This document shows, piece by piece, positions 1 through 64,000 of a stretch of DNA of 64,000 nt. Within the stretch, counting starts at the first letter, position 1. Every line of letters begins with the position of its first letter. Source of the DNA: an uncultured Candidatus Saccharibacteria bacterium (GTDB lineage Bacteria > Patescibacteriota > Saccharimonadia > Saccharimonadales > Saccharimonadaceae). The notes below the pieces were generated by a model that was not told where the DNA came from, made no database searches, and saw nothing but the letters and a program-made list of their open reading frames with translations. The stretch covers positions 3,501 to 67,500 of the forward strand of contig CBDFCT010000001.1 in NCBI GenBank assembly GCA_965246155.1, written 5' to 3'. Both the position numbers and the translations under genes were made by a program.

Positions 1-887
1 AATATATTCGTCAGTTCAACCAGCCGATCACCCAGATCGCCAATCTGACCGGCTTGATCCAGTCGATCATAGCCGCCAGTGAGAGAGTCTTTAGCTTTAT
101 CGATCAGTCGGACGAGGCAATCACTTGGCAAAAAGGCGGTCAAACCATTAGCCAAGTCACGGGGCAGATTAGTTTCGACCACGTTAAGTTTGGCTACGAC
201 TCGGACCGACCTGTCATCCATGACCTTAGCGTTGAGATTAAACCGGGTCAAAAGGTCGCTATAGTCGGACCGACCGGCGCCGGCAAGACCACTATCGTAA
301 ACTTACTGATGCGCTTTTATGACCCTGACGAGGGTGCCATCAAGCTGGACGGCGTCGACACCAAGCAGATATCTCGGCACAATATTCGACGTAACTTCGG
401 CATGGTTTTACAGGATACGTGGCTGTTTGAGGGGACGATCAAGGAGAACCTTCTCTATGGTAAACCGGACGCCAGCGAGGAGGAGCTGCGAGTTGCTATA
501 GAGACGGCGATGGTTGATCATGTCATTAAGTCACTGCCTGACGGCATGAATACTATCCTGGGTGAGAGTGCTGATAACATCTCAGCTGGCGAGAGGCAGC
601 TCCTGACGATCGCTCGGGCGATGCTGGCCAATGCCCCGATCACCATCTTGGATGAGGCGACCAGCAACGTCGATACTCGGACGGAACGACTAATCCAGCA
701 GGCGATGGACAAGCTGGTCGAGGGGCGCACCTCCTTTGTCATCGCCCATCGCCTCAGTACTATCCGTAACGCCGATCTGATCTTAGTGATGGATCATGGC
801 GATATCGTCGAATCCGGTACTCACGATAGCTTGCTGGAGCAGAATGGATTCTACGCCAAGCTATACAACGCCCAGTTTGCCCATTAG
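1..887 (+). CDS. ABC exporter, C-terminal ATP-binding domain (5' end outside window)
   Basis: Frame is open from nt 3, so the TTG at 54 is internal. Walker A GPTGAGKTT, signature ISAGERQ, Walker B ILDEATS, H-loop AHRLST. Confidence 0.9.
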   Translation, partial: YIRQFNQPITQIANLTGLIQSIIAASERVFSFIDQSDEAITWQKGGQTISQVTGQISFDHVKFGYDSDRPVIHDLSVEIKPGQKVAIVGPTGAGKTTIVNLLMRFYDPDEGAIKLDGVDTKQISRHNIRRNFGMVLQDTWLFEGTIKENLLYGKPDASEEELRVAIETAMVDHVIKSLPDGMNTILGESADNISAGERQLLTIARAMLANAPITILDEATSNVDTRTERLIQQAMDKLVEGRTSFVIAHRLSTIRNADLILVMDHGDIVESGTHDSLLEQNGFYAKLYNAQFAH

Positions 888-930
888 TAGTGAAGCCCAA
901 CCCTAAGGGTATCTTTGCTATAATCTAGCT

Positions 931-1563
931 ATGGAAGACAAGATTAGTGCGATCAAGCAGTGGCTAGGTAACGACGCCATCAATATATTTGGTATTCAAT
1001 TCTCGGGCAAGGATACGCTGGGCGTACCTCTAGCCGAGAAGCTGGGGGCAAAGTTCATTAGTAGCGGTGACCTGGTGCGCTCAGCTATGAAAAGCAGTGA
1101 TGATCAGCGGATTCGTCAGGCGGCAATCGACAGCCAGCAAGGTATCTTGACGCCGACTGATGAGTTTCGTCAGCTTATCGCCCCACATCTCAGCGATAAG
1201 CAGCTGAGTAATCAGCCATTGGTGCTAGGCTCGGTGGGTCGCTGGATTGGCGAGGAAGAAGTGGTAATGGAGGCGCTGGAACGGGGTGGGCATCGTCTCA
1301 AGGCGGTGATAGTGCTGAATATTTCGGAGGCTGAAGTTTGGCGACGTTGGGAGCAGGTCAAGGATGAACGTAACGGTGGCCGGGCGGATGATATTAGCAA
1401 AGAACGGGTGCAACGGCGCCTGGATGAGTATGCCGAAAAGACCGTCCCGGTGATTCAAAAATACCATCAGTTGGGGCTGGCACTTGACGTTGATGCCGGC
1501 GGGACGATTAAACATACTTTCGATAGTGCTATTGATCAGCTATATCGGCTGGCCGGCCGCTAG
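931..1563 (+). CDS. Adenylate kinase-family protein (divergent paralogue, short LID)
   Basis: Collinear with Adk: GIQFSGKDT at the P-loop position, ISSGDLVRSA (cf. ISTGDMLR), GSVGR (cf. DGFPR), RADDISKERVQRRLDEY. TGCTATAAT ends 6 nt before the ATG. Confidence 0.6.
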   Translation: MEDKISAIKQWLGNDAINIFGIQFSGKDTLGVPLAEKLGAKFISSGDLVRSAMKSSDDQRIRQAAIDSQQGILTPTDEFRQLIAPHLSDKQLSNQPLVLGSVGRWIGEEEVVMEALERGGHRLKAVIVLNISEAEVWRRWEQVKDERNGGRADDISKERVQRRLDEYAEKTVPVIQKYHQLGLALDVDAGGTIKHTFDSAIDQLYRLAGR

Positions 1564-2016
1564 CTAGAACCATTTGAAGGCGAAATAGTTTAGGGCGATG
1601 AGCGCCATTACCAGTATGATCACGATGATTAGCTTGAGCTTATGCGGGCTGGCCCGGCGGACTGATTGGTGGTCGAAATAGACGACTCCGGCCAGTCGAC
1701 CGTTCACTGCGACACCTAGGGTCGGCTGAGCTTGAGTATCACTCGGCAACCCCTTGATCTTACTCTGCCTCAGAAAATCAAGCTCGCCGACTAATATTCG
1801 GCGTCGGGCGACGGTGGCGTATACGCCGTGGGCGGAGGGTCGCAAATTACGAACCGGCGCAGATTGAATCCGGCAGTCATGACTATAGCTTGCTAGATAG
1901 TCTGTATATTGGTTGCGGTAGACTGTCTGGACGGAAGCAATCAGGGCAAGTACCGTCTCGCGGTCATACTGCGAGACGGTCTCGATCTTTTTAAGTACTA
2001 TTTTGGTCTGATTCAT
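1564..2016 (-). CDS. Hypothetical tail-anchored membrane protein
   Basis: 150-aa ORF with one C-terminal hydrophobic helix (LIIVIILVMALIALNYFAF). TAAAAT box 6 nt upstream of the ATG on the minus strand. No family recognised. Confidence 0.45.
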   Translation of the reverse strand: MNQTKIVLKKIETVSQYDRETVLALIASVQTVYRNQYTDYLASYSHDCRIQSAPVRNLRPSAHGVYATVARRRILVGELDFLRQSKIKGLPSDTQAQPTLGVAVNGRLAGVVYFDHQSVRRASPHKLKLIIVIILVMALIALNYFAFKWF

Positions 2017-2031
2017 TGTTATAATTTTAGC

Positions 2032-2697
2032 ATGTCTGTGGATAATCAGCGGCTGCCATATGATAAGGTGGTTCAGGCGGTCTTGGGGCGAGCCAAACGA
2101 ACTAAGTCAGATCAGGTAAGCCGGAGCGAACTAGCGATTATTCTTAGCGAACTAGCTCGGGTGCTGGGTCGGCAAGTAGCCGGCGCAGTAGTGGAGCTGG
2201 GCTGCTATCGGGGCGCGACAAGCTTAATGATGGCTCAGCTGTTGGTTGAGCTGGCACCGACTAAGCAACTTTACTTGTACGATTCATTCGCCGGATTACC
2301 GAGCAAGACCGAGTACGACCGGTCGGCCCTGGGTGACGACTTTCAGCCGGGAGTGCTTAAGGCGAGCAAGTCAGAAGTATTAAAGGCTTTCGCTCATGCT
2401 AATTTACCCCGCCCGACGGTCAAGAAAGCTTGGTTTAGCCAGCTAAGCGGTGATGATCTGCCGGAGCAGATCTGTTTTGCTTACTTAGATGGCGACTACT
2501 ACGACAGCATCAGGGATAGCTTCAGAGTTTGTCGGGGTCGGCTAACCCCCGGTGCTACGCTGGTAGTCGACGACTACGACAACGCTAGTTTGCCCGGTGT
2601 CCGACGGGCAGTAGATGAATGGCGGGAGGCTGGCCTTAGTGATATCAAATCTTTCTGCCCAGTCGATAGTCTGGCGGTGATCAGGCTTATGGTATAA
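2032..2697 (+). CDS. Class I SAM-dependent methyltransferase, TylF/MycF (macrocin O-methyltransferase-like) family
   Basis: Motifs VELGCYRGATS, YLYDSFAGLP, AYLDGDYYDS, GATLVVDDY. Start moved from 1909 to ATG 2032 (TATAAT 2020-2025 plus 6 nt), because the longer ORF overlaps the divergent gene. Confidence 0.7.
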   Translation: MSVDNQRLPYDKVVQAVLGRAKRTKSDQVSRSELAIILSELARVLGRQVAGAVVELGCYRGATSLMMAQLLVELAPTKQLYLYDSFAGLPSKTEYDRSALGDDFQPGVLKASKSEVLKAFAHANLPRPTVKKAWFSQLSGDDLPEQICFAYLDGDYYDSIRDSFRVCRGRLTPGATLVVDDYDNASLPGVRRAVDEWREAGLSDIKSFCPVDSLAVIRLMV

Positions 2698-2705
2698 TTT
2701 TACTA

Positions 2706-3341
2706 GTGAAAATATCAGGCGGAGTAATGGTTATCAGGCGATCCGAACACTGGGTGATCTGGTTTTTGCTGGTGATTAGCCTGGCGGGTCTGGCAGTGGC
2801 TAGTGCCTTTTTCCTGCGTCAGAACAATCTCAATATGGTTAAGCTGCGGGACGAGCTGGCGCAAGCAGATAAATCCGGCAAGGTCGAGGTGGTTAATCAG
2901 GCGGCTCGTAAACTACAACGCTACGTGGCCGGCCATATGAATACAACCACAGGGCGGGTTGCCCTACAGACGTTATATAATCAAGCTGCTCAGAAGGCTC
3001 TGGAAGAGGCTAAGCCGGCTGAAGTTGATAGCTCGGGCTATAACCTAGCGGCTAATGCGTGTCGATCGCAGCTAACCAGCTATGGTTATCAGTCGTGGGC
3101 CAGCTGCGTGGCTAATCGAGTTGGCATTCGTCAAACTACTGAGCTAGCGGGAGCGACGATGCCCGACCCTGATCTGTACTACGTGGAGTACGCTCCGGCG
3201 AGATGGAGTCCTGATTTTGCTGGTATAACCTTAGTGTTGCTGATCGTCAATGCGATCATCCTGGCTGTCAAGCTGGTCTCGATGATCGTCGGAGCGATAC
3301 GTCAACGCTTGCGGCGATCAACCTTAGCTAACAGTAGTTGA
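2706..3341 (+). CDS. Hypothetical membrane protein (N- and C-terminal TM helices)
   Basis: 211-aa ORF with TM segments near both ends. TATAAT 2693-2698 lies 7 nt before GTG 2706. ATG 2727 is an alternative start. Confidence 0.5.
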   Translation: MKISGGVMVIRRSEHWVIWFLLVISLAGLAVASAFFLRQNNLNMVKLRDELAQADKSGKVEVVNQAARKLQRYVAGHMNTTTGRVALQTLYNQAAQKALEEAKPAEVDSSGYNLAANACRSQLTSYGYQSWASCVANRVGIRQTTELAGATMPDPDLYYVEYAPARWSPDFAGITLVLLIVNAIILAVKLVSMIVGAIRQRLRRSTLANSS

Positions 3342-3395
3342 CAGTAGTAGCCGGATAATATACTCTGGAGATGTAAGTTAAGAAGGAGGATATCA

Positions 3396-3614
3396 ATGGC
3401 AGCTTATGAATATGTCAATTCAAGAGGAGTGACATTCTATCTACATGAAAAGAAAGTGATCATCAAGGGTAATCGAGAGCAAACGATCCATTTCTTCGCT
3501 AAGAACATTGGTGGTCGTAGCGGCAAAGAGACTCCGATTGATGCTGTTCCCGCTGATTACTATGTGGTCGAGAATCCTCGCAACGGCTTTCCTACTCTAA
3601 AGAAGAAGAAATAA
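3396..3614 (+). CDS. Small hypothetical protein (72 aa)
   Basis: Strong SD AAGGAGGA 5 nt upstream of the ATG. Followed by a hairpin plus T-run. Confidence 0.5.
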   Translation: MAAYEYVNSRGVTFYLHEKKVIIKGNREQTIHFFAKNIGGRSGKETPIDAVPADYYVVENPRNGFPTLKKKK

Positions 3615-3647
3615 CCCCTTAATATCCGTTAGGATAACAAACGTAAA

Positions 3648-3676
3648 ATACCCCCGGCTAAAGTGGGGTATTTTTG
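3648..3676 (+). terminator. Rho-independent terminator
   Basis: ATACCCC / GGGGTAT stem, about 10-nt loop, then TTTTT. Confidence 0.5.
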
Positions 3677-3687
3677 TATTATAAATC

Positions 3688-3763
<76 letters not shown>

Positions 3764-3774
3764 ACTTAGAGCTA

Positions 3775-3801
3775 ATTATAGCATAGCGGTGATGCTATAA
3801 T
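3775..3801. promoter_or_regulatory. Divergent promoter pair formed by a perfect 10-bp inverted repeat ATTATAGCAT-N7-ATGCTATAAT
   Basis: TGCTATAAT reads outward on both strands, one copy toward the tRNA (11 nt from its mature 5' end) and one toward the ftsB-like gene. Confidence 0.6.
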
Positions 3802-4206
3802 GTGGTTGTGCTTGATAGATTAGGGCGAAAGTTTGTGCATTTCTGGACTGTTAGCCGATTGGTGCTAATGGTCGTTATTGCTGCTGTGGCGGTCTGGATG
3901 GCGATGGTTATCCAGGTGTTAAATAATAATTACAAGCTACAACGTCAGGTTGATAATGCTAAGCTGGATAGCCAGATGCTTGAGCTGGAGAATCAAAATC
4001 TGCGTCTGGAGCAGCTCTATTACCGGACAGATGAGTATATGGAGCTATCTGCTCGGTCACTACTAGGTAAGGCTCTGCCGGGTGAGCACTTGGTTGTCTT
4101 GCCTCGTGCCTCACATACCGGTAAGGCCAAGCGGTCCGGTAGTGTCGTAGCGACCAAGTCAAACTTTGATCAGTGGCTGGATTTTCTATTTGGTCAAAAT
4201 AGATGA
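3802..4206 (+). CDS. Septum formation initiator (FtsB/DivIC-like)
   Basis: N-terminal TM helix, then a coiled coil (LELENQNLRLEQLYY) and the family-typical ...DEYMELSARSLLGKALPGEHLVV. The likely true start is GTG 3808 (TATAAT 3796-3801 plus 6 nt). Confidence 0.6.
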   Translation: MVVLDRLGRKFVHFWTVSRLVLMVVIAAVAVWMAMVIQVLNNNYKLQRQVDNAKLDSQMLELENQNLRLEQLYYRTDEYMELSARSLLGKALPGEHLVVLPRASHTGKAKRSGSVVATKSNFDQWLDFLFGQNR

Positions 4207-4219
4207 TAGAATAGAAGCA

Positions 4220-4660
4220 ATGAAAAGAGAAAAGGGATTTACCGTTGTTGAAGTCGTGGTGGTGATAATCATCCTGACGACCTTGGCGACATTTTTCATC
4301 TTGCAGCGTAGTAGTCTGGAGAAGGCAAATCGAGACCAACAGCGCAAGACTGCTATCAATGCCATGTACTACGCCCTAAGGGAGGGTTATCATCGTGAAC
4401 ACGGCAATTATCCGCTCCGGATTAGCCGAGAACAGCTACCGATGATTGACCCGACATTATTTACAGATCCGTCCGGCTATACTCTGAACGGAGATAAATG
4501 TGTCTACACCAACATCCAGGGTGAACAAAAGACTAATGGTAAATGTGAATACCGCTATAGTGCCACCGACTGCGACAGTGATGGCAAGTGCAAGAACTTC
4601 ACGCTGACCGCCAAGCTGGAGGCTGAGGCGGACTACACTAAGTCAAGCCACAAGAAATAG
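4220..4660 (+). CDS. Type IV pilin / pseudopilin-like protein
   Basis: Prepilin N-terminal cleavage/methylation motif MKREKG|FTVVEVVVVIIILTTLA with Glu at +5. Cys-rich C-terminal globular part. Start moved to ATG 4220. Confidence 0.75.
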   Translation: MKREKGFTVVEVVVVIIILTTLATFFILQRSSLEKANRDQQRKTAINAMYYALREGYHREHGNYPLRISREQLPMIDPTLFTDPSGYTLNGDKCVYTNIQGEQKTNGKCEYRYSATDCDSDGKCKNFTLTAKLEAEADYTKSSHKK

Positions 4661-4674
4661 CTAACTCTAGCCGG

Positions 4675-5319
4675 CTAGCTTGATGACGGTGGGTTGGATT
4701 GGTCGGTCGGGCCGTGGTATTTAGTAGTCTGCCCTTCATCAACCTGTTGGACGACGTGGTTGACGATGCGGAACTGCTCCTTGGGACGGTCAACGAAAGT
4801 GAAGACATAAGTCTGCTCGTCGCCGATGGTACTTAGTCTAATAGAGCCGTAGTTGAGGATAGTCTGGATCGGGTTAGTCTGGGCGTAGCTGCAGTCCTCG
4901 ATGTGCTCGATCTCGACATTTTGATTACGCTGTGAAAAAGGGGTGTATTGGATGCAAGCGAAGATCCGTTCGTTAGTGACGATAAAGGTATTTTGGCGGT
5001 AAACCTGAGTACCGACAATGCCACAGAGCAAGGTAAGGACGATGGTTCCGACGAATAGCGATGCTTCTGTAGTGAAGTCGATCTTGATCGGCGAAGTGCG
5101 ATCAATCAAGATAGTCACGATCGCCATAGTCAGAAAGACCGCCAGAGCGAACAGCCAGATCCGGACAATACCCCAGAAAGAGCGCTCGACATCAATCACC
5201 ACATACTCCGTCGGCGAAAACTGAATATCAGGGTAATCATGGACGCTACGGTCGTGGTCGGCTTGCTCGGCCGGTGTAAGGTGGTTGGGATCGGAAGGGA
5301 CAGGTGGGTTATCGTTCAT
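4675..5319 (-). CDS. Membrane protein with bacterial PH (YdbS/YdbT-like) domain
   Basis: Two TM helices followed by ...FIVTNERIF...YGSIRLST...YVFTFVDRPKE, the typical bPH_2 layout. TGCTAGAAT lies 6 nt upstream of the ATG. Confidence 0.55.
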   Translation of the reverse strand: MNDNPPVPSDPNHLTPAEQADHDRSVHDYPDIQFSPTEYVVIDVERSFWGIVRIWLFALAVFLTMAIVTILIDRTSPIKIDFTTEASLFVGTIVLTLLCGIVGTQVYRQNTFIVTNERIFACIQYTPFSQRNQNVEIEHIEDCSYAQTNPIQTILNYGSIRLSTIGDEQTYVFTFVDRPKEQFRIVNHVVQQVDEGQTTKYHGPTDQSNPPSSS

Positions 5320-5358
5320 AAGGCTATTCTAGCATATTACCGTCGGACGCCGGGCTAG

Positions 5359-7146
5359 CTACGGTGTGGTCATAACCATCCTGGTGGCGCCGGTCCAGTT
5401 ACCGGTCGCTTGATAGCGATTGCCGGCGTCGATTAGAGCTGCCCCTGAGTTGAGCATTCGGACGTTAGGCTCGGTGGCGTAGATCAGACTGGGCTGGTAG
5501 AGAGCGATGGCAGGGCAGTCCTTGAGCCACTGGTGAACAAAGGCGACATAACGAGCTTGACGAGCCTCTGGGTTAGTATTGCTACGTCCTGCCGATAGAG
5601 CGATCTCAGCTCGTCGAGAGCGGTAATTAGCTAGGTTGAGTCCTGATGCCTGAGTCTGGGTCGATGACCAGTAGGCAAACATATCGGGGTCGGCGCCGAG
5701 GTGAATCTGGTAGACGAGCACGTCGTAATTGCGGGGTGCCAGGTAATTTTGTTGTGCTCCGCTGGGCGGAATGGCTCTAACTTGAGCGTTAACCCCGAGC
5801 TTCTTCCACTGTTGAGCGATTAGGCGAGCGACGTTCTGATAGTTGGTGTCGGCGATGGTGATAATATTGAGATTAAGCTGGACGCCGGACTTTTGGCGAT
5901 AGTCGCTGCCTTGAGGTTGAACCCATCCGGCGCCATCCAGCATCTTCTTAGCCTCCTCCAAATTGTAGTCCGGTTGCTTCAGCTGATCGACTTGATCGTA
6001 TACGCCGGTGGCAATCGGTGTCTCCAGTGCGGTTGGCTCGTGAAGCCTACCGTCACTACCGCTGAGAACCTGTTTTCGGATGGCGTTGCGGTCCAGCCCC
6101 AGGCGTAGAGCTCGTCGGACGACGGGGTCGCCGGTCAGGTCGGCTTCGTTGTTAAAGATGGCGAAGATTCCATCGGCGGTCTTCAGCTGAATTAGCTTGA
6201 AATTGTGCTTTAGCTGAGGCAGGCTGTCAATCTTAACTCCGCTGATAGCGTTAACCTCACTACTGATCAGTCCTTTGATAAGGGAGCTATTGTCGTTATA
6301 TGTTCTGATGGTAAAAGTGTTTAGCTTAGCCGGGTCACCGTAATAATTTGGATTAGGCTGGAAACGCCAGGTGGATGAGTCGCCCGACTTCTCAGTGCTG
6401 GCAAAGCTAAAAGGTCCGGCACCGACAAGCTTAGCCGGCTGTTTATTGGAGAGGTCGGCTATCTCTATGGCTGACTTACCTTCCAGGATATGCTTGGGTA
6501 AAACTCCGAAAGTCAAAGCAGAGTCAAATGACATCAGTGGAGCCGGTAGAGTGAACTCCACTGTCGTGGTATCTTTGGCGGTGGCGGTGATGGTCTGCCA
6601 GCTACTGCTAATGGTGCTATTGATCTCAGGCTTTTTCATTAGCGCTAGAGTGTGTACCACGTCTGAAGCAGTCAAGGCTTGACCGTCAGCCCATTTAAGA
6701 TCCGATCTTAGCTTGGCCGTCCAGGCTTTACCACTGTCATCGTGCTGCCATGAGTGAGCTAGCTGTCCATGGAGCTTGTTGGCGCTATCGTAGGATAGCA
6801 GCCCCGGATAAACCAGCTGACTAGCTGCTTTCTCGGTGTCGGTATTTGCATAGAGAGGGCTGATAGTGGTTAGCTTATCTACCACTCCTTCCACATAGTT
6901 ACCACCGGGAGCAGTCGCTTTTACCATGGTTCGACTGTTCATCTGGATGGCCTGGGCGAAGCAGCAACAGATCAAGAGTAAGATCAGACAAAGCCACAAG
7001 ACCACATCTCGGCGGACTGCTCGGATGTGGTCTAGTCGACCGGTGATGAAGTGGCTGGTATGTCTAGCAACCGAGCTAGTAGCTCGATCGACTTGTCGCC
7101 GAGCCTGCTTGACCCACTTGCTACCGGCTGAGCTCTTAGTTATCAA
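5359..7146 (-). CDS. ABC transporter substrate-binding protein, family 5 (peptide/nickel type)
   Basis: 595 aa with an N-terminal TM/signal, and length and motifs typical of the OppA/DppA family. TTG start with SD AAGGAG. No cognate permease lies nearby. Confidence 0.75.
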   Translation of the reverse strand: MITKSSAGSKWVKQARRQVDRATSSVARHTSHFITGRLDHIRAVRRDVVLWLCLILLLICCCFAQAIQMNSRTMVKATAPGGNYVEGVVDKLTTISPLYANTDTEKAASQLVYPGLLSYDSANKLHGQLAHSWQHDDSGKAWTAKLRSDLKWADGQALTASDVVHTLALMKKPEINSTISSSWQTITATAKDTTTVEFTLPAPLMSFDSALTFGVLPKHILEGKSAIEIADLSNKQPAKLVGAGPFSFASTEKSGDSSTWRFQPNPNYYGDPAKLNTFTIRTYNDNSSLIKGLISSEVNAISGVKIDSLPQLKHNFKLIQLKTADGIFAIFNNEADLTGDPVVRRALRLGLDRNAIRKQVLSGSDGRLHEPTALETPIATGVYDQVDQLKQPDYNLEEAKKMLDGAGWVQPQGSDYRQKSGVQLNLNIITIADTNYQNVARLIAQQWKKLGVNAQVRAIPPSGAQQNYLAPRNYDVLVYQIHLGADPDMFAYWSSTQTQASGLNLANYRSRRAEIALSAGRSNTNPEARQARYVAFVHQWLKDCPAIALYQPSLIYATEPNVRMLNSGAALIDAGNRYQATGNWTGATRMVMTTP

Positions 7147-7157
7147 GATAAAGCTCC

Positions 7158-7379
7158 TTAGACCATCATACTGCCGAGCAGGCTAACCACAAAGACAACC
7201 GCCAGGATAATCGTAGTGTCGTACAGGTTCTTCTCTAGTCCTCGTCTGGTAGTAAACAGCTCACCGCTGGCACCAAAGCCTGCCCCGAGTGAGGCACCAC
7301 GTGCTTGTAGCAAGATGCACAGGGCAGTGAGACTGGCGCTAGCTACTATGACAATGTTTAATATCTCGTTTAATTTCAT
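7158..7379 (-). CDS. secG: Preprotein translocase subunit SecG
   Basis: 73 aa with two TM helices flanking LLQARGASLGAGFGASGELFTTRRGLEK, a SecG-type Gly-rich loop. Confidence 0.8.
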   Translation of the reverse strand: MKLNEILNIVIVASASLTALCILLQARGASLGAGFGASGELFTTRRGLEKNLYDTTIILAVVFVVSLLGSMMV

Positions 7380-7756
7380 ACTCTCTCCTGGTTTAATTCA
7401 ATCGGCGTTAGGCTGTTTAGCAAATAGTTTAGCAGACTAAGGATCAGACTACTAACTATAGCCCAGCCAAAGCTCATGTGGATATTAGGTAGCATAGCGA
7501 TAGTCAGCCAGATCATCAGCCCGTTAATAACCAGAGTGAATAGTCCCATGGTTACTAAGACAAAAGGTAGCGACAGGGCAGTGACCACCGGTTTGACGAT
7601 GGCGTTAATCGCTGAGAAGACCAAACCGGCCAGCAGAAAGGTTGCGACAGACATCGGTATTGAGTTCAACGTGTCGTAGCCGAATAGTTGTACGGCTACC
7701 CATAAACCTAGCGCACAGACAAACCACCGAATAGTAAAGGATAACGTTCTCTCCAC
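7376..7756 (-). CDS. 4-TMS phage-holin-family / DUF360-like membrane protein
   Basis: 126 aa, four TM helices, motif NAIVKPVV...LSLPFVLVTMGLFTLVINGLM. A 4-nt ATGA overlap with secG. Confidence 0.55.
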   Translation of the reverse strand: MERTLSFTIRWFVCALGLWVAVQLFGYDTLNSIPMSVATFLLAGLVFSAINAIVKPVVTALSLPFVLVTMGLFTLVINGLMIWLTIAMLPNIHMSFGWAIVSSLILSLLNYLLNSLTPIELNQERV

Positions 7757-7768
7757 GGGGCTATTATA

Positions 7769-9286
7769 TCATAGCCGGGACTTAATCTGGCGGGCTAGCT
7801 TGGCTCCGACCACCCGAGCTAACTCGGCTTCCTCGCTTTGTCTGACCTGCTGAACCGAGCCAAAGTGTCGGAGCAACTTGCGCCTGGTGGCAGGGCCGAC
7901 ACCGGGGATACTTTCCAGTAGGTTGCCGGTTTGACCTTTAGCCTTAAGGCTACGGTGATAAGAGATGGCGAAGCGATGTGACTCGTTGCGTAGCCGCTGG
8001 AGGAGCTTCAACAGATCGGTGTAACGATTGACGGTTGTCTCACCTAGCATGGTGAAAGAATGACTAGCGGAATGATGCGCCCCCAGGTGAAAGTTTAGGC
8101 TATAGTAGTCGCTCCGGTCGGTGACTAGTACGCCCGGCTCGGGGTTGGCTAGGAGGTACTGAATACCTTCGGGCTGGATGTGGCTATAGTGTTTACTGAC
8201 GATCAGTTCATCATTGCGCTTAGCTAAGCCAACTAGAGGGATATCAAGTACTAGCCGGTGTACAGCTCTGAGCTGAGGTTCACCGCCATCAACGACGATC
8301 AGATCAGGTATCCCCCAACTCAGATGGCGAGGTGAGAAGCGTCGCTCCATTACCTCAGCCATAGCGGCAAAGTCATCGTTGCGATGCCGGCGAATCTGAA
8401 ACTTACGATATTCTCGCTTGTCGGCTACTCCGTTGGTGGCGACCACCATTGCTCCAACCACGTTCTGACCGCTCTGGTGTGAAATATCGTAGCATTCCAG
8501 GCGACGAGGGATGTCCGCCAGCTGAAATAGTTGCTTAGCCTCCATTAGTGCCTTGTCTTTGCTAATATCCATAAACTCATCTCGTCCGAAGATGATTTGT
8601 CGACGTAGTTCATTTAGACTGGTTAGTTTATTGCGTAGCCTGAGGGCAGTTTCGTAATCTTGCCGATCGCTAGCTTGTTTCATCTCCCCGGTTATCTCTC
8701 GTTGGAGCTTGACCCGCCCGCCTTTGAGGTAGCGTACCAGCTGATGTAGATCAGCTCGATAATCGGCACTGCTACCACTCGGCACTAAGCCCAGTTGTTT
8801 TAGTAGAGCGGATTGACGGTCGCCGGGCTTAGTCAGATAGGGAAAGGTCTTGCGCAGGTAACGTAGTGCTTTTCTGAGCGGTGCACCGCCGTAGAAGGGG
8901 CCGATGTAGTCTGCGCCGTCATCGGCCGGTGCCCGAGTGGTGGCAACCAGAGGATATTCATCATGAAAATCGATACGTACGTAGGAGTTATTCTTATCAT
9001 CACGTAGCAGGATATTGTATTTTGGCAGGTAGCGCTTGATCATCTCGTTCTCGAGAAAGAGAGCATCGATCTCGGAGTCGGTCTCGATCCAGTCTGTCAT
9101 GGCGATATGCTGAACCAGCTTGGTGGTCTTCAAATCTTTGGGGCTACTGTTAAAGTACTGACGGACTCGATTTTTGAGTACGGCGGCTTTACCCACATAG
9201 ATGACCTCGCCCGACTGATCCTTGTGAAAGTAAACACCGGGTGAAGCGGGTAGAGTCTTGAGCTTGTCAGCTAGAGCTTGATTCAT
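7769..9286 (-). CDS. uvrC: Excinuclease ABC subunit C (compact form)
   Basis: GIY-YIG N-terminus (GVYFHKD..VIYVGKA..LKNRVRQYF) and C-terminal (HhH)2 IPGVGPATRRKLLRHFGS. Start set to ATG 9286 (CATAAT plus 6 nt) rather than 9328. Confidence 0.9.
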   Translation of the reverse strand: MNQALADKLKTLPASPGVYFHKDQSGEVIYVGKAAVLKNRVRQYFNSSPKDLKTTKLVQHIAMTDWIETDSEIDALFLENEMIKRYLPKYNILLRDDKNNSYVRIDFHDEYPLVATTRAPADDGADYIGPFYGGAPLRKALRYLRKTFPYLTKPGDRQSALLKQLGLVPSGSSADYRADLHQLVRYLKGGRVKLQREITGEMKQASDRQDYETALRLRNKLTSLNELRRQIIFGRDEFMDISKDKALMEAKQLFQLADIPRRLECYDISHQSGQNVVGAMVVATNGVADKREYRKFQIRRHRNDDFAAMAEVMERRFSPRHLSWGIPDLIVVDGGEPQLRAVHRLVLDIPLVGLAKRNDELIVSKHYSHIQPEGIQYLLANPEPGVLVTDRSDYYSLNFHLGAHHSASHSFTMLGETTVNRYTDLLKLLQRLRNESHRFAISYHRSLKAKGQTGNLLESIPGVGPATRRKLLRHFGSVQQVRQSEEAELARVVGAKLARQIKSRL

Positions 9287-9387
9287 ATCCCTATTATGGC
9301 ACAGCCGGAATGCAGTATGGCTCGTCATGGTCTCAGGAAGAGTCAGCTATAGCCAGGCGTAAAAGCCGACTCTGACTGGTGAATGGG

Positions 9388-12300
9388 TCAATGAACCTGT
9401 CGACCGGTATTGGGTACACCGGGTAGCTTGGGCGCACTGGGAACGCCCGGCACGGGCGGTTTGGTAGGTGTGACGGGCGGCTTGACCGGGTCAGGGTTCT
9501 TAGGTGGTTTGAGTGAGACGCAGGTAGCCGGGTAGGTGCCGTTGACGGGGTTGAGCGTACCTTTGACCTTAGGCTTTAGGACTTCTTCGTTGAGCGACTC
9601 GCCTATTCCCCCTCGACGAACGGCGATACCGCTAACCACCGTGCAGACTTCGCAGGGTTTCTCCTTAGCCACATAAGAGTAGTCAAATAGATCAGGCAAA
9701 AGGTTGTAAACTCTATCGCTGATACCGATTCTTCCGTCAAAGAGTTTAACTTCCTGTTTGCTGATCAGAGTGGTGACATCGGTTGGCTTGAGTTTGAAAT
9801 CCGGATAAGAGATACCCGGGAAGGGGTTGCCGTGGTCGTCGTAACTACGATCGGATAGGGCGTAGATATGACCGTCAGCCCCCCGGGCGACAAACGATCT
9901 TTCGCTTACACCATTGCCAATGATATCACGTAGCGACGGCAACGAACCGATCAGGTGCGGTGAAAAATCATTGATAGTGGCCGGGAGATTATTCTTACTT
10001 CGCCAGTACGACCATAGCTTACCCTGATTATCCAGAGCAAAGTTTCCCCGGATTTGTTTCACACCACCTCTTTTGGTGAGATCATCAGCCTTTGCCTCAA
10101 TAATCGTCCCATCTTTTGTCACCTGAAAAAGTTTGTTCTTAGAGGTGAGAACCCAAGCGCCTCCGTTCTTATTCTCTGAAAATACCTCTACATTATAGTC
10201 AACCGCTCTAATTGAAGTGTCTCCCAGAACAGAACTCAGGTCATACTTCTTATTACCGGTGGGATAAAGACCGTCAGCTAAGCTGGAGTCGGGCTCGCCT
10301 GAGCCGTGCAGACCACTTGATAGTTTGTAGATAGTGTTTTGACTGAAGGCAAGATTATCGTTCAGACCGATGATATGAGAGCTTGACAAGGTCTTGTCTA
10401 GGGTCGGCTTGTTGTGTCGCTCGTTTTCTTGCCAGTCGCGCTCCCAGCCCCAATAGTAGACTTTACCGGTATCGGTAATGGCGACGGCGACATTGGCGCC
10501 ATGGGTGCTCAACTTAATGATCTTATCGCCATTGAAATACTTGGTTAGTTCCTGCGGCTTATCATAGCTACAGGGAGGCCGGTCGTCGGCGTAATAAACA
10601 TAGTCCTTTCGTTTGATCTGACACTTAGTATCGACACCGACAGACCCTTGCGTGTTATTCCCCCAAGCATAAACCTTGCCACTCTGGGTCAGGGCGATGA
10701 TCGTGCCGGTGTACGAACTGTCGCTTTCCGTGTCGAGATCATTCTCCTTACCAAATGCATATACGCTTGAGTTGTTTAAATTAACTACTTGGACAACATC
10801 ATCGTCTTTATCCACCTCTGTACCGGGTGGTGGTGTTCGATTGATCTGCTCCGAGCCGGTGTTAGGTGCGCTAGGTGTTCTTGCCGTGCTGGAGGTGCCG
10901 GTGTGACCATTGCCGGATCGGGTGGGTAAATTGGCGGCGGGGATACCGGGCCCGACTTGGTTGCCATTGGCTGCGCTATTATTGTGGGTAGCTCCCTGAT
11001 TCTGGTTGGGCTGGGTCGGACCGGTCTGACCGTTATTGCCACCGGGATTAGGCTTCGGATTGGGATTGGGATTGGGATTGGGATTCGGATTAGGCTTAGG
11101 GTCAGGTTTGGGATCCGGTTTGGGTGGCGTTGCCTGTGGCACATCGACGCAGGTAGCCGGATAAGTGCCGTCGACCGGCTGAGTGGTCTCAAAGCCTACG
11201 CCACTGTGTATCCCACCGGTCGAAACCGTGGTCTCGGCGGCGCCACTGAGGGCGGTGCAGACTGTACTGGAGCTGCCTTCAAGGACATAGGAGTAATCAT
11301 AGAGCGAGGGAACTTTACCGACATAGAAGTAGGCGGGAACAGTGATATTACCGCTAAAGAGCCGAACCTTTTTCTTGTTAACTGCGGTAGTGACGTCATT
11401 CGGCTCGTACTTCTTCTTACCGTAGGTATTGCCATCCTTATCCATGAAGCCGAGGTTGATGGTGTAGAAACGACCATCTGTACTGCGTAGTACCATCTCC
11501 TTAGTACCGACGATGTCACGCATAGCCGGTATGGTGCCGATCATATTAGCCGATATGTCTTCCAGAGCAGCCGGTGTCTTGCCGTAGTAATAAGCCCACA
11601 TCTTGCCCTGGTTATCGATGGCGTAGTTAAAGCCAATGTGCTTGATACCGCCGTGTTTAGCGACGGTCTCGTTGGTCGCTTCGTAGGTCGTCCCATCGTG
11701 GTGTATCATCAGGAGCTTATTCTTAGAGGTAAGAGCCCAGGCGCCGTAGTTTTGGCTGTTGCCTGACTTGGTAGTAAAATCGGCCTCTCTAATGGTTACA
11801 TCACTCGGTAGTGAGTTGGAACTGTATGAATATGACTGGGGCGAACGCAAGCCATCCTTTGGTCTACCGTTGTTATGCATGTCGTAGACTACTTTGTCGT
11901 CCCAAGCAATGCTTGGCCAGCCGGTAGTCATACCGGTGGTATGGATACCTGACATGCTTGGGTCAAGGTGCGGAGCGTTGTGCTGCTCATCTTTCTTCCA
12001 ATCGTATCGCCAGCCCCAGTAGTATAGCTTGCCCGACTCGGTGATGGCGACAGCAACATAGCCTTCGTAGCTGGAGAGTTTGACTACTTTTTCGCCTCCG
12101 AAATACTTGGTCAGATCTTGTGGCTTGTCGTAGTAACAGGGAGGCTTCTTCTCGGCGGTAATTTTGACGCTACCCTGCTCAACAATGGTGCACTCAGCGC
12201 CGGTGCCGACTCTGCCGTACATGTTGTTGCCCCAGGCGTAGACTTTGCCGGTCTGAGTCAGAGCGACGACCGTGCCCGCATAGGCACTATCCTTCATCCG

Positions 12301-12501
12301 TTCACCTTTATAGGCGTACTCGGGGATGCCCAGATGCATGATCTGGATAACTTGGTCGTAGCTGCTGTCGTTTGGGGCGGCGATGACCGGAGCGCCGGAA
12401 CTGATTATTGCTGCTAACGATAGAATCACTACTCCCAGTGCGTATGCCAGACTACGACCAAGCTTGGTTAGTCGATAGCAGACAGCGCTTTGTTTGTTCA
12501 T
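9388..12501 (-). CDS. Large secreted protein: two tandem RCC1-like beta-propeller-type modules, each followed by a Pro-rich linker ending in PNTG
   Basis: Signal peptide. Motifs are repeated in both halves: GKVYAWGNNMYGRVG / GKVYAWGNNTQGSVG and GKLYYWGWRYDW / GKVYYWGWERDW. Linker PKPDPKPDPKPNPNPNPNPNPNPKPNP. ATG 12501 has a GGAGG SD and is preferred to 12513. Confidence 0.7.
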   Translation of the reverse strand: MNKQSAVCYRLTKLGRSLAYALGVVILSLAAIISSGAPVIAAPNDSSYDQVIQIMHLGIPEYAYKGERMKDSAYAGTVVALTQTGKVYAWGNNMYGRVGTGAECTIVEQGSVKITAEKKPPCYYDKPQDLTKYFGGEKVVKLSSYEGYVAVAITESGKLYYWGWRYDWKKDEQHNAPHLDPSMSGIHTTGMTTGWPSIAWDDKVVYDMHNNGRPKDGLRSPQSYSYSSNSLPSDVTIREADFTTKSGNSQNYGAWALTSKNKLLMIHHDGTTYEATNETVAKHGGIKHIGFNYAIDNQGKMWAYYYGKTPAALEDISANMIGTIPAMRDIVGTKEMVLRSTDGRFYTINLGFMDKDGNTYGKKKYEPNDVTTAVNKKKVRLFSGNITVPAYFYVGKVPSLYDYSYVLEGSSSTVCTALSGAAETTVSTGGIHSGVGFETTQPVDGTYPATCVDVPQATPPKPDPKPDPKPNPNPNPNPNPNPKPNPGGNNGQTGPTQPNQNQGATHNNSAANGNQVGPGIPAANLPTRSGNGHTGTSSTARTPSAPNTGSEQINRTPPPGTEVDKDDDVVQVVNLNNSSVYAFGKENDLDTESDSSYTGTIIALTQSGKVYAWGNNTQGSVGVDTKCQIKRKDYVYYADDRPPCSYDKPQELTKYFNGDKIIKLSTHGANVAVAITDTGKVYYWGWERDWQENERHNKPTLDKTLSSSHIIGLNDNLAFSQNTIYKLSSGLHGSGEPDSSLADGLYPTGNKKYDLSSVLGDTSIRAVDYNVEVFSENKNGGAWVLTSKNKLFQVTKDGTIIEAKADDLTKRGGVKQIRGNFALDNQGKLWSYWRSKNNLPATINDFSPHLIGSLPSLRDIIGNGVSERSFVARGADGHIYALSDRSYDDHGNPFPGISYPDFKLKPTDVTTLISKQEVKLFDGRIGISDRVYNLLPDLFDYSYVAKEKPCEVCTVVSGIAVRRGGIGESLNEEVLKPKVKGTLNPVNGTYPATCVSLKPPKNPDPVKPPVTPTKPPVPGVPSAPKLPGVPNTGRQVH
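11047..11127. repeat. In-frame hexanucleotide microsatellite (GGGATT)n and degenerate flanks, encoding (NP)n/(KPDP)n
   Basis: Four perfect GGGATT units (11062-11085) are flanked by CGGATT, AGGCTT, AGGGTC and similar units. Confidence 0.9.
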
Positions 12502-12634
12502 TCTTGCCTCCATATTTTTATTTTTATCAACAGTTTCTAACTATAAGCATAATATACTAGACATTTTCTCAAATAGCAAGTTCCGTGTTAATAGACAACT
12601 ATTTTCTGAAATAATGTTATATTTATTACTCACT

Positions 12635-12931
12635 TCAATCGTCGCTCAGACTTTCTTGTATGTATTCCTCTACTGTTTCGATAATAATTTGCACAGACTC
12701 GGAACAGTTTTTGAACATTATTAAATCAAATATTGCGTCTGGGTACTTACGAATAGGATCGGCCAATAACGCATGGATAAACGACTGGGTAACACCAGTT
12801 ACACCTCTAAAATCAATAATTATTGATTCATTTTTTTCTAAACTAGGCAGTATAACACTTATGCGAATATCTCTTGCTATATCTTTATTCTCGCCGTATA
12901 CACCCACCCTCTCGGTCATATGGATTATCAT
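12635..12931 (-). CDS. STAS-like small protein (DUF4325-type)
   Basis: 98 aa. IIIDFRGVTGVTQSFIHALL matches the hallmark '..ldF.gV..itsSF..el' of the STAS-like DUF4325 family. ATGA overlap with the upstream ATPase gene. Confidence 0.6.
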   Translation of the reverse strand: MIIHMTERVGVYGENKDIARDIRISVILPSLEKNESIIIDFRGVTGVTQSFIHALLADPIRKYPDAIFDLIMFKNCSESVQIIIETVEEYIQESLSDD

Positions 12932-13902
12932 AAGAACTTGAACCTTCTGTAGTTACGCTTCTTTCTAAGTCGGATAGCTTCACTGTACCTATCTCGAATT
13001 TTGCTCAGCAAATCGTTAAATCCCTCCAAATCATTGTCGAGAGTTAAGTCAATTGCCACGAGCGTGCCATCTAAAAACGGAGCATTATTTTTTTCAGAAT
13101 GACGATCATCTTCTGGATCGATAGTTAACCGAGGATTCTCCGAACGTTTATCACGCAATAATAGTTTATATATTCCCGAACCGCTATAAATCATAAAATA
13201 ATTTCTAGCAACCTTTGCAATAGACTTTACAAAAAACAACCCCGCTCCAGCATTATCCCCCGTACCACCAGTATGTGTAGTAGTGCCAGATACACCAGGC
13301 AATAATGACCATTTTATAGCATCTATATCGCTTTCTGAATGACTAGGCCAAAACTTACTTAAACTACGTCGAATTCCAATACCATTATCGCAAATACCAA
13401 TCCGAATCGTATTTGATTTTTTATAGTATTGTGCTGCTACAATCGCGCCAGTGTCGCTGGCAGCATGTTCTAGCACATTCCTGATTAGCTCGCCCACTAT
13501 ATATTTAATAGCATCTGCCTTTTCGGGCGGAAGATGTAATAAGGGAACTATATCTGATATAAACTTAGATTGCTCATTGGGATTTTTGATTATTGTTAAC
13601 GGAATGAAACGCCCAGAGGGGTCTTTTCTTTTTATAGAATAAGGCGACTTCTGTGCCGTAAATTTAAATAGCCCCATACTGTCAAGATACGACCCCGATG
13701 ATGCCGTTAGATTCGGTAGCGCCACATTGTTTTTTCCAACCTTCAGCGCCAGTGATGCTGTAAGCGCTAAAATAGCTGGGTGCACATTTATCCATTTTGG
13801 GTGTGTATCTATTGTTAATTTAGATGGGTTTGACAAATCAAGTCTACTTAAAAAACCATCAAAATACGCTAGGTAATCAGAATTTGAATAATAAATTCGC
13901 AT
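12928..13902 (-). CDS. GHKL-superfamily (HATPase_c, SpoIIAB/RsbW-like) ATP-binding protein with unknown ~130-aa N-terminal domain
   Basis: N-box ELIRNVLEHA, G1 box ICDNGIGI, G2 box GGTGDNAGAGL. AT-rich codon usage unlike the flanking genes. Confidence 0.7.
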   Translation of the reverse strand: MRIYYSNSDYLAYFDGFLSRLDLSNPSKLTIDTHPKWINVHPAILALTASLALKVGKNNVALPNLTASSGSYLDSMGLFKFTAQKSPYSIKRKDPSGRFIPLTIIKNPNEQSKFISDIVPLLHLPPEKADAIKYIVGELIRNVLEHAASDTGAIVAAQYYKKSNTIRIGICDNGIGIRRSLSKFWPSHSESDIDAIKWSLLPGVSGTTTHTGGTGDNAGAGLFFVKSIAKVARNYFMIYSGSGIYKLLLRDKRSENPRLTIDPEDDRHSEKNNAPFLDGTLVAIDLTLDNDLEGFNDLLSKIRDRYSEAIRLRKKRNYRRFKFL

Positions 13903-13908
13903 GACCTC

Positions 13909-13937
13909 ATTCTACCTGTATAGCGTGTTTTTGTCAA
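13909..13937 (-). promoter_or_regulatory. Consensus sigma70-type promoter of the GHKL/STAS cassette (leaderless)
   Basis: On the minus strand: TTGACA-N17-TAGAAT-N6-ATG(13902). Confidence 0.65.
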
Positions 13938-13955
13938 TATACGTCATACAGGGAT

Positions 13956-14114
13956 TTACTCAAAGGTTAGCAACTTATTGCGGTGATATTCGTATTGCTT
14001 GCGGCGGGCTTCAATTTCTGCTGGCAAGCCAATAGAAATATCGATGGTAAGTTTTTCAAATTTATCAAGGATAGAGACGATTTGCTTTTGCCTACTTGGC
14101 ACTATTTGTTCTCT
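13956..14114 (-). pseudogene. Type I restriction-modification specificity subunit (HsdS) C-terminal remnant
   Basis: The minus-strand frame reads ...[49 protein letters not shown], the conserved HsdS C-terminal helix. No N-terminal part or start codon is present. Confidence 0.7.
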
Positions 14115-14313
14115 GAATATCTTAGAGACACTGTCGGCGAATCTCAGGGCTCCAATCCTGTTTCAGCTTCCTAATGACATACTTAGTCAGCCATGTGTCA
14201 TTATTGCTAATCTTCTCGTCAGTCGATAGTACTCTGAACTGCTGATTAGCCTGATGGCGTCTAGCTTTAGTTAACCTATCTGCCGTGATGATTTCTCGGC
14301 TTCTATGGTTAAA
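14115..14313 (-). mobile_element. IS30-family transposase N-terminal fragment (frameshifted, truncated)
   Basis: The minus-strand frame reads ...[48 protein letters not shown]. Compare IS30 ...A.R..KR......L..L.KLVLEKLEMKWSPEQI. It then hits a stop/frameshift and abuts the HsdS remnant. Confidence 0.5.
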
Positions 14314-14357
14314 ATCTGCTAATCTATCAGCATGGGTAATAGCTAAGGTGGTGGTAA

Positions 14358-15662
<1,305 letters not shown>

Positions 15663-15681
15663 TGAGGCAAAGGAGGGGTAA

Positions 15682-16317
15682 ATGTCAGGAAAGTTAGTTT
15701 TGATTCGTCACGGTGAGAGTGAGTGGAACTTGCAGGGTCGTTGGACCGGCTGGACGGATGTGGGTATCACGCCGAAGGGGGCGGCTGATGCTCGCAAGAT
15801 GGGTGAGCTACTGCAGAGCATTCATTTTAATGAGGCATATACTAGCCGGCTCAAGCGGACAGTGGAAACATTTCAAAACGTTGTCGCTACGCAGGGGCAG
15901 CCCGAACTACCTTACAAGCAAGTTGAAGCCCTCAATGAGCGTGATTATGGCGACTATACCGGGCTAAATAAATGGGAGGTGAAAGCTAAAGTTGGCGATG
16001 ATAAGTTTAACGCCATCAGACGCAATTATGATGAGCCGATCCCCGGGGGCGAGACCTTGCACATGGTTTACGACAGGGTTTTGCCATGGTACCGAGCTGA
16101 GCTATTGCCCAAGCTACTTAGGGGCGAGAACGTTATGCTGGTAGCGCATGGCAATTCGATCAGAGCGCTGGTGAAATACATTGAGAACATTAGCGACACT
16201 GACATCGCTAAGTTCGAAATGATCTTTGGCACAGTCCTGATTTACACCGTCGATGAGGCTGGTCGAATGGTAGATCGTCAGACGTTGAAGGCTGAGATTA
16301 CTCAGACCAAAGCTTAG
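15682..16317 (+). CDS. gpmA: 2,3-bisphosphoglycerate-dependent phosphoglycerate mutase
   Basis: LVLIRHGESEWN catalytic His motif and a downstream AHGNSIRAL motif. Confidence 0.9.
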   Translation: MSGKLVLIRHGESEWNLQGRWTGWTDVGITPKGAADARKMGELLQSIHFNEAYTSRLKRTVETFQNVVATQGQPELPYKQVEALNERDYGDYTGLNKWEVKAKVGDDKFNAIRRNYDEPIPGGETLHMVYDRVLPWYRAELLPKLLRGENVMLVAHGNSIRALVKYIENISDTDIAKFEMIFGTVLIYTVDEAGRMVDRQTLKAEITQTKA

Positions 16318-16342
16318 GCGGCGTTTAGGCCAGGTAATAGCA

Positions 16343-16371
16343 TTGACAGTTCGTCAAGCTTATGCTATTAT
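16343..16371 (+). promoter_or_regulatory. Near-consensus promoter with no downstream ORF
   Basis: TTGACA(16343-16348)-N17-TGCTATTAT(-10 at 16366-16371). Confidence 0.5.
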
Positions 16372-16377
16372 GCAGAG

Positions 16378-16448
16378 TAGCTTCTAGCTGAAGCCGTTAG
16401 CCTGATGTAACTAACGAAATGCCTACCGGAGAGACCGTAGGCATTTTT
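16378..16448 (+). ncRNA. Candidate ~70-nt small RNA (three hairpins, the last a terminator)
   Basis: The promoter above is followed by hairpins GCTTC-tagct-GAAGC, CGTTAG-N10-CTAACG and AAATGCCTACCGG-agaga-CCGTAGGCATTT plus TT. There is no ORF. Confidence 0.3.
16417..16448. terminator. Bidirectional rho-independent terminator (gpmA / ruvB convergent)
   Basis: About 12-bp GC-containing stem with one bulged C, loop AGAGA, and T-runs on both strands. It overlaps the ruvB stop codon. Confidence 0.6.
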
Positions 16449-17481
16449 AGTTGGCTGAGTCTAGACTGGTAGTTTTAGCTAGGTGGTCAATTGCCTTCCC
16501 GGTAACTATTCGCCCCCTTGGGGTCCGCTCGATGAAGCCGATCTGGAGTAGGTATGGTTCGTAAAAGTCCTCGATAGTACTGGCCTCGTCGCCGGTGATG
16601 GCGGCGATCGTATTGAGCCCAACCGGGCGGTCACGATAATTTTGCCACATTACCCTGAGCATATGACGATCGGCCGGGTCGAGCCCCAGCTCGTCAATCT
16701 CAAGCATCTCCAGGGCAGCCGTGGCGCTACCGGTGTCAATGATGCCGTCGCCGTTAATGTCAGCGTAATCACGGACTCGCTTGAGGAGACGGTTGGCGAT
16801 GCGGGGTGTCTGACGGCTGCGCTGGGCTAAGGCCGAGCTAGCGTCGTCATTGATCTCGGTCTTGAGAATATGAGCGCTGCGCCGGATGATCTGCTCAATA
16901 TCTTGATGACTATAAAACTCTAGATGAAACAGATGTCCAAAGCGATCTCTTAGGGGAGCCGCTAGGCTACCGGTCCTGGTGGTGGCGCCAATGACGGTGA
17001 AGTGGGGTAGATCCAGCCGAACTGAGCGGGCAGCTGGTCCTTTGCCGATGACGATATCAAGCTTGAAGTCCTCCATGGCTGAGTAGAGTACTTCCTCGAC
17101 TGCCCGAGATAGGCGGTGGATTTCATCGATAAAGAGGACGTCACCATCTTGGAGATTAGTCAGGATGCTGGCCAGATCGCCGGCTCGTTCGATAGCTGGA
17201 CCGGCGGTAATGCGTAGCCCCGCCCCCATCTCGTTGGCGATGACACCTGCCATAGTGGTCTTGCCTAATCCGGGCGGACCATATAGCAAGATATGATCGA
17301 CTGGCTCGCCTCTTTTTTTAGCTGCCTCAATAGCGAGTCGGAGATTACGCTTCATCCTATCTTGACCGATATAGTCAGCGAAGGTCTGGGGGCGGAGTGA
17401 CAGCTCTAGCTGGACTTCTTCACTGGCTCCCGGCTGTTCAAGTGCCGGAGCAGTAGGCTCGACCAAACGTTGGATTCCCAT
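16447..17481 (-). CDS. ruvB: Holliday junction helicase RuvB
   Basis: Walker [10 protein letters not shown], Walker [10 protein letters not shown], sensor motifs. Full-length similarity pattern. Confidence 0.95.
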
Positions 17482-17505
17482 ATAGCCTATTTTAACATCT
17501 ATACT

Positions 17506-18087
17506 TTATGAACGCTTCTTTAAGGCTAGGCGAACCCGTTCATTAGTCGGCAGATCGACCGGTACGTCACTTAGAAAACGAGTAGCATCAACCAGATTGA
17601 AGCCGAGGGCGATTAGGGCGTCCAGAGCCTCATCATCATTTGGGCTGATGAGACTACCGGTCGGTCGGTCGGATGTGAGGCAGCTGGGCTGGCCGACTTT
17701 ATCTCGTAAGCTAACGGCGATTCGTTCGGCCGACTTCTTGCCAACCCCGCTTGCACCGGTGATAAAGCTAATGTCAGTGGTAGCGATAGCATTGCGAACT
17801 GTCTCGACCTCGCCCAGCCCCAGGATAGCCAGGGCGGCTTTGGGTCCGACTCCTTGCACGGTGATTAAGAGCTCAAATAGCCTTTTGCCGGCGAGTGAAG
17901 AAAAACCATAGAGCTCCTCGGAGTTCTCTTTGACGGAGTGAAAAGTATAAAACTTGCGCTTCTCGCCTACTCTGGCACTATCGATATCAATGGCGGTGGT
18001 AAATATTTCATAACCTACTCCCATCACATCAATCACCACCGTGCCGGCGGTCTTTTCGATAACTTTCCCATTAACGTAGGCGATCAT
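17506..18087 (-). CDS. ruvA: Holliday junction DNA-binding protein RuvA
   Basis: MIAYVNGKV...VGYEI... start, HhH motifs (VQGVGPKAALAIL; GVGKKSAERI), domain III. Confidence 0.9.
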   Translation of the reverse strand: MIAYVNGKVIEKTAGTVVIDVMGVGYEIFTTAIDIDSARVGEKRKFYTFHSVKENSEELYGFSSLAGKRLFELLITVQGVGPKAALAILGLGEVETVRNAIATTDISFITGASGVGKKSAERIAVSLRDKVGQPSCLTSDRPTGSLISPNDDEALDALIALGFNLVDATRFLSDVPVDLPTNERVRLALKKRS

Positions 18088-18099
18088 GACCTTATTCTA

Positions 18100-18606
18100 C
18101 TACAGCTGTAGATCTTTTTCTTGAGTTAGACCGTCTCTGGTCATGAGGCGGTGAGTAATGGCGGCGGCTAAAGCGTCGGCGGCGTCGTCGGGCTTGATGA
18201 CGTGGGGAATCTTGAGGTGGAGCTTGACCATCTGCTGAATTTGCCGCTTGTCGGCCCGCCCGTAGCCGGTTAGTGTCTGCTTAATCTGAAGCGGGGTATA
18301 TTCAAAGACGGGTAGATCGTGCTGGGCTGCCACCAGAATAACTACACCTCTAGCCTCGGCAACACTGATGGCGGTGGTAATGTTGCGGGCGAAGAAGAGC
18401 TTTTCAATCGACATCACATCGGGCTTGGTGTCGGTTATGATCTCGTCTAGCGAATTATAGATGTCGAGCAGACGGGCTTTTAGCCTAGTGTGACTGGGGG
18501 TGGCGATCACCCCAGCATCGACGATAGTCGGATGATGGTGATTCTCGCAATCAATCACTCCGAAGCCCAGGATACCCGTGCCGGGGTCAATGCCGATGAT
18601 TCGCAT
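18100..18606 (-). CDS. ruvC: Holliday junction resolvase RuvC
   Basis: MRIIGIDPGT..GFGVI.., EKLFFARN, and a DAADALA catalytic-acid pattern. Confidence 0.9.
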   Translation of the reverse strand: MRIIGIDPGTGILGFGVIDCENHHHPTIVDAGVIATPSHTRLKARLLDIYNSLDEIITDTKPDVMSIEKLFFARNITTAISVAEARGVVILVAAQHDLPVFEYTPLQIKQTLTGYGRADKRQIQQMVKLHLKIPHVIKPDDAADALAAAITHRLMTRDGLTQEKDLQL

Positions 18607-20289
18607 TTACTTCGTGCCCCGATGACGTAGCTTGTCGTAGGCTTGCTTAATCTCCTGACGATATTGCCAAGCTAGGATGCCCAAAGCAACGGCCGTAGTG
18701 GCGATCAGGGCGATAATCAGAGTGGTGGTGCTGGTTGATTTAGCCTGGTCGGTTGATGTCTTAACGGGATACTTAGCATTATCGGTTTTGGCACTATTAG
18801 TACCACCACTGACAGCCTTTTTCTTGACACAGCGATTGGTGACAGGATTGCGCTCGTAGCCATCCTTACAGGGAGTGAGTTTCTTCTTAGCGTCAGCACT
18901 GTTGGTGTCGGCAATCTTGACACAGCGATTGGTGACAGGATTGCGCTTGTAGCCTTCTTTGCAGGGAGTTAGGGAGCTGACGCTGGTGGAGCTACTGGCA
19001 ACTTTAACGCAACGGTTAGTGGCGGGGTTGCGGACATAGCCGGCCCGGCATGGCAGCAGCGTTGAGCCGCCATTGTCATTTTCCTCGTCTTCGTCGGTCG
19101 CAATTTTACGACAGCGATTGGTCTCAGGGTTGCGTTCGTAGCCATCAGGACAGTCAGGTAAATCATCGTCGTCGGATTGTACCTTGCGACAACGGTGTGT
19201 TTCGGGGTTACGTTCATAGCCCTCGGGGCATGGTTTTAGTGATTGGTCGTTATTATCCGGCTTGGGGTCCGGCTTGCGACATTTACCGGTTTTCTGATCT
19301 CGCACCTGACCGGTCGGACAGGCTTTATTTTCTTCAATAACGTTATCTTCGCCCGGAGTGGGACGAAAAGTCGTTTTCCAGACGCCATTTTCATCAAGAG
19401 CTAGGCTTGTCCCCGGCTTGGTATTACTGTATCGCTTGTAGCTAACCACCGTTGTGTCGTCGCTATCGATCAGGTAGATGACGCCGCTAGCTTTGGGTAG
19501 AGGCGGAATCTGATGCTCGGAGATATTGATACTATATAGCCCGCCCGGATCAAGATCATGATCGGGCAGCTTGTGATGAACCGAGTCCTTGACTTTACCG
19601 GTGGCTAGATGGCAATTTGACAAGTTGATGGTCTCATCACCGGTGTTAACGAGCTCGACGAACTGTTGATTGTCGCTCAGATTAGCCCCGATTTCGTTCA
19701 GGTGCAACTTGGTACACTGACCGGTTTTCGGTAGGTCATTGGGATCGGTGGCGGTAACTGACGGGTCGCTACATTTGATGGCTTTACCGGGTGTCTTCTT
19801 GCCATAATAAAACTTGTTTGAGAGCAGACGTTTGCGGTCGCCGTAGTCTGATTGGCAACGCTGGTAGGAGTAGCCATCTTGCTCATCCAGGGCATCTTCA
19901 ATCTCCTGGAAGATGCTGTCGCCATACATTGTCTTGATATATTTTTTGGCTAACCAACCGACCCAGCCTTCGCCGAGAGACAACTTCTTGTAGGCATGGG
20001 GCTTGTAGCTATGAAAGTCACCGATGGGCGGCATATCGAAATCAAAGGGTAGGTTGACGACGAAATCTTGCCAGCCGAGGGCGTTGTGGTCGTCGTTATT
20101 ATAGAGCTCTACGTAAGCACCTTTGTAATCATTGTCCCCCAGGTAGATTTCGCTGATAATCCAACGTTGGTCTGTAATGGGATCGCTATCAATGACCTTG
20201 GCTGAGCCGGTCTTGGTCAGAAGTGAGGCAATCAGGCAACAGATAATTAATAAAGCAAAGAGATGAAGTTTTAGGTGTTTTATTTTCAT
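18607..20289 (-). CDS. Secreted, C-terminally anchored protein: two lamin-tail-like domains plus six 2-Cys mini-repeats
   Basis: Signal peptide. LTD-like SEIYLG...AYVELYN and LNEIGAN...QFVELVNTGDETINLSNCHL. Repeats are C[PRK]xGYxRNPxTxRC[RV]K, five canonical plus one degenerate copy. C-terminal TM helix. The stop TAA directly abuts the ruvC ATG. Confidence 0.65.
   Translation of the reverse strand: MKIKHLKLHLFALLIICCLIASLLTKTGSAKVIDSDPITDQRWIISEIYLGDNDYKGAYVELYNNDDHNALGWQDFVVNLPFDFDMPPIGDFHSYKPHAYKKLSLGEGWVGWLAKKYIKTMYGDSIFQEIEDALDEQDGYSYQRCQSDYGDRKRLLSNKFYYGKKTPGKAIKCSDPSVTATDPNDLPKTGQCTKLHLNEIGANLSDNQQFVELVNTGDETINLSNCHLATGKVKDSVHHKLPDHDLDPGGLYSINISEHQIPPLPKASGVIYLIDSDDTTVVSYKRYSNTKPGTSLALDENGVWKTTFRPTPGEDNVIEENKACPTGQVRDQKTGKCRKPDPKPDNNDQSLKPCPEGYERNPETHRCRKVQSDDDDLPDCPDGYERNPETNRCRKIATDEDEENDNGGSTLLPCRAGYVRNPATNRCVKVASSSTSVSSLTPCKEGYKRNPVTNRCVKIADTNSADAKKKLTPCKDGYERNPVTNRCVKKKAVSGGTNSAKTDNAKYPVKTSTDQAKSTSTTTLIIALIATTAVALGILAWQYRQEIKQAYDKLRHRGTK
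18823..18969. repeat. Two 54-nt near-identical direct repeats (period 93 nt) inside the Cys-repeat region
   Basis: 18823-18876 versus 18916-18969. The first 33 nt are identical (CTTGACACAGCGATTGGTGACAGGATTGCGCT). Confidence 0.85.
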
Positions 20290-20316
20290 CGCTGGGGTTA
20301 GTGTAGCATCACTTGG

Positions 20317-20739
20317 CTAGACTTGTCCAATTTTGTGTATCTCTACCTCCCGCCCTCGGTCTGCTCGGTGACTAATCTTAATGGTGATATGCTCGGCCGG
20401 TAGGACACTCTTGATGCTGTCGCCCCACTCAATCACTGTGATGGCGTGATGGTCGTGGATGGTCTCAGCTAATTCGTCGGCGATAATGCCGGCGTCGCTA
20501 AGGCGATAAAAATCGTAATGATGCAGCGTCAGTCCATTGCGACCTCGGTAATTACAATTGATGGTGAACGATGGTGAGGTGATGTTATCTTTGATGCCCA
20601 GTCCCTGAGCCAATCCTCTGGTCAGAGTGGTTTTGCCGGTGCCGATGTCGCCGACCAGCTCAATTACCTCGCCTCCCTTGAGTTCGGCGCCTAACTGACG
20701 ACCGAGCTGCTCCATCTTGACCGGACTGGTGATGATCAT
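20317..20739 (-). CDS. tsaE: tRNA t6A37 biosynthesis ATPase TsaE (YjeE)
   Basis: 140 aa. GDIGTGKTTLTRGLAQGLG and a downstream HHYDFYRL motif. Confidence 0.85.
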   Translation of the reverse strand: MIITSPVKMEQLGRQLGAELKGGEVIELVGDIGTGKTTLTRGLAQGLGIKDNITSPSFTINCNYRGRNGLTLHHYDFYRLSDAGIIADELAETIHDHHAITVIEWGDSIKSVLPAEHITIKISHRADRGREVEIHKIGQV

Positions 20740-20758
20740 GAGCTTATTGTAGCACGAG

Positions 20759-21703
20759 CTAGAGTAGATGGCGTTTCTTAGCCCAGATGATCACGGCGAT
20801 AGTGGCAACGACGGCGATGGCGGTAACTATCAGGAAGCTGTTGCGGGTTTCCTGCATTGGGACGTGAACATTCATGCCGTAAAAGCTAAAGACCAGATCG
20901 GGGACAGCGATAAGCATGGTAGCGACAGTGAGAGTCTTCATGATCGAGTTGAGCGAATTGTTGGTCATGGTGCTATAGGCGTCACGAATGCTGGTGATGC
21001 GCCTGGCATTAGAGTTGCAAATACCAATGTACTGCTGGGTAGCCAGGATGGCGTCGGTAATATCGTCGCTATTGCTGCCGGACAGGGGGATAGATCTGTC
21101 GGCTTGAATGCGCTGCAAGAGGGGTGCTAACGGCGTAAGGGCGCTGACGAAGTCGTTAATCTGGTCTTCCAGCAGAATGAGATTTAAGAAGACCTCGTTC
21201 TCCAGCCGACGAGTCTGGATCTCGGCGACGACACTGCTAATGGCGTTGGAGTGAGTCTTGATGTAGCGGTCGTACGACTCTACTACCTGGGTCAGGAGGT
21301 AAACCAAAGCTGACTGAACGGTACGAGCTAGGGCAAGATTGCTAATCAGGGAGGTTAGAGGTAAAACCGGCGACAAATGCATGCTGGTGACGATTAGTAG
21401 CAGGTGATTGTTATAGACCACTAGAACCGGGCGGGTGATGGGATTAACTTTCTGGTTAGCTCGGGCATTAGGTAGACTGACGTAGAGGTAGTGGTAGCCG
21501 TCTCGCTGGGTGAGATTAGGAGTCTCGTTAATGTCAAGTGACTCCTCTAGGGTGCGGTAGGATAAATTGTATTTGCTGGCGAGTCGTTGCAGCTCAGGGC
21601 GAGAGATGGATTCGATAATGGCGATGCCATTGAGTCGGTTAGGCATAGCGCTAACATCGGGCAGCTCAGCTGCTTTACCGGACTTGCCCACCAACGTAAT
21701 CAT
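20759..21703 (-). CDS. corA: CorA-family magnesium/cobalt transporter
   Basis: C-terminal two TM helices with FYGMN (GMN motif). Start set to ATG 21703 (TGCTACAAT plus 6 nt). Confidence 0.8.
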   Translation of the reverse strand: MITLVGKSGKAAELPDVSAMPNRLNGIAIIESISRPELQRLASKYNLSYRTLEESLDINETPNLTQRDGYHYLYVSLPNARANQKVNPITRPVLVVYNNHLLLIVTSMHLSPVLPLTSLISNLALARTVQSALVYLLTQVVESYDRYIKTHSNAISSVVAEIQTRRLENEVFLNLILLEDQINDFVSALTPLAPLLQRIQADRSIPLSGSNSDDITDAILATQQYIGICNSNARRITSIRDAYSTMTNNSLNSIMKTLTVATMLIAVPDLVFSFYGMNVHVPMQETRNSFLIVTAIAVVATIAVIIWAKKRHLL

Positions 21704-21775
21704 GAGCTTATTGTAGCACAAGCAATTTGGTGAATCTTACGGTATAATCGTCAGTGTAATTAATGGTGAGGTCTA

Positions 21776-24298
21776 ATGTGCGAGCAACAGGCTAAGATGA
21801 CTAGCAGAGTCGGTGCCACTGACTATCGTCTGGGCTGGCTGTGCCATTTAGGCGTCGGCTTGGTGGTAGTGCTGATTGTTTACTTGGCGGTGGTCAATAT
21901 TCTACTCTCGGCTACGCCCGTGGCGGCAGGTGCTCCCGGTTACGATGGGTCGGCTTATCTAATCTTTAGCCTTGGAGGTTCTAATATCGATTTTCAACTG
22001 AGAAACAGCGAGATAAGTAGGATCATCCACGATTATGCTATATCGACTAATGCGGTAAAAGGGTACGACGTGACACTAGCTAGTACAACATCCGGTACCA
22101 GTCTAGTTCATCAGAGTGGCTATGCCATACCGGCCACTTCTGCTACCATGGCGGCACCGACTACCTTGCCGCCTGACACTTGGGGTGTAGCCCCTCTAGG
22201 CATGGCGAACTTTAGTTCTCGGTCGGACTACGAATCAAATGACCAGTCCGTATTAAAAGCTACCAAATATGCCGCTGTGCCGGCGGCGGGACAAGCAGTT
22301 AGCATCATGTCGGGGAGTGGTCCGATTAAAAATGGTGTTCATGGTGTGGTCTACTATGCCATAAATTGGACTCGTAATCCGCAGTTCAGAGCTGGTATTT
22401 ACCAAGCAAAAGTGGTTTATACAGCGACTATTAAAGTGCCGCCACCACCGAAGCTGGCTTCGGTTACTCCGGATAGTTATATGGTTAATTCACCGTATTA
22501 TGGCGGAGTAGTGAGTGACGCCAAAATAACTTTATCAGGGACTAGCCTGGAGACGGTAAGCAGTGTGACCTTGGACATCGACGGTGACGGCAAACTATCT
22601 AGTGGCGATATACAATGTGGGGAGATTACCGTGTTAAACGATGCAACTATCTCTTGTGTGGTGAGCAATTTTGAGGCAAGCAAAGCTCCTCTGGGTAAGT
22701 ATGACATTTTGGTTGTGACGCAGGGCGGTCGGGCGAAATTGGCTAAGGCTTTTTCGCTCAAGAAGTACGGCATTTGTGCTAATAGAGCCGGTGCTGGGAG
22801 CGACTGTCAGGTCGATCTGGATGAGAATATGATTCCGGTCGACTTAAGCCATGATTACATACCTAAATTAACTTCCTTAACTAATGCTCAGATTAGGAGC
22901 GGTCAGGTTGATTGGTATGATTATTACTATAAGAAGTGGGCTAATGCCGTCACGGTTAAACCGGATAAATTAGCTAAGTACAAGAATAAGTCGGTCAAAG
23001 TTGATTGGGATGATGTTTTAGGCTATTGGGTATATATCCCTCGGTATGCTTACGAGGTGCAACGTCGCAATGCCACTGATCGCTATGTTGGGGCGCAGAA
23101 CTTCGAGATTCAGTTTGAGAAGTCTACCGACATTAAGAAGCGACCGGTCGCTAGTTGCAATGCTCACATTAAGACAGCCGGTCAGATGTGGGCGAATGGG
23201 ACCCCGGACAATGTTGATGGCAATATCTTAGCTAAAGACTATCGAACCGGCTGTCAGCTGGATCGAACCTACTATAAGCGTGACCCAGCTAAGTCCAACC
23301 AGACTACCTGGGCAACCCACCCCGCCTTTAGCTTTGGCGACAGAGAGCTGAATGGTTTCTGGGTAGGCAAGTTTGAAACTACCGGCGTGCGTAGTAGTCC
23401 CACGGTGAAGCCCAGCCAAAAATCGAACATCTCTGAGCCAATTGGCAATTTCTTCACTATGGCGAAAAGTATCGGGGTTGGCGATCCGAGTAATACGGGT
23501 GGTAGTACTATCGCCGGGACTGTCAATAACTCACACAACTTAGCTAAGGCAACTACTCACTTAGCTAAGAGTAGCGAGTGGGGTGCTATTGCCTATCTAG
23601 CTAGCTCTATCTACGGAGTGGGTGTGGGTGGACTGGGTATAAATAACTACGTAGTGGGTAGTGGCGGAACTGACGCCGACGGTCAGATCGGTGATGTTGG
23701 CGTAACGGGCTGTGGACAAGGGGTTCTGGCAGTCAATACTGGTGCCGTCCTCAATGCCGCTACGATCGAGTCGGATAGTGCCTGTGGGAGATATGATCAA
23801 CAGTATGACTCCAGCCAAGGTGTCAAGGCTTCAACGACTAATTTCCGGTGGGGAGTGTATGATCTGCCGGGCGGAGCTCATGAGATAACAGCGGGTAACC
23901 GAACCAACTTCAATGACAGCACCACTGCGCTAACCGGTAGCATGACGACACCAGCCAAAGAGCCCTACGTTAACCTATATAGAGCTAGTCAAGGCTTCGG
24001 TGTAAGGCCGGGCTGGTCTGTCTCCAGTAACGAAGCTAAGTTTAATTTCGACAACTGTACCTTTGAGACTTGCGGCGGTCAGGCGCTTCATGAGACCAAA
24101 TCAGTCATGTCGGTCGATGGCGATTCATCGTCTTGGAATGGCGGAGTGTCAAACTTTACTACAGCAACTGCGCCATGGTCTGTCTATGGTGGTAGCGCTC
24201 GCTTTGGTAATAGAGCGGGGCTGTTCGCTTCCGAAAAGGGTGATGGTCAATCTTCTATTAACAGCATCACTATGAGGGCTACCTTGATCGTACCTTGA
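21776..24298 (+). CDS. Large surface protein: N-terminal TM/signal, beta-sandwich region, IPT/TIG-like domain, ~500-aa C-terminal domain of unknown function
   Basis: IPT-like SVTPDSY...ITLSGTSL...ISCVV...YDILVVT. The C-terminal domain has the motifs GFWVGKFETTG and SSEWGAIAYLASSIYG, possibly an FGE/C-type-lectin-like fold (low confidence). Confidence 0.5.
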   Translation: MCEQQAKMTSRVGATDYRLGWLCHLGVGLVVVLIVYLAVVNILLSATPVAAGAPGYDGSAYLIFSLGGSNIDFQLRNSEISRIIHDYAISTNAVKGYDVTLASTTSGTSLVHQSGYAIPATSATMAAPTTLPPDTWGVAPLGMANFSSRSDYESNDQSVLKATKYAAVPAAGQAVSIMSGSGPIKNGVHGVVYYAINWTRNPQFRAGIYQAKVVYTATIKVPPPPKLASVTPDSYMVNSPYYGGVVSDAKITLSGTSLETVSSVTLDIDGDGKLSSGDIQCGEITVLNDATISCVVSNFEASKAPLGKYDILVVTQGGRAKLAKAFSLKKYGICANRAGAGSDCQVDLDENMIPVDLSHDYIPKLTSLTNAQIRSGQVDWYDYYYKKWANAVTVKPDKLAKYKNKSVKVDWDDVLGYWVYIPRYAYEVQRRNATDRYVGAQNFEIQFEKSTDIKKRPVASCNAHIKTAGQMWANGTPDNVDGNILAKDYRTGCQLDRTYYKRDPAKSNQTTWATHPAFSFGDRELNGFWVGKFETTGVRSSPTVKPSQKSNISEPIGNFFTMAKSIGVGDPSNTGGSTIAGTVNNSHNLAKATTHLAKSSEWGAIAYLASSIYGVGVGGLGINNYVVGSGGTDADGQIGDVGVTGCGQGVLAVNTGAVLNAATIESDSACGRYDQQYDSSQGVKASTTNFRWGVYDLPGGAHEITAGNRTNFNDSTTALTGSMTTPAKEPYVNLYRASQGFGVRPGWSVSSNEAKFNFDNCTFETCGGQALHETKSVMSVDGDSSSWNGGVSNFTTATAPWSVYGGSARFGNRAGLFASEKGDGQSSINSITMRATLIVP

Positions 24299-24308
24299 AG
24301 TCGCCTGC

Positions 24309-25028
24309 TTATTCAGCCGGTAATGGCTCGGTAGGGCAGCTGGTCAGCACCCGTTTCATGGCGGAGCTTTCCGCTGGAGTAACCCATAGTCGGTACTTCA
24401 GTTTGACGGCAATCTGGCGAGCGACGTAGGCGCAATGAAAGGCAATATTACTTGGTAGCCACTGGTCGGCGTCGCTGTCGGACTTCTCTTGATTAGCAGC
24501 ACTGCTGACAGCGATCAGCTCCAGGTCGTCATTAGCTAGCTGCTTGCGTTCGGTGGCGGAGAGGTAGCGAGCGCCGGTGCGCCAGGCATTGCCTAGGGCG
24601 ACGACGTGGTCAATTTGGACTTTTTTAGAGACTGCTTCTTTGGTAGATAGCTCTATCTGTCGGCCGGTGTACGGGTCGAGTAGATTGCCGCTGACGACCG
24701 TACAGCCATTCGGGGCGAGCTTGATGTCCTTGACGTCACGGTTGAGAATCTTTTGCCTGACATTGCAGCTACGCCAGCTTGCCCAGCCATGACTAAAATT
24801 ACTGCGCTGGTAATCATCTCCCGTCTCGGCGTCTTTGACCGGTAGCTTAGTTAGTTGGTCGATCGCCAGGTTGCTGTTAGGCTCAGACTGGTGGGTCGGA
24901 GCTGGGGCAGGGGGTGGTGTTTGGCTGGTTTGATAGAGTTGATAACCGAGAACGCCGACTGCGATCAGAAGGGCTAGGCTAATTAGCCAGCCCCACAAAC
25001 GTTTGGTCGAGCTGCTCGGTTTTCTCAT
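24309..25028 (-). CDS. Secreted HNH-type nuclease (DUF1524 / GmrSD C-terminal-like)
   Basis: N-terminal TM/signal. QIDHVVALGNAW...NQEKSDSDADQWLP is the His-Me finger pattern of the DUF1524 family. Confidence 0.65.
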   Translation of the reverse strand: MRKPSSSTKRLWGWLISLALLIAVGVLGYQLYQTSQTPPPAPAPTHQSEPNSNLAIDQLTKLPVKDAETGDDYQRSNFSHGWASWRSCNVRQKILNRDVKDIKLAPNGCTVVSGNLLDPYTGRQIELSTKEAVSKKVQIDHVVALGNAWRTGARYLSATERKQLANDDLELIAVSSAANQEKSDSDADQWLPSNIAFHCAYVARQIAVKLKYRLWVTPAESSAMKRVLTSCPTEPLPAE

Positions 25029-25067
25029 TTTCGTTTTTAAGGTCTTGTCGTATTATACTAGATATAG

Positions 25068-25571
25068 ATGAAAAAGACATTGACAATCTTGCTGTCGCTG
25101 ACTGTGTTGGTGAGTTGCGTGGCTACGCCTGCTTTAGCTGTACCTAGTAGCGAGGTGGTCAAAGCTAACTGTCGGGCAGTGCAGTCGGTACTTAATCAGA
25201 TGGAGAAAGCTGATGCGGCGCTAAGGATTAATCGCGGCCGGGTCTACAATGAACTACTCAATCTATTCTACGCAATGAATACTCGATTGCTGAGCAATAA
25301 GATTTCGTTGCCTAACTTAGTCTCGCTTACCTCGGAGTTTGAGAGTGTGCTCGGCGAATTTCGGACTAACTACAATAGCTATGATGATGCGCTAGGCGAC
25401 CTGGTGGGGGTGAGGTGCCAGGAAGAGCCGATAGCTTTTTATGACAAATTAGTGAAGGTGCGGGATGAACGGGCTAAGCTGAATAGTAATATTAAAAGGC
25501 TGGATCAGTTAGTCGAGCTATATGGGGATGAATTTAATACGAATGCAAAGGCGCAGATCAATGCTCGATAA
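25068..25571 (+). CDS. Hypothetical secreted helical protein
   Basis: Signal peptide ...PALAVPS. No family recognised. Confidence 0.45.
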   Translation: MKKTLTILLSLTVLVSCVATPALAVPSSEVVKANCRAVQSVLNQMEKADAALRINRGRVYNELLNLFYAMNTRLLSNKISLPNLVSLTSEFESVLGEFRTNYNSYDDALGDLVGVRCQEEPIAFYDKLVKVRDERAKLNSNIKRLDQLVELYGDEFNTNAKAQINAR

Positions 25572-25923
25572 ACTGGCTACTATCAAGTCTCGTCTAGCCC
25601 GACACCAATTTGCTTGCTTCATCAGTCTGTGCATCTTACTGGCGATGGTGATGACGACCATTAGCTTGGACTTATATCGTAAGAGCGGGGCGATCAAGCT
25701 GGATATGAGTCGTCCCGGGTATGAAAAGGTGCGAAGCAAGGTGGAGAAGAGCCGAGACGACCAGCCATTTGAAAACTCGGGTACATTGAACAAGGCGGCT
25801 ATTACCGACTTTGATCAACGGATGAGCAAGCACCGCAAGGAGCTGAAGGGCTTAGGTAATTATGATAATGCTAACATCAGTGACGAAAGTTTGGGGCTAA
25901 GCTCCTCGCCGGTTACACCATAG
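25561..25923 (+). CDS. Hypothetical single-pass membrane protein
   Basis: ATG 25561 overlaps the upstream stop by 11 nt. TM helix FACFISLCILLAMVMTTISL. Confidence 0.4.
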   Translation: MLDKLATIKSRLARHQFACFISLCILLAMVMTTISLDLYRKSGAIKLDMSRPGYEKVRSKVEKSRDDQPFENSGTLNKAAITDFDQRMSKHRKELKGLGNYDNANISDESLGLSSSPVTP

Positions 25924-25943
25924 CTCAGAGGTGATGACTACTG

Positions 25944-25970
25944 TTGGCACTCTTGACTAGCTAGTGCTAA
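25944..25970. promoter_or_regulatory. CIRCE operator (HrcA box) overlapping the hrcA promoter
   Basis: TTGGCACTC-N9-TAGTGCTAA versus the consensus TTAGCACTC-N9-GAGTGCTAA. The -35 TTGACT lies in the spacer, followed by N17 and TATAAT (25976-25981). Confidence 0.8.
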
Positions 25971-25987
25971 TTACTTATAATGCGGTT

Positions 25988-26725
25988 ATGATGACTGAGC
26001 GCCAGGCTAAGATATTAGCCGCTATTATTGAGCAGTACGCTGAGCTGGCTACTCCGGTCGGCAGCGTCTTGCTGGCGAAGCTATTTGACGTTTCACCCGC
26101 CACGATGCGCTCGGAAATGGCGAAGCTGGAGGAGATGGGCTACCTGCGCCAGCCGCATACTTCGGCCGGCCGGGTACCAACTGATAAAGGGTATCGACTA
26201 TATGTCAACAGCATCGCCGAGACCAATCTGGCTCGCAAGCCTAGCCATAGTGACGAGCGCTACACTAAGGTGATCAAAGCTCGGGTGGTCGGTGGCGGCA
26301 GGGCTGACCTAGCAATCAGGGCAGCAGTTGATTCACTGGTAGAGCTAACGCACAATTTGGGATTAGCGACCATTGGCACGCAGCTTTACCTCAGCGGCAT
26401 GGGCAATTTATTTGCTCAGCCGGAGTTTCTGGACGGTGAACATGTTCGAGCGGTGGCTAATTTGCTTGATAATCTGGAGCCGTGGCTGAGAGAGGCGACC
26501 CCGAATGAAACCCTGAACGTTTTTATCGGCTCGGAGAATGATATCGGGCGGGATAGCGATACTTCGTTGATCATCAGTAAGTTTCGTTCGCCTTTTTCCG
26601 ATAGTAGCTACATAGGGGTGCTTGGTCCGACTCGTCAGAGCTATGCTAAGGTGATGCGCCTGGTAGCGCAGACGGGTAGTTTGTTGGAACATATACTAGT
26701 TAGTGATAATTTATTAGAAGGATGA
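25988..26725 (+). CDS. hrcA: Heat-inducible transcription repressor HrcA (short form)
   Basis: N-terminal wHTH (ERQAKILAAIIEQY...VGS..LA......SPATMRSEMAKLEEMGYL.QPHTSAGRVPT.KGYR.YV) and C-terminal GVLGPTRQSY. Start set by TATAAT plus 6 nt. Confidence 0.85.
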   Translation: MMTERQAKILAAIIEQYAELATPVGSVLLAKLFDVSPATMRSEMAKLEEMGYLRQPHTSAGRVPTDKGYRLYVNSIAETNLARKPSHSDERYTKVIKARVVGGGRADLAIRAAVDSLVELTHNLGLATIGTQLYLSGMGNLFAQPEFLDGEHVRAVANLLDNLEPWLREATPNETLNVFIGSENDIGRDSDTSLIISKFRSPFSDSSYIGVLGPTRQSYAKVMRLVAQTGSLLEHILVSDNLLEG

Positions 26726-26729
26726 TGCG

Positions 26730-27230
26730 ATGAGAGAACCGAAGACTAAATCAAGAGATAATGAGCTGGCTGAGCTACAACAAACTATCATGGAGCAACA
26801 GGCGAAACTAGCCGAGCTGACTGATCTGGCTCAGCGTACCAGAGCTGATTTCGAGAATTATCGCAAGAATAGCGAAGCGAATCTGGCTAGAGCAGAAGAG
26901 CGTAGTCGGGAGCGGGTGGTCAAGCAATTATTACCGATCGTTGACGCCTTAGACATGGCAACGGTGAATCTCCCTGAGAGCTTGGCTGATGATGACTGGG
27001 CGAAAGGTGTCATGGCGACGAGGCGTAATATGGAGCGGATGATGAAAGAGCTGGGGCTAATTAGACAACCGGTTCGGGTTGGCGATGCTTTTGATCACGA
27101 TCAGCACGAGGCCATCTCCTTCGAAGGCGGTGAAGGTGAGAGTGAGATTATCGCCGAGGTGATGCGCCCGGGATATCTGTATAAGGGCTTCGTTCTGCGC
27201 CCGGCTATGGTCAAAGTGGCGAAGAAATAG
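26730..27230 (+). CDS. grpE: Nucleotide exchange factor GrpE
   Basis: RTRADFENYRKN motif and C-terminal beta-domain (RPGY..KG.VLRPAMVKV). Confidence 0.9.
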   Translation: MREPKTKSRDNELAELQQTIMEQQAKLAELTDLAQRTRADFENYRKNSEANLARAEERSRERVVKQLLPIVDALDMATVNLPESLADDDWAKGVMATRRNMERMMKELGLIRQPVRVGDAFDHDQHEAISFEGGEGESEIIAEVMRPGYLYKGFVLRPAMVKVAKK

Positions 27231-27500
27231 CCGGCGTTAATGGTGCTAAGCTCCGAGATGTGCTTAAGGCATTAGTTCTTGAGGGATGCTGATGTAGGTA
27301 TATACTTATTGTTAGACACGTTTCTAACGTCCTTTCCGGTTAATTGACTTTCCAAAAATCCATTAAACCACGGGACTAAAATTGAAACGTGTCTTTATTG
27401 AGCTTATCCTTTGCAGTTGAGGTGTTAATTTAAGTCCCTTATTGACAGTTATGCCAACTCATGGTAAAACAGTCTTATAGTTCATTAAGGAGGTTGTGTC

Positions 27501-28394
27501 GTGAACCGTGATAGTTTTAGGGCGTTGGAGCAATACCAGTCGACTGCTGCAAATGCAGATAAGCGCCCTACTGGTGTAGAGCGTATGCTAGGTGGCGTAG
27601 CGGCTCGGACACCTCAGTTGCCCAAGCAAAATAGCGTTAATCCGGACGTAGATCAAGTCGATGATTACGATAAAGTAAATCATGAGCGACGTCGGGAACT
27701 AATGGAAGAGCTGGTTAGTCAGCCAATTGACCGGGCAGTGCTGGATGACTCTATCTTATTGATTGGTCCGATGGGGGCGGGCAAGAGCTCGGTTGGTAAC
27801 GACTTAGCTAATATGACGCATCGACAATGCATCTCGCTTGATAGTCCGGACGTACAAGATAGCTATGACTTAGATAAGCTGGAGCAAGACCCCGACTACC
27901 GTGACTTTAAGGATAAAGAGTTTTATCTGACGGCTCGGGTCTTGTCTGATCTGGACCGACCGAGCATCGTTGATTTTGGAGCCGGTCATTCCGTCTATGA
28001 AGATGAGGCGATGTTTGATCAAATGAAGCGGCTGATCTCCCGGTTTAAGAACGTCGTATTACTGATGCCGTCAGCTGACAAAGAGGTTTCTCTGCGGGTG
28101 CTGAATCAGCATCTAGCCGATCGCCTAGCTAAATCAACCAAACAGAATGACAATCAGTCGGTTGCTCGGCTAGCCTTATCAAGGCTGCTGACCGCCCGGC
28201 GTCTGCGTCGTCAAGGAGAGAGTGCCGAGTATAAGCAACTGACCAGAGAGATGCATGATAACGAGCATTTTGTCGACATGCCTTGCAATGAAGAGCTGGC
28301 CACTCAGATCCAATATACCGACGGCTGGACACCCGACCAGATAGCTCGAGGTATTTTAGCCAGTATCGAAGCACGGTCGGTTGAGCAGATGTAA
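27501..28394 (+). CDS. P-loop NTPase, shikimate-kinase-like/AAA-type nucleotide kinase fold, with N- and C-terminal extensions
   Basis: ILLIGPMGAGKSSVGNDLA Walker A, followed by ...ISLDS.. and DFGAGHSV. SD AAGGAGG upstream of the GTG. TTGACA-N17-TAAAAC promoter at about 27444-27472. Confidence 0.5.
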   Translation: MNRDSFRALEQYQSTAANADKRPTGVERMLGGVAARTPQLPKQNSVNPDVDQVDDYDKVNHERRRELMEELVSQPIDRAVLDDSILLIGPMGAGKSSVGNDLANMTHRQCISLDSPDVQDSYDLDKLEQDPDYRDFKDKEFYLTARVLSDLDRPSIVDFGAGHSVYEDEAMFDQMKRLISRFKNVVLLMPSADKEVSLRVLNQHLADRLAKSTKQNDNQSVARLALSRLLTARRLRRQGESAEYKQLTREMHDNEHFVDMPCNEELATQIQYTDGWTPDQIARGILASIEARSVEQM

Positions 28395-28430
28395 GTCGAA
28401 TTGGCTGGGGGCTACTCTCGGCAAAACCCT

Positions 28431-28460
28431 ATCCCTCTTCTGAACAGAGGGATTTTATTT
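28431..28460 (+). terminator. Rho-independent terminator
   Basis: ATCCCTCT-tctgaac-AGAGGGAT followed by TTTTATTT. Confidence 0.6.
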
Positions 28461-28490
28461 AGTTCTGCGAAGTAGGCATAATTACAACAT

Positions 28491-28517
28491 TTAGCACTCT
28501 TGACACGTGAGTGCTAA
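28491..28517. promoter_or_regulatory. CIRCE operator (perfect consensus) overlapping the dnaK promoter
   Basis: TTAGCACTC-TTGACACGT-GAGTGCTAA. The -35 TTGACA lies in the spacer, followed by N17 and TATACT (28523-28528). Confidence 0.9.
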
Positions 28518-28601
28518 AAATCTATACTGAATACAGTTAATGCTAACATTAGCATTAAACAGGTTAGGGTAGATGAATTTGTAATAGAAAGGATGAAATA
28601 T

Positions 28602-30497
28602 ATGAGTGCAATTATCGGGATTGACCTAGGGACGACCAATAGTGCTTTTGCTTATCTGGTGGCCGGTAAACCTGAGATCATCACCAATAAGGAAGGCAAT
28701 CGTACTACTCCGTCGGTAGTGGCGATCAATAGCAAGGGTGAACGTTTGGTCGGACAAGTGGCTGAGCGCCAGCGGGTGGTTAACGCCGAGAATACGATCT
28801 ACGCCATCAAGCGATTGATTGGTCGTCGGTTTAAGGATCCGGAAGTCCAGAACGACATCAAGATCATGCCGTATAAGATCGTTAATAATAAAGGTAATGC
28901 GGCGGTTGAGCTTCAGGGCAAGGTCTATAGCCCGGAGGAAATCAGCGCCATGATCTTGTCGAAGGTCAAGGCTGATGCTGAGAAATACCTAGGTCAGCCT
29001 GTCACCGAAGCAGTGATTACCGTCCCCGCCTACTTTGATGATAGTCAGCGCCAGGCGACTAAAGATGCCGGTAAGATCGCCGGGCTGGAAGTCAAGCGGA
29101 TTGTCAATGAGCCAACGGCAGCAGCACTAGCCTATGGACTGGAGAAAAATAACGATGAGAAGATAGTCGTCTTTGACTTAGGCGGTGGCACCTTTGATGT
29201 CTCTATCCTGGAGCTGGGTGACGGAGTCTTTGAGGTTAAGTCGACTAATGGTGATACTCACCTGGGCGGCGAAGACTTTGACAACCGGATCGTCAATCAC
29301 TTCTTAGACAAGTTTAAGAATGATACCGGTATTGACCTGTCGGGTGATAAGGCTGCTATGCAACGACTCAAGGATGAGGCCGAGAAAGCTAAGAAGGAGC
29401 TGAGTACTACTACCGAATATGAGGTAAGCTTGCCCTTCATCACCGCTGATGCTAATGGTCCGAAGCACTTTGAGACCAAGCTAACCAGGGCAGAGATGAT
29501 TGATTGGTGCTCCGACCTGATCGATCGTCTAGCCGGACCGTGTGATAAGGCGATGAAAGATGCCGGCATCAAACCGGCCGACATTGGTCATGTTGTCTTA
29601 GTCGGTGGTATGACTCGTATGCCGGCAGTGGTAGATAAAGCCAAGAGTATCTTTAAGAAAGATCCGATGGCCGGTGTTAACCCTGACGAAGTGGTAGCTG
29701 ATGGCGCCGCTATCCAGGGTGGAGTCTTGTCGGGTGATGTCAAGGACGTCTTGCTGCTAGATGTTACACCGCTGTCGCTAGGCATTGAGACGATGGGCGG
29801 GGTATCCACTAAGCTGATTGAGCGTAATTCGACCATCCCGACTAGCAAGTCGCAAGTTTTCTCGACGGCAGCCGACAACCAGCCGCAGGTCGAGATCAAT
29901 GTGCTGCAAGGTGAGCGAGAGTTTGCCAACGACAACAAGTCGCTAGGCAGATTTATCCTGGATGGCATTGCTCCGGCACCACGTGGCGTACCTCAGATAG
30001 AAGTGACCTTCAATATCGATGCCAACGGTATTCTGAATGTCTCAGCCAAAGACAAGGGTACGGGCAAAGAGCAGTCAATCACCATCCAGAATAGCGGTAA
30101 CTTATCTAAAGAGGATATCGCCAAGGCGCAAGCAGAAGCGGAGGCGCACGCCGAAGAAGATAAGCAAAAGCGAGAGATGACTGATGCTCGCAATACGTTA
30201 GAGAGCATGATCTACCAGGCAAAGAAGATGCCGGATGAGTTCAAAGACAAGATTACCGAGGATGACAAAAAGGCACTGACCGAAGCGGCGGCTGAGGCGG
30301 AAAAGCATCTGAAAGCCGAGTCAAAGGACGAGCTGGAGTCGGCTACCAAAGAATTGTCTGAGAAGATGCAAAGTATCGGAGCGAAGCTCTATCAGGCGGC
30401 AGCTGAGTCAGCCAAGCAGTCAGGTGATCAGAAGTCCGGTGAGTCCGGCGGGGCTGATGGCGACACCGTTGAGGGCGAGGTAGTGGATAAGAAATAG
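28602..30497 (+). CDS. dnaK: Chaperone DnaK (Hsp70)
   Basis: [22 protein letters not shown], and full-length Hsp70 collinearity. ATG 28602 is preferred over 28593 because of SD spacing. Confidence 0.97.
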
Positions 30498-30519
30498 CTC
30501 CCGCTACCGTTAAAGACAA

Positions 30520-30555
30520 ATAGTGCAACGATCATAGCGTCGTTGCACTATTTTG
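30520..30555 (+). terminator. Rho-independent terminator of dnaK
   Basis: 12-bp stem ATAGTGCAACGA / TCGTTGCACTAT, 8-nt loop, TTTT. Confidence 0.7.
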
Positions 30556-30581
30556 CTTGGGTCTAGGCTATAATACTAATC

Positions 30582-31715
30582 ATGTCAATCAAGCAACGTC
30601 CCGCTAAGAGCAAGAAGGATCAGACTAAGGATCAAGCAAAGGCCTTCCGAGTCCGACGGCGATCTAAAGTTCTGCGACGTCGAATGACAAAGCTCTCCGA
30701 GCTGAAGACTCGGACGCTGGTGGCGCTGATTGTGATGGTGGCGATACTAAGTGGGATCCTGGGCTTAGGCTGGTGGAAGCTAACACATCACGATAAGACT
30801 AATAGCCCGAGCAAGAAGCCGGTTGCCAAGCAGTCGCTGGCGATGCCGTATAGCAAGACAGTTGGTTTCATCGGCGATTCACTCACATACGGTTGCTGTC
30901 AAAAGGCGATACCGGCCCCGACCCTGGAGGTGCAACGCCTGGGCGGTGATTATCGGGCGATTAACCGGGGTGCCAATGGATCGACAACGACGGACTGGCT
31001 GGATAAACTACTGGAGCCGACACTAAAAGAGTTTAAGAAGAATAAGGTGGAAGTTGTCCAGGTGATGCTGGGTACTAACGACCTTGTCAAGAGGCTGCCG
31101 ACCGACGAGATCGTTGATCATCTGCGGGAGATAGCTGATCGTGTCAAGCGTAATGGGGCTAAGATGGTTATCGTTAATAATATTCCCTACTCCAGCCTGC
31201 TTGACGATGAACAGGCGCAGCATCTCAATATCCGGCTAGGGCATCTGGCGAGTGAACGAGATGTCTATATCGGCGATACTTCCGCCTACGATTACTTCAG
31301 GTCTCATCAGGAGCAGCTGACTGACGGCACCCACATGAACCAGGCCGGCTATCAGAAGCTGGCTGAGCTGTGGTCGGATGCGCTGGGGCGAGTGGCGTCT
31401 ACCGGCCGACAACCCCGCTTGACTTCACCTCTCTCTGACTATCGGTCTCGATCTAGGCAGGACCTAGTAATGACTCTGTCGAAGCCGGCGGAGTGGTTCT
31501 ACGTGTCAGAAGGGTATTATGCCGGTGTAGAAATGGACGGTGAGACGATTGACCGGATCAACTATCGTGTCGGTGGTACCGGCGACCGGACCAAGCTGGT
31601 CATCGGCCATGACTATCTGGATGAATTGAAGACCGGTGAGCATACTATCAAGGTTAAGTTTAGTGATGGTACCAGTGTGAGCCGGAAGTTTAAGATCGTT
31701 AAGGGTGACGATTAG
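30582..31715 (+). CDS. Membrane-anchored SGNH/GDSL hydrolase with C-terminal Ig-like domain
   Basis: Block I FIGDSLTYG, block III MLGTNDL, block V DGTHMNQAGY. N-terminal TM helix. TATAAT lies 7 nt upstream of the ATG. Confidence 0.7.
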   Translation: MSIKQRPAKSKKDQTKDQAKAFRVRRRSKVLRRRMTKLSELKTRTLVALIVMVAILSGILGLGWWKLTHHDKTNSPSKKPVAKQSLAMPYSKTVGFIGDSLTYGCCQKAIPAPTLEVQRLGGDYRAINRGANGSTTTDWLDKLLEPTLKEFKKNKVEVVQVMLGTNDLVKRLPTDEIVDHLREIADRVKRNGAKMVIVNNIPYSSLLDDEQAQHLNIRLGHLASERDVYIGDTSAYDYFRSHQEQLTDGTHMNQAGYQKLAELWSDALGRVASTGRQPRLTSPLSDYRSRSRQDLVMTLSKPAEWFYVSEGYYAGVEMDGETIDRINYRVGGTGDRTKLVIGHDYLDELKTGEHTIKVKFSDGTSVSRKFKIVKGDD

Positions 31716-31738
31716 CACTCTTGCTAGCTGAGTGCCAG
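31712..31738. promoter_or_regulatory. CIRCE operator overlapping the dnaJ promoter and the upstream stop codon
   Basis: TTAGCACTC-TTGCTAGCT-GAGTGCCAG, then TATAAT (31744-31749) plus 6 nt to ATG 31756. Confidence 0.8.
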
Positions 31739-31755
31739 TATAGTATAATCACACC

Positions 31756-32862
31756 ATGCCAGAAAAGAGGGATTACTATGATGTATTAGGCGTCAAGAAA
31801 GGCGCCTCGGCTGATGAGATCAAGAAGTCTTTTCGTAAACTAGCCATGAAATACCACCCCGATCGCAATCCGGGTGATAAAGAATCGGAGGCTAGGTTTA
31901 AGGAAGTGAATGAAGCCTACGAAGTGCTTAAAGATAGCGATAAGCGGCGCCGTTACGACCAGTTCGGGCATGCCGGAGTCGGTGGGGCAGCTGGCGGAGG
32001 TGGCAATCCGTTCGCCGGCTTTAATGGTCAGGAGGTGCATTTCGATTTTGACAGCTTCGGTGATATGGGTGATATCTTTAGTCAATTCTTTGGTGGCGGA
32101 CAGACCACTGCCCGTCGTCGCTCTCGTCACGGTAGAGATATCGAGACAGCAGTGACGGTATCGTTTAGCGAGGCTATCTTTGGCACGGAGAAAACTATCG
32201 TCATTAACACTAACATTACCTGTGATCGTTGTCACGGCGATGGAGCTGAGCCCGGCTATGAACAGAAGACCTGTCCGACCTGTGGCGGTAGCGGGCAGGA
32301 AGTGCATATAGTTAACTCACTGTTCGGTCGGGTGCAGCAGGCGACCACTTGCCGTACTTGCGGTGGTGACGGCAAGGTGGCGGACAAGAAATGTACTAAG
32401 TGTAGTGGTAAGGGCGTGGTGAGAGAGAGGCAGTCGATCAAGCTCAAGATCCCCGCCGGGGTGGACGAAGGCTCGGCAATTCGCTTGTCGGGGCGGGGTG
32501 AGGCGGTCAAGGACGGACGACCGGGTGACCTGTATGTCTTAATTCACGTTCAGCCGGACAAGAAATTCACTCGGGATGGTGATCTGGTGCTGAGTGAGGA
32601 GCATGTCTCGATGGTGGATGCCAGCTTGGGCTGTGAGCTGGAAGTAGAGACGGTAGACGGTCCTTTAGTAATGAAAGTGCCGGCAGGGACGCAATCGGGC
32701 ACGGACTTCCGGCTGAGTGGGCACGGGGCGCCGCAGGGGCGAGGACGTGATCGGGGTCCTCAGATAGTAACTATCAGAGTTGATACACCGACCGGACTGA
32801 CTAAGAAGCAGCGAGAGCTTCTGGCGGAGTTTCAGCAAGCGGGACGCAAGCGGTTTATCTAG
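31756..32862 (+). CDS. dnaJ: Co-chaperone DnaJ
   Basis: J-domain HPD ([10 protein letters not shown]), G/F region, four CxxCxGxG zinc motifs. Confidence 0.95.
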
Positions 32863-32920
32863 CCGCCACCTGAGCGAGCTTAAAATGTGTGCGGTTTGGC
32901 TATGCTATAATAGCCATGTT

Positions 32921-32995
32921 GCGGGTGTCGTATAGCGGTTAATATCCAAGTTTTCCAAACTTGTGACGAGAGTTCAACTCTCTCCGCCCGCACCA
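32921..32995 (+). tRNA. tRNA-Gly (anticodon TCC)
   Basis: Hand-folded: acceptor GCGGGTG/CGCCCGC, anticodon stem CAAGT/ACTTG, loop TTTCCAA, T-arm GAGAG-TTCAACT-CTCTC, encoded CCA. TGCTATAAT ends 9 nt upstream. Confidence 0.85.
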
Positions 32996-33007
32996 AGGAC
33001 TTATATT

Positions 33008-33694
33008 ATGCAAGAGACGATTGTCGGTATTATGAATCATTGGGGCTACCTGGGGGTATTCCTGCTGGTGGCGGTCGAGAATATTTTTCCGCCGATTCCA
33101 TCTGAGGTTATCCTGTTGTTTGGTGGGGCGCTGACGGCTACGGCGTTGGGCGGTAAGCTAGGGATGGTCGGCATGATTGCGGCGGCGACGCTAGGGGCAT
33201 TAGTGGGGGCGGTTTTGCTCTATTATATTGGTAAGATTCTCAAGGTTGAACGGCTTAAGAAGCTGGTGTCGGGCAAGCCGGGTAAAGTGCTACGTCTCAG
33301 ACCGGCAGATATTGAGCGAGCCGACAGTTGGTTTGATGATAAGGGCAATATCACAGTTCTTTTCTGTCGCTGCGTGCCGATCTTGCGGAGCTTGATTTCT
33401 ATCCCGGCCGGTATGAGCGAGATGCCGATGGGGCGATTCCTCGTCTACACCGTCCTAGGTTCGGCGGTCTGGAATACTGTACTGGTGGTCATCGGCCACA
33501 ATCTGGGTGACAACTGGCAGTCAATCCTCGGCTTCTTTGATAAGTTCTCTGATGTAGTATTGGCAGCCTGTGTCGTGGTAGCCATAATCGTGCTGGTCTG
33601 GTGGTTTGGTTTTCGCCACCCTTCCTCTCGCCGGGTGAGTCGGACTAAAGAGGGTAAAGGCACCAAAGAAAGCGAGTCCGATCCTCGTGGATAA
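33008..33694 (+). CDS. dedA: DedA-family membrane protein
   Basis: GYLGVFLLVAVENIFPPIPSEVILLFGG hallmark. Start moved from 32963, which overlapped the tRNA, to ATG 33008. Confidence 0.8.
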   Translation: MQETIVGIMNHWGYLGVFLLVAVENIFPPIPSEVILLFGGALTATALGGKLGMVGMIAAATLGALVGAVLLYYIGKILKVERLKKLVSGKPGKVLRLRPADIERADSWFDDKGNITVLFCRCVPILRSLISIPAGMSEMPMGRFLVYTVLGSAVWNTVLVVIGHNLGDNWQSILGFFDKFSDVVLAACVVVAIIVLVWWFGFRHPSSRRVSRTKEGKGTKESESDPRG

Positions 33695-35456
33695 GCCGGC
33701 TCAAGACGAGACTAAGCAGAGACCAAAGACCTTCTGGCGTAACTTGCGTCGCACGGCCAGGTATACTAAGTCGTCAAGGAAATATGTTATCATTTACATC
33801 GCTTTCGGTCTGATCGAGATCCCTGTCAGTGTGATTATTCCTATGCTAGCAGCGCAACGAATTCTTGATCTGACTAGCAATCATTTAGACCAACTGCTCT
33901 ATACATCACTAGTAGTCTGTGGTATCGGTCTGTTTCAAAATATTCTAAACTATATTGATAACTACGTATATTTGAAACTCTTTATTCAGATAATGACAAA
34001 GCTCCGAATGGAGCTGACTCGTGAAGCATTGAAGCTGGAGGTGCGAGAGATTGACAAGGCTACGACTGGGCTATTCATTATTCGGATCAATGACGACGCT
34101 AATGATGTCAGCTATGTGCTCGGAGAGGGCATCTCCGAGATCACTGCAGTGCTGACTCGTGTCGGAGTAATGGGGGCGATCTTTGTCATGAATAAGTACA
34201 TGTTTATCTATGCTCTTATCACGGCACTAGTCACTTATGCTATCAAGCGCCGAGGTATGAAGCGGGAGTATGAGATCAAACGTAAAACCAGGAAGCTGGA
34301 AGAAAAGATGGCCGGCTTAACTAGCGAAATGATGCGGGGCGTCAGGGATATCAAGGTGCTAAATGCCGGGACAACCGTACTGAGTAAGATGTCGGAGCGA
34401 ATAGATCAGACTAATCGTGGCGAGATTAAAGAGCGTTCCACTCGTTGGCGACATTGGCTTGTTGCTGATTCTTTGGAGACGTTGCTTGGCTTCCTGTTTG
34501 TGGTGCTGGCGGTTGTGCTACTTCGTCACAACCTGATAACTATTCCCGTCATAGTAATAATATTTAACTATCGGAGTGAGATTATCAGTCTGGTAACTAA
34601 CATTACTTGGCTCATTGACTATGCTGAACGGTTTAATCTGGCTGCCGACCGAGTCTACGAAGTGATCGACAACAAGGTGTTTGACAAAGAGAAGTTCGGC
34701 GATATCGGCCTAGACCATCTGGAAGGTAAGATCGAATTTGACCAGGTTAGCTTCAGCTATGATCATGATGATCACAAGCGCCCGATCCTTGACCGGATCA
34801 GCTTCACCGTCCGACCCAACGAACGGGTTGCCTTCGTCGGGCGGAGTGGAGCAGGCAAGACCACTATCTTTAACCTGATCACTCGGCTCTACCATGCCGA
34901 CAGCGGCACCATTAAGCTGGATGGCTACGACATTGAATCACTAACCCGTGATTCTATCAGAGACAACATGTCGATCATCACTCAGTCGCCCTATATCTTT
35001 AACTTCTCAATCAAGGACAACCTGCTGATCGCTAAACCCGGTGCTAGCATGCGAGAGATACGCTCGGTCTGTCAGGCAGCCTGCATCGATGACTACATCA
35101 TGTCCTTGCCGGACGGCTACGAGACTATACTGGGTGAGGGCGGTGTCATCCTATCAGGTGGACAACGCCAACGCCTGGCTATCGCCCGAGCCCTACTCAA
35201 AAGGACCGAAGTAATCCTCTTCGATGAGGCAACCAGTGCTCTAGATAACGAGACCCAGGAGCGGATCCAGCGAGCTATCGGCAACCTCCAGGGTGAATAT
35301 ACCATTCTGATCGTCGCTCACCGCCTATCTACAGTTATCGACAGTGACCGAATCTTCGTCGTTGATAAAGGTAAGATAGTCGCCAGTGGCACCCATCAGG
35401 AGCTGCTACGTAGCTGCCAATTCTATCACGACCTCTACCGGAAAGATTTGGTGTAG
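33687..35456 (+). CDS. ABC exporter, fused permease/ATP-binding protein
   Basis: Six-TM N-terminal half. Walker A GRSGAGKTT, signature LSGGQRQ, Walker B ILFDEATSALD. The GTG start overlaps the dedA stop by 8 nt. Confidence 0.85.
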   Translation: MDKPAQDETKQRPKTFWRNLRRTARYTKSSRKYVIIYIAFGLIEIPVSVIIPMLAAQRILDLTSNHLDQLLYTSLVVCGIGLFQNILNYIDNYVYLKLFIQIMTKLRMELTREALKLEVREIDKATTGLFIIRINDDANDVSYVLGEGISEITAVLTRVGVMGAIFVMNKYMFIYALITALVTYAIKRRGMKREYEIKRKTRKLEEKMAGLTSEMMRGVRDIKVLNAGTTVLSKMSERIDQTNRGEIKERSTRWRHWLVADSLETLLGFLFVVLAVVLLRHNLITIPVIVIIFNYRSEIISLVTNITWLIDYAERFNLAADRVYEVIDNKVFDKEKFGDIGLDHLEGKIEFDQVSFSYDHDDHKRPILDRISFTVRPNERVAFVGRSGAGKTTIFNLITRLYHADSGTIKLDGYDIESLTRDSIRDNMSIITQSPYIFNFSIKDNLLIAKPGASMREIRSVCQAACIDDYIMSLPDGYETILGEGGVILSGGQRQRLAIARALLKRTEVILFDEATSALDNETQERIQRAIGNLQGEYTILIVAHRLSTVIDSDRIFVVDKGKIVASGTHQELLRSCQFYHDLYRKDLV

Positions 35457-35497
35457 GGATACTTGGCTACTAAAAGATGATGCTATAATGGTGCTGT

Positions 35498-35574
35498 GCT
35501 CCAGTAGCTCAGGGGATTAGAGCAGGTGGCTTCTATCCACCGTGTCGGGGGTTCGAATCCCTCCTGGAGTACCA
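35498..35574 (+). tRNA. tRNA-Arg (anticodon TCT)
   Basis: Hand-folded: anticodon stem GGTGG/CCACC, loop CTTCTAT, T-arm GGGGG-TTCGAAT-CCCTC, encoded CCA, G1-U72 wobble. TGCTATAAT ends 8 nt upstream. Confidence 0.85.
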
Positions 35575-35679
35575 GGCTTTATTGATAATTTCAAGCATTA
35601 TTAGCTGACGTAAAGCAGCTCGGAAATTAGCCGTCATGGATAATGGTATAATGCTAGCAGTAAAGAAAGAGGGTATAAA

Positions 35680-36954
35680 ATGGCGAAAATTAGTAAAGTG
35701 CAAGCGCGCTGGATTCTAGACTCACGGGGCAACCCGACGGTTGAGGCGGTAGTTGGGCTGGATGACGGCTCGCATGGTCAAGCCGCCGTACCGAGTGGCG
35801 CTTCAACTGGGGCGGCCGAAGCTTTAGAGCTAAGAGATGGCGGCAACCGTTTTATGGGTAAGGGCGTTGACAAGGCGGTGGCTAATGTTAACCAACAGAT
35901 TGCGCCGGCATTAATTGGCATGGAGGCAACTGATCAGAGGGCGGTTGACCGGGCTATGCTACAGCTGGATGGTACTGACAACAAGTCTAAGTTGGGAGCT
36001 AATGCCATCTTGGCGGTGTCGTTAGCGACCGCTAAGGCGGCGGCCTCGTCAGAAGATTTGGCGCTGTGGCACTATATCGCTCAGCTAACTGATACTAGCG
36101 AGACTTCATTACCGTTGCCGATGATGAACATCATGAACGGCGGAGCGCATGCCAACTGGACGACTGATATTCAAGAATACATGATCATGCCAATCGGAGC
36201 GCCCAGCTTTGCCGAGGCGGTACGGCAGGCAAGTGAGGTCTTTCATCATCTAGGTAAGATTCTAAAGGAGCAGGGCTATCCTACCACCGTAGGTGACGAG
36301 GGTGGCTATGCTCCGCATTTACGAGGTGGTAATGGTGAGCCGCTTAAACTGATTGAACAGGCGGTGACTCAGGCGGGCTATCAGCTGGGACAAGATTTTG
36401 TCTTAGCGCTGGATGTGGCAGCCAGCGAGTTCTACCGTGATGGCTACTATGAACTAAAGAATGATAATGCTAAGCTGAATACCGACCAGATGATAGATTA
36501 TGTCCAGGAGCTAGTGGCGGGTAATCCGCTAGCTAGTGTCGAGGATGGCTTAGCTGAGGAAGACTGGGCCGGCTGGACCAAACTGACCGAAAGACTGGGT
36601 GCTGAGACGCAGCTAGTAGGCGATGACTTGCTGGTGACTAACACTCAGCGCCTCCAGAAAGCAATTGACCTCAAGGCTGGCAATGCTATCTTGGTTAAGC
36701 CTAATCAGATTGGCTCGCTCAGCGAGACGATTGATGCTGTCAAGCTGGCTAAAGCGAATGGCTTTAATACAGTGATGAGTCATCGGAGTGGCGAGACCGA
36801 GGACACGACTATTGCTCACTTGGCGGTTGGTCTGGGCTGTGGTCAGATCAAGACAGGCTCGCTTAGTCGGACTGACCGGGTGGCGAAGTACAATGAGCTA
36901 CTTCGGATTGCTGAGGCAAATCCGGACATGCCCTTTGTTAAGCCGGTACGCTAG
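35680..36954 (+). CDS. eno: Enolase
   Basis: [20 protein letters not shown], and full-length collinearity. Confidence 0.97.
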
Positions 36955-37025
36955 GCTATCATAAGTGAGCGACAAGTACACCTCGGCGCATTGACCGGGG
37001 CGTACTCTTAGCTCGGGTAGCTGAT

Positions 37026-38813
37026 TTAGTCAGTCTCGGGAGCAGGCCGGATGTGGAGTTCCTTAAGCTGGGTATCGAGTACCTGAGAGGGTGAGCCCAT
37101 CATTAAGTCGGCACCGGAACCGTTCTTGGGGAAGGCGACGATGTCACGGATGTTGTCGGTATTTTCCATGACCATGAAGATCCGATCCAGACCGTAGGCA
37201 CAGCCGGCGTGGGGTGGAGCGCCGTAGCGAAAGGCGTTGAGCAGGGCGCCAAACTTCTGTTCGACATATGCGTGGTCGTAGCCGAGGATCTCGAAGACTT
37301 TATACATGATATCAGGGTTATGGTTGCGGACGGCGCCGGAGCATATCTCGTAACCATTCATCACCATGTCATATTGGTCGGCAGTGATAGCTAGTTTCTG
37401 CTCGTCGGTAGTGGCTTGCTCTAGAGTGGCTATACCGCCCTTGGGCATTGAGAAGGGGTTGTGTCCGAAGTCGACTCTTGCACTAGTTTCGTCATATTCG
37501 TAGAAAGGAAAATCGGTTATCCAGCATAGTGCCACTTCGTCGTCGTGCTTGAGCTCCTGGAAATCAGCTAAGGCGACTCGGAGCTTCCCTAGCACCTTGT
37601 TGACCAGGGCTCGCCGGTCAGCTCCGAATAGGACGATATCACCGGCAGTAGCCTCGGTGCGCCTGGTAATCTCGTCCAGCTCGCTCTTACTAAGAAACTT
37701 GGCGATCGGACTCTTGATACCTGATTCTTCGTAAGTCAGATAGGCTAGCCCACCGGCACCTTCTGTCTTGGCTAGCTCGGTAAAGTTATCGATCTGCTTG
37801 CGAGTAAATGATGCTCCACCTTTGACGCAAATCGCCTTGATACACTCAGCCTGCTTAAATACGCCAAAACTAGTTTCGCTCAGGGCATCGGTGAGCTCAA
37901 CCAACTCCAGGTGGTAGCGCAGGTCCGGTTTATCTGTACCATAGCGCTCCATGGCTTCGTGGTAAGTCAGGCGAGGAATCGGGTCGCTACCAGAAGTATA
38001 GGTGCTGACTAGCTTCTTGTGACCGAACTCTTTAGTCAGCTGGATGATTAACGGCTCAAGGGTGCTCCGGACTATCTCGCCGTCGTCGACGAAACTCATC
38101 TCACAGTCGAGCTGGTAAAACTCACCATAGAGACGGTCAGCCCGGGGGTCTTCATCTCTGAAGCAGGCAGCAATCTGGTAATAACGTGGCACTCCGCCAA
38201 CCATTAGCAGCTGTTTGAATTGCTGAGGAGCTTGCGGCAAAGCGTAATAATCACCCTGATGTAGCCGAGAAGGGACGAGGAAGTCTCTGGCTCCCTCGGG
38301 GCTACTATTAGCTAAGATCGGGGTGGTGACCTCGATGAAATCGTGTTCCATCATATACTGGCGGATAATACGGTTGAACTGGTCTCGCCGGGTGATCATT
38401 TGTTGCATTGATGGCCGGCGCAAGTCAAGATAGCGGTAGCGGAGACGCATCTCTTCACTAGACCGCTGTCCCTCGTCTCTGGTGGCGACGGGAATCGGGT
38501 CGGAGCGGTTGAGGATCTCCAGCTGGCGAGCGACAAGCTCGATCTGCCCGGTAGCTAGATGGGGGTTTTCCAGCCCGGTGCCTCTTTCTCGCACTGTTCC
38601 GGTGACGGCTATGCAGTACTCATCACGGAGCCTCTCAGCTAGGTGAAAAATATCGTCATGGTCCGGGTTAAACACCACTTGAACTAGCCCGGTGTGGTCT
38701 CGCAGGTCGACAAAGATAACTCCACCGTGATCTCGTCTGGTGTTAACCCAGCCGGCGACTTTGATCTCTTGTCCAATTAGCCGGGGCGTTTTGACAGTCA
38801 GTGTTCTCTCCAT
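37026..38813 (-). CDS. aspS: Aspartyl-tRNA synthetase
   Basis: OB-fold N-terminus (GWV..RRDHGG.IF.DLRD), class II motifs (FRDED.RADR; GGLDR), bacterial-type insertion domain. Confidence 0.95.
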   Translation of the reverse strand: MERTLTVKTPRLIGQEIKVAGWVNTRRDHGGVIFVDLRDHTGLVQVVFNPDHDDIFHLAERLRDEYCIAVTGTVRERGTGLENPHLATGQIELVARQLEILNRSDPIPVATRDEGQRSSEEMRLRYRYLDLRRPSMQQMITRRDQFNRIIRQYMMEHDFIEVTTPILANSSPEGARDFLVPSRLHQGDYYALPQAPQQFKQLLMVGGVPRYYQIAACFRDEDPRADRLYGEFYQLDCEMSFVDDGEIVRSTLEPLIIQLTKEFGHKKLVSTYTSGSDPIPRLTYHEAMERYGTDKPDLRYHLELVELTDALSETSFGVFKQAECIKAICVKGGASFTRKQIDNFTELAKTEGAGGLAYLTYEESGIKSPIAKFLSKSELDEITRRTEATAGDIVLFGADRRALVNKVLGKLRVALADFQELKHDDEVALCWITDFPFYEYDETSARVDFGHNPFSMPKGGIATLEQATTDEQKLAITADQYDMVMNGYEICSGAVRNHNPDIMYKVFEILGYDHAYVEQKFGALLNAFRYGAPPHAGCAYGLDRIFMVMENTDNIRDIVAFPKNGSGADLMMGSPSQVLDTQLKELHIRPAPETD

Positions 38814-38868
38814 AATGAAAATCCTTTCTCAGGTGCTTGCCTAATATTCTAACACAGCCGGTGATCGG

Positions 38869-39747
38869 CTAGATCTGACAGGACTGACCAGCTGAGATAA
38901 TTTCGCCTAGATTGACCAGCCCGTAGATATGCTTATTCTTGGTGATGATAGCGACGGTAGTCTCGTTATCTGCCATTAGTCGAAGTACTTCGGGCGTGGT
39001 AGTGCTCGCCTCACAGCTAACGAAATTACGATTCATGCTACTGAGCAGTTGCTTTTCCGACTGTCCGATCACGGTGACATCAGCCAGGTGGAGCAAGCCG
39101 ACGACATCGTTCTCGTCATTGCGGATGACAGGGAAGATTTTCTGACGGCTCTGAAAGAGCTCGTCAATATGCTTCGGAGTGAGGCGATCTTTGAAACTAA
39201 TCTTTTTGATGTCACTCCACTTAGTGGCTAGTTTTTCGACGGGAGTGTGCTGAGCAAGCAGAGTCCTCTCGATCAAGAGCTGGGTGGGGCAATCAATCTT
39301 GCTATCGTGTAGCACCTGGATTAGCTCATCGACGTCGTCGATCGGGTCGACCGGCTTGCTGGTTACCAGGCTATTAAATACACCGGTCCAGCCAAAGTAC
39401 TTATTGATAAAGCCGGCTTGTTTGATCAAAAGCTGGTCGGTCAAGGGAGTGAGTCGAGCGCCCAGTAGTTGAGCTAAGGCGATGATCACCAGCGAGATAA
39501 AGCAGCCTGCGACTATGCCCCAGGTGAGAGCGGCGAGGCAGGCTATCCAAATGGTAGCGAGCAGGGCGACTAAACTGACAAATAGATGTAGGCCGGGGTA
39601 ATAGCTAATCAGCTGATTGACCGCTCTAACCTTGCGCCCGGTTGTGCCGAGAGCCTTGATGGCGGATTTATTGCGGTTGGCGTGGAAGTCAACGCTGGAG
39701 TTGGCGGTGACCAGGATAGTCAAGATAATGATCAGAAACACGCTCAT
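38869..39747 (-). CDS. CNNM/DUF21-type membrane protein with CBS-pair domain
   Basis: N-terminal TM helices, then two CBS-like repeats (FPVIRNDENDVVGLLHLADV; TVAIITKNKHIYGLVNLGEI). TACAAT lies 7 nt upstream of the ATG. Confidence 0.55.
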   Translation of the reverse strand: MSVFLIIILTILVTANSSVDFHANRNKSAIKALGTTGRKVRAVNQLISYYPGLHLFVSLVALLATIWIACLAALTWGIVAGCFISLVIIALAQLLGARLTPLTDQLLIKQAGFINKYFGWTGVFNSLVTSKPVDPIDDVDELIQVLHDSKIDCPTQLLIERTLLAQHTPVEKLATKWSDIKKISFKDRLTPKHIDELFQSRQKIFPVIRNDENDVVGLLHLADVTVIGQSEKQLLSSMNRNFVSCEASTTTPEVLRLMADNETTVAIITKNKHIYGLVNLGEIISAGQSCQI

Positions 39748-39800
39748 GCCCTACATTGTATCATTATGCTATAATCAGGTGAAATGCGAGGGAGATATTG

Positions 39801-40565
39801 ATGAATAAGAGAGCATGGATTGTATTTACACTTGTGGTAGCGCTGAGCTTCGGCTTGCTGCTATGGCAGAAGAACCAAACCCAGGGTCAGAATAGTAGCA
39901 GCAAAGAGCTGGCTTATGTTAGTCAGCTGGATGGCACTAAACTAATCACTAGAGACGATATCATCCGAGCCAAGGAAAAGACGTTAAAATGCCGGCTAAG
40001 TCAGGATGAAAAGGATGACATTATCGACGATGTCTACCTAGGCAAAAAGGATGCCAAGGTGATCGTGATAGAGTACGAAGACTTTGCCTGCTCACATTGC
40101 CAGGCGATCAGTCGCTATACCGAGAAGATCCAGAATGATTATCGAGATAAAGTGCTATTTATCAGGCGAGAGTATAGCCTGAACTACCCGAACTCCAAGG
40201 CGACTCTGAGTGCTGCTGAGGTAGCCAAGAAGCTGGGCGGCAATGATGCTTACTGGAAAATGAATGGCAAGCTGTTCCAGAACCAGATGTGGGTTGGCTA
40301 TGCCGTCTCGTCCGGCGAGCGTCAGACGACTCTGGATAAGTATGCCAAGGAGTCCGGGGTTGATGTGAAGAAGTTTAACGAACTCCTGGAGAAGACGGAG
40401 ACTAACGGCGTCCAAGAAAAGATTGATCGGGATAAAAAACTGGGTGATAAAGCGGGGGTAACCGGTACACCAACTTGGCTTGTTAACGGTAAGAAAGTTG
40501 GTTCGTCAACCGATGCCAATATCCGTCAGGCGATCAAACAGGCTCTGGAGAAGGCGGCCAAGTAG
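39801..40565 (+). CDS. DsbA-like thioredoxin-fold thiol:disulfide oxidoreductase (membrane-anchored/secreted)
   Basis: CSHC active site in EYEDFACSHCQA and an N-terminal TM helix. The listed start 39798 is TTG, and the adjacent ATG is at 39801. Confidence 0.75.
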   Translation: MNKRAWIVFTLVVALSFGLLLWQKNQTQGQNSSSKELAYVSQLDGTKLITRDDIIRAKEKTLKCRLSQDEKDDIIDDVYLGKKDAKVIVIEYEDFACSHCQAISRYTEKIQNDYRDKVLFIRREYSLNYPNSKATLSAAEVAKKLGGNDAYWKMNGKLFQNQMWVGYAVSSGERQTTLDKYAKESGVDVKKFNELLEKTETNGVQEKIDRDKKLGDKAGVTGTPTWLVNGKKVGSSTDANIRQAIKQALEKAAK

Positions 40566-40635
40566 AAGCGAAGCTTCAGGTCAGACGTCAAGGGGTGAAC
40601 GGCATCATTAGGAGGCTCGCTAGGACGACCCGGAT

Positions 40636-42459
40636 CTAGTGACGATGGGCACGCTTGCGCTTGATTGGGTCCAGCTCGGCTTTGCGCAGGCGCAGGTGCT
40701 GAGGGGTAACCTCCAGCAGCTCGTCGTCTTCGATAAAGTCGAGACACTGCTCTAGTGACATCTGAGTATAGGGAGTTAGCTGGATGGCGCCATCGCTGGA
40801 CTTACTGCGCATATTAGTCAGCTGCTTACCCTTGCAGACGTTAATTTCTAAATCATCTTTGCGCTTATTCAGCCCAACGATCTCACCGGCGTAGACCTCG
40901 GTGCTCGGACCGATATACAGTTCACCTCGAGCCTCAGCACCGGCTAGGGCGTAGGCCGTTGACGTTCCGGACTCGGCGGCTATCAAGACGCCATTTCGCA
41001 GACCGCTCAAAGGCGCTCCTAGCGGCTGATAACCACAGGGCAGTGAACTCATGATGATCGTTCCCTTAGTGGCAGTCAACAAGGTGTTGTGCAAGCCAAT
41101 CAAAGCTCGAGATGTGATACGGTAAGTGGCTCGGATTTGCCCTTGACTGGTAGTCTCCTGGTTGGTCAATTCGCCATGACGAGCTCCCAGCTCCATGGAG
41201 ACGCTACCTAGCAACTCGGGAGAGACTTCGATGAAGAGCTCCTCGACTGACTCCATCTTTTGTCCATCTCGCTCGATCAGAATGACTTGTGGTCGTCCGA
41301 CTTCAAACTCATAGCCCTCTCGGCGCAAAGTCTCGATCAGGACAGACAGATGAAGCTCACCTCGTCCGCTTACTCTGAAGCCAATATTGGCGGGCTCAAC
41401 TCTTAGCGCCACATTAGTCTCCAGCTCTCGCTCGAGACGCTCGGCAATCTGGCGAGAAGTATTAAACTTGCCCTCTCGACCCTTAAAAGGGGAGGTGTTA
41501 GGCCCAAGGTAGATCGAGATGGTCGGCTGCTCAATCTCAATGCTAGGCAAGGGGGTCGGGTCGGCGGGGTCGGTGATCGTCTCGCCGATTTTTGCTTGGC
41601 TAACTCCGGTGATGGCGACGATGTCACCGGCTACGACCCGGTCAACCTCCTGGCGATTCAGACCATTATATGTAAAAAGCTTATCTATCTTGCCGCCGGC
41701 GACAGTGCCGTCCGGGCTGATCAGGCTAATCGGTGCACCTGCCTTAGCGACACCCCGCTCAATTCGTCCTAGGGCATATTTACCCAGGAAGCTGTCGTAC
41801 TGCAAGGAGGTGATTAGCATGCGGAAGGGCTTAGCCGGATCAACCTGCGGTGCCGGGATATGCTCAATGATCGCCCGAAAGATTGGCGTCAGGTCGGCTG
41901 ATGTGGTAGTGCTATCGGGCGTATCTGTCCAAGCTTTACCGTCTCGCCCGATGGCGTAGTAGACAGGATAATCCAGCTGATCGTCACTGGTAGCAAGCTC
42001 CAGGAAGAGATCGGCCACTTCGTCTTTGACTTCCTCAATCCGTCGAGCCGGTTTGTCGATCTTGTTGATGATGACGATCGGCTTGAGACCCAGCTCCAGT
42101 GCTTTAGCTAGGACAAACCTGGTCTGGGGCATTGGGCCTTCGGCGGCGTCGACAACCAACAGCACTCCGTCAGCCATCTGGAGAGTACGCTCGACTTCGC
42201 CGCTAAAGTCAGCGTGCCCAGGAGTGTCGATGATATTGATCTTGTAGCCGTCATAAGTGATGGCTGTGGTCTTGGCGGTGATAGTGATGCCTCGTTCCCG
42301 CTCTTGGTCGCCACTATCCATGATCAGAGTCTCGCTCATCTCCTGAGCGTTATCACGAAAAGTGTGCGATTGCTTAAGCAGACCATCCAATAGGGTAGTC
42401 TTACCGTGGTCAACGTGAGCAATGATAGCGATGTTGCGAATCTTATCTGGTGTATACAT
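40636..42459 (-). CDS. typA: Translational GTPase TypA/BipA
   Basis: [29 protein letters not shown].., and EF-G-like domain order. Confidence 0.95.
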
Positions 42460-42562
42460 GAAATATAGTGCCGATTATGCCGGCACTCTCCCTAGCTAGC
42501 TATCATACACTAAAAGTAGTGGATGACAACTGTCGGCAACTATTAAGATATTAAATCAAAGC

Positions 42563-42640
42563 TGGTACACCCGGAGGGATTCGAACCCACGACCTTTGGT
42601 ACCGGAAACCAACGCTCTAATCCGGCTGAGCTACGGGTGC
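42563..42640 (-). tRNA. tRNA-Arg (anticodon CCG)
   Basis: Hand-folded: anticodon stem TTGGT/ACCAA, loop TTCCGGT, T-arm GTGGG-TTCGAAT-CCCTC, encoded CCA, G1-U72 wobble. Confidence 0.85.
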
Positions 42641-42678
42641 AAAATATAGGAGGGACGCAGGGTAGCCACCCCTCCTAT
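42641..42678 (-). terminator. Hairpin plus U-run downstream of the AAA+ gene, abutting the tRNA 5' end
   Basis: On the minus strand: ATAGGAGGG-N15-CCCTCCTAT followed by ATTTT. Confidence 0.45.
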
Positions 42679-42758
42679 GGGTATAATTATAGTACAAAAG
42701 TACTAATCTTGGCGAACCGGAGAGGGCGAATTCATTGAACGAGCTTCCGAGCCGGCTC

Positions 42759-43976
42759 CTATTGATTGAGCAGCCAGTCTACTACATTAACCTTTTTAAT
42801 TCCGTCAAACTGCTCAGGCACCAGATCCATCGTCAGTAAGAACTTAGGGTAGTTGTCTCTGATCTTATAGAATGGTGCCAGCTCTCGGGCGAGGGTCTTG
42901 GGTTGGTCGTTGACTTGATATGACACTTGGTAATAGACTCGTTCGCCACCGGCCATTTGAACCATGAAGTCAACCTCGCAGTCTTCGTTTTTGCCGATAA
43001 AGATCTCTCCTTCATTGCGCCTAAGAAGCTCGAGAAAAACGACATTTTCTAGGCGATGCCCGACGTCAGACCCGGGAGTACTACCGAGTAGAATGTTTCT
43101 AAGACCGAGATCGACCACGTAATATTTGTCGTTTGTGGTCAGCAGCCTTCTTCCCTTAATATCGTAGCGGCTAACGGGATAGACAAGGTATGATTTAGTC
43201 AAATAGTCCAAATAATTCTTGATGGTACCATGGAAAATATTATCGTTGTTTAGCTTGAAGAAATTACTGATATTTCGTGCCGACAATGGACTACCGATGG
43301 AGTCGAAGACAAATTTGACCACTCGGTCAAAATCAATCCTACCTCTGATCTGATAACGTTCGGCTATATCTTTATTGACAACGGTATCGTAGATATTTCT
43401 GAGGTAGTTATTAGCCAGCTTATCATCAATTTTTGCCAGATTGATAGCTTCCGGAAAAGAGCTACTTGTCAGGTATTTCTCGAAGAGGCGGTCGTTGTTA
43501 TGCTCCTCGGGAAATACCTGGACGAATTCACTAAAAGAAAATGGCAAGACGTGAATAGATATATAACGACCGGTTAGTAAGGTTGATAGCTCGCCGGAGA
43601 GTAAAAAAGCGTTACTGCCAGTGATGTAGAGATCTACATTGGGCTTAACAAACAGAGAATCGGCTACTTCTTCAAACTGTGCGACCTTCTGAACCTCATC
43701 CAGGAAGATGTAGTTCATTTTGTCCGGTACAAGTTTTTGCTCGATACGATGGTGTAATTTACGCCAATCTCTCAGCTCGACGTTCTTCTCTTCTTCAAAG
43801 TTAAATGATTGGATTTGACTATCGGCAATGCCCTGCTCTCTGAGCGTATCTTGAAATAGTCCGAGCAGGGTTGACTTGCCACTTCGGCGAACACCGGTAA
43901 CAACCTTGATGACATTCTGATCTTTAGAGAGCGCTAGTTGGTCTAAGTATTGCTGACGAATAATTTTCGCATTCAT
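42759..43976 (-). CDS. AAA+ ATPase with C-terminal DUF4143-type (restriction-endonuclease-like) domain
   Basis: Walker A GVRRSGKST, Walker B YIFLDEVQ, C-terminal ...CEVDFMVQ...VYYQVSY. Visibly more AT-rich than its neighbours. Confidence 0.7.
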   Translation of the reverse strand: MNAKIIRQQYLDQLALSKDQNVIKVVTGVRRSGKSTLLGLFQDTLREQGIADSQIQSFNFEEEKNVELRDWRKLHHRIEQKLVPDKMNYIFLDEVQKVAQFEEVADSLFVKPNVDLYITGSNAFLLSGELSTLLTGRYISIHVLPFSFSEFVQVFPEEHNNDRLFEKYLTSSSFPEAINLAKIDDKLANNYLRNIYDTVVNKDIAERYQIRGRIDFDRVVKFVFDSIGSPLSARNISNFFKLNNDNIFHGTIKNYLDYLTKSYLVYPVSRYDIKGRRLLTTNDKYYVVDLGLRNILLGSTPGSDVGHRLENVVFLELLRRNEGEIFIGKNEDCEVDFMVQMAGGERVYYQVSYQVNDQPKTLARELAPFYKIRDNYPKFLLTMDLVPEQFDGIKKVNVVDWLLNQ

Positions 43977-43984
43977 ACTGTTTA

Positions 43985-44026
43985 CTATCCACCAAAATTA
44001 CCAAAAAAGCAATTTTTGGTGGATAG
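43985..44026. promoter_or_regulatory. Perfect 13-bp inverted repeat immediately upstream of the AAA+ gene (possible operator)
   Basis: CTATCCACCAAAA-N16-TTTTGGTGGATAG, starting 9 nt from the ATG at 43976. Confidence 0.4.
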
Positions 44027-44059
44027 CGTGATGGCGCTAACAGATATAATGATGTAAAA

Positions 44060-44206
44060 AAGGCTTCTTTGCTGGCGCAAAGTCGCAGGTTCTCACCTCG
44101 CTTCAACAATGTCCGGCATCATACTGCGTCTTCCATGCAATGTACTCTTGGTACGCCCGGCAGGGTTCGAAGGCTTCTTTGCTGACGCAAAGTCGCAGGT
44201 TCTCAC
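44060..44206. repeat. Two copies of a 37-nt hairpin-containing repeat (44060-44096, 44170-44206; 36/37 identical)
   Basis: AAGGCTTCTTTGCTG[G/A]CGCAAAGTCGCAGGTTCTCAC. It contains the CTTTGC-N4-GCAAAG hairpin and an 11-nt inverted copy (GTCGCAGGTTC) of the adjacent tRNA T-arm. Confidence 0.85.
44148..44171 (-). repeat. Exact 24-nt duplicate of the 3' end of tRNA-Arg(TCG) (att-like scar)
   Basis: TTGGTACGCCCGGCAGGGTTCGAA is identical to 44257-44280 (T-loop through CCA plus 1 nt). The upstream T-stem half is missing, so it is not a functional tRNA. Confidence 0.85.
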
Positions 44207-44257
44207 TCTCCTTAATAGTGCCAGATGCCACAGTGTATTTGCGGCGTAATGATTGTT

Positions 44258-44334
44258 TGGTACGCCCGGCAGGGTTCGAACCTGCGACCCCTTGGTTCGA
44301 AGCCAAGTACTCTAATCCGCTGAGCTACGGGCGC
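44258..44334 (-). tRNA. tRNA-Arg (anticodon TCG)
   Basis: Hand-folded: anticodon stem CTTGG/CCAAG, loop CTTCGAA, T-arm GCAGG-TTCGAAC-CCTGC, encoded CCA, G1-U72 wobble. TGTTATAAT ends 8 nt upstream on the minus strand. Confidence 0.85.
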
Positions 44335-44375
44335 TTAATTGGATTATAACACAGCTGCTGAGTTATACTGGCAAT

Positions 44376-45191
44376 ATGTCCAGACAGCTAAGCGGTCGAG
44401 AGTTAGTTAGCTTTATTAAAGAGCGTCAGGCTCGTCAAGTGCGAGCTCTGAAGCAACATGACCATATCCGGCCTAAACTGGCGATCATCCAGACCAAGCT
44501 CGACGCTGTGACTGATCTATACACTAAGCTCAAGCAGCGCTACGGTGAGGATGTCGGGATAGCTGTTGAGATTCATAAAGTCGATCAGCCGGGAGTAGAG
44601 CGACTGATAGAGCAACTCAATATGGATCCGACTGTACATGGTATTCTGATTCAGCTGCCACTGCCCGATCCATCGGCAACGGATAAGGTGGTTGATCTGG
44701 TCAACCCGGTCAAAGATGTCGACGGCTTAGCTAAGCAGTCGAAGTGGGATGCGACGACTGCTATGGCGATTAATTGGCTGCTGGCCGGCTATAATATTAA
44801 CCTCGCTGGCAAGCAGATCGCTATTGTCGGGCAAGGACGCCTGGTTGGTACACCTCTTACGAAAATGTGGCGACAGTCGGGGCTCAATGTGACCCCGCTG
44901 GACATTAGGTGTCCTAGTCTGGAGAAAACGCTGATCGATAAAGACGTCGTAGTGACGGCGACCGGCGTGCCCGGCTTGATCAGGTCAGAGATGCTGAAGG
45001 ACGGTGCTGTAGTAGTTGATGCCGGCACGGCTGATCTTGACGGTCAGGTGGTGGGAGATATTGATCCGCTGGTGCGGGAAAGGTCGGACATCACTATCAC
45101 GCCTCGGAAAGGCGGGGTCGGACCGCTAACTATCGCTTGTCTAATGGATAATGTAATTAGAGCTGCCGGGCAGAGTTTGAAACGCCGTTAG
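44376..45191 (+). CDS. folD: Bifunctional methylenetetrahydrofolate dehydrogenase/cyclohydrolase FolD
   Basis: GILIQLPLP, VVGQGRLVG, PRKGGVGPLT(I)A motifs. Confidence 0.9.
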   Translation: MSRQLSGRELVSFIKERQARQVRALKQHDHIRPKLAIIQTKLDAVTDLYTKLKQRYGEDVGIAVEIHKVDQPGVERLIEQLNMDPTVHGILIQLPLPDPSATDKVVDLVNPVKDVDGLAKQSKWDATTAMAINWLLAGYNINLAGKQIAIVGQGRLVGTPLTKMWRQSGLNVTPLDIRCPSLEKTLIDKDVVVTATGVPGLIRSEMLKDGAVVVDAGTADLDGQVVGDIDPLVRERSDITITPRKGGVGPLTIACLMDNVIRAAGQSLKRR

Positions 45192-45247
45192 CCTTTGGCT
45201 GTATTTATGTTATGATACTAGACAATACAAGTTAAGTATGATTTGGT

Positions 45248-46588
45248 ATGGAGAAAACAGGACAAGCAAATGAGGGTGGTGATCAGTCTAAGTGGTCATG
45301 CTGTGACATATCGGCAACGGAACCCGGTCAGATGCCTCAACCTGAGCTATTAAACGGAGAGCGATTTGACGACTGGCTTATCAAACAGGTTGATAGTCCG
45401 ATCGACCACAACATTGACCGGCTGATTGACCTCTATGGTGATGCTTATGGCGGTCAGATCGGTGAGCCGGGTGATAGTGGCGAAAGATTATATCAGTGTG
45501 CGGTCGAGAATGAGGCGATAGATGACGAGCCGATTAATCAGCTAAGCAAACAGGCGTTTGAATCTCGTATGAATAATCGCTGGGCGAGACAAAAAGCATG
45601 GCTGATCAGGTCATCGGGCGACGACAGGATCATTAGCAAGCTGAGCGATTCAGACGATCGCATCAGTGAAGATGGCTGGCGCCGGACTTCGGGCGAATGG
45701 GAGGTGGTCGATTCGTATTGCATCAAGCAGACAGAGCAGGGTGGCAAGGTGGTCATGCCTAGCTCAGATAGGCTACCGATCGAACACTGCTTTTACCTTA
45801 ATCCTGCTTCACTAGATCTTTACAAGATACTGAAGGCACTGGTAGAACAATACGATCAGCGTCAGATGCCTTTCTCGCTAAAGTATACTGAGCAAGATCG
45901 AGCAGATCGTATAGTCATTTACTCGACTACTCGACGGCTGAAGGATAATTACGAGGCGATCCGCCGGGTCAGCCAGCAATATCCGGCATTAGCTCAGCAT
46001 TTGCGTCCGGTTTTACCCACGGTTGGTACGATTGGCGGTAAAGTCGGCTATAGTCAGGGTGTCAGCCGAATCAAGGGGATGAGTCCCGATGTCTCATATA
46101 ATAGCTTGCGAACTGGGCTGCTCGCTCGGTCGTTAGACCACACCATGGCAGGCTGGCTAGTTGAGCATCGAAATGATCGACTCGGGTACCAGGGCAAGAA
46201 ACTGACCGTTACTAAGTTTATGACGAAACGACTGGTCGATAATGCTGTCGGCCAAATCAGGCGAGGTGATGCTCGAGATTATCTTAGTCCGGCTCTGATT
46301 GAGCGTCGGATTGCCGGTAAATTCAATGACCTGGTGAAGATGGTTGATGCGAGCAATTACTCCCCGGCCGGTGTCGCTCAGAGCGTTGAGATTTGCCGGG
46401 CCGGTGATGAGTCGTTGCGACTATCGTGGGGTGACGTGCGAGGCTTCATGGCGAGTATTGCTCCATGGGTGAATGCCAACAACCGGTCTTTCGCCCAGCA
46501 AGTCAAGGACAATATCCGTGAGTTATCGCCTCAGTATAATGTCAATGCGATTAATTTTATTCTGGACGATAATGACGCCTATCTGTAG
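45248..46588 (+). CDS. Hypothetical cytoplasmic protein (446 aa)
   Basis: Long ORF with no TM or signal. The segment CFYLNP...FSLKY...RADRIVIYS faintly recalls HopA1/LanKC-lyase-type families, but I cannot confirm that. Confidence 0.45.
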   Translation: MEKTGQANEGGDQSKWSCCDISATEPGQMPQPELLNGERFDDWLIKQVDSPIDHNIDRLIDLYGDAYGGQIGEPGDSGERLYQCAVENEAIDDEPINQLSKQAFESRMNNRWARQKAWLIRSSGDDRIISKLSDSDDRISEDGWRRTSGEWEVVDSYCIKQTEQGGKVVMPSSDRLPIEHCFYLNPASLDLYKILKALVEQYDQRQMPFSLKYTEQDRADRIVIYSTTRRLKDNYEAIRRVSQQYPALAQHLRPVLPTVGTIGGKVGYSQGVSRIKGMSPDVSYNSLRTGLLARSLDHTMAGWLVEHRNDRLGYQGKKLTVTKFMTKRLVDNAVGQIRRGDARDYLSPALIERRIAGKFNDLVKMVDASNYSPAGVAQSVEICRAGDESLRLSWGDVRGFMASIAPWVNANNRSFAQQVKDNIRELSPQYNVNAINFILDDNDAYL

Positions 46589-46628
46589 TTTGGCAATAAC
46601 TGACCAAGTCTAGTATAATCTCCAGCAA

Positions 46629-46703
46629 GGTCTCGTCGTCTAAAGGTTAGGACATCAGGTTTTCATCCTGACAATTCGGGTTCGATTCCCGGCGAGATCA
46701 CCA
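46629..46703 (+). tRNA. tRNA-Glu (anticodon TTC)
   Basis: Hand-folded: anticodon stem TCAGG/CCTGA, loop TTTTCAT, T-arm TCGGG-TTCGATT-CCCGG, encoded CCA. TATAAT ends 9 nt upstream. Confidence 0.9.
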
Positions 46704-46810
46704 CTAGGTTTTATTAATATTTATTTTTAACTACCGGGGCACTAACTTCTGAAATGGAATACAGGGTGCTCTGCTGGTGGTGTTAGGCTGTCTTGTAGTA
46801 TAATCACCAT

Positions 46811-47032
46811 ATGGGAAATAAGTCCGGCAAGGCGAAGCGTCGCAACAAACATTATCATGGCGCCGATGCCAAACGATCCGGTGAAGTCGTGCGAGTGCGA
46901 AAGATTAGTGCTGTCGTGAGATCAGACTATAGCCAGTGGATTATTGACCATCAGACTCAGATTAAGTATGGTCTGATTGCGATAATGGTAGCGACTGTAA
47001 TCATCGCCGGGCTGTGGGCGCTACTAACATAA
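46811..47032 (+). CDS. Small basic tail-anchored membrane protein (73 aa)
   Basis: TATAAT plus 6 nt to the ATG. Lys/Arg-rich N-terminus and C-terminal TM helix LIAIMVATVIIAGLWALL. Confidence 0.45.
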   Translation: MGNKSGKAKRRNKHYHGADAKRSGEVVRVRKISAVVRSDYSQWIIDHQTQIKYGLIAIMVATVIIAGLWALLT

Positions 47033-47043
47033 AAGGAGGGTAG

Positions 47044-47433
47044 ATGAGGATATCAATCATTGAAGATGACCAGCTAATCAGCCAGATGTACCGGATGAAG
47101 CTTGAGTCGGAGGGGTATGATGTCGATATCGCCGATAACGGCATGAACGGGATCGAGATGGTGGCTCAGACCAAGCCGGATTTGATCATCCTGGACTATT
47201 CTCTGCCCGATATTGATGGCTCAGCAGTACTGAGGGAGGTACGTCGCAACGGCTCTGCCAAGACGACACCGGTCATCGTCCTGACCAATATGGATAGTGA
47301 GGAAGTGGCCAAGGAACTATCTAAGTGGAATATCTATGATTATATTGTCAAGGTTGATCTGACTCCTCGGGAAGTTATCGCACGGATCAAGCAAGCACTG
47401 GCTGATCATGCTAAGACAACGGACAAGCACTAG
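47044..47433 (+). CDS. Stand-alone response-regulator receiver (CheY-like) protein
   Basis: Acidic pocket (EDD), phospho-acceptor in LIILDYSLPDIDG, and conserved T and K (VIVLTN...YIVK). No output domain. Confidence 0.8.
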   Translation: MRISIIEDDQLISQMYRMKLESEGYDVDIADNGMNGIEMVAQTKPDLIILDYSLPDIDGSAVLREVRRNGSAKTTPVIVLTNMDSEEVAKELSKWNIYDYIVKVDLTPREVIARIKQALADHAKTTDKH

Positions 47434-47491
47434 TCGGCGGGAGTGTGCTAGAATAGGCACGATTTAGTAAGTAGGAAGGAGTGATACAAAC

Positions 47492-48889
47492 ATGGCGCAT
47501 ATTGACACACTGAAGCGTGCTCGCATCTTGGCGACGATTGGACCGGCGACCAGCGACCCGGCAATGCTGGAGAAAGTAATCCGGGCCGGAGTGAATGCCT
47601 GTCGGCTTAATTTCAGCCACGGCTCGTTTGAAGACCGGGTGGAGCAAGTTAAGAACATTCGGCTGATTGAGAAGAAGCTGAATCGGCACATCCCCATCGT
47701 CCAGGACTTGCAGGGGCCGAAGATTCGATTAGGTCAGCTGAAGGATGACATGAAGTATACGATTCATCGTGATGATGAGCTGGGGCTGACCTATGGCATC
47801 GAGCATGACGGAGGCAATAACCTGCCGTCGCAGTATGATCTGTCGGATAAGTGTCTGCCGGGCGATAGTATCTATCTATTTGATGGCAAGATTCGCACTA
47901 TAGTGCAGCGAATTGACGGTAAGACGGTCTGGGTCAAGGCGGTCAATGGCGGTTCGGTGATCTCTCGCAAGGCGATCAATCTACCCGACATGCGAGGTGG
48001 CGATGCCCCGGTCTTAACCGAGAAGGACTTGACTGATCTGGAGTGGAGCTTTGACAAAGACTTTGACTACACGGCACTATCTTTCGTCCATCATGCTGAC
48101 GATGTGCGCAAACTGAGAGAGATTATTCGTAGTCACGGTAGTGATCGTAAGATTATCGTCAAGCTGGAGACTAAGGCGGGAGTTGATCCGGAGAATCTGG
48201 AGGCAATTATCCGGCTCGCCGATGGTGTGATGGTGGCTCGTGGCGACCTGGCGGTAGAGGCTGGTCCTGAGGTAGTGCCGGTGGTAGAGCGAGAGATTAT
48301 TCGCCTGTGCCAGAAGCACTGCAAGTTGTGCATCGTGGCGACTCAGATGCTTGATTCAATGGTTGACAACCCCGAGCCGACTCGGGCTGAGGTGAACGAC
48401 GTAGCTACTACTTATATCGAAGGTGCCGATGCCGTGATGCTGTCTGACGAGACTGCCATGGGCAAGTATCCGGTTGAGGCGGTCTCTATCATGGCAAAGA
48501 CGCTGCGCTATGCTCAGCAACATATCGGCGTCTACGACCTCTATAGTCGCAACCCGGTAGACGAAAAGAGCGGGGCGATCGCTGATGCCGCCGTAGTGAT
48601 GGCGGACGAAGTCGAGGCTGATGCCATCATCGTCGAGTCAAACGGCAGCTCTCTGACTAGGAGCATCTCTATCCAGCGACCGATCATGCCGATCTTGCCG
48701 GTGGTGCCAACCGACAGAATGGCGAATCGTCTCAGTCTACTCTACGGAGTACGTGCTTTTACCAGCCCGGATGGTAAAGTCGATACACTACTAAATGACC
48801 TGATGACTACTAACTTCTTTGGTGATACTAAGGCGAAGGTGGTGCTGGCGACGTCTGATGGAGTGCGATTGCTGGATCTAAGTAGATAA
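47492..48889 (+). CDS. pyk: Pyruvate kinase
   Basis: GPA...G.N..RLNFSHG, MVARGDL.VE, ATQML.SM motifs. SD GGAAGGAG. Confidence 0.95.
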   Translation: MAHIDTLKRARILATIGPATSDPAMLEKVIRAGVNACRLNFSHGSFEDRVEQVKNIRLIEKKLNRHIPIVQDLQGPKIRLGQLKDDMKYTIHRDDELGLTYGIEHDGGNNLPSQYDLSDKCLPGDSIYLFDGKIRTIVQRIDGKTVWVKAVNGGSVISRKAINLPDMRGGDAPVLTEKDLTDLEWSFDKDFDYTALSFVHHADDVRKLREIIRSHGSDRKIIVKLETKAGVDPENLEAIIRLADGVMVARGDLAVEAGPEVVPVVEREIIRLCQKHCKLCIVATQMLDSMVDNPEPTRAEVNDVATTYIEGADAVMLSDETAMGKYPVEAVSIMAKTLRYAQQHIGVYDLYSRNPVDEKSGAIADAAVVMADEVEADAIIVESNGSSLTRSISIQRPIMPILPVVPTDRMANRLSLLYGVRAFTSPDGKVDTLLNDLMTTNFFGDTKAKVVLATSDGVRLLDLSR

Positions 48890-48907
48890 GAAAAAAGGGG
48901 GGGGGTG

Positions 48908-50134
48908 ATGGCAGTAACTTTTCCATATCGGACGGTTAAAGATGTCGATGTACGGGGCAAGCGGATCTTACTGAGAGCCGACTATAATGTACCGCTTCGA
49001 GATGATGGCTCTATTGCTGACGATTATCGTCTGGTTGCCTCTTTGCCCACCCTGCGCTATTTGCTGGAACGAGGTGCCGGTATCGTCATCATTGCTCATC
49101 TGGGGCGGCCGAAGTCAGCGCAAGATACGAAGTATAGCCTTGCTCCGGTGGCTAAGCGGTTGGCTAAGCTGCTGGATCACCCCGTCCGGTTCATCGGTGA
49201 GACGGTGGGTGACCGGGTGGCACAGCTAACCCGGTCAATGAAGCCCGGCGATATCGTCATGCTGGAGAACCTGCGTTTTCAGACGGCTGAGAAGGAGAAT
49301 GACGCCAAGTTTGCTCAGCAACTGGCGAAGCAGAGTCGGGCGGAGCTATTTGTCCAAGATGGCTTTGGGGTGGTTCATCGTAGCCATGCCTCGACGGTAG
49401 CGATCACGCAGTGTTTGCCGGCTGTAGCCGGGCTGTTGGTTGAACAAGAGTACCTGGCAATTAAGCGGGCTACCGACGAGCCGAACCGACCGCTAACGGC
49501 GATATTGGGTGGGGCAAAGATACACGACAAGATGCCCCTAGCTCGTAAGTTCATTCAGATTGCTGACAATGTGGTGATCGGCGGGGCACTGGCTAATAAT
49601 TTTATCAAGTACGACGGGTATGATATCGGTGATAGCTTGGTTGATGAGGCGGCAGATCAGCTGGTGCGGCAAATCTTAGCGGATGCTCAGCATCGGTATG
49701 GTGACAAGCTGGCGGATCATCTCATCCTACCTAGTGATGTGGCTGTCTCGAAGAGTGGTGAGCTAAAGGGCGAGCGAGTAGAATGCGGTCCGGATGCCGT
49801 CCGGGCTCCAGCCAAGATATATGACATCGGTGAACAGACTATCCGGCTGGTCGAGCGGGTGGTAGCGAGTAGCGGCACCGTCATTTGGAACGGTACACTG
49901 GGTATGGCCGAGACGGTCAATTTCTCTCGAGGGTCGGCACGACTGGCTCTGACCCTAGCTAAAAATCCTCAGATAGTTAGTGTGATCGGTGGCGGTGATA
50001 CAGCTAATTTCGTCAGGGGTTGGGATGCCCTGAAGGGTGGTAGCTTCAGCCATGTATCGACCGGTGGCGGGGCTAGCTTAGCGTTAATGGCAGGTGAAGA
50101 TCTGCCCGGTATCTCGGCGCTGATGCGACGCTAA
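48908..50134 (+). CDS. pgk: Phosphoglycerate kinase
   Basis: RADYNVPL, HLGRPK, GGGDT..., STGGGASL motifs. ATG 48908 is preferred to GTG 48905. Confidence 0.95.
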   Translation: MAVTFPYRTVKDVDVRGKRILLRADYNVPLRDDGSIADDYRLVASLPTLRYLLERGAGIVIIAHLGRPKSAQDTKYSLAPVAKRLAKLLDHPVRFIGETVGDRVAQLTRSMKPGDIVMLENLRFQTAEKENDAKFAQQLAKQSRAELFVQDGFGVVHRSHASTVAITQCLPAVAGLLVEQEYLAIKRATDEPNRPLTAILGGAKIHDKMPLARKFIQIADNVVIGGALANNFIKYDGYDIGDSLVDEAADQLVRQILADAQHRYGDKLADHLILPSDVAVSKSGELKGERVECGPDAVRAPAKIYDIGEQTIRLVERVVASSGTVIWNGTLGMAETVNFSRGSARLALTLAKNPQIVSVIGGGDTANFVRGWDALKGGSFSHVSTGGGASLALMAGEDLPGISALMRR

Positions 50135-50174
50135 ATGGCAGGTATGGTAAAATAGCTAACAGAATGGAGCGGGC

Positions 50175-50951
50175 ATGAAAAAGTACATCATTGGCAACTG
50201 GAAGATGAACCTAAACGTCCACGAATCGTCATTGTTTGTGACGAAGCTGTCGCAGACGTTACCGGTACGGCGTAATGTCGAGGCCGTGATTTGCCCCGGC
50301 TTTCTGTCACTGGAGCCGGTATCGCTTCAGATCAATCACCGCCAGATGAAGCTGGGGGCGCAAGATTGCTACTGGCGAGACGAAGGTGCTTTTACCGGTG
50401 AAGTATCGGCGAGTCAGCTGAGGGGGCTGGCACAGTACGTCTTGGTCGGTCACAGCGAACGACGTTATATCTTCGACGAGGACGACCGGGATGTCCGATT
50501 CAAGGTGCAGGCAGCTATTCGCAATGGCATCAGACCGGTGCTCTGCGTAGGCGAAGATGAAGAAGAGCGGGAGATGAATTGCTACGAGCATGCCTTATGT
50601 GATCAAGTTGCCTCAGGGTTAATGAATATTGACTCGGGCGACTTGGATCAGATCGTAGTAGCCTATGAGCCAATCTGGGCGATAGGCAGTAGTGCTCCGG
50701 CGGTTGATCAGCAGATCACTGAGTCGGTCAAGATTGTGCGGACTCAGATTGAACATATGTTTGGTCGAGCGGCGGCGATGAATGTGCCGATTCTTTATGG
50801 CGGTAGCGTCAACGCCGGTAGTGCTAAGCAGATTTTGCAACTGGCGGGAGTCGATGGCTTGCTGGTTGGTCGGTCAAGCCTGATTGCTACTGAGTTCGCC
50901 GGCATGGTCAACGATGCTGCGGCTATAGTAAAGGAAAGTCAACGAGCGTGA
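50175..50951 (+). CDS. tpiA: Triosephosphate isomerase
   Basis: GNWKMN, VGHSERR, AYEPIWAIG, YGGSV motifs. Confidence 0.95.
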   Translation: MKKYIIGNWKMNLNVHESSLFVTKLSQTLPVRRNVEAVICPGFLSLEPVSLQINHRQMKLGAQDCYWRDEGAFTGEVSASQLRGLAQYVLVGHSERRYIFDEDDRDVRFKVQAAIRNGIRPVLCVGEDEEEREMNCYEHALCDQVASGLMNIDSGDLDQIVVAYEPIWAIGSSAPAVDQQITESVKIVRTQIEHMFGRAAAMNVPILYGGSVNAGSAKQILQLAGVDGLLVGRSSLIATEFAGMVNDAAAIVKESQRA

Positions 50952-52093
50952 ACGATCTGATTCCGGGTAGACCAAAGACTATTGGCCGAGCAAACAGCTC
51001 TCTCGGCGGGGTTAACGGTCAATTGATCGGGGTGAAAGTACGGACAGTCGCCGGCAAGAGACCAATCGACGGAGTGACTGCTCGGCTAGGTCAGCCGGTG
51101 GTGAAGCCGACTAGGGTAGTGGTGCGAGATGCTGCGATGCCGGCCACTCTTGCTAAGAGCAAGCCACCGATGGGTGTCGTATCGGCTCGCAATCTTTCGA
51201 CTAGGAGCGCTGAGGGGGTTAGGCGAGTAACGGCCCTACCACCCGAAGTACCTATGAGAGCTGCAGCTACTTCCGGAGCTAATAAACCAAAGGTCGGTAG
51301 AGGGCGCTTCATGGATATGGCTTTGCCGTCAAGTGATGCCACGGTCAAGAATAAGCCTAATTATGCCACTGAACGTCAGACCAAGGCTGAGCTAATGAGT
51401 GATCGAGTAACAGCTAAGTCGTCCATGCCTAGAAAACACCCCGGCAAGGTCAATGTAATGTTTGATGGTGAGCCGCAGCGGTTGTCCGGGCAGACTACTT
51501 TGCGGCGGTCGCCGTCAGCCGGGTCAATACCGGCTAGGTCAATAGCAACTAAGCCTGTGACGCCGAGACGACCGGTCGTTCCGCCGACTAAGCGAGAGGT
51601 GGGGCAGATCAATGCTAGTAGCAGTCATAGTGAGCCGGTAGTCAGAGCCGGTCGGCGACCCGTAGCCACGGGTAATTCCGGTCGTAACGATCACGCAGTG
51701 AGGAGTATATCGACTCCGGCTAAATCAGCTCCGGTGCGACCGGCTACGGCGTTATCACCTAAGCCTTCGGCATCCCCTAATAGATCTATTTCTACCGGGC
51801 GTTCAGCTGTCGGTAGCGCCTCAGCCGCGGCGTCAAGCCGTCGAGCACCGACCTTCCTGCCTGATGTCAGGGTTAACAAGCGTCCCTTAGGCAATGATTC
51901 CATCAAGAGACCTACTCCTACTAATGTCCGACCGGCGGATGATGACTTGTTTGATGATGACGAGCTTGACCAGACTTTACCGCCACTCTCCTCGCAGCGC
52001 AAGAAGCAGATCATTAGCCGGGTGCTACTGGCGATAGCGGTAGTTATCATTGGCGGGTTGATCGCTGTGGCTATCTTGCGGCTAGGTCTGTAG
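50948..52093 (+). CDS. Arg/Pro/Ser/Ala-rich low-complexity protein with C-terminal TM anchor
   Basis: 381-aa ORF. The GTG overlaps the tpiA stop (GTGA). The only hydrophobic segment is the C-terminal VLLAIAVVIIGGLIAVAIL. No family recognised. Confidence 0.45.
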   Translation: MNDLIPGRPKTIGRANSSLGGVNGQLIGVKVRTVAGKRPIDGVTARLGQPVVKPTRVVVRDAAMPATLAKSKPPMGVVSARNLSTRSAEGVRRVTALPPEVPMRAAATSGANKPKVGRGRFMDMALPSSDATVKNKPNYATERQTKAELMSDRVTAKSSMPRKHPGKVNVMFDGEPQRLSGQTTLRRSPSAGSIPARSIATKPVTPRRPVVPPTKREVGQINASSSHSEPVVRAGRRPVATGNSGRNDHAVRSISTPAKSAPVRPATALSPKPSASPNRSISTGRSAVGSASAAASSRRAPTFLPDVRVNKRPLGNDSIKRPTPTNVRPADDDLFDDDELDQTLPPLSSQRKKQIISRVLLAIAVVIIGGLIAVAILRLGL

Positions 52094-52142
52094 GCATAGC
52101 TGTGGTCGGCGACACCGACTCTAGCGTGATAAAATATAGCTA

Positions 52143-54344
52143 ATGACATCAGTAGACGAGAGGCATATCTTAGATGGTCTAAATCCGGAGCAGAGGCTGG
52201 CGGTCGAGACTACCGAGGGTCCACTTTTAATCCAGGCCGGGGCAGGGTCAGGTAAGACCAAGGCGCTGATCCATCGCATTGCCTACATAATTGCCGGTGA
52301 GCTGGCTCAGCCTGCTGAGATATTGGCGGTTACTTTTACCAATAAGGCGGCCAATGAGATGCGAGGGCGACTTGCCCGCTTGCTAGGTGTGGCGGATAAT
52401 CGAAGTTTCATGCCCTGGATGGGTACTTTTCACTCCATTGCCGTTCGCTTATTGCGACAAGATGGTAATCAGATTGATATTGCTCGCAATTTCGTCATCT
52501 TCGACGAAGCCGACAGGTTGTCGCTAGTTAAGTCGGTCATGAAGGAGCTGGGTGTAGCCGAGCAGCAGTTTAGTCCTCGGTCAATTGTCAGCTACATCTC
52601 TAAGGCTAAGAATGCTTGTTTGTCGCCTGAGCAGTATCGACGCCAGGCTACTCAGTCCAGCCTACAACAGACTGCCGCAGAGGTGTACGATCGTTACGAG
52701 AGGCGACTGCGGGAGAATGCGGCGCTTGACTTTGATGACCTGCTGCTTGATGCAGTTCAACTTCTTGAGAAATCATCAGAGGTGCGGCGCAAATATCAAG
52801 AGCAATTTCGTTATATTCTGATCGATGAGTATCAAGACACCAACAAGGCACAGTATCGGCTGGTTAAGCTCCTGCTGAACGACCGGCGCAATATCTGTGT
52901 AGTCGGTGATGATTGGCAGTCAATCTATAGTTGGCGGGGGGCGGACTATACTAATATTCTTAACTTTGAGCGGGATTTCCCCGGAGCGAAACAGATCAAG
53001 CTGGAGCAGAACTATCGTTCGACCGAGGAGATTCTTGAGGTGGCGCATCGGGTGATCAGCAAGAATACTAAACGCAGTGATAAAAAGTTGTGGACGGATA
53101 ATCGAGGTGGAGAGCCGGTCGAGCTGATAGTCGCCGGTAATGAGTTTGACGAAGCGGAGCGAGTAGCTAATCAGATATGGGCAATGGTTGCCGGTGGCAG
53201 TCATCGACTCCGAGATTGCGCTGTGCTTTATCGGACGAATGCCCAGTCACGAGTATTCGAACAGATGTTTACTCGCAACAGTCTGCGCTATCGACTGATC
53301 GGTGGGCAACGCTTTTACGACCGGGCGGAGATAAAAGATCTAATTGCTTATCTAAAGCTAATTTATCAGCCTAGTGACACTATCAGCTTTCGCCGGATCG
53401 TTAATGTACCAAAGCGAGGCCTGGGCGAAGTCTCGGTAACTAAGTTTTTGGCTTGGCAGAGCGGCAGTGGGCTGAATGTGCTTGACGCCTTAGTGTGGGC
53501 GGACGATTGTGCCGAGCTTACCTCTAGAGCTAGAAAGACTTTGAGTCAGTTGGGTCGGGCACTTTCAGAGGTAAACAAGCTATCCGGCACTGAGTCACCT
53601 GACCGGATCATAGAGGGAATCATGCGGCGCTTTGACTATGGTGGTTACCTGGATGATGGCACGGAGCGAGGTGAAGAACGTTGCCGAAACGTTGATGAGC
53701 TAATCTCGATGGCTAAGGAATATGGCGATCTGGCGAGCTTTTTAGAGGAAGTGGCATTGGTGAGTGGGGCTGACGCCGTTAATGACGATGACGCTGTCAC
53801 TCTCATGACCTTACACGCCGCTAAAGGCCTGGAGTACCCGGTGGTCTTTATGGTGGGCATGGAGGACGGCTTATTCCCCAGTGCTCGTTCCTCGCTGGAG
53901 CCGGCGGCAGCAGAGGAGGAGAGACGGCTTTGCTATGTCGGTATGACTAGAGCGCAAGAGAAGCTGGTGCTATCTTACGCTCGGCGTCGGATGCTCAGAG
54001 GCGAGACTCATTACAGCCTGCCGTCGCCTTTCGTGCAAGACGTGAGCGATATGGTGTCGGGCGATGAATCCGGTATGGATGAGGTGGGTGACTATCAGGG
54101 CTGGGCAAATTACCGGCAAGGACCATCGGTGCAGCATGCCACTAAGTACGGCAGTCAGGCAAGTGAACCACACTATGAACCGGACCCGGTAGAGCTTAGT
54201 CTTGGTGACCGAGTGCGGCACCAAATCTTTGGTTCGGGTCAAGTAACCTCAGTTGATGGGCAAGTGGTGGAGGTTTATTTTGATGACGGTAAGACCCGTA
54301 AGCTCAATGTTGCCTTTGCCCCACTTAGCCGAGCGGACGGCTAG
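52143..54344 (+). CDS. pcrA: ATP-dependent DNA helicase PcrA/UvrD
   Basis: AGAGSGKT, TFTNKAA, DEYQDTN, VGD..QSIY.WRGA, and a C-terminal Tudor-like GDRVRHQIFGSG.V. Confidence 0.9.
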   Translation: MTSVDERHILDGLNPEQRLAVETTEGPLLIQAGAGSGKTKALIHRIAYIIAGELAQPAEILAVTFTNKAANEMRGRLARLLGVADNRSFMPWMGTFHSIAVRLLRQDGNQIDIARNFVIFDEADRLSLVKSVMKELGVAEQQFSPRSIVSYISKAKNACLSPEQYRRQATQSSLQQTAAEVYDRYERRLRENAALDFDDLLLDAVQLLEKSSEVRRKYQEQFRYILIDEYQDTNKAQYRLVKLLLNDRRNICVVGDDWQSIYSWRGADYTNILNFERDFPGAKQIKLEQNYRSTEEILEVAHRVISKNTKRSDKKLWTDNRGGEPVELIVAGNEFDEAERVANQIWAMVAGGSHRLRDCAVLYRTNAQSRVFEQMFTRNSLRYRLIGGQRFYDRAEIKDLIAYLKLIYQPSDTISFRRIVNVPKRGLGEVSVTKFLAWQSGSGLNVLDALVWADDCAELTSRARKTLSQLGRALSEVNKLSGTESPDRIIEGIMRRFDYGGYLDDGTERGEERCRNVDELISMAKEYGDLASFLEEVALVSGADAVNDDDAVTLMTLHAAKGLEYPVVFMVGMEDGLFPSARSSLEPAAAEEERRLCYVGMTRAQEKLVLSYARRRMLRGETHYSLPSPFVQDVSDMVSGDESGMDEVGDYQGWANYRQGPSVQHATKYGSQASEPHYEPDPVELSLGDRVRHQIFGSGQVTSVDGQVVEVYFDDGKTRKLNVAFAPLSRADG

Positions 54345-54401
54345 CGGTAGACCGGCTTAATGAACCGACATTTTGACGGTGTGATATAATTACAAGCGGA
54401 T

Positions 54402-55610
54402 ATGATATTCAAGTTACGTGGTGTGATTAGTGTCATGCGACGAATCCATACTAGATGGCTGGTGCTGGCTCTGGTGATGACCATCGCACTGGTATCAGCT
54501 AGCTTTACCGGGCTGGTGCGGGCAACCAATGACCGAGTAGATAGCTCCAGTCGGCTGGTGACTATCTACGATCACGAGTTAGAGAAGACTATTATCACTA
54601 AGAGTCGCACGGTGAAACAGGCTCTGGCCGATGCTAAGATCCGGGTGGGGCGACATGATCAGGTCAGTCCGTCGCTGAGTAGCCAGTTATCACGGGACTC
54701 CAATATCATTAACATTAAGCGGGCTCGCCCTGTTACTATTGTCGACGAGAAGTCGGTGAGAACTAGGGTTATGACTGCTGAAACCGACATCAATAAGGTG
54801 TCGGAACAGGCCGGCGTCAAGCTTAGGTCGCATGACATAGCTCAGACTACGCCGATCGACAGCTTTCTTGATTCGGGTGGTATTGGCCAGGTGGTTGAGA
54901 TCACCAGGGCAAAGACAGTTAATCTGAGGCTGTACGGACAGCGGCTAACTCTGAGAACTCAGCAGAAGACCATCGCCGGTATGCTAAAGGAGGCGAATAT
55001 CAAACTGGGTGCCAGCGACACCATGTCGCTACCGCAGCAGACCGGGGTGAGTGATGGCATGGATCTACAAGTCTGGCGTAATGGAGTGCAAACAGTCGAC
55101 CAAGTAGAGGCCGTTCCCTTTGAGACTAAAGTAATTGAAGATGCCGGTAAGAAGCTGGGTTATCATGAGGTTCAGACAGCCGGTCACCCCGGTAAGAAAA
55201 CGGTTATCTATCAAGTCAACATGCAAAATGGTGTCGAAGTGGCTCGTCAGAAGATCTCTGAGGTGGTCACTGAGGCGCCGATAGTCCAAGTCGAGATCAA
55301 GGGGACGAAAGTAGAGCTACCGCCGGGTAGTCATACCGACTGGATGGCGATGGCAGGTATTGCTGAGAGCGACTATGGTGCGGTAAATTACATCATCAGT
55401 CACGAATCGGGCTGGCGAGTGACGGCGAAGGGTATGGGTGGGGCATATGGTCTACCACAGGCCTTACCGGGCAGCAAGATGGGGTCGGTTGGTGCCGACT
55501 GGGCGACTAACCCGATCACTCAGCTGCGTTGGTTCAAGCAGTATTGTGATCGTCGTTACGGCGGAATCCAGGGTGCTTACGCTCATTGGCTGAAGTACCA
55601 TTCGTACTAG
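54402..55610 (+). CDS. DUF348-repeat / G5-domain cell-wall protein with C-terminal lysozyme-like domain (RpfB/YabE-like)
   Basis: Three DUF348-like repeats (TVKQALADAKI.., INKVSEQAGVKL.., TIAGMLKEANIKL), a G5-like region (GKKTVIYQV...G), and a C-terminal ...YIISHESGW...AYGLPQALPG. ATG 54435 is an alternative start. Confidence 0.65.
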   Translation: MIFKLRGVISVMRRIHTRWLVLALVMTIALVSASFTGLVRATNDRVDSSSRLVTIYDHELEKTIITKSRTVKQALADAKIRVGRHDQVSPSLSSQLSRDSNIINIKRARPVTIVDEKSVRTRVMTAETDINKVSEQAGVKLRSHDIAQTTPIDSFLDSGGIGQVVEITRAKTVNLRLYGQRLTLRTQQKTIAGMLKEANIKLGASDTMSLPQQTGVSDGMDLQVWRNGVQTVDQVEAVPFETKVIEDAGKKLGYHEVQTAGHPGKKTVIYQVNMQNGVEVARQKISEVVTEAPIVQVEIKGTKVELPPGSHTDWMAMAGIAESDYGAVNYIISHESGWRVTAKGMGGAYGLPQALPGSKMGSVGADWATNPITQLRWFKQYCDRRYGGIQGAYAHWLKYHSY

Positions 55611-55611
55611 G

Positions 55612-56412
55612 GTGATCGATGTGATCCGAGCGAAGAAAGAACTGGGGCAGAACTTCCTGTGCGACCGGTCGATATTGTCGACCATTGCCGGCTACGGGGA
55701 ACTAACCGGTCGGGATACGGTACTGGAGATTGGTCCGGGTTTGGGGGCGCTGACGGCTCAGTTGTGCCGGCGAGCCGGACGGGTGGTGGCGGTTGAGTAT
55801 GACCGTGTTCTGGCAGAACAGCTGGCGGGTCGGGTGGCTGAGTTAATGGGTGGTCAACCGACAAACCTGGAGTCGGTAAGGGCGGACATCATGGACTACG
55901 ACCTGGCGGCCTTGCCGGCGAATTACAAAGTGGTAGCAAATATTCCTTACTACCTTACCTCAAAGATCATGGAGAAGCTGTGGGCTAGCGCCAATCAACC
56001 CAGCTTAGCGGTGATATTAGTGCAACGAGAAGTAGCTCAGCGACTGGCGGCTACACCGGGACAGCTGTCACTTTTAGCTATCTCAGTGCAACTCTTCGCC
56101 CGGGTAGAGCTGGGCATCAAGGTGTCGGCCGAGCTGTTTGATCCGGCGCCCAAGGTCGATTCGCAGGTGGTCATCATGCATCGTCGCTCCGATCCGTTGA
56201 TCCCGGCAGCCGAGCTTGAGCGGTTCTTTACCGTTTGTCGGGCGGGCTTTTGCCAGAGGCGCAAGAAACTTCTCTCCAGTCTGGCGCTAGGACTGCGCAC
56301 TACCAAGGCGGAGACGGCAAGGCTTTTACAGTTGGCTGATATTGACCCCAACCGGCGAGCCCAGGAGCTAAGTATTGTTGATTGGCAACGCTTGACCAAG
56401 GTGGCTAAATAG
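55612..56412 (+). CDS. rsmA: 16S rRNA (adenine1518/1519-N6)-dimethyltransferase RsmA/KsgA
   Basis: LGQNFL, EIGPGLGALT, ANIPYY motifs. Confidence 0.9.
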   Translation: MIDVIRAKKELGQNFLCDRSILSTIAGYGELTGRDTVLEIGPGLGALTAQLCRRAGRVVAVEYDRVLAEQLAGRVAELMGGQPTNLESVRADIMDYDLAALPANYKVVANIPYYLTSKIMEKLWASANQPSLAVILVQREVAQRLAATPGQLSLLAISVQLFARVELGIKVSAELFDPAPKVDSQVVIMHRRSDPLIPAAELERFFTVCRAGFCQRRKKLLSSLALGLRTTKAETARLLQLADIDPNRRAQELSIVDWQRLTKVAK

Positions 56413-56424
56413 TATAATGAGAGT

Positions 56425-57975
56425 ATGACCAAGTATTATCTAACGACAGCGATTCCTTACGCTAATGCGGCGCCGCATATCGGTACGGCGATTGATTACC
56501 TATACGGCGATATCTTGTTGCGCTACCAGCTGCTCAGGGGCAAGCAGGCAAAGTTATCCATCGGGACGGATGAGCACGGCACTAAGATTGAGCAGAAGGC
56601 GGCAGCGAGCGGGCAGACGCCTCAACAGCTGGTTGATCAGCTTCAGCCTGAGTTTCAGCGAATGCGTCAGGCGCTTGAGCTGAATTTCGGCGCACCGCTT
56701 AGTCAGGTCGGGGCGGAGCTGGCCAAGCAGGATTTTGCTACTCAGAATATTGTTAACATTCGTACCTCCGACCCGCTCCATGTCAAGCGAGTTCAGGCTA
56801 TCTGGCGTCGGCTGGATCAGGCGGGGGTGATCTATAAATCGACTTATCAGGGCTGGTACTGTGCCGGCTGTGAGGCTTTTGTGACTGAGAGTGAGGCTAG
56901 AGAACATGATTTTATTTGTCCTGATCACAGTAAGCCATACGAAAAGCTGAGTGAAGATAATTATTACCTGGCGGTATCTAAGTTTACCGATCAGCTCAGA
57001 GAGTTCATTAAGGCGACTGTTGTACCGGAATTTCGGGGCAAAGAACTCCTGGAGCTATTAAAAGATGGGGCGCAGGATGTCTCTATCTCACGACCTGCCG
57101 ACAAATTAAGCTGGGGAGTGGCGGTACCCGGTGATCCATCGCAAGTGATGTATGTCTGGGTTGATGCTTTATCTAATTACCTAACGGTGCTGGGATATCC
57201 GGATGAGAAGTGGCATGATGACTATTGGCCGGCTCAGGTCGAGATCGTTGGTAAGGATATCCTGCGCTTCCATGCGATTATCTGGCCGGCTATGCTTTTG
57301 GCACTAGGCTTGCCTTTGCCGGAGAAACTGATGGTACACGGCTTTATCAATGTCAATGGTAGCAAAATGAGTAAGTCGATCGGTAATGTGATCAGCCCGC
57401 TGGAAATCATTGACGACTATGGTGTTGACGCCTTTCGCTACTATTTTACGGCGCATGTGCCAACGTTTGAGGATGGCAACTTTAGCTGGGATAAGTTTGA
57501 GTCAGCCTATAACGGCGAGCTGGCCAACGACTTGGGTAATCTGCTGGCCAGGGTGATCGCCATGATCCGCAAGTACTTCGGCGGTAATCTCAGCTTTGTC
57601 AGCGATGATAATGAACTGAAAGACCAGGCGGAGACTCTGCTAGGTAACTATAAGGTGGCGATGGATGGACTTAATCTGCATGATGCCGTGCTGGCTGTCA
57701 TGGAGTATGTTCATGAGCTAAACCAATACATTGAACGTTCGGCGCCCTGGCAGGTGGCAAAGCTGGAAGATAAGTCAGAGAGGCAGGCTCGACTAGATCA
57801 AGTATTCTCGACATTGGTTAACGGGCTACTGCTGGTAGCCAAGTATCTATCACCTTTCCTACCTGATACCGCCCAGCAGCTCCATCAGGCAGTCGGGGGT
57901 GACAGCGTGCCGGAGACTACGCCGATTATCTTTCCCAAAAAGTATCTTCACAGTGAATCGGCTAAGCATGACTAG
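56425..57975 (+). CDS. metG: Methionyl-tRNA synthetase
   Basis: YLTTAIPYANAAPHIGT (HIGH-type), KMSKSIGN (KMSKS). TATAAT plus 6 nt to the ATG. Confidence 0.95.
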   Translation: MTKYYLTTAIPYANAAPHIGTAIDYLYGDILLRYQLLRGKQAKLSIGTDEHGTKIEQKAAASGQTPQQLVDQLQPEFQRMRQALELNFGAPLSQVGAELAKQDFATQNIVNIRTSDPLHVKRVQAIWRRLDQAGVIYKSTYQGWYCAGCEAFVTESEAREHDFICPDHSKPYEKLSEDNYYLAVSKFTDQLREFIKATVVPEFRGKELLELLKDGAQDVSISRPADKLSWGVAVPGDPSQVMYVWVDALSNYLTVLGYPDEKWHDDYWPAQVEIVGKDILRFHAIIWPAMLLALGLPLPEKLMVHGFINVNGSKMSKSIGNVISPLEIIDDYGVDAFRYYFTAHVPTFEDGNFSWDKFESAYNGELANDLGNLLARVIAMIRKYFGGNLSFVSDDNELKDQAETLLGNYKVAMDGLNLHDAVLAVMEYVHELNQYIERSAPWQVAKLEDKSERQARLDQVFSTLVNGLLLVAKYLSPFLPDTAQQLHQAVGGDSVPETTPIIFPKKYLHSESAKHD

Positions 57976-58804
57976 GGCCGGATGTTCGGCGGATACGCAC
58001 TGTCATATCCATAGTTCGGATTACCCACTGGGTCCGAGCGAAGTGCTGACGTCTGCTTTAGATAGTGGCGTTAGTCGGATCATTACCATGGGGTGCGACC
58101 CGGCGGATAGTGAACTGGCGGTTCGCTATGCACTGGAGCAAGGTCAGCCCGAGGGGCTGATACTCAGAGCCGGTGTGGGGATTTATCCTCATCAGGCGGG
58201 CGACTTTCGCCCTAGCGATATTGATCGGTTGCAGACACTAATTGACACTAGTAGGCGGGTGATTGCGGCGGTGGGCGAGGTCGGGCTGGATTATTGTTAT
58301 GACACCGTCCCACCTGCCAAGCAATTGGAGGCTCTTGAAGCATTGATCCAGTTGTCGCTCGACAATGCTTTGCCGCTGTCGCTTCATGTTCGATCCGGTG
58401 ACTACGGCGATGCCTTTGCTGATTTTTGGGCACTACTTAGTAATTTTCCGCATAGTGTCAGTGGAGTGGTGCATTCCTTTACCGACAGTCAAGCCAACCT
58501 CGAGCAGGTGCTTAAGCGTGACTTGAGTATCGGCGTTAACGGTATTATCACCTTTAACCGTGACCCGACCTTGGCGGAGGTGTATCGGACCGTTCCGCTT
58601 GATCGAGTGGTGCTAGAGACCGATTCACCTTATCTGGCGCCCGTACCTTATCGGGGTAAGACGAATCAACCGAAATACATCCGACAGATTGCCGAGCGAT
58701 TGGCTGAAGTGCGAGGTATGTCCCTGGCGCAACTGACAGAAGTAGTGGCTGGTAATGTCGAACGAATATTTCATCTGTCAACTACTGATGCCGAGCTCAG
58801 CTAG
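57968..58804 (+). CDS. tatD: TatD-family metal-dependent hydrolase
   Basis: DTHCH, GEVGLDY, SLHVR, VHSF, ETDSPYL motifs. ATG 57968 overlaps the metG stop. Confidence 0.85.
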   Translation: MTRAGCSADTHCHIHSSDYPLGPSEVLTSALDSGVSRIITMGCDPADSELAVRYALEQGQPEGLILRAGVGIYPHQAGDFRPSDIDRLQTLIDTSRRVIAAVGEVGLDYCYDTVPPAKQLEALEALIQLSLDNALPLSLHVRSGDYGDAFADFWALLSNFPHSVSGVVHSFTDSQANLEQVLKRDLSIGVNGIITFNRDPTLAEVYRTVPLDRVVLETDSPYLAPVPYRGKTNQPKYIRQIAERLAEVRGMSLAQLTEVVAGNVERIFHLSTTDAELS

Positions 58805-58982
58805 GGTGTTAGCTTTTATGCTATACTGGAGTAAACGGGGTTAGTGCCTGTTTTAGGTTATAAGGAGTAAAGGAGGGTGGCCGGATTAAGCTATAGCTAA
58901 CACATTTGACTACGACTTGAGATAAGTTTAAGATCCGGGGTCTGATTAGGACTCGGATTGATATCTGATTAAAGGAGGAAAA

Positions 58983-59729
58983 ATGAAAATAACATGTACG
59001 AGGAAGCGAAGCAGGCTGGCGACGCTGCTACTGGCGCTAGTGTTGGTGCCGGCGATGATGCTCGGTGTAGTCTCGACACTTTCGCAACCGGCGAAAGCGG
59101 ATACCACATACCCCATTCATGTGACTAATGGTACCGCCAAGCTTGGTGGCACCAGCGTGGTAGCTGCAGCGGCCGGTCAGACCATTCAGCTTGTGGCTGA
59201 TCCTGCACCGGCCGGTCAGGTGTTTGATGCCTGGACTGTATTGGAAGGTATTAATCTTAGCGATCTGGCCAGTAAGACCAGCCCGGTTACTGCCTTCATC
59301 ATGCCGGACAAACCGGTTAACGTTAGGGCTATGTTTAAGTCCGGTACACCGCTTCCGACCACATATAGCCTAAATACCAGCGTTAGCGGTGGTCACGGTA
59401 CGATCTCGCCCAGCAAGACGAACATTACGGCAGGTAGCATGGAGGCCGTTGTCTTCACACCGGAATCCGGCTATGAGATCGACAAAGTGACGGTCAACGG
59501 CTCGGTGGCTAATGTGACCGGTGATACCCTAAATATAGCTATGGACAGCGACAAGACCGTAGTAGTAACCTACAGGAAGATTGCCGGCGGCGGCAACCCC
59601 GCTCAGCCGGGTAATCCCGGTACTCCGGGCAACCCCGCTCAGCCAGGTCAACCGGCTCGACCGACTGTCAATAAGAATAAAGGCAAGTCACCTGTGCCGG
59701 CAGCACCCAACACTGCGGCCGAAGCCTAG
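58983..59729 (+). CDS. Secreted protein with InlB-B-repeat-like (Listeria/Bacteroides repeat) domains and a Pro-rich C-terminus ending APNTAAEA
   Basis: Signal peptide ...SQPAKA. Repeats of the type ...GHGTISPS...GYEIDKVTVNG. Strong SD AAAGGAGGAAAA. Confidence 0.55.
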   Translation: MKITCTRKRSRLATLLLALVLVPAMMLGVVSTLSQPAKADTTYPIHVTNGTAKLGGTSVVAAAAGQTIQLVADPAPAGQVFDAWTVLEGINLSDLASKTSPVTAFIMPDKPVNVRAMFKSGTPLPTTYSLNTSVSGGHGTISPSKTNITAGSMEAVVFTPESGYEIDKVTVNGSVANVTGDTLNIAMDSDKTVVVTYRKIAGGGNPAQPGNPGTPGNPAQPGQPARPTVNKNKGKSPVPAAPNTAAEA

Positions 59730-59757
59730 TAGATCGGTGGAGATCTTTAGCATAAAA

Positions 59758-59788
59758 ATAGTAGCCTCAAAAGAGGCTGCTATTTTTT
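59758..59788 (+). terminator. Rho-independent terminator
   Basis: 11-bp stem ATAGTAGCCTC / GAGGCTGCTAT (one G-U pair), loop AAAA, TTTTT. Confidence 0.75.
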
Positions 59789-59856
59789 ATGGCCAAGTCC
59801 GGTCGGTTCAATCTATGGGTGCCGGACCGCTTAAGCTGAGCGGCATCGGCGTATGG

Positions 59857-59930
59857 TATAATGCTAGGTATGAAATTATAGAACACTCAACTAGGGGGTA
59901 ATTAGTTTAATCTGTGAAAGGTGTTCTATG
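59857..59930 (+). promoter_or_regulatory. Promoter, leaderless 3-codon mini-ORF (MKL*) and start-codon-sequestering hairpin upstream of the ABC-F gene
   Basis: TGGTATAAT (-10 at 59857-59862) plus 7 nt to ATG AAA TTA TAG (59870-59881). ATAGAACAC (59878-59886) pairs perfectly with GTGTTCTAT (59921-59929), which covers the SD 3' end and the AUG at 59928. Confidence 0.45.
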
Positions 59931-61286
59931 CTTAAAATCTCTAACTTATCTTTTTCTTATGGTAGCGAGACGATACTTGATCGACTCAGCTTGAATCTAC
60001 CCAGCCGGGGGCTAGTAGCCATCATCGGTGATAATGGAACAGGCAAGACGACCTTGCTACGTTTGATTGCCGGTCAATTGACTCCGGACGATGGTTCAAT
60101 CCGGTTGACGGGACGGGTAGGCTGTCTGCCACAAGATCATCATGACGATACCCTGTCGGGTGGGGAAGCCGTCCGAGCTAAGCTAAGGGAGCTGTTTGAG
60201 GCTCACTACGATTGTTTACTGCTGGACGAGCCGACCAATAATCTGGATGCTCGGGCGAGGCAATGGCTAGTAGACGAACTACGACGGTTTAACGGCCTGG
60301 CAATAATAGTTAGTCACGATCGGCGTTTCATTGACGCTGTAGCTAGCAGCCTGGTGGTGATCAAGGCCGGCAAAGCTAAACTGTATGGAGGCAACTACGG
60401 CGACTATCAAGAGCGGATCAAACAGGCTGAAACGGAGCAGTGGGGAGAATACGCTAAAGCAAAACTGGAGCGTAAACGCTTGAATAAACGTATGATGGCG
60501 GCTAAGTCACGGGCGCATAGTGCTGATAATAGCCACTTCGATAAGCTGAAACATGAAGATAAAGGTGCTTTCAAAAATGCTAAGAGCGGAAAGCAAAGTA
60601 GAGCCGGCAAGGAAATTCGAGCTGTCAAGACCAGGCTGGATCAGCTGGCCGGTGTCGAGAGGCCGACCGTACGTAAGGCCTATCGGGCTAACTTTACTGC
60701 TGAACAGCTGGGCGACCGCCGGATTTTAGCGGTAGACGGCTTGACTAAGAGTTACCGGAAGAGCCTATTTCGAGAGATTAGTTTTACCGTGCGAACGGGT
60801 GGGCGAGTCAGAATCATTGGCAACAACGGAACAGGCAAGACGACCTTGCTGCGAATTATTATCGGTCAGCTGGCTCCGGACAGCGGCACTGTCAAGATAA
60901 CGACCGGTGTGCGCTATGGCTACGTGGCGCAGTGTGTCTATGGACTGGACCTTGAGCGAAATCTACTCAGCCAAGCAGATGCTGAGGCTAGCGAGATCTA
61001 CCAAGCTGCTTCGACGATGGATCTGAGCCCAACTGCAGTGGCAGTGCCACTCAATCAATTGTCACGAGGACAGCTAACCAAGATGGCGGTCTTAAAACTA
61101 ATCTTGGATCGACTTGATCTGATAATCCTTGATGAACTAACCAACCATCTGGATATCCGGGCTAGAGAGAATATTGAGCGGGCTTTAGCAGAGTATCCCG
61201 GAGCGATCGTCTATGCCACCCATGATGAGGTTTTGGCTCAGGCGTTAGGGGTGGATAAGCAGGTTGCTCTATCGACGTCAGGATAA
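59928..61286 (+). CDS. ABC-F family ATPase (two NBDs, Lys/Arg-rich interdomain linker, no TM domain)
   Basis: NBD1 GDNGTGKTT / LSGGE / LLLDEPTNNLD and NBD2 GNNGTGKTT / LSRGQ / IILDELTNHLD, with an ~90-aa basic linker between them. Confidence 0.85.
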   Translation: MLKISNLSFSYGSETILDRLSLNLPSRGLVAIIGDNGTGKTTLLRLIAGQLTPDDGSIRLTGRVGCLPQDHHDDTLSGGEAVRAKLRELFEAHYDCLLLDEPTNNLDARARQWLVDELRRFNGLAIIVSHDRRFIDAVASSLVVIKAGKAKLYGGNYGDYQERIKQAETEQWGEYAKAKLERKRLNKRMMAAKSRAHSADNSHFDKLKHEDKGAFKNAKSGKQSRAGKEIRAVKTRLDQLAGVERPTVRKAYRANFTAEQLGDRRILAVDGLTKSYRKSLFREISFTVRTGGRVRIIGNNGTGKTTLLRIIIGQLAPDSGTVKITTGVRYGYVAQCVYGLDLERNLLSQADAEASEIYQAASTMDLSPTAVAVPLNQLSRGQLTKMAVLKLILDRLDLIILDELTNHLDIRARENIERALAEYPGAIVYATHDEVLAQALGVDKQVALSTSG

Positions 61287-61419
61287 GGATAGCTTAGGTA
61301 GACAAATGATGTGCGTTGCTTGTGTCGGTACTTGGGCGGCACAACCGGCTCTAGCCCGGTCGTGCTTGGCTGAGGTGTGCTATATGGTGGCTGAGTAATC
61401 TAGTGGTATCATAGAGGTA

Positions 61420-62571
61420 ATGGTTTATTTAGATTATGCGGCGGCTACTCCGGTGGATGAGCGAGTCCTCCGAGCGATGATGCCGTATTTTACTGATAAG
61501 TTTTATAATCCGTCGGCACCATATCTTGCGGCAACTCAAGTACGGCAAGATGTTGAGCGGGCCAGGTCTGAGCTGGCTCGTTGCATTGGAGCTAGGTCAG
61601 CTGAGGTGGTGATGACTGCCGGAGCGACTGAATCGGTTAATCTGGCGCTAAATGGAGTCTCGGGCAAGGTGATAACTCTGGCGACGGAGCATCCGGCCGT
61701 GCTTAATGCGGTGCAGGCCGGAGGTGGCGTAATCTTGCCTGTTCGGCCTGATGGCCGGGTGGAGCTAAAGCAGCTGGCGGAATCAATTGATGATGAGGTT
61801 GGTCTGGTATCGGTCGGCTATGTTAATGGTGAGACCGGTGTCGTTCAGCCGCTGAAAGATATTGCCATGGTCATAGACCAAGTGAGAGCTGATCGGCAAA
61901 AACGTAATGTAGCTCAGCCGATCCTGCTACATAGCGACGCCTCGCAGGCGGCGGGACTACTGGATCTCAATGTAGCCAGGCTGGGGGTTGATTTGCTGAC
62001 TCTTAATGCGGCTAAGTGCTATGGTCCAAAGCAGGTGGGGCTACTCTATGTCCGGGCAGGAGTCAAGCTCAAGCCTTTGATTGTCGGTGGCGGCCAAGAG
62101 ATGGGGCTACGGGGCGGTACGGAAAATGTAGCCGGTATCATTGGCTTCGCTAAGGCTCTGGTGCTGGCGGAGGAGCGTCGCCACAGTGAGGTCGGGCGCT
62201 TGGGCCAGCTACGTCAGAGTCTAAAGCAGAGCCTAATGAAGCATTTGGCAGGTATTCGTTTTAATGAGAGTGACAATAATTCGCCCGCCATCCTCAATAT
62301 TTCTATCGCCGGAGTGGATGGCGAGAGAGTGGTCTTCGCTCTGGATGAGCTGGGGGTGCAAGTGGCGACAGGGTCTGCCTGCGCCGCAAACAAAGGGCGT
62401 CGCAGTCACGTTTTGCTGGCTATGGGGCGAAGTGAGGCTGAGGTGGATGGGTCGCTTCGTTTGTCGCTCGGTCGGCTAACGACTGAGGACGACGTAGTGC
62501 AAGCAAGCGAGCTAATCGTACGAGCCGTCAGCGAACAGAGCAAATTTGGGGTGGTAGGATATGGGGCGTAA
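61420..62571 (+). CDS. Cysteine desulfurase (NifS/IscS class V aminotransferase)
   Basis: YLDYAA.TP, HSDASQA, PLP-Lys in NAAKCYGPK, catalytic Cys in ATGSACA. Confidence 0.9.
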   Translation: MVYLDYAAATPVDERVLRAMMPYFTDKFYNPSAPYLAATQVRQDVERARSELARCIGARSAEVVMTAGATESVNLALNGVSGKVITLATEHPAVLNAVQAGGGVILPVRPDGRVELKQLAESIDDEVGLVSVGYVNGETGVVQPLKDIAMVIDQVRADRQKRNVAQPILLHSDASQAAGLLDLNVARLGVDLLTLNAAKCYGPKQVGLLYVRAGVKLKPLIVGGGQEMGLRGGTENVAGIIGFAKALVLAEERRHSEVGRLGQLRQSLKQSLMKHLAGIRFNESDNNSPAILNISIAGVDGERVVFALDELGVQVATGSACAANKGRRSHVLLAMGRSEAEVDGSLRLSLGRLTTEDDVVQASELIVRAVSEQSKFGVVGYGA

Positions 62572-63163
62572 ACTGGCGGTGCTGGCCGGGTCAATCGTAG
62601 TAGTATTAGTGATAGTCGTCTGTACGATCAACCGGGTTTTGAATGAAGATGATCTGTCGGCCTGTGTCGCTCCCTCGGTATTAGACAACTGCACCACGGC
62701 GGATACCATCGTAGCGGTCAGTGGAGGCGACACCGAAGCTCGAGCGATTATGGCTATTCGGCTCTTTAAGGCGGGCTGGGCTCGACACATTATCTTTAGC
62801 GGCGCCTCAGCCGACCCTGATTCTATCTCGAACGCCGAGGCGATGCGACGGCTAGCTATTGAGGCCGGTATACCCAGGCGCCTGATTACCGTAGAGGAGA
62901 AGAGTCGAGACACCAAAGAAAATGCCGAGAATACGGTCAAGATCTTGCACGAACTGCGAGCCAAGAATGTTATCTTGGTCAGCAGCCCGTACCATCTCAA
63001 GAGAGTTAAGCTCAACTTTGAGTATGTCGATGACACAATTTACTACCGGACTATGCCGGCTAACGATAAACTGTGGCATAGATGGTTCTTAACCAAACAC
63101 GGTTGGGCTATCGCTATTACCGAGCTACTCGGCATCGCTAAAGTGAACGCAGAGTCAGAATGA
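62561..63163 (+). CDS. DUF218 (YdcF/ElyC-like) protein with N-terminal TM helix
   Basis: IVAVSGGD..., IIFSG..., SRDTKENA, LVSSPYHLKR motifs. It overlaps both neighbouring genes. Confidence 0.7.
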   Translation: MGRKLAVLAGSIVVVLVIVVCTINRVLNEDDLSACVAPSVLDNCTTADTIVAVSGGDTEARAIMAIRLFKAGWARHIIFSGASADPDSISNAEAMRRLAIEAGIPRRLITVEEKSRDTKENAENTVKILHELRAKNVILVSSPYHLKRVKLNFEYVDDTIYYRTMPANDKLWHRWFLTKHGWAIAITELLGIAKVNAESE

Positions 63164-64000
63164 GCCGAATCTACGTTGGTATGTCGGGCGGGGTGGACTC
63201 GTCATTAACTGCGGCCTTGCTGGTTCGACAGGGCTACGATGTGACGGGTGTCTACATGCAGAACTGGATCAATGACGTGCCCGGCATGCGTTGTCCGTGG
63301 GCTGACGACTTAGCTGATGCTAAGCGGGTGGCGGTTCACTTGGGTATCCCCTTCAAAGTATTTGATTTTCGTCATGAATATAAGCAGCTGGTAGTTGATT
63401 ATATGATCGGGGAGTATCAGGCGGGTCGGACACCAAATCCGGATATCATGTGTAATCAGGAGGTTAAATTCGGACTATTTCGTCAGGCGGCACTTAGGGA
63501 CGGCGCAGAGCAAATTGCGACGGGGCACTATGCTCGTTCGCAGGGAAGTCGGCTAATGCGGGCAGTCAACCAGGATAAAGACCAAACGTATTTTCTGTAT
63601 CGGATTACCGGCGAGGCGGTGGCTCAGACTATCTTTCCTCTCGGTAATTATCGGACTAAAGCTGAGGTGCGGGCTGATGCCGAACGGCTAGGGCTTAGCA
63701 CCGCCGGAAAGCCTGACTCTCAGGGGATTTGTTTTGTCGGCACCGTGAATATGCGGGACTTTCTCAGGCAATATATTCGGACTGAGCCCGGTGAGATTAT
63801 CGATCAAGAGACGGGTCGTCATGTGGGTGAGCATGACGGGGCGATCTTCTATACCCTAGGACAACGTCATGGACTGAATGTCGGTGGAGGCTTGCCGTAT
63901 TATGTGGTAGGTAAAGATATGGGGCGCAATATAGTTTATGTCAGTCGTCGGCTTGACAGCGAGGTATTTTGGCGCAACGAACTGACTTTGTCACAACTAA
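63160..64000 (+). CDS. mnmA: tRNA 2-thiouridine(34) synthase MnmA (3' end outside window)
   Basis: Not in the ORF track because there is no stop. ATG 63160 overlaps the TGA of the upstream gene. The translation reads MSRIYVGMSGGVDSS (PP-loop) ...GRTPNPDIMCN... Confidence 0.9.
   Translation, partial: MSRIYVGMSGGVDSSLTAALLVRQGYDVTGVYMQNWINDVPGMRCPWADDLADAKRVAVHLGIPFKVFDFRHEYKQLVVDYMIGEYQAGRTPNPDIMCNQEVKFGLFRQAALRDGAEQIATGHYARSQGSRLMRAVNQDKDQTYFLYRITGEAVAQTIFPLGNYRTKAEVRADAERLGLSTAGKPDSQGICFVGTVNMRDFLRQYIRTEPGEIIDQETGRHVGEHDGAIFYTLGQRHGLNVGGGLPYYVVGKDMGRNIVYVSRRLDSEVFWRNELTLSQL

Follow-up and report, generated by a model that had tools for sequence, protein, structure and literature searches.

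A predicted VapK/CapK-type kinase and its STAS-like partner beside type I restriction-modification remnants: a candidate switch with a palindrome-wrapped promoter

The 64,000-nt window, by which we mean the whole stretch of DNA analysed here, contains between an RCC1-like gene and obg a short AT-rich islet with two overlapping genes, which we call K and S, and the question this locus raises is what a kinase-type protein and a STAS-like partner do beside the remains of a type I restriction-modification (R-M) system. The host is an oral Saccharibacteria genome. The sharp drop in base composition claimed in an earlier sequence-only reading is confirmed by calculation: 500-nt windows over 12501-14000 have a GC content of 0.338, 0.398 and 0.376, against about 0.52 elsewhere, and the K-S pair itself stands at 0.382, against 0.515 for the remaining window. 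The foreign origin proposed in that reading is likewise supported: in 24 of 28 hosts the K-S cassette has a higher AT content than the sequence on either side, and its spread across phyla is patchy. The neighbour beside the islet (1041 aa) is RCC1-like, as had been stated. The features of the locus are as follows.

12501..14000, no strand: AT-rich islet, GC 0.34-0.40 against a background of about 0.52.
12598..12633, minus strand: probable hsdR 5' stub, VSNKYNIISENS, beginning 2 nt past the S stop.
12635..12931, minus strand: gene S, 98 aa, single-domain STAS-like (DUF4325) protein (Pfam DUF4325).
12928..13902, minus strand: gene K, 324 aa, kinase-type protein (ORF; Pfam HATPase_c_2 / HATPase_c).
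K, residues: STAS-like N-domain, about 1-122; GHKL (Bergerat) domain, about 123-250; C-terminal beta/helix extension, ending in a conserved basic helix, 292-324.
13909..13937, minus strand: sigma-70-type promoter, -35 TTGACA at 13937-13932, 17-nt spacer, -10 TAGAAT at 13914-13909.
13915..13952, no strand: 38-bp palindrome, candidate operator, bracketing the -35, with arm covariation.
13952-13942: distal palindrome arm, CCTGTATGACG.
13925-13915: proximal palindrome arm, CGCTATACAGG, filling the -35/-10 spacer.
13956..14102, minus strand: hsdS 3' remnant, 48 codons (PADLOC Specificity_I, E 2e-24; Pfam Methylase_S, E 4e-4).
14103..14330, no strand: variable non-coding spacer from the hsdS remnant to obg, indel-rich among sister genomes.

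Neither the palindrome nor the probable hsdR stub had been described in the sequence-only reading. Comparison with related genomes identifies the spacer at 14103-14330 as the most variable part of the locus. An IS30-like fragment had been placed there, but its 80-codon open frame matches no IS30 model in NCBIfam and nothing by tblastn in plasmid records, and we have dropped this candidate for want of transposase similarity in these searches.

The assignment of K to the GHKL proteins stands, with Pfam HATPase_c_2 matched at E 9.5e-7 and 29.3 bits (cut-off 27.4) and HATPase_c matched as well. The proposed Bergerat boxes (N, G1 and G2) are conserved, E138, N142, D172, G174, G176, G219 and G221 being invariant in 31 homologues, and so are W37, H41 and P42. 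The AF2 model of K (pTM 0.84) has the Bergerat fold, and its Foldseek matches include Topo VI-B, GyrB, SpoIIAB and CheA, with SpoIIAB the best covered (TMt 0.63-0.65). Profile alignment with hhalign relates the K family to VapK along both domains (95.6%, E 1.2e-8, 249 columns; K residues 1-249 on VapK 4-267) and places the invariant W37 opposite VapK F54 within a high-confidence stretch. BLASTP gives 30% identity to VapK at E 2e-12; identity between the two is low overall, at only 22-30%. Residues 1-122 of K alternate between beta and alpha elements in the model, and a direct profile-profile comparison of this domain with DUF4325 found no relationship, so the evidence for its STAS assignment is the alignment with VapK together with the secondary structure. 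The K profile has no match among PDB sequences, PDB searches with the single K and S sequences were uninformative, and Pfam and NCBIfam profiles detect no HTH in K. VapK and the K-S fusion proteins described below match a K-like N-terminal segment of the PADLOC DrmA model. K is thus classed, by homology, as a VapK/CapK-type kinase in which a STAS-like domain is fused to a GHKL domain; of the earlier label, a SpoIIAB/RsbW-like anti-sigma kinase with an unassigned N-domain, the GHKL part is retained and the remainder proves too coarse.

The two systems to which this comparison leads have been characterised. VapKSC is an anti-phage toxin-antitoxin (TA) system consisting of the kinase VapK, the STAS antitoxin VapS and the PIN toxin VapC, in which VapS sequesters VapC and the VapS C-terminus blocks the toxin (Chambers et al., EMBO J 2026, PMC13373217). 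CapK is an HTH-STAS-GHKL kinase and CapS a STAS-wHTH repressor of adjacent immune operons; the palindromes bound by CapS overlap its own and downstream promoters, and about 20% of capKS loci adjoin R-M genes (PMC13373217). The VapK and CapK kinases are activated by ssDNA, which they contact through aromatic residues, VapK F54 and CapK W68, at the groove between the STAS and GHKL domains (PMC13373217). The earlier statement that the pair has no described function therefore fails for the superfamily, given the 2026 description of CapKS and VapKSC (PMC13373217), and holds for the VapC-less, HTH-less subfamily, which is absent from that work.

Gene S was correctly read as a DUF4325 protein (Pfam E 2.5e-12, 46.7 bits, cut-off 23), and its overlap with K is as described, an ATGA stop/start at 12928-12931 with both ORFs on the minus strand. 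The best PDB match of the S profile is VapS (9Z7O, E 0.002), which itself matches DUF4325 at E 1e-17. The S model, built on an alignment of database homologues with AF2, has a pLDDT of 95, a helix at 49-62 and STAS proteins as its top structural matches. It places T48-Q49-S50, invariant in 47 sequences, at the N-terminus of helix alpha2, the position of the STAS phospho-site; in the hhalign register, VapS S48 falls opposite Q49, between the candidate sites T48 and S50. S is an acidic protein whose C-terminal helix is conserved and includes an invariant Y90. Its 120 homologues, for which length ranges of 91-104 and 71-133 aa were obtained, have DUF4325 as their sole domain, and the profile searches of K, of S and of these homologues recognise no DNA-binding domain in K or S. 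We regard S as a putative phospho-acceptor of the VapS single-domain STAS type.

K and S belong together: directly behind K comes S in 85/85 loci, and in distant relatives the two are fused into a single chain. The claim of a kinase/STAS switch-type pair is supported. The pair, its promoter geometry and the flanking palindrome recur together in all 44 non-redundant homologous loci, from many phyla, and the arrangement is therefore more than chance. The K family is present in CPR bacteria and Nanoarchaeota; the K-S variant, widespread among CPR bacteria, is carried by 432 of about 186,000 species genomes and finds matches in more than 1,600 protein clusters. Plasmid records hold no homologue of the pair, phage records yield three weak matches alone, and the pair occurs on only 3 of 2.9 million viral contigs, indicating that it is not typically phage- or plasmid-borne. 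As an orphan, the pair has intact ORFs in 33/33 sister Saccharibacteria genomes, with dN/dS values of 0.11 for K and 0.20 for S, and is maintained by purifying selection. Its retention in these reduced epibiont genomes implies that the module is valuable without R-M.

The operon is preceded by the promoter that the sequence-only reading had proposed, TTGACA-N17-TAGAAT, the best of the region with 11/12 matches. Since the ATG at 13902 starts 6 nt past the -10, the mRNA is predicted to be leaderless. The prediction extends to the homologues: among 36 non-redundant loci the gap from -10 to ATG is 6-7 nt in 32 (6 nt in 24, 7 nt in 8), the promoter spacer is 17-18 nt, and a SD is absent in 33. All 44 non-redundant loci have a promoter of the form TTGACA-17-TAnAAT. 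Around the -35 lies the palindrome, whose arms covary, with double changes in 9 of 15 pairs. The arms are 86% paired in the true register and at most 49% in slid registers, and none of 500 shuffles matched the observed pairing. At many loci there is also an upstream third arm or a further unit in tandem. We consider the palindrome most likely a (putative) autoregulatory operator.

How this operon relates to type I R-M is seen on both of its sides. The claimed HsdS C-terminal remnant is recovered upstream by the PADLOC specificity-subunit model, and it is 58-60% identical to the HsdS C-termini of an intact locus (L001). Downstream, VSNKYNIISENS resembles a conserved HsdR N-terminal motif (NKYNLVSQN, YNMVAEN), lies where intact loci start hsdR and includes a 12-nt exact match to the hsdR start of locus L052, which is suggestive of an hsdR 5' stub of just about 12 codons. 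The type I system of the window is incomplete, comprising the 48-codon hsdS remnant and this possible stub alone. The linkage to R-M drawn in the sequence-only reading is real elsewhere: the order hsdS, K-S, hsdR is found in about six or seven independent lineages (loci L001, L046, L050, L052, L054, L055 and L057), and in the intact loci an overlap of 4-17 nt ties hsdR to the S stop, and hsdR is translationally coupled to S. Two loci with the intact order hsdM-hsdS-K-S-hsdR come from a Pseudomonadota MAG (L052, JBDRGF010000070) and a Bacillota MAG (L057, VGTO01000071). Across 34 loci no neighbour family of K-S ranks above HsdS and HsdR, but about 27 of the 34 lack any R-M gene nearby; control of R-M therefore cannot be what K-S does in general. 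Genes downstream of S are often co-directional or coupled, and those coupled behind it are, depending on the locus, hsdR, a DGR target gene or holA. Our searches of the literature on DUF4325, on hsd genes with STAS proteins and on Saccharibacteria defence did not find this arrangement. The earlier remark that no sigma factor lies nearby is accurate, with none recurrent in 125 neighbours of the 34 loci and none in the ORFs that flank the pair between 8 and 19 kb of the window. In two loci (L005, L093) rpoD lies a few kb upstream of the pair; it belongs to a dnaG-rpoD operon there and was rejected as a partner.

Taken together, we propose with moderate confidence that the locus is the relic of an R-M operon containing a VapK/CapK-type, ssDNA-triggered K-S switch under a palindromic operator, a switch that in intact loci would tune hsdR. 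The ancestor may have been a horizontally acquired type I (EcoR124-like) operon of the order hsdM-hsdS-[K-S]-hsdR, of which the last 48 hsdS codons, the internal promoter, K-S and perhaps the first dozen hsdR codons would survive here. By homology, ssDNA bound between the two domains of K would activate the kinase, W37 corresponding to the contact residues F54 of VapK and W68 of CapK. Activated K would then transfer phosphate to S at one of two invariant residues that open alpha2, Thr48 or Ser50, and phosphorylation would, again as in the homologues, alter the binding partners of S. Transcription of the operon would begin from a near-consensus promoter within the 38-bp palindrome and give an mRNA with no leader; the palindrome would most likely serve as an operator for autoregulation. 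Because hsdR is translationally coupled to S and served by the same promoter, the module would adjust how much restriction subunit is available, or how active it is, upon DNA damage or infection. In the present genome hsdR would have been lost and the orphan pair held by purifying selection.

A bolder extension, which we think unlikely as a joint proposal, combines a portable ssDNA-controller cassette, an HsdR switch, a kinase that doubles as repressor and a co-option by the RCC1-like gene. The DNA-damage/ssDNA-sensing pair would travel with its own palindrome-gated leaderless promoter, and the switch of HsdR supply or activity would be a device for restriction alleviation or restriction boost. 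As S has no DNA-binding domain, the operator would need a new mode of reading: it would be read by a K dimer through the invariant basic C-terminal helix, or by a K-S complex, and the kinase would itself be the repressor. The orphaned cassette of oral Saccharibacteria would have found a new use in controlling the co-directional, hypervariable RCC1-like surface protein gene just downstream.

Three other explanations compete with the R-M-relic account. The pair could be a self-contained TA or abortive-infection module, with K a growth-arresting kinase toxin and S its pseudo-substrate antitoxin, or with S sequestering an unlinked host effector as VapS does VapC, and addiction would then explain why it persists after R-M decay. 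That the closest characterised relative, VapKSC, is a TA-type anti-phage system speaks for this, as do the compact, mobile, AT-rich and autoregulated-looking operon, a promoter palindrome like those of type II TA loci, the purifying selection that keeps the pair in tiny genomes, and an S C-terminal helix (with Y90) that parallels the toxin-blocking VapS C-terminus. However, a PIN or other toxin gene adjoins the pair in 0/34 loci, the next gene in the window being the RCC1-like one, and the frequent coupling to varied downstream genes suits a controller better than a closed pair. We know of no GHKL Ser/Thr kinase that acts as a toxin, and on balance hold a TA function to be unlikely. A classical SpoIIAB/SpoIIAA partner switch, in which K would be the anti-sigma factor of a distant sigma factor and S its antagonist, draws on HATPase_c_2 being the best Pfam family of K, on the structural match to SpoIIAB and on the STAS fold of S; it appears very improbable, given that K, at 324 aa, has an extra N-domain and a C-extension and matches VapK end to end, that its NCBIfam scores are 17.2 bits for SpoIIAB TIGR01925 (cut-off 135) and 13.3 for RsbW (cut-off 145), and that sigma factors do not recur beside the 34 loci. 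The family also occurs in CPR bacteria and Nanoarchaeota, which have very few alternative sigma factors.

The third alternative concerns the palindrome, which could be a nucleic-acid structure (a hairpin terminator or attenuator for hsdS read-through, or a cruciform) or the end of a mobile cassette. The strong covariation between the arms fits a structure, the third arms and tandem units could form alternative hairpins, an additional unit stands just 3' of S in loci L003 and L066, and neither protein has a recognised DNA-binding domain to read an operator. Against this, a homodimeric binder likewise predicts concerted change of the arms, and the mismatches (15 G-T vs 24 A-C) show no sense-strand wobble bias of the kind that G-U pairing would leave. 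The 11+16+11 geometry is constant even in promoter-less copies, and a fixed 16-nt arm spacing is expected of a protein footprint. The proximal arm, lying between -35 and -10, is outside the predicted leaderless transcript, and units downstream of the pair are too rare, at about 3 of the 34 loci, to mark the cassette end in general. A structural or cassette-end role is in our judgement quite unlikely.

If the switch operates as proposed, the ssDNA-activated kinase/STAS switch known from CapKS and VapKSC gains a third, minimal architecture with neither toxin nor DNA-binding domain, and one that in intact loci sits directly upstream of, and translationally coupled to, a type I restriction subunit. 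There is as yet only a partial understanding of how cells throttle or boost type I restriction when their DNA is damaged, particularly beyond E. coli, and a dedicated sensor within the hsdR transcription unit would open this question of restriction control to testing. The leaderless, palindrome-wrapped promoter, conserved across phyla, offers a clean regulatory element for experiments.

Among known systems, VapKSC is similar in that K shares the STAS-like plus GHKL layout of VapK and the ssDNA-contact aromatic (W37 vs F54), that S, like VapS, is a small DUF4325 protein in which a conserved Ser/Thr begins alpha2 and a helix forms the C-terminus, and that the kinase gene comes first with the STAS gene directly after. 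It differs in that K-S loci have no VapC or other toxin gene and the kinases are only 22-30% identical, that K ends in an additional basic helix, which is conserved, that hsdR, a DGR target gene or holA stands in third place where a third gene is translationally coupled, and that a leaderless palindromic promoter is not described for VapKSC. With CapKS, the pair shares the kinase/STAS-substrate logic, a palindrome that overlaps the promoter and the frequency of R-M linkage (about 20% of K-S loci, as of capKS). In contrast to CapKS, K has no N-terminal HTH and S no wHTH, the domain to which CapS owes its repressor function; the genes K and S overlap, and a single promoter ahead of K serves both; a 38-bp palindrome whose two 11-nt arms covary takes the place of the TTAA half-sites of CapKS; and R-M-linked K-S is placed within the type I operon, with hsdS on one side and hsdR on the other, whereas capKS lies downstream of the operon. 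The SpoIIAB/SpoIIAA and RsbW/RsbV pairs likewise join a HATPase_c_2-type GHKL Ser kinase to a STAS substrate with its site at the alpha2 N-terminus, but K is more than twice the size, has a sensor domain and no sigma partner, and its equivalog scores are far below threshold. In the control of type II R-M by C proteins, the promoter and a palindromic operator overlap, and the transcript that runs into the restriction gene is leaderless; the K-S promoter also overlaps a palindrome, is predicted to be leaderless and leads toward hsdR in intact loci, but its setting is type I, and the input would be a kinase/STAS switch in place of an HTH C protein. Finally, PrrC/Rlo-type accessory genes are embedded in type I R-M loci and plausibly coupled to the state of the complex, and K-S is similarly an accessory module inserted between hsd genes; it differs in that the families are unrelated and in that K-S precedes hsdR, is co-translated with it and thrives without R-M too.

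The AT-rich islet of this oral Candidatus Saccharibacteria (TM7) genome lies between the RCC1-like gene, the large neighbour of the pair, and obg, and carries a GHKL kinase-type gene (K) followed by a DUF4325/STAS gene (S). GC is 0.34-0.40 over 12501-14000 compared with ~0.52 in the rest of the window, in agreement with the drop previously judged by eye. The features of the islet are:

12928..13902, minus strand: K, open reading frame of 324 aa; Pfam HATPase_c_2 and HATPase_c above gathering scores
12635..12931, minus strand: S, open reading frame of 98 aa; DUF4325 (STAS-like family), Pfam E 2.5e-12
13937..13909: K promoter TTGACA-N17-TAGAAT, the best match of the region, with 6 nt from its end to the ATG
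13956..14102, directly upstream of K: hsdS 3' remnant, encoding the C-terminal 48 residues of a type I specificity subunit; PADLOC Specificity_I E 2e-24
Immediately 3' of S: possible hsdR 5' stub, twelve codons VSNKYNIISENS that match a conserved motif of the HsdR N-terminus and lie where this motif would be expected

The stop and start codons of K and S overlap as ATGA, and the tight operon, its GHKL-type and STAS-like products, the adjoining HsdS C-terminal remnant and the promoter all stand as the sequence-only reading described them. The IS30-like fragment of that reading, corresponding to 14103-14330, could not be confirmed: searches of this segment with an IS30 profile and by tblastn returned no match, and among sister genomes indels are more frequent here than elsewhere in the locus. 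In two sister genomes, L036 (11663-12278) and L039 (7136-7684), the counterpart of the window's 14085-14290 spacer is interrupted by a ~400-nt insertion with a 9-nt overlap at window 14143-14151, and in L036 the spacer is moreover relocated and inverted, now lying downstream of the K-S pair. These differences may reflect a small mobile element or a site prone to rearrangement. Elsewhere in the window, a second AT-rich patch (GC 0.42; 42759-43976, minus strand) holds a gene for a 405-aa AAA_14 + DUF4143 ATPase adjoining tRNA-Arg (42563-42640), and may be another acquired islet.

K belongs to a large family under tight conservation, with more than 1,600 clusters matched in a 5.8-billion-protein set, nearly all of ~322 aa, and with 54-79% identity in Saccharibacteria, many other CPR phyla, Nanoarchaeota, Pseudomonadota and Bacillota; 432 of 185,579 species genomes contain relatives. 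Invariant residues comprise the catalytic N box (E138, N142), G1 box (D172-x-G174-x-G176) and G2 box (G219-A-G221-L) and, within the N-domain, W37, H41, P42, S69 and Y72. A DUF4325 gene lies immediately 3' of K in all 85 loci that extend far enough, and distant K relatives of ~420-450 aa are single-chain fusions of K and DUF4325, providing Rosetta-stone evidence that the two proteins act together. All 120 S homologues among the matches listed are single-domain proteins, mostly of 91-104 aa. Invariant residues of S are E14, K16, D17, R23, F41, T48, Q49, S50, F51, H53 and A54. The pairing is obligate, and the catalytic and phospho-site residues are intact. A K/S-like pair is also present on Bacteroides phage BF1-TP2 (PQ571263.1; L092, 4836-6079), where a distant 'ATP-binding protein' gene overlaps a 'DUF4325 domain-containing protein' gene.

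The locus is found in dozens of species-level MAGs at 94-100% identity. In 33 Saccharibacteria genomes the islet occupies the same site between the RCC1-like gene and obg with both open reading frames intact and dN/dS ratios of 0.11 (K) and 0.20 (S). The orphan pair is under purifying selection and functional. Synonymous divergence from the window in 26 genomes is 0.070 for K and 0.042 for S, compared with 0.205 for obg and 0.255 for gpmA, i.e., 3-5 times lower in the islet than in these genes (window 12635-13902 vs 14367-16317; loci L009-L044). This unexpectedly low value points to recent spread by recombination or a sweep of the islet in oral TM7 lineages, or else to unusual constraint on synonymous sites. 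The neighbouring RCC1-like gene (9388..12513, minus strand) encodes a surface protein whose N-terminus is signal/TM-like and whose linkers are proline-rich and of low complexity; its C-terminal part (9388-10587) falls into two widely diverged classes of allele in sister genomes (dS <=0.19 in 8 genomes and ~1.3-1.7 in 12).

The proposed type I restriction-modification (R-M) linkage is borne out beyond the hsdS remnant. The operon order hsdM-(rhuM)-hsdS-[K-S]-hsdR recurs in about seven independent lineages, namely a Saccharibacteria metagenome contig and MAGs of Roizmanbacteria, Moraniibacteriota, Magasanikbacteria, another Saccharibacterium, Pseudomonadota and Bacillota, with an EcoR124-like HsdR whose gene overlaps the 3' end of S by 4-17 nt. 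Among 125 neighbours in 34 non-redundant loci, HsdS and HsdR are the sole recurrent families, the remainder being Fic (three times) and assorted housekeeping genes. The window preserves this order in decayed form, with the hsdS 3' remnant, the promoter, K-S and then the possible hsdR stub; the match of the twelve codons is short and only suggestive of an hsdR remnant. The islet is of R-M ancestry. In one intact type I locus bearing the pair (L001, 5437-9882), hsdM and hsdS are separated by a RhuM-family gene, and two specificity genes (383 and 198 aa) follow one another. Other genes coupled downstream of S include holA and a variable-protein gene of a diversity-generating retroelement (Lcl_C, then RT and Avd). 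On the JGI contig 3300025009 (L097, 7001-11270), K-S is translationally coupled by an 11-nt overlap to the Lcl_C-type gene, followed by reverse transcriptase and bAvd, so that the retroelement has its target gene behind the K-S promoter; L098 is arranged likewise. In 24 of 28 hosts the cassette has a higher AT content than the sequence flanking it, and its GC stays at 0.36-0.50 irrespective of host GC, which fits the horizontal acquisition originally suggested. It is essentially absent from the plasmid records searched and rare in viral contigs.

A conserved regulatory element that the sequence-only reading did not note lies upstream of K, where the architecture is uniform in all 44 non-redundant loci, viral contigs included. 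A distal arm of 11-14 nt (consensus CCTGTAGAGCG) is followed by ~16 nt that include the -35 (TTGACA in 25 of 36 loci), a reverse-complement arm that fills the spacer, and a TAnAAT or TAAACT -10 abutting this arm. Of 36 loci, 24 have a gap of 6 nt and 8 a gap of 7 nt from the -10 to the ATG, and 33 lack a Shine-Dalgarno sequence, consistent with the leaderless transcript predicted earlier. Promoter and palindrome geometry are thus conserved. The arms covary between lineages, with compensatory double changes in 9 of 15 pairs (56 cells); they pair in 86% of cells compared with <=49% in slid registers, and none of 500 shuffles reaches the observed value. Such covariation could reflect either an RNA hairpin or a duplex operator for a symmetric protein. 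Mismatches carry no sense-strand wobble bias (15 G-T vs 24 A-C), the 11+16+11 geometry is kept even in extra promoter-less copies, copies are found solely next to the cassette, and the proximal arm falls outside the predicted leaderless transcript. Together, these features favor the duplex operator and lend no support to a mobile-element end. As for the protein that would bind such an operator, no DNA-binding domain is evident in K or S, and the sole candidate is the basic helix at the C-terminus of K, which is invariant (R303, R313, K315, F323).

Upstream, some loci add a further (third) arm or a second unit in tandem. In L003 (9860-9990, 11280-11340) and L066 (11260-11300), two homologous loci, extra units without a -35 hexamer lie 5' of the promoter unit as well as in the gap from S to the following gene, which is rplC in L003 and a gene starting MRLLEYEAKNLL in L066; the flanking units of L003 share an extended direct repeat, ACAGGGGYGGGTTTTYCTGTCGGCCGTGA.

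K had been likened to the SpoIIAB/RsbW anti-sigma kinases. The NCBIfam SpoIIAB and RsbW equivalogs score at only some 10% of their cut-offs and the neighbours of the 34 non-redundant loci include no recurrent sigma factor, so we reject the classical anti-sigma reading in favor of a relationship to VapK. K is predicted (pTM 0.84) to adopt a Bergerat fold, with Topo VI-B, GyrB and SpoIIAB as its nearest structural matches. Using VapK residues 1-286 from the AlphaFold3 file of Chambers et al. (EMBO J 2026; PMC13373217), the K-family profile matches VapK with 95.6% probability (E 1.2e-8, 249 columns, N-domain covered), pairing invariant W37 with VapK F54, and BLASTP gives 30% identity in the kinase core (E 2e-12). 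The S-family profile, searched against the whole PDB, finds VapS (9Z7O) as its top match at near full length (E 0.002), with T48-Q49-S50 straddling VapS Ser48, and VapS in turn scores strongly against DUF4325 (E 1e-17). Modelling gives S a STAS fold (pLDDT 95) in which the TQS motif lies at the start of helix alpha2, the position that is canonically phosphorylated. K and S are homologous to VapK and VapS. Separately, K, VapK and the K-S fusions match the N-terminal segment (positions ~39-273 of 1750) of the PADLOC DISARM model PDLC02567 'DrmA' (E 8e-13 to 4e-4), suggesting that a K-like GHKL module is part of some DrmA helicases.

Two related systems have been characterized (PMC13373217). The HTH-STAS-GHKL kinase CapK, activated by ssDNA via W68, phosphorylates Ser54 of the STAS-wHTH repressor CapS and de-represses adjacent immune operons, and VapK (STAS-GHKL) phosphorylates VapS (STAS plus a C-terminal helix) at Ser48, releasing the PIN toxin VapC. 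By analogy, ssDNA would activate K via W37, K would phosphorylate S at T48 or S50, and S would switch partners. The anatomy of the locus further suggests a leaderless K-S transcript, autoregulation through the palindrome and, in intact loci, control of hsdR supply or activity; more speculatively, the R-M-less pair might target the RCC1-like surface-protein gene, which lies 121 nt downstream in the same orientation. The datasets of that study make no mention of DUF4325, hsdR or CPR hosts. Unlike VapKSC, no K-S locus examined has a PIN toxin gene, including among the neighbours of the 34 non-redundant loci, and unlike CapK and CapS, neither K nor S has an HTH or wHTH. The palindrome units lying between S and the next gene in L003 and L066 recall the two sites of CapS. 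The original finding is real and more structured than first described, and is not categorically new. Given its homology to VapK/VapS without PIN toxin, HTH or wHTH, the pair is classed as a third, minimal kinase-substrate variant of the CapKS/VapKSC module, distinguished by its R-M-embedded ancestry and its promoter.
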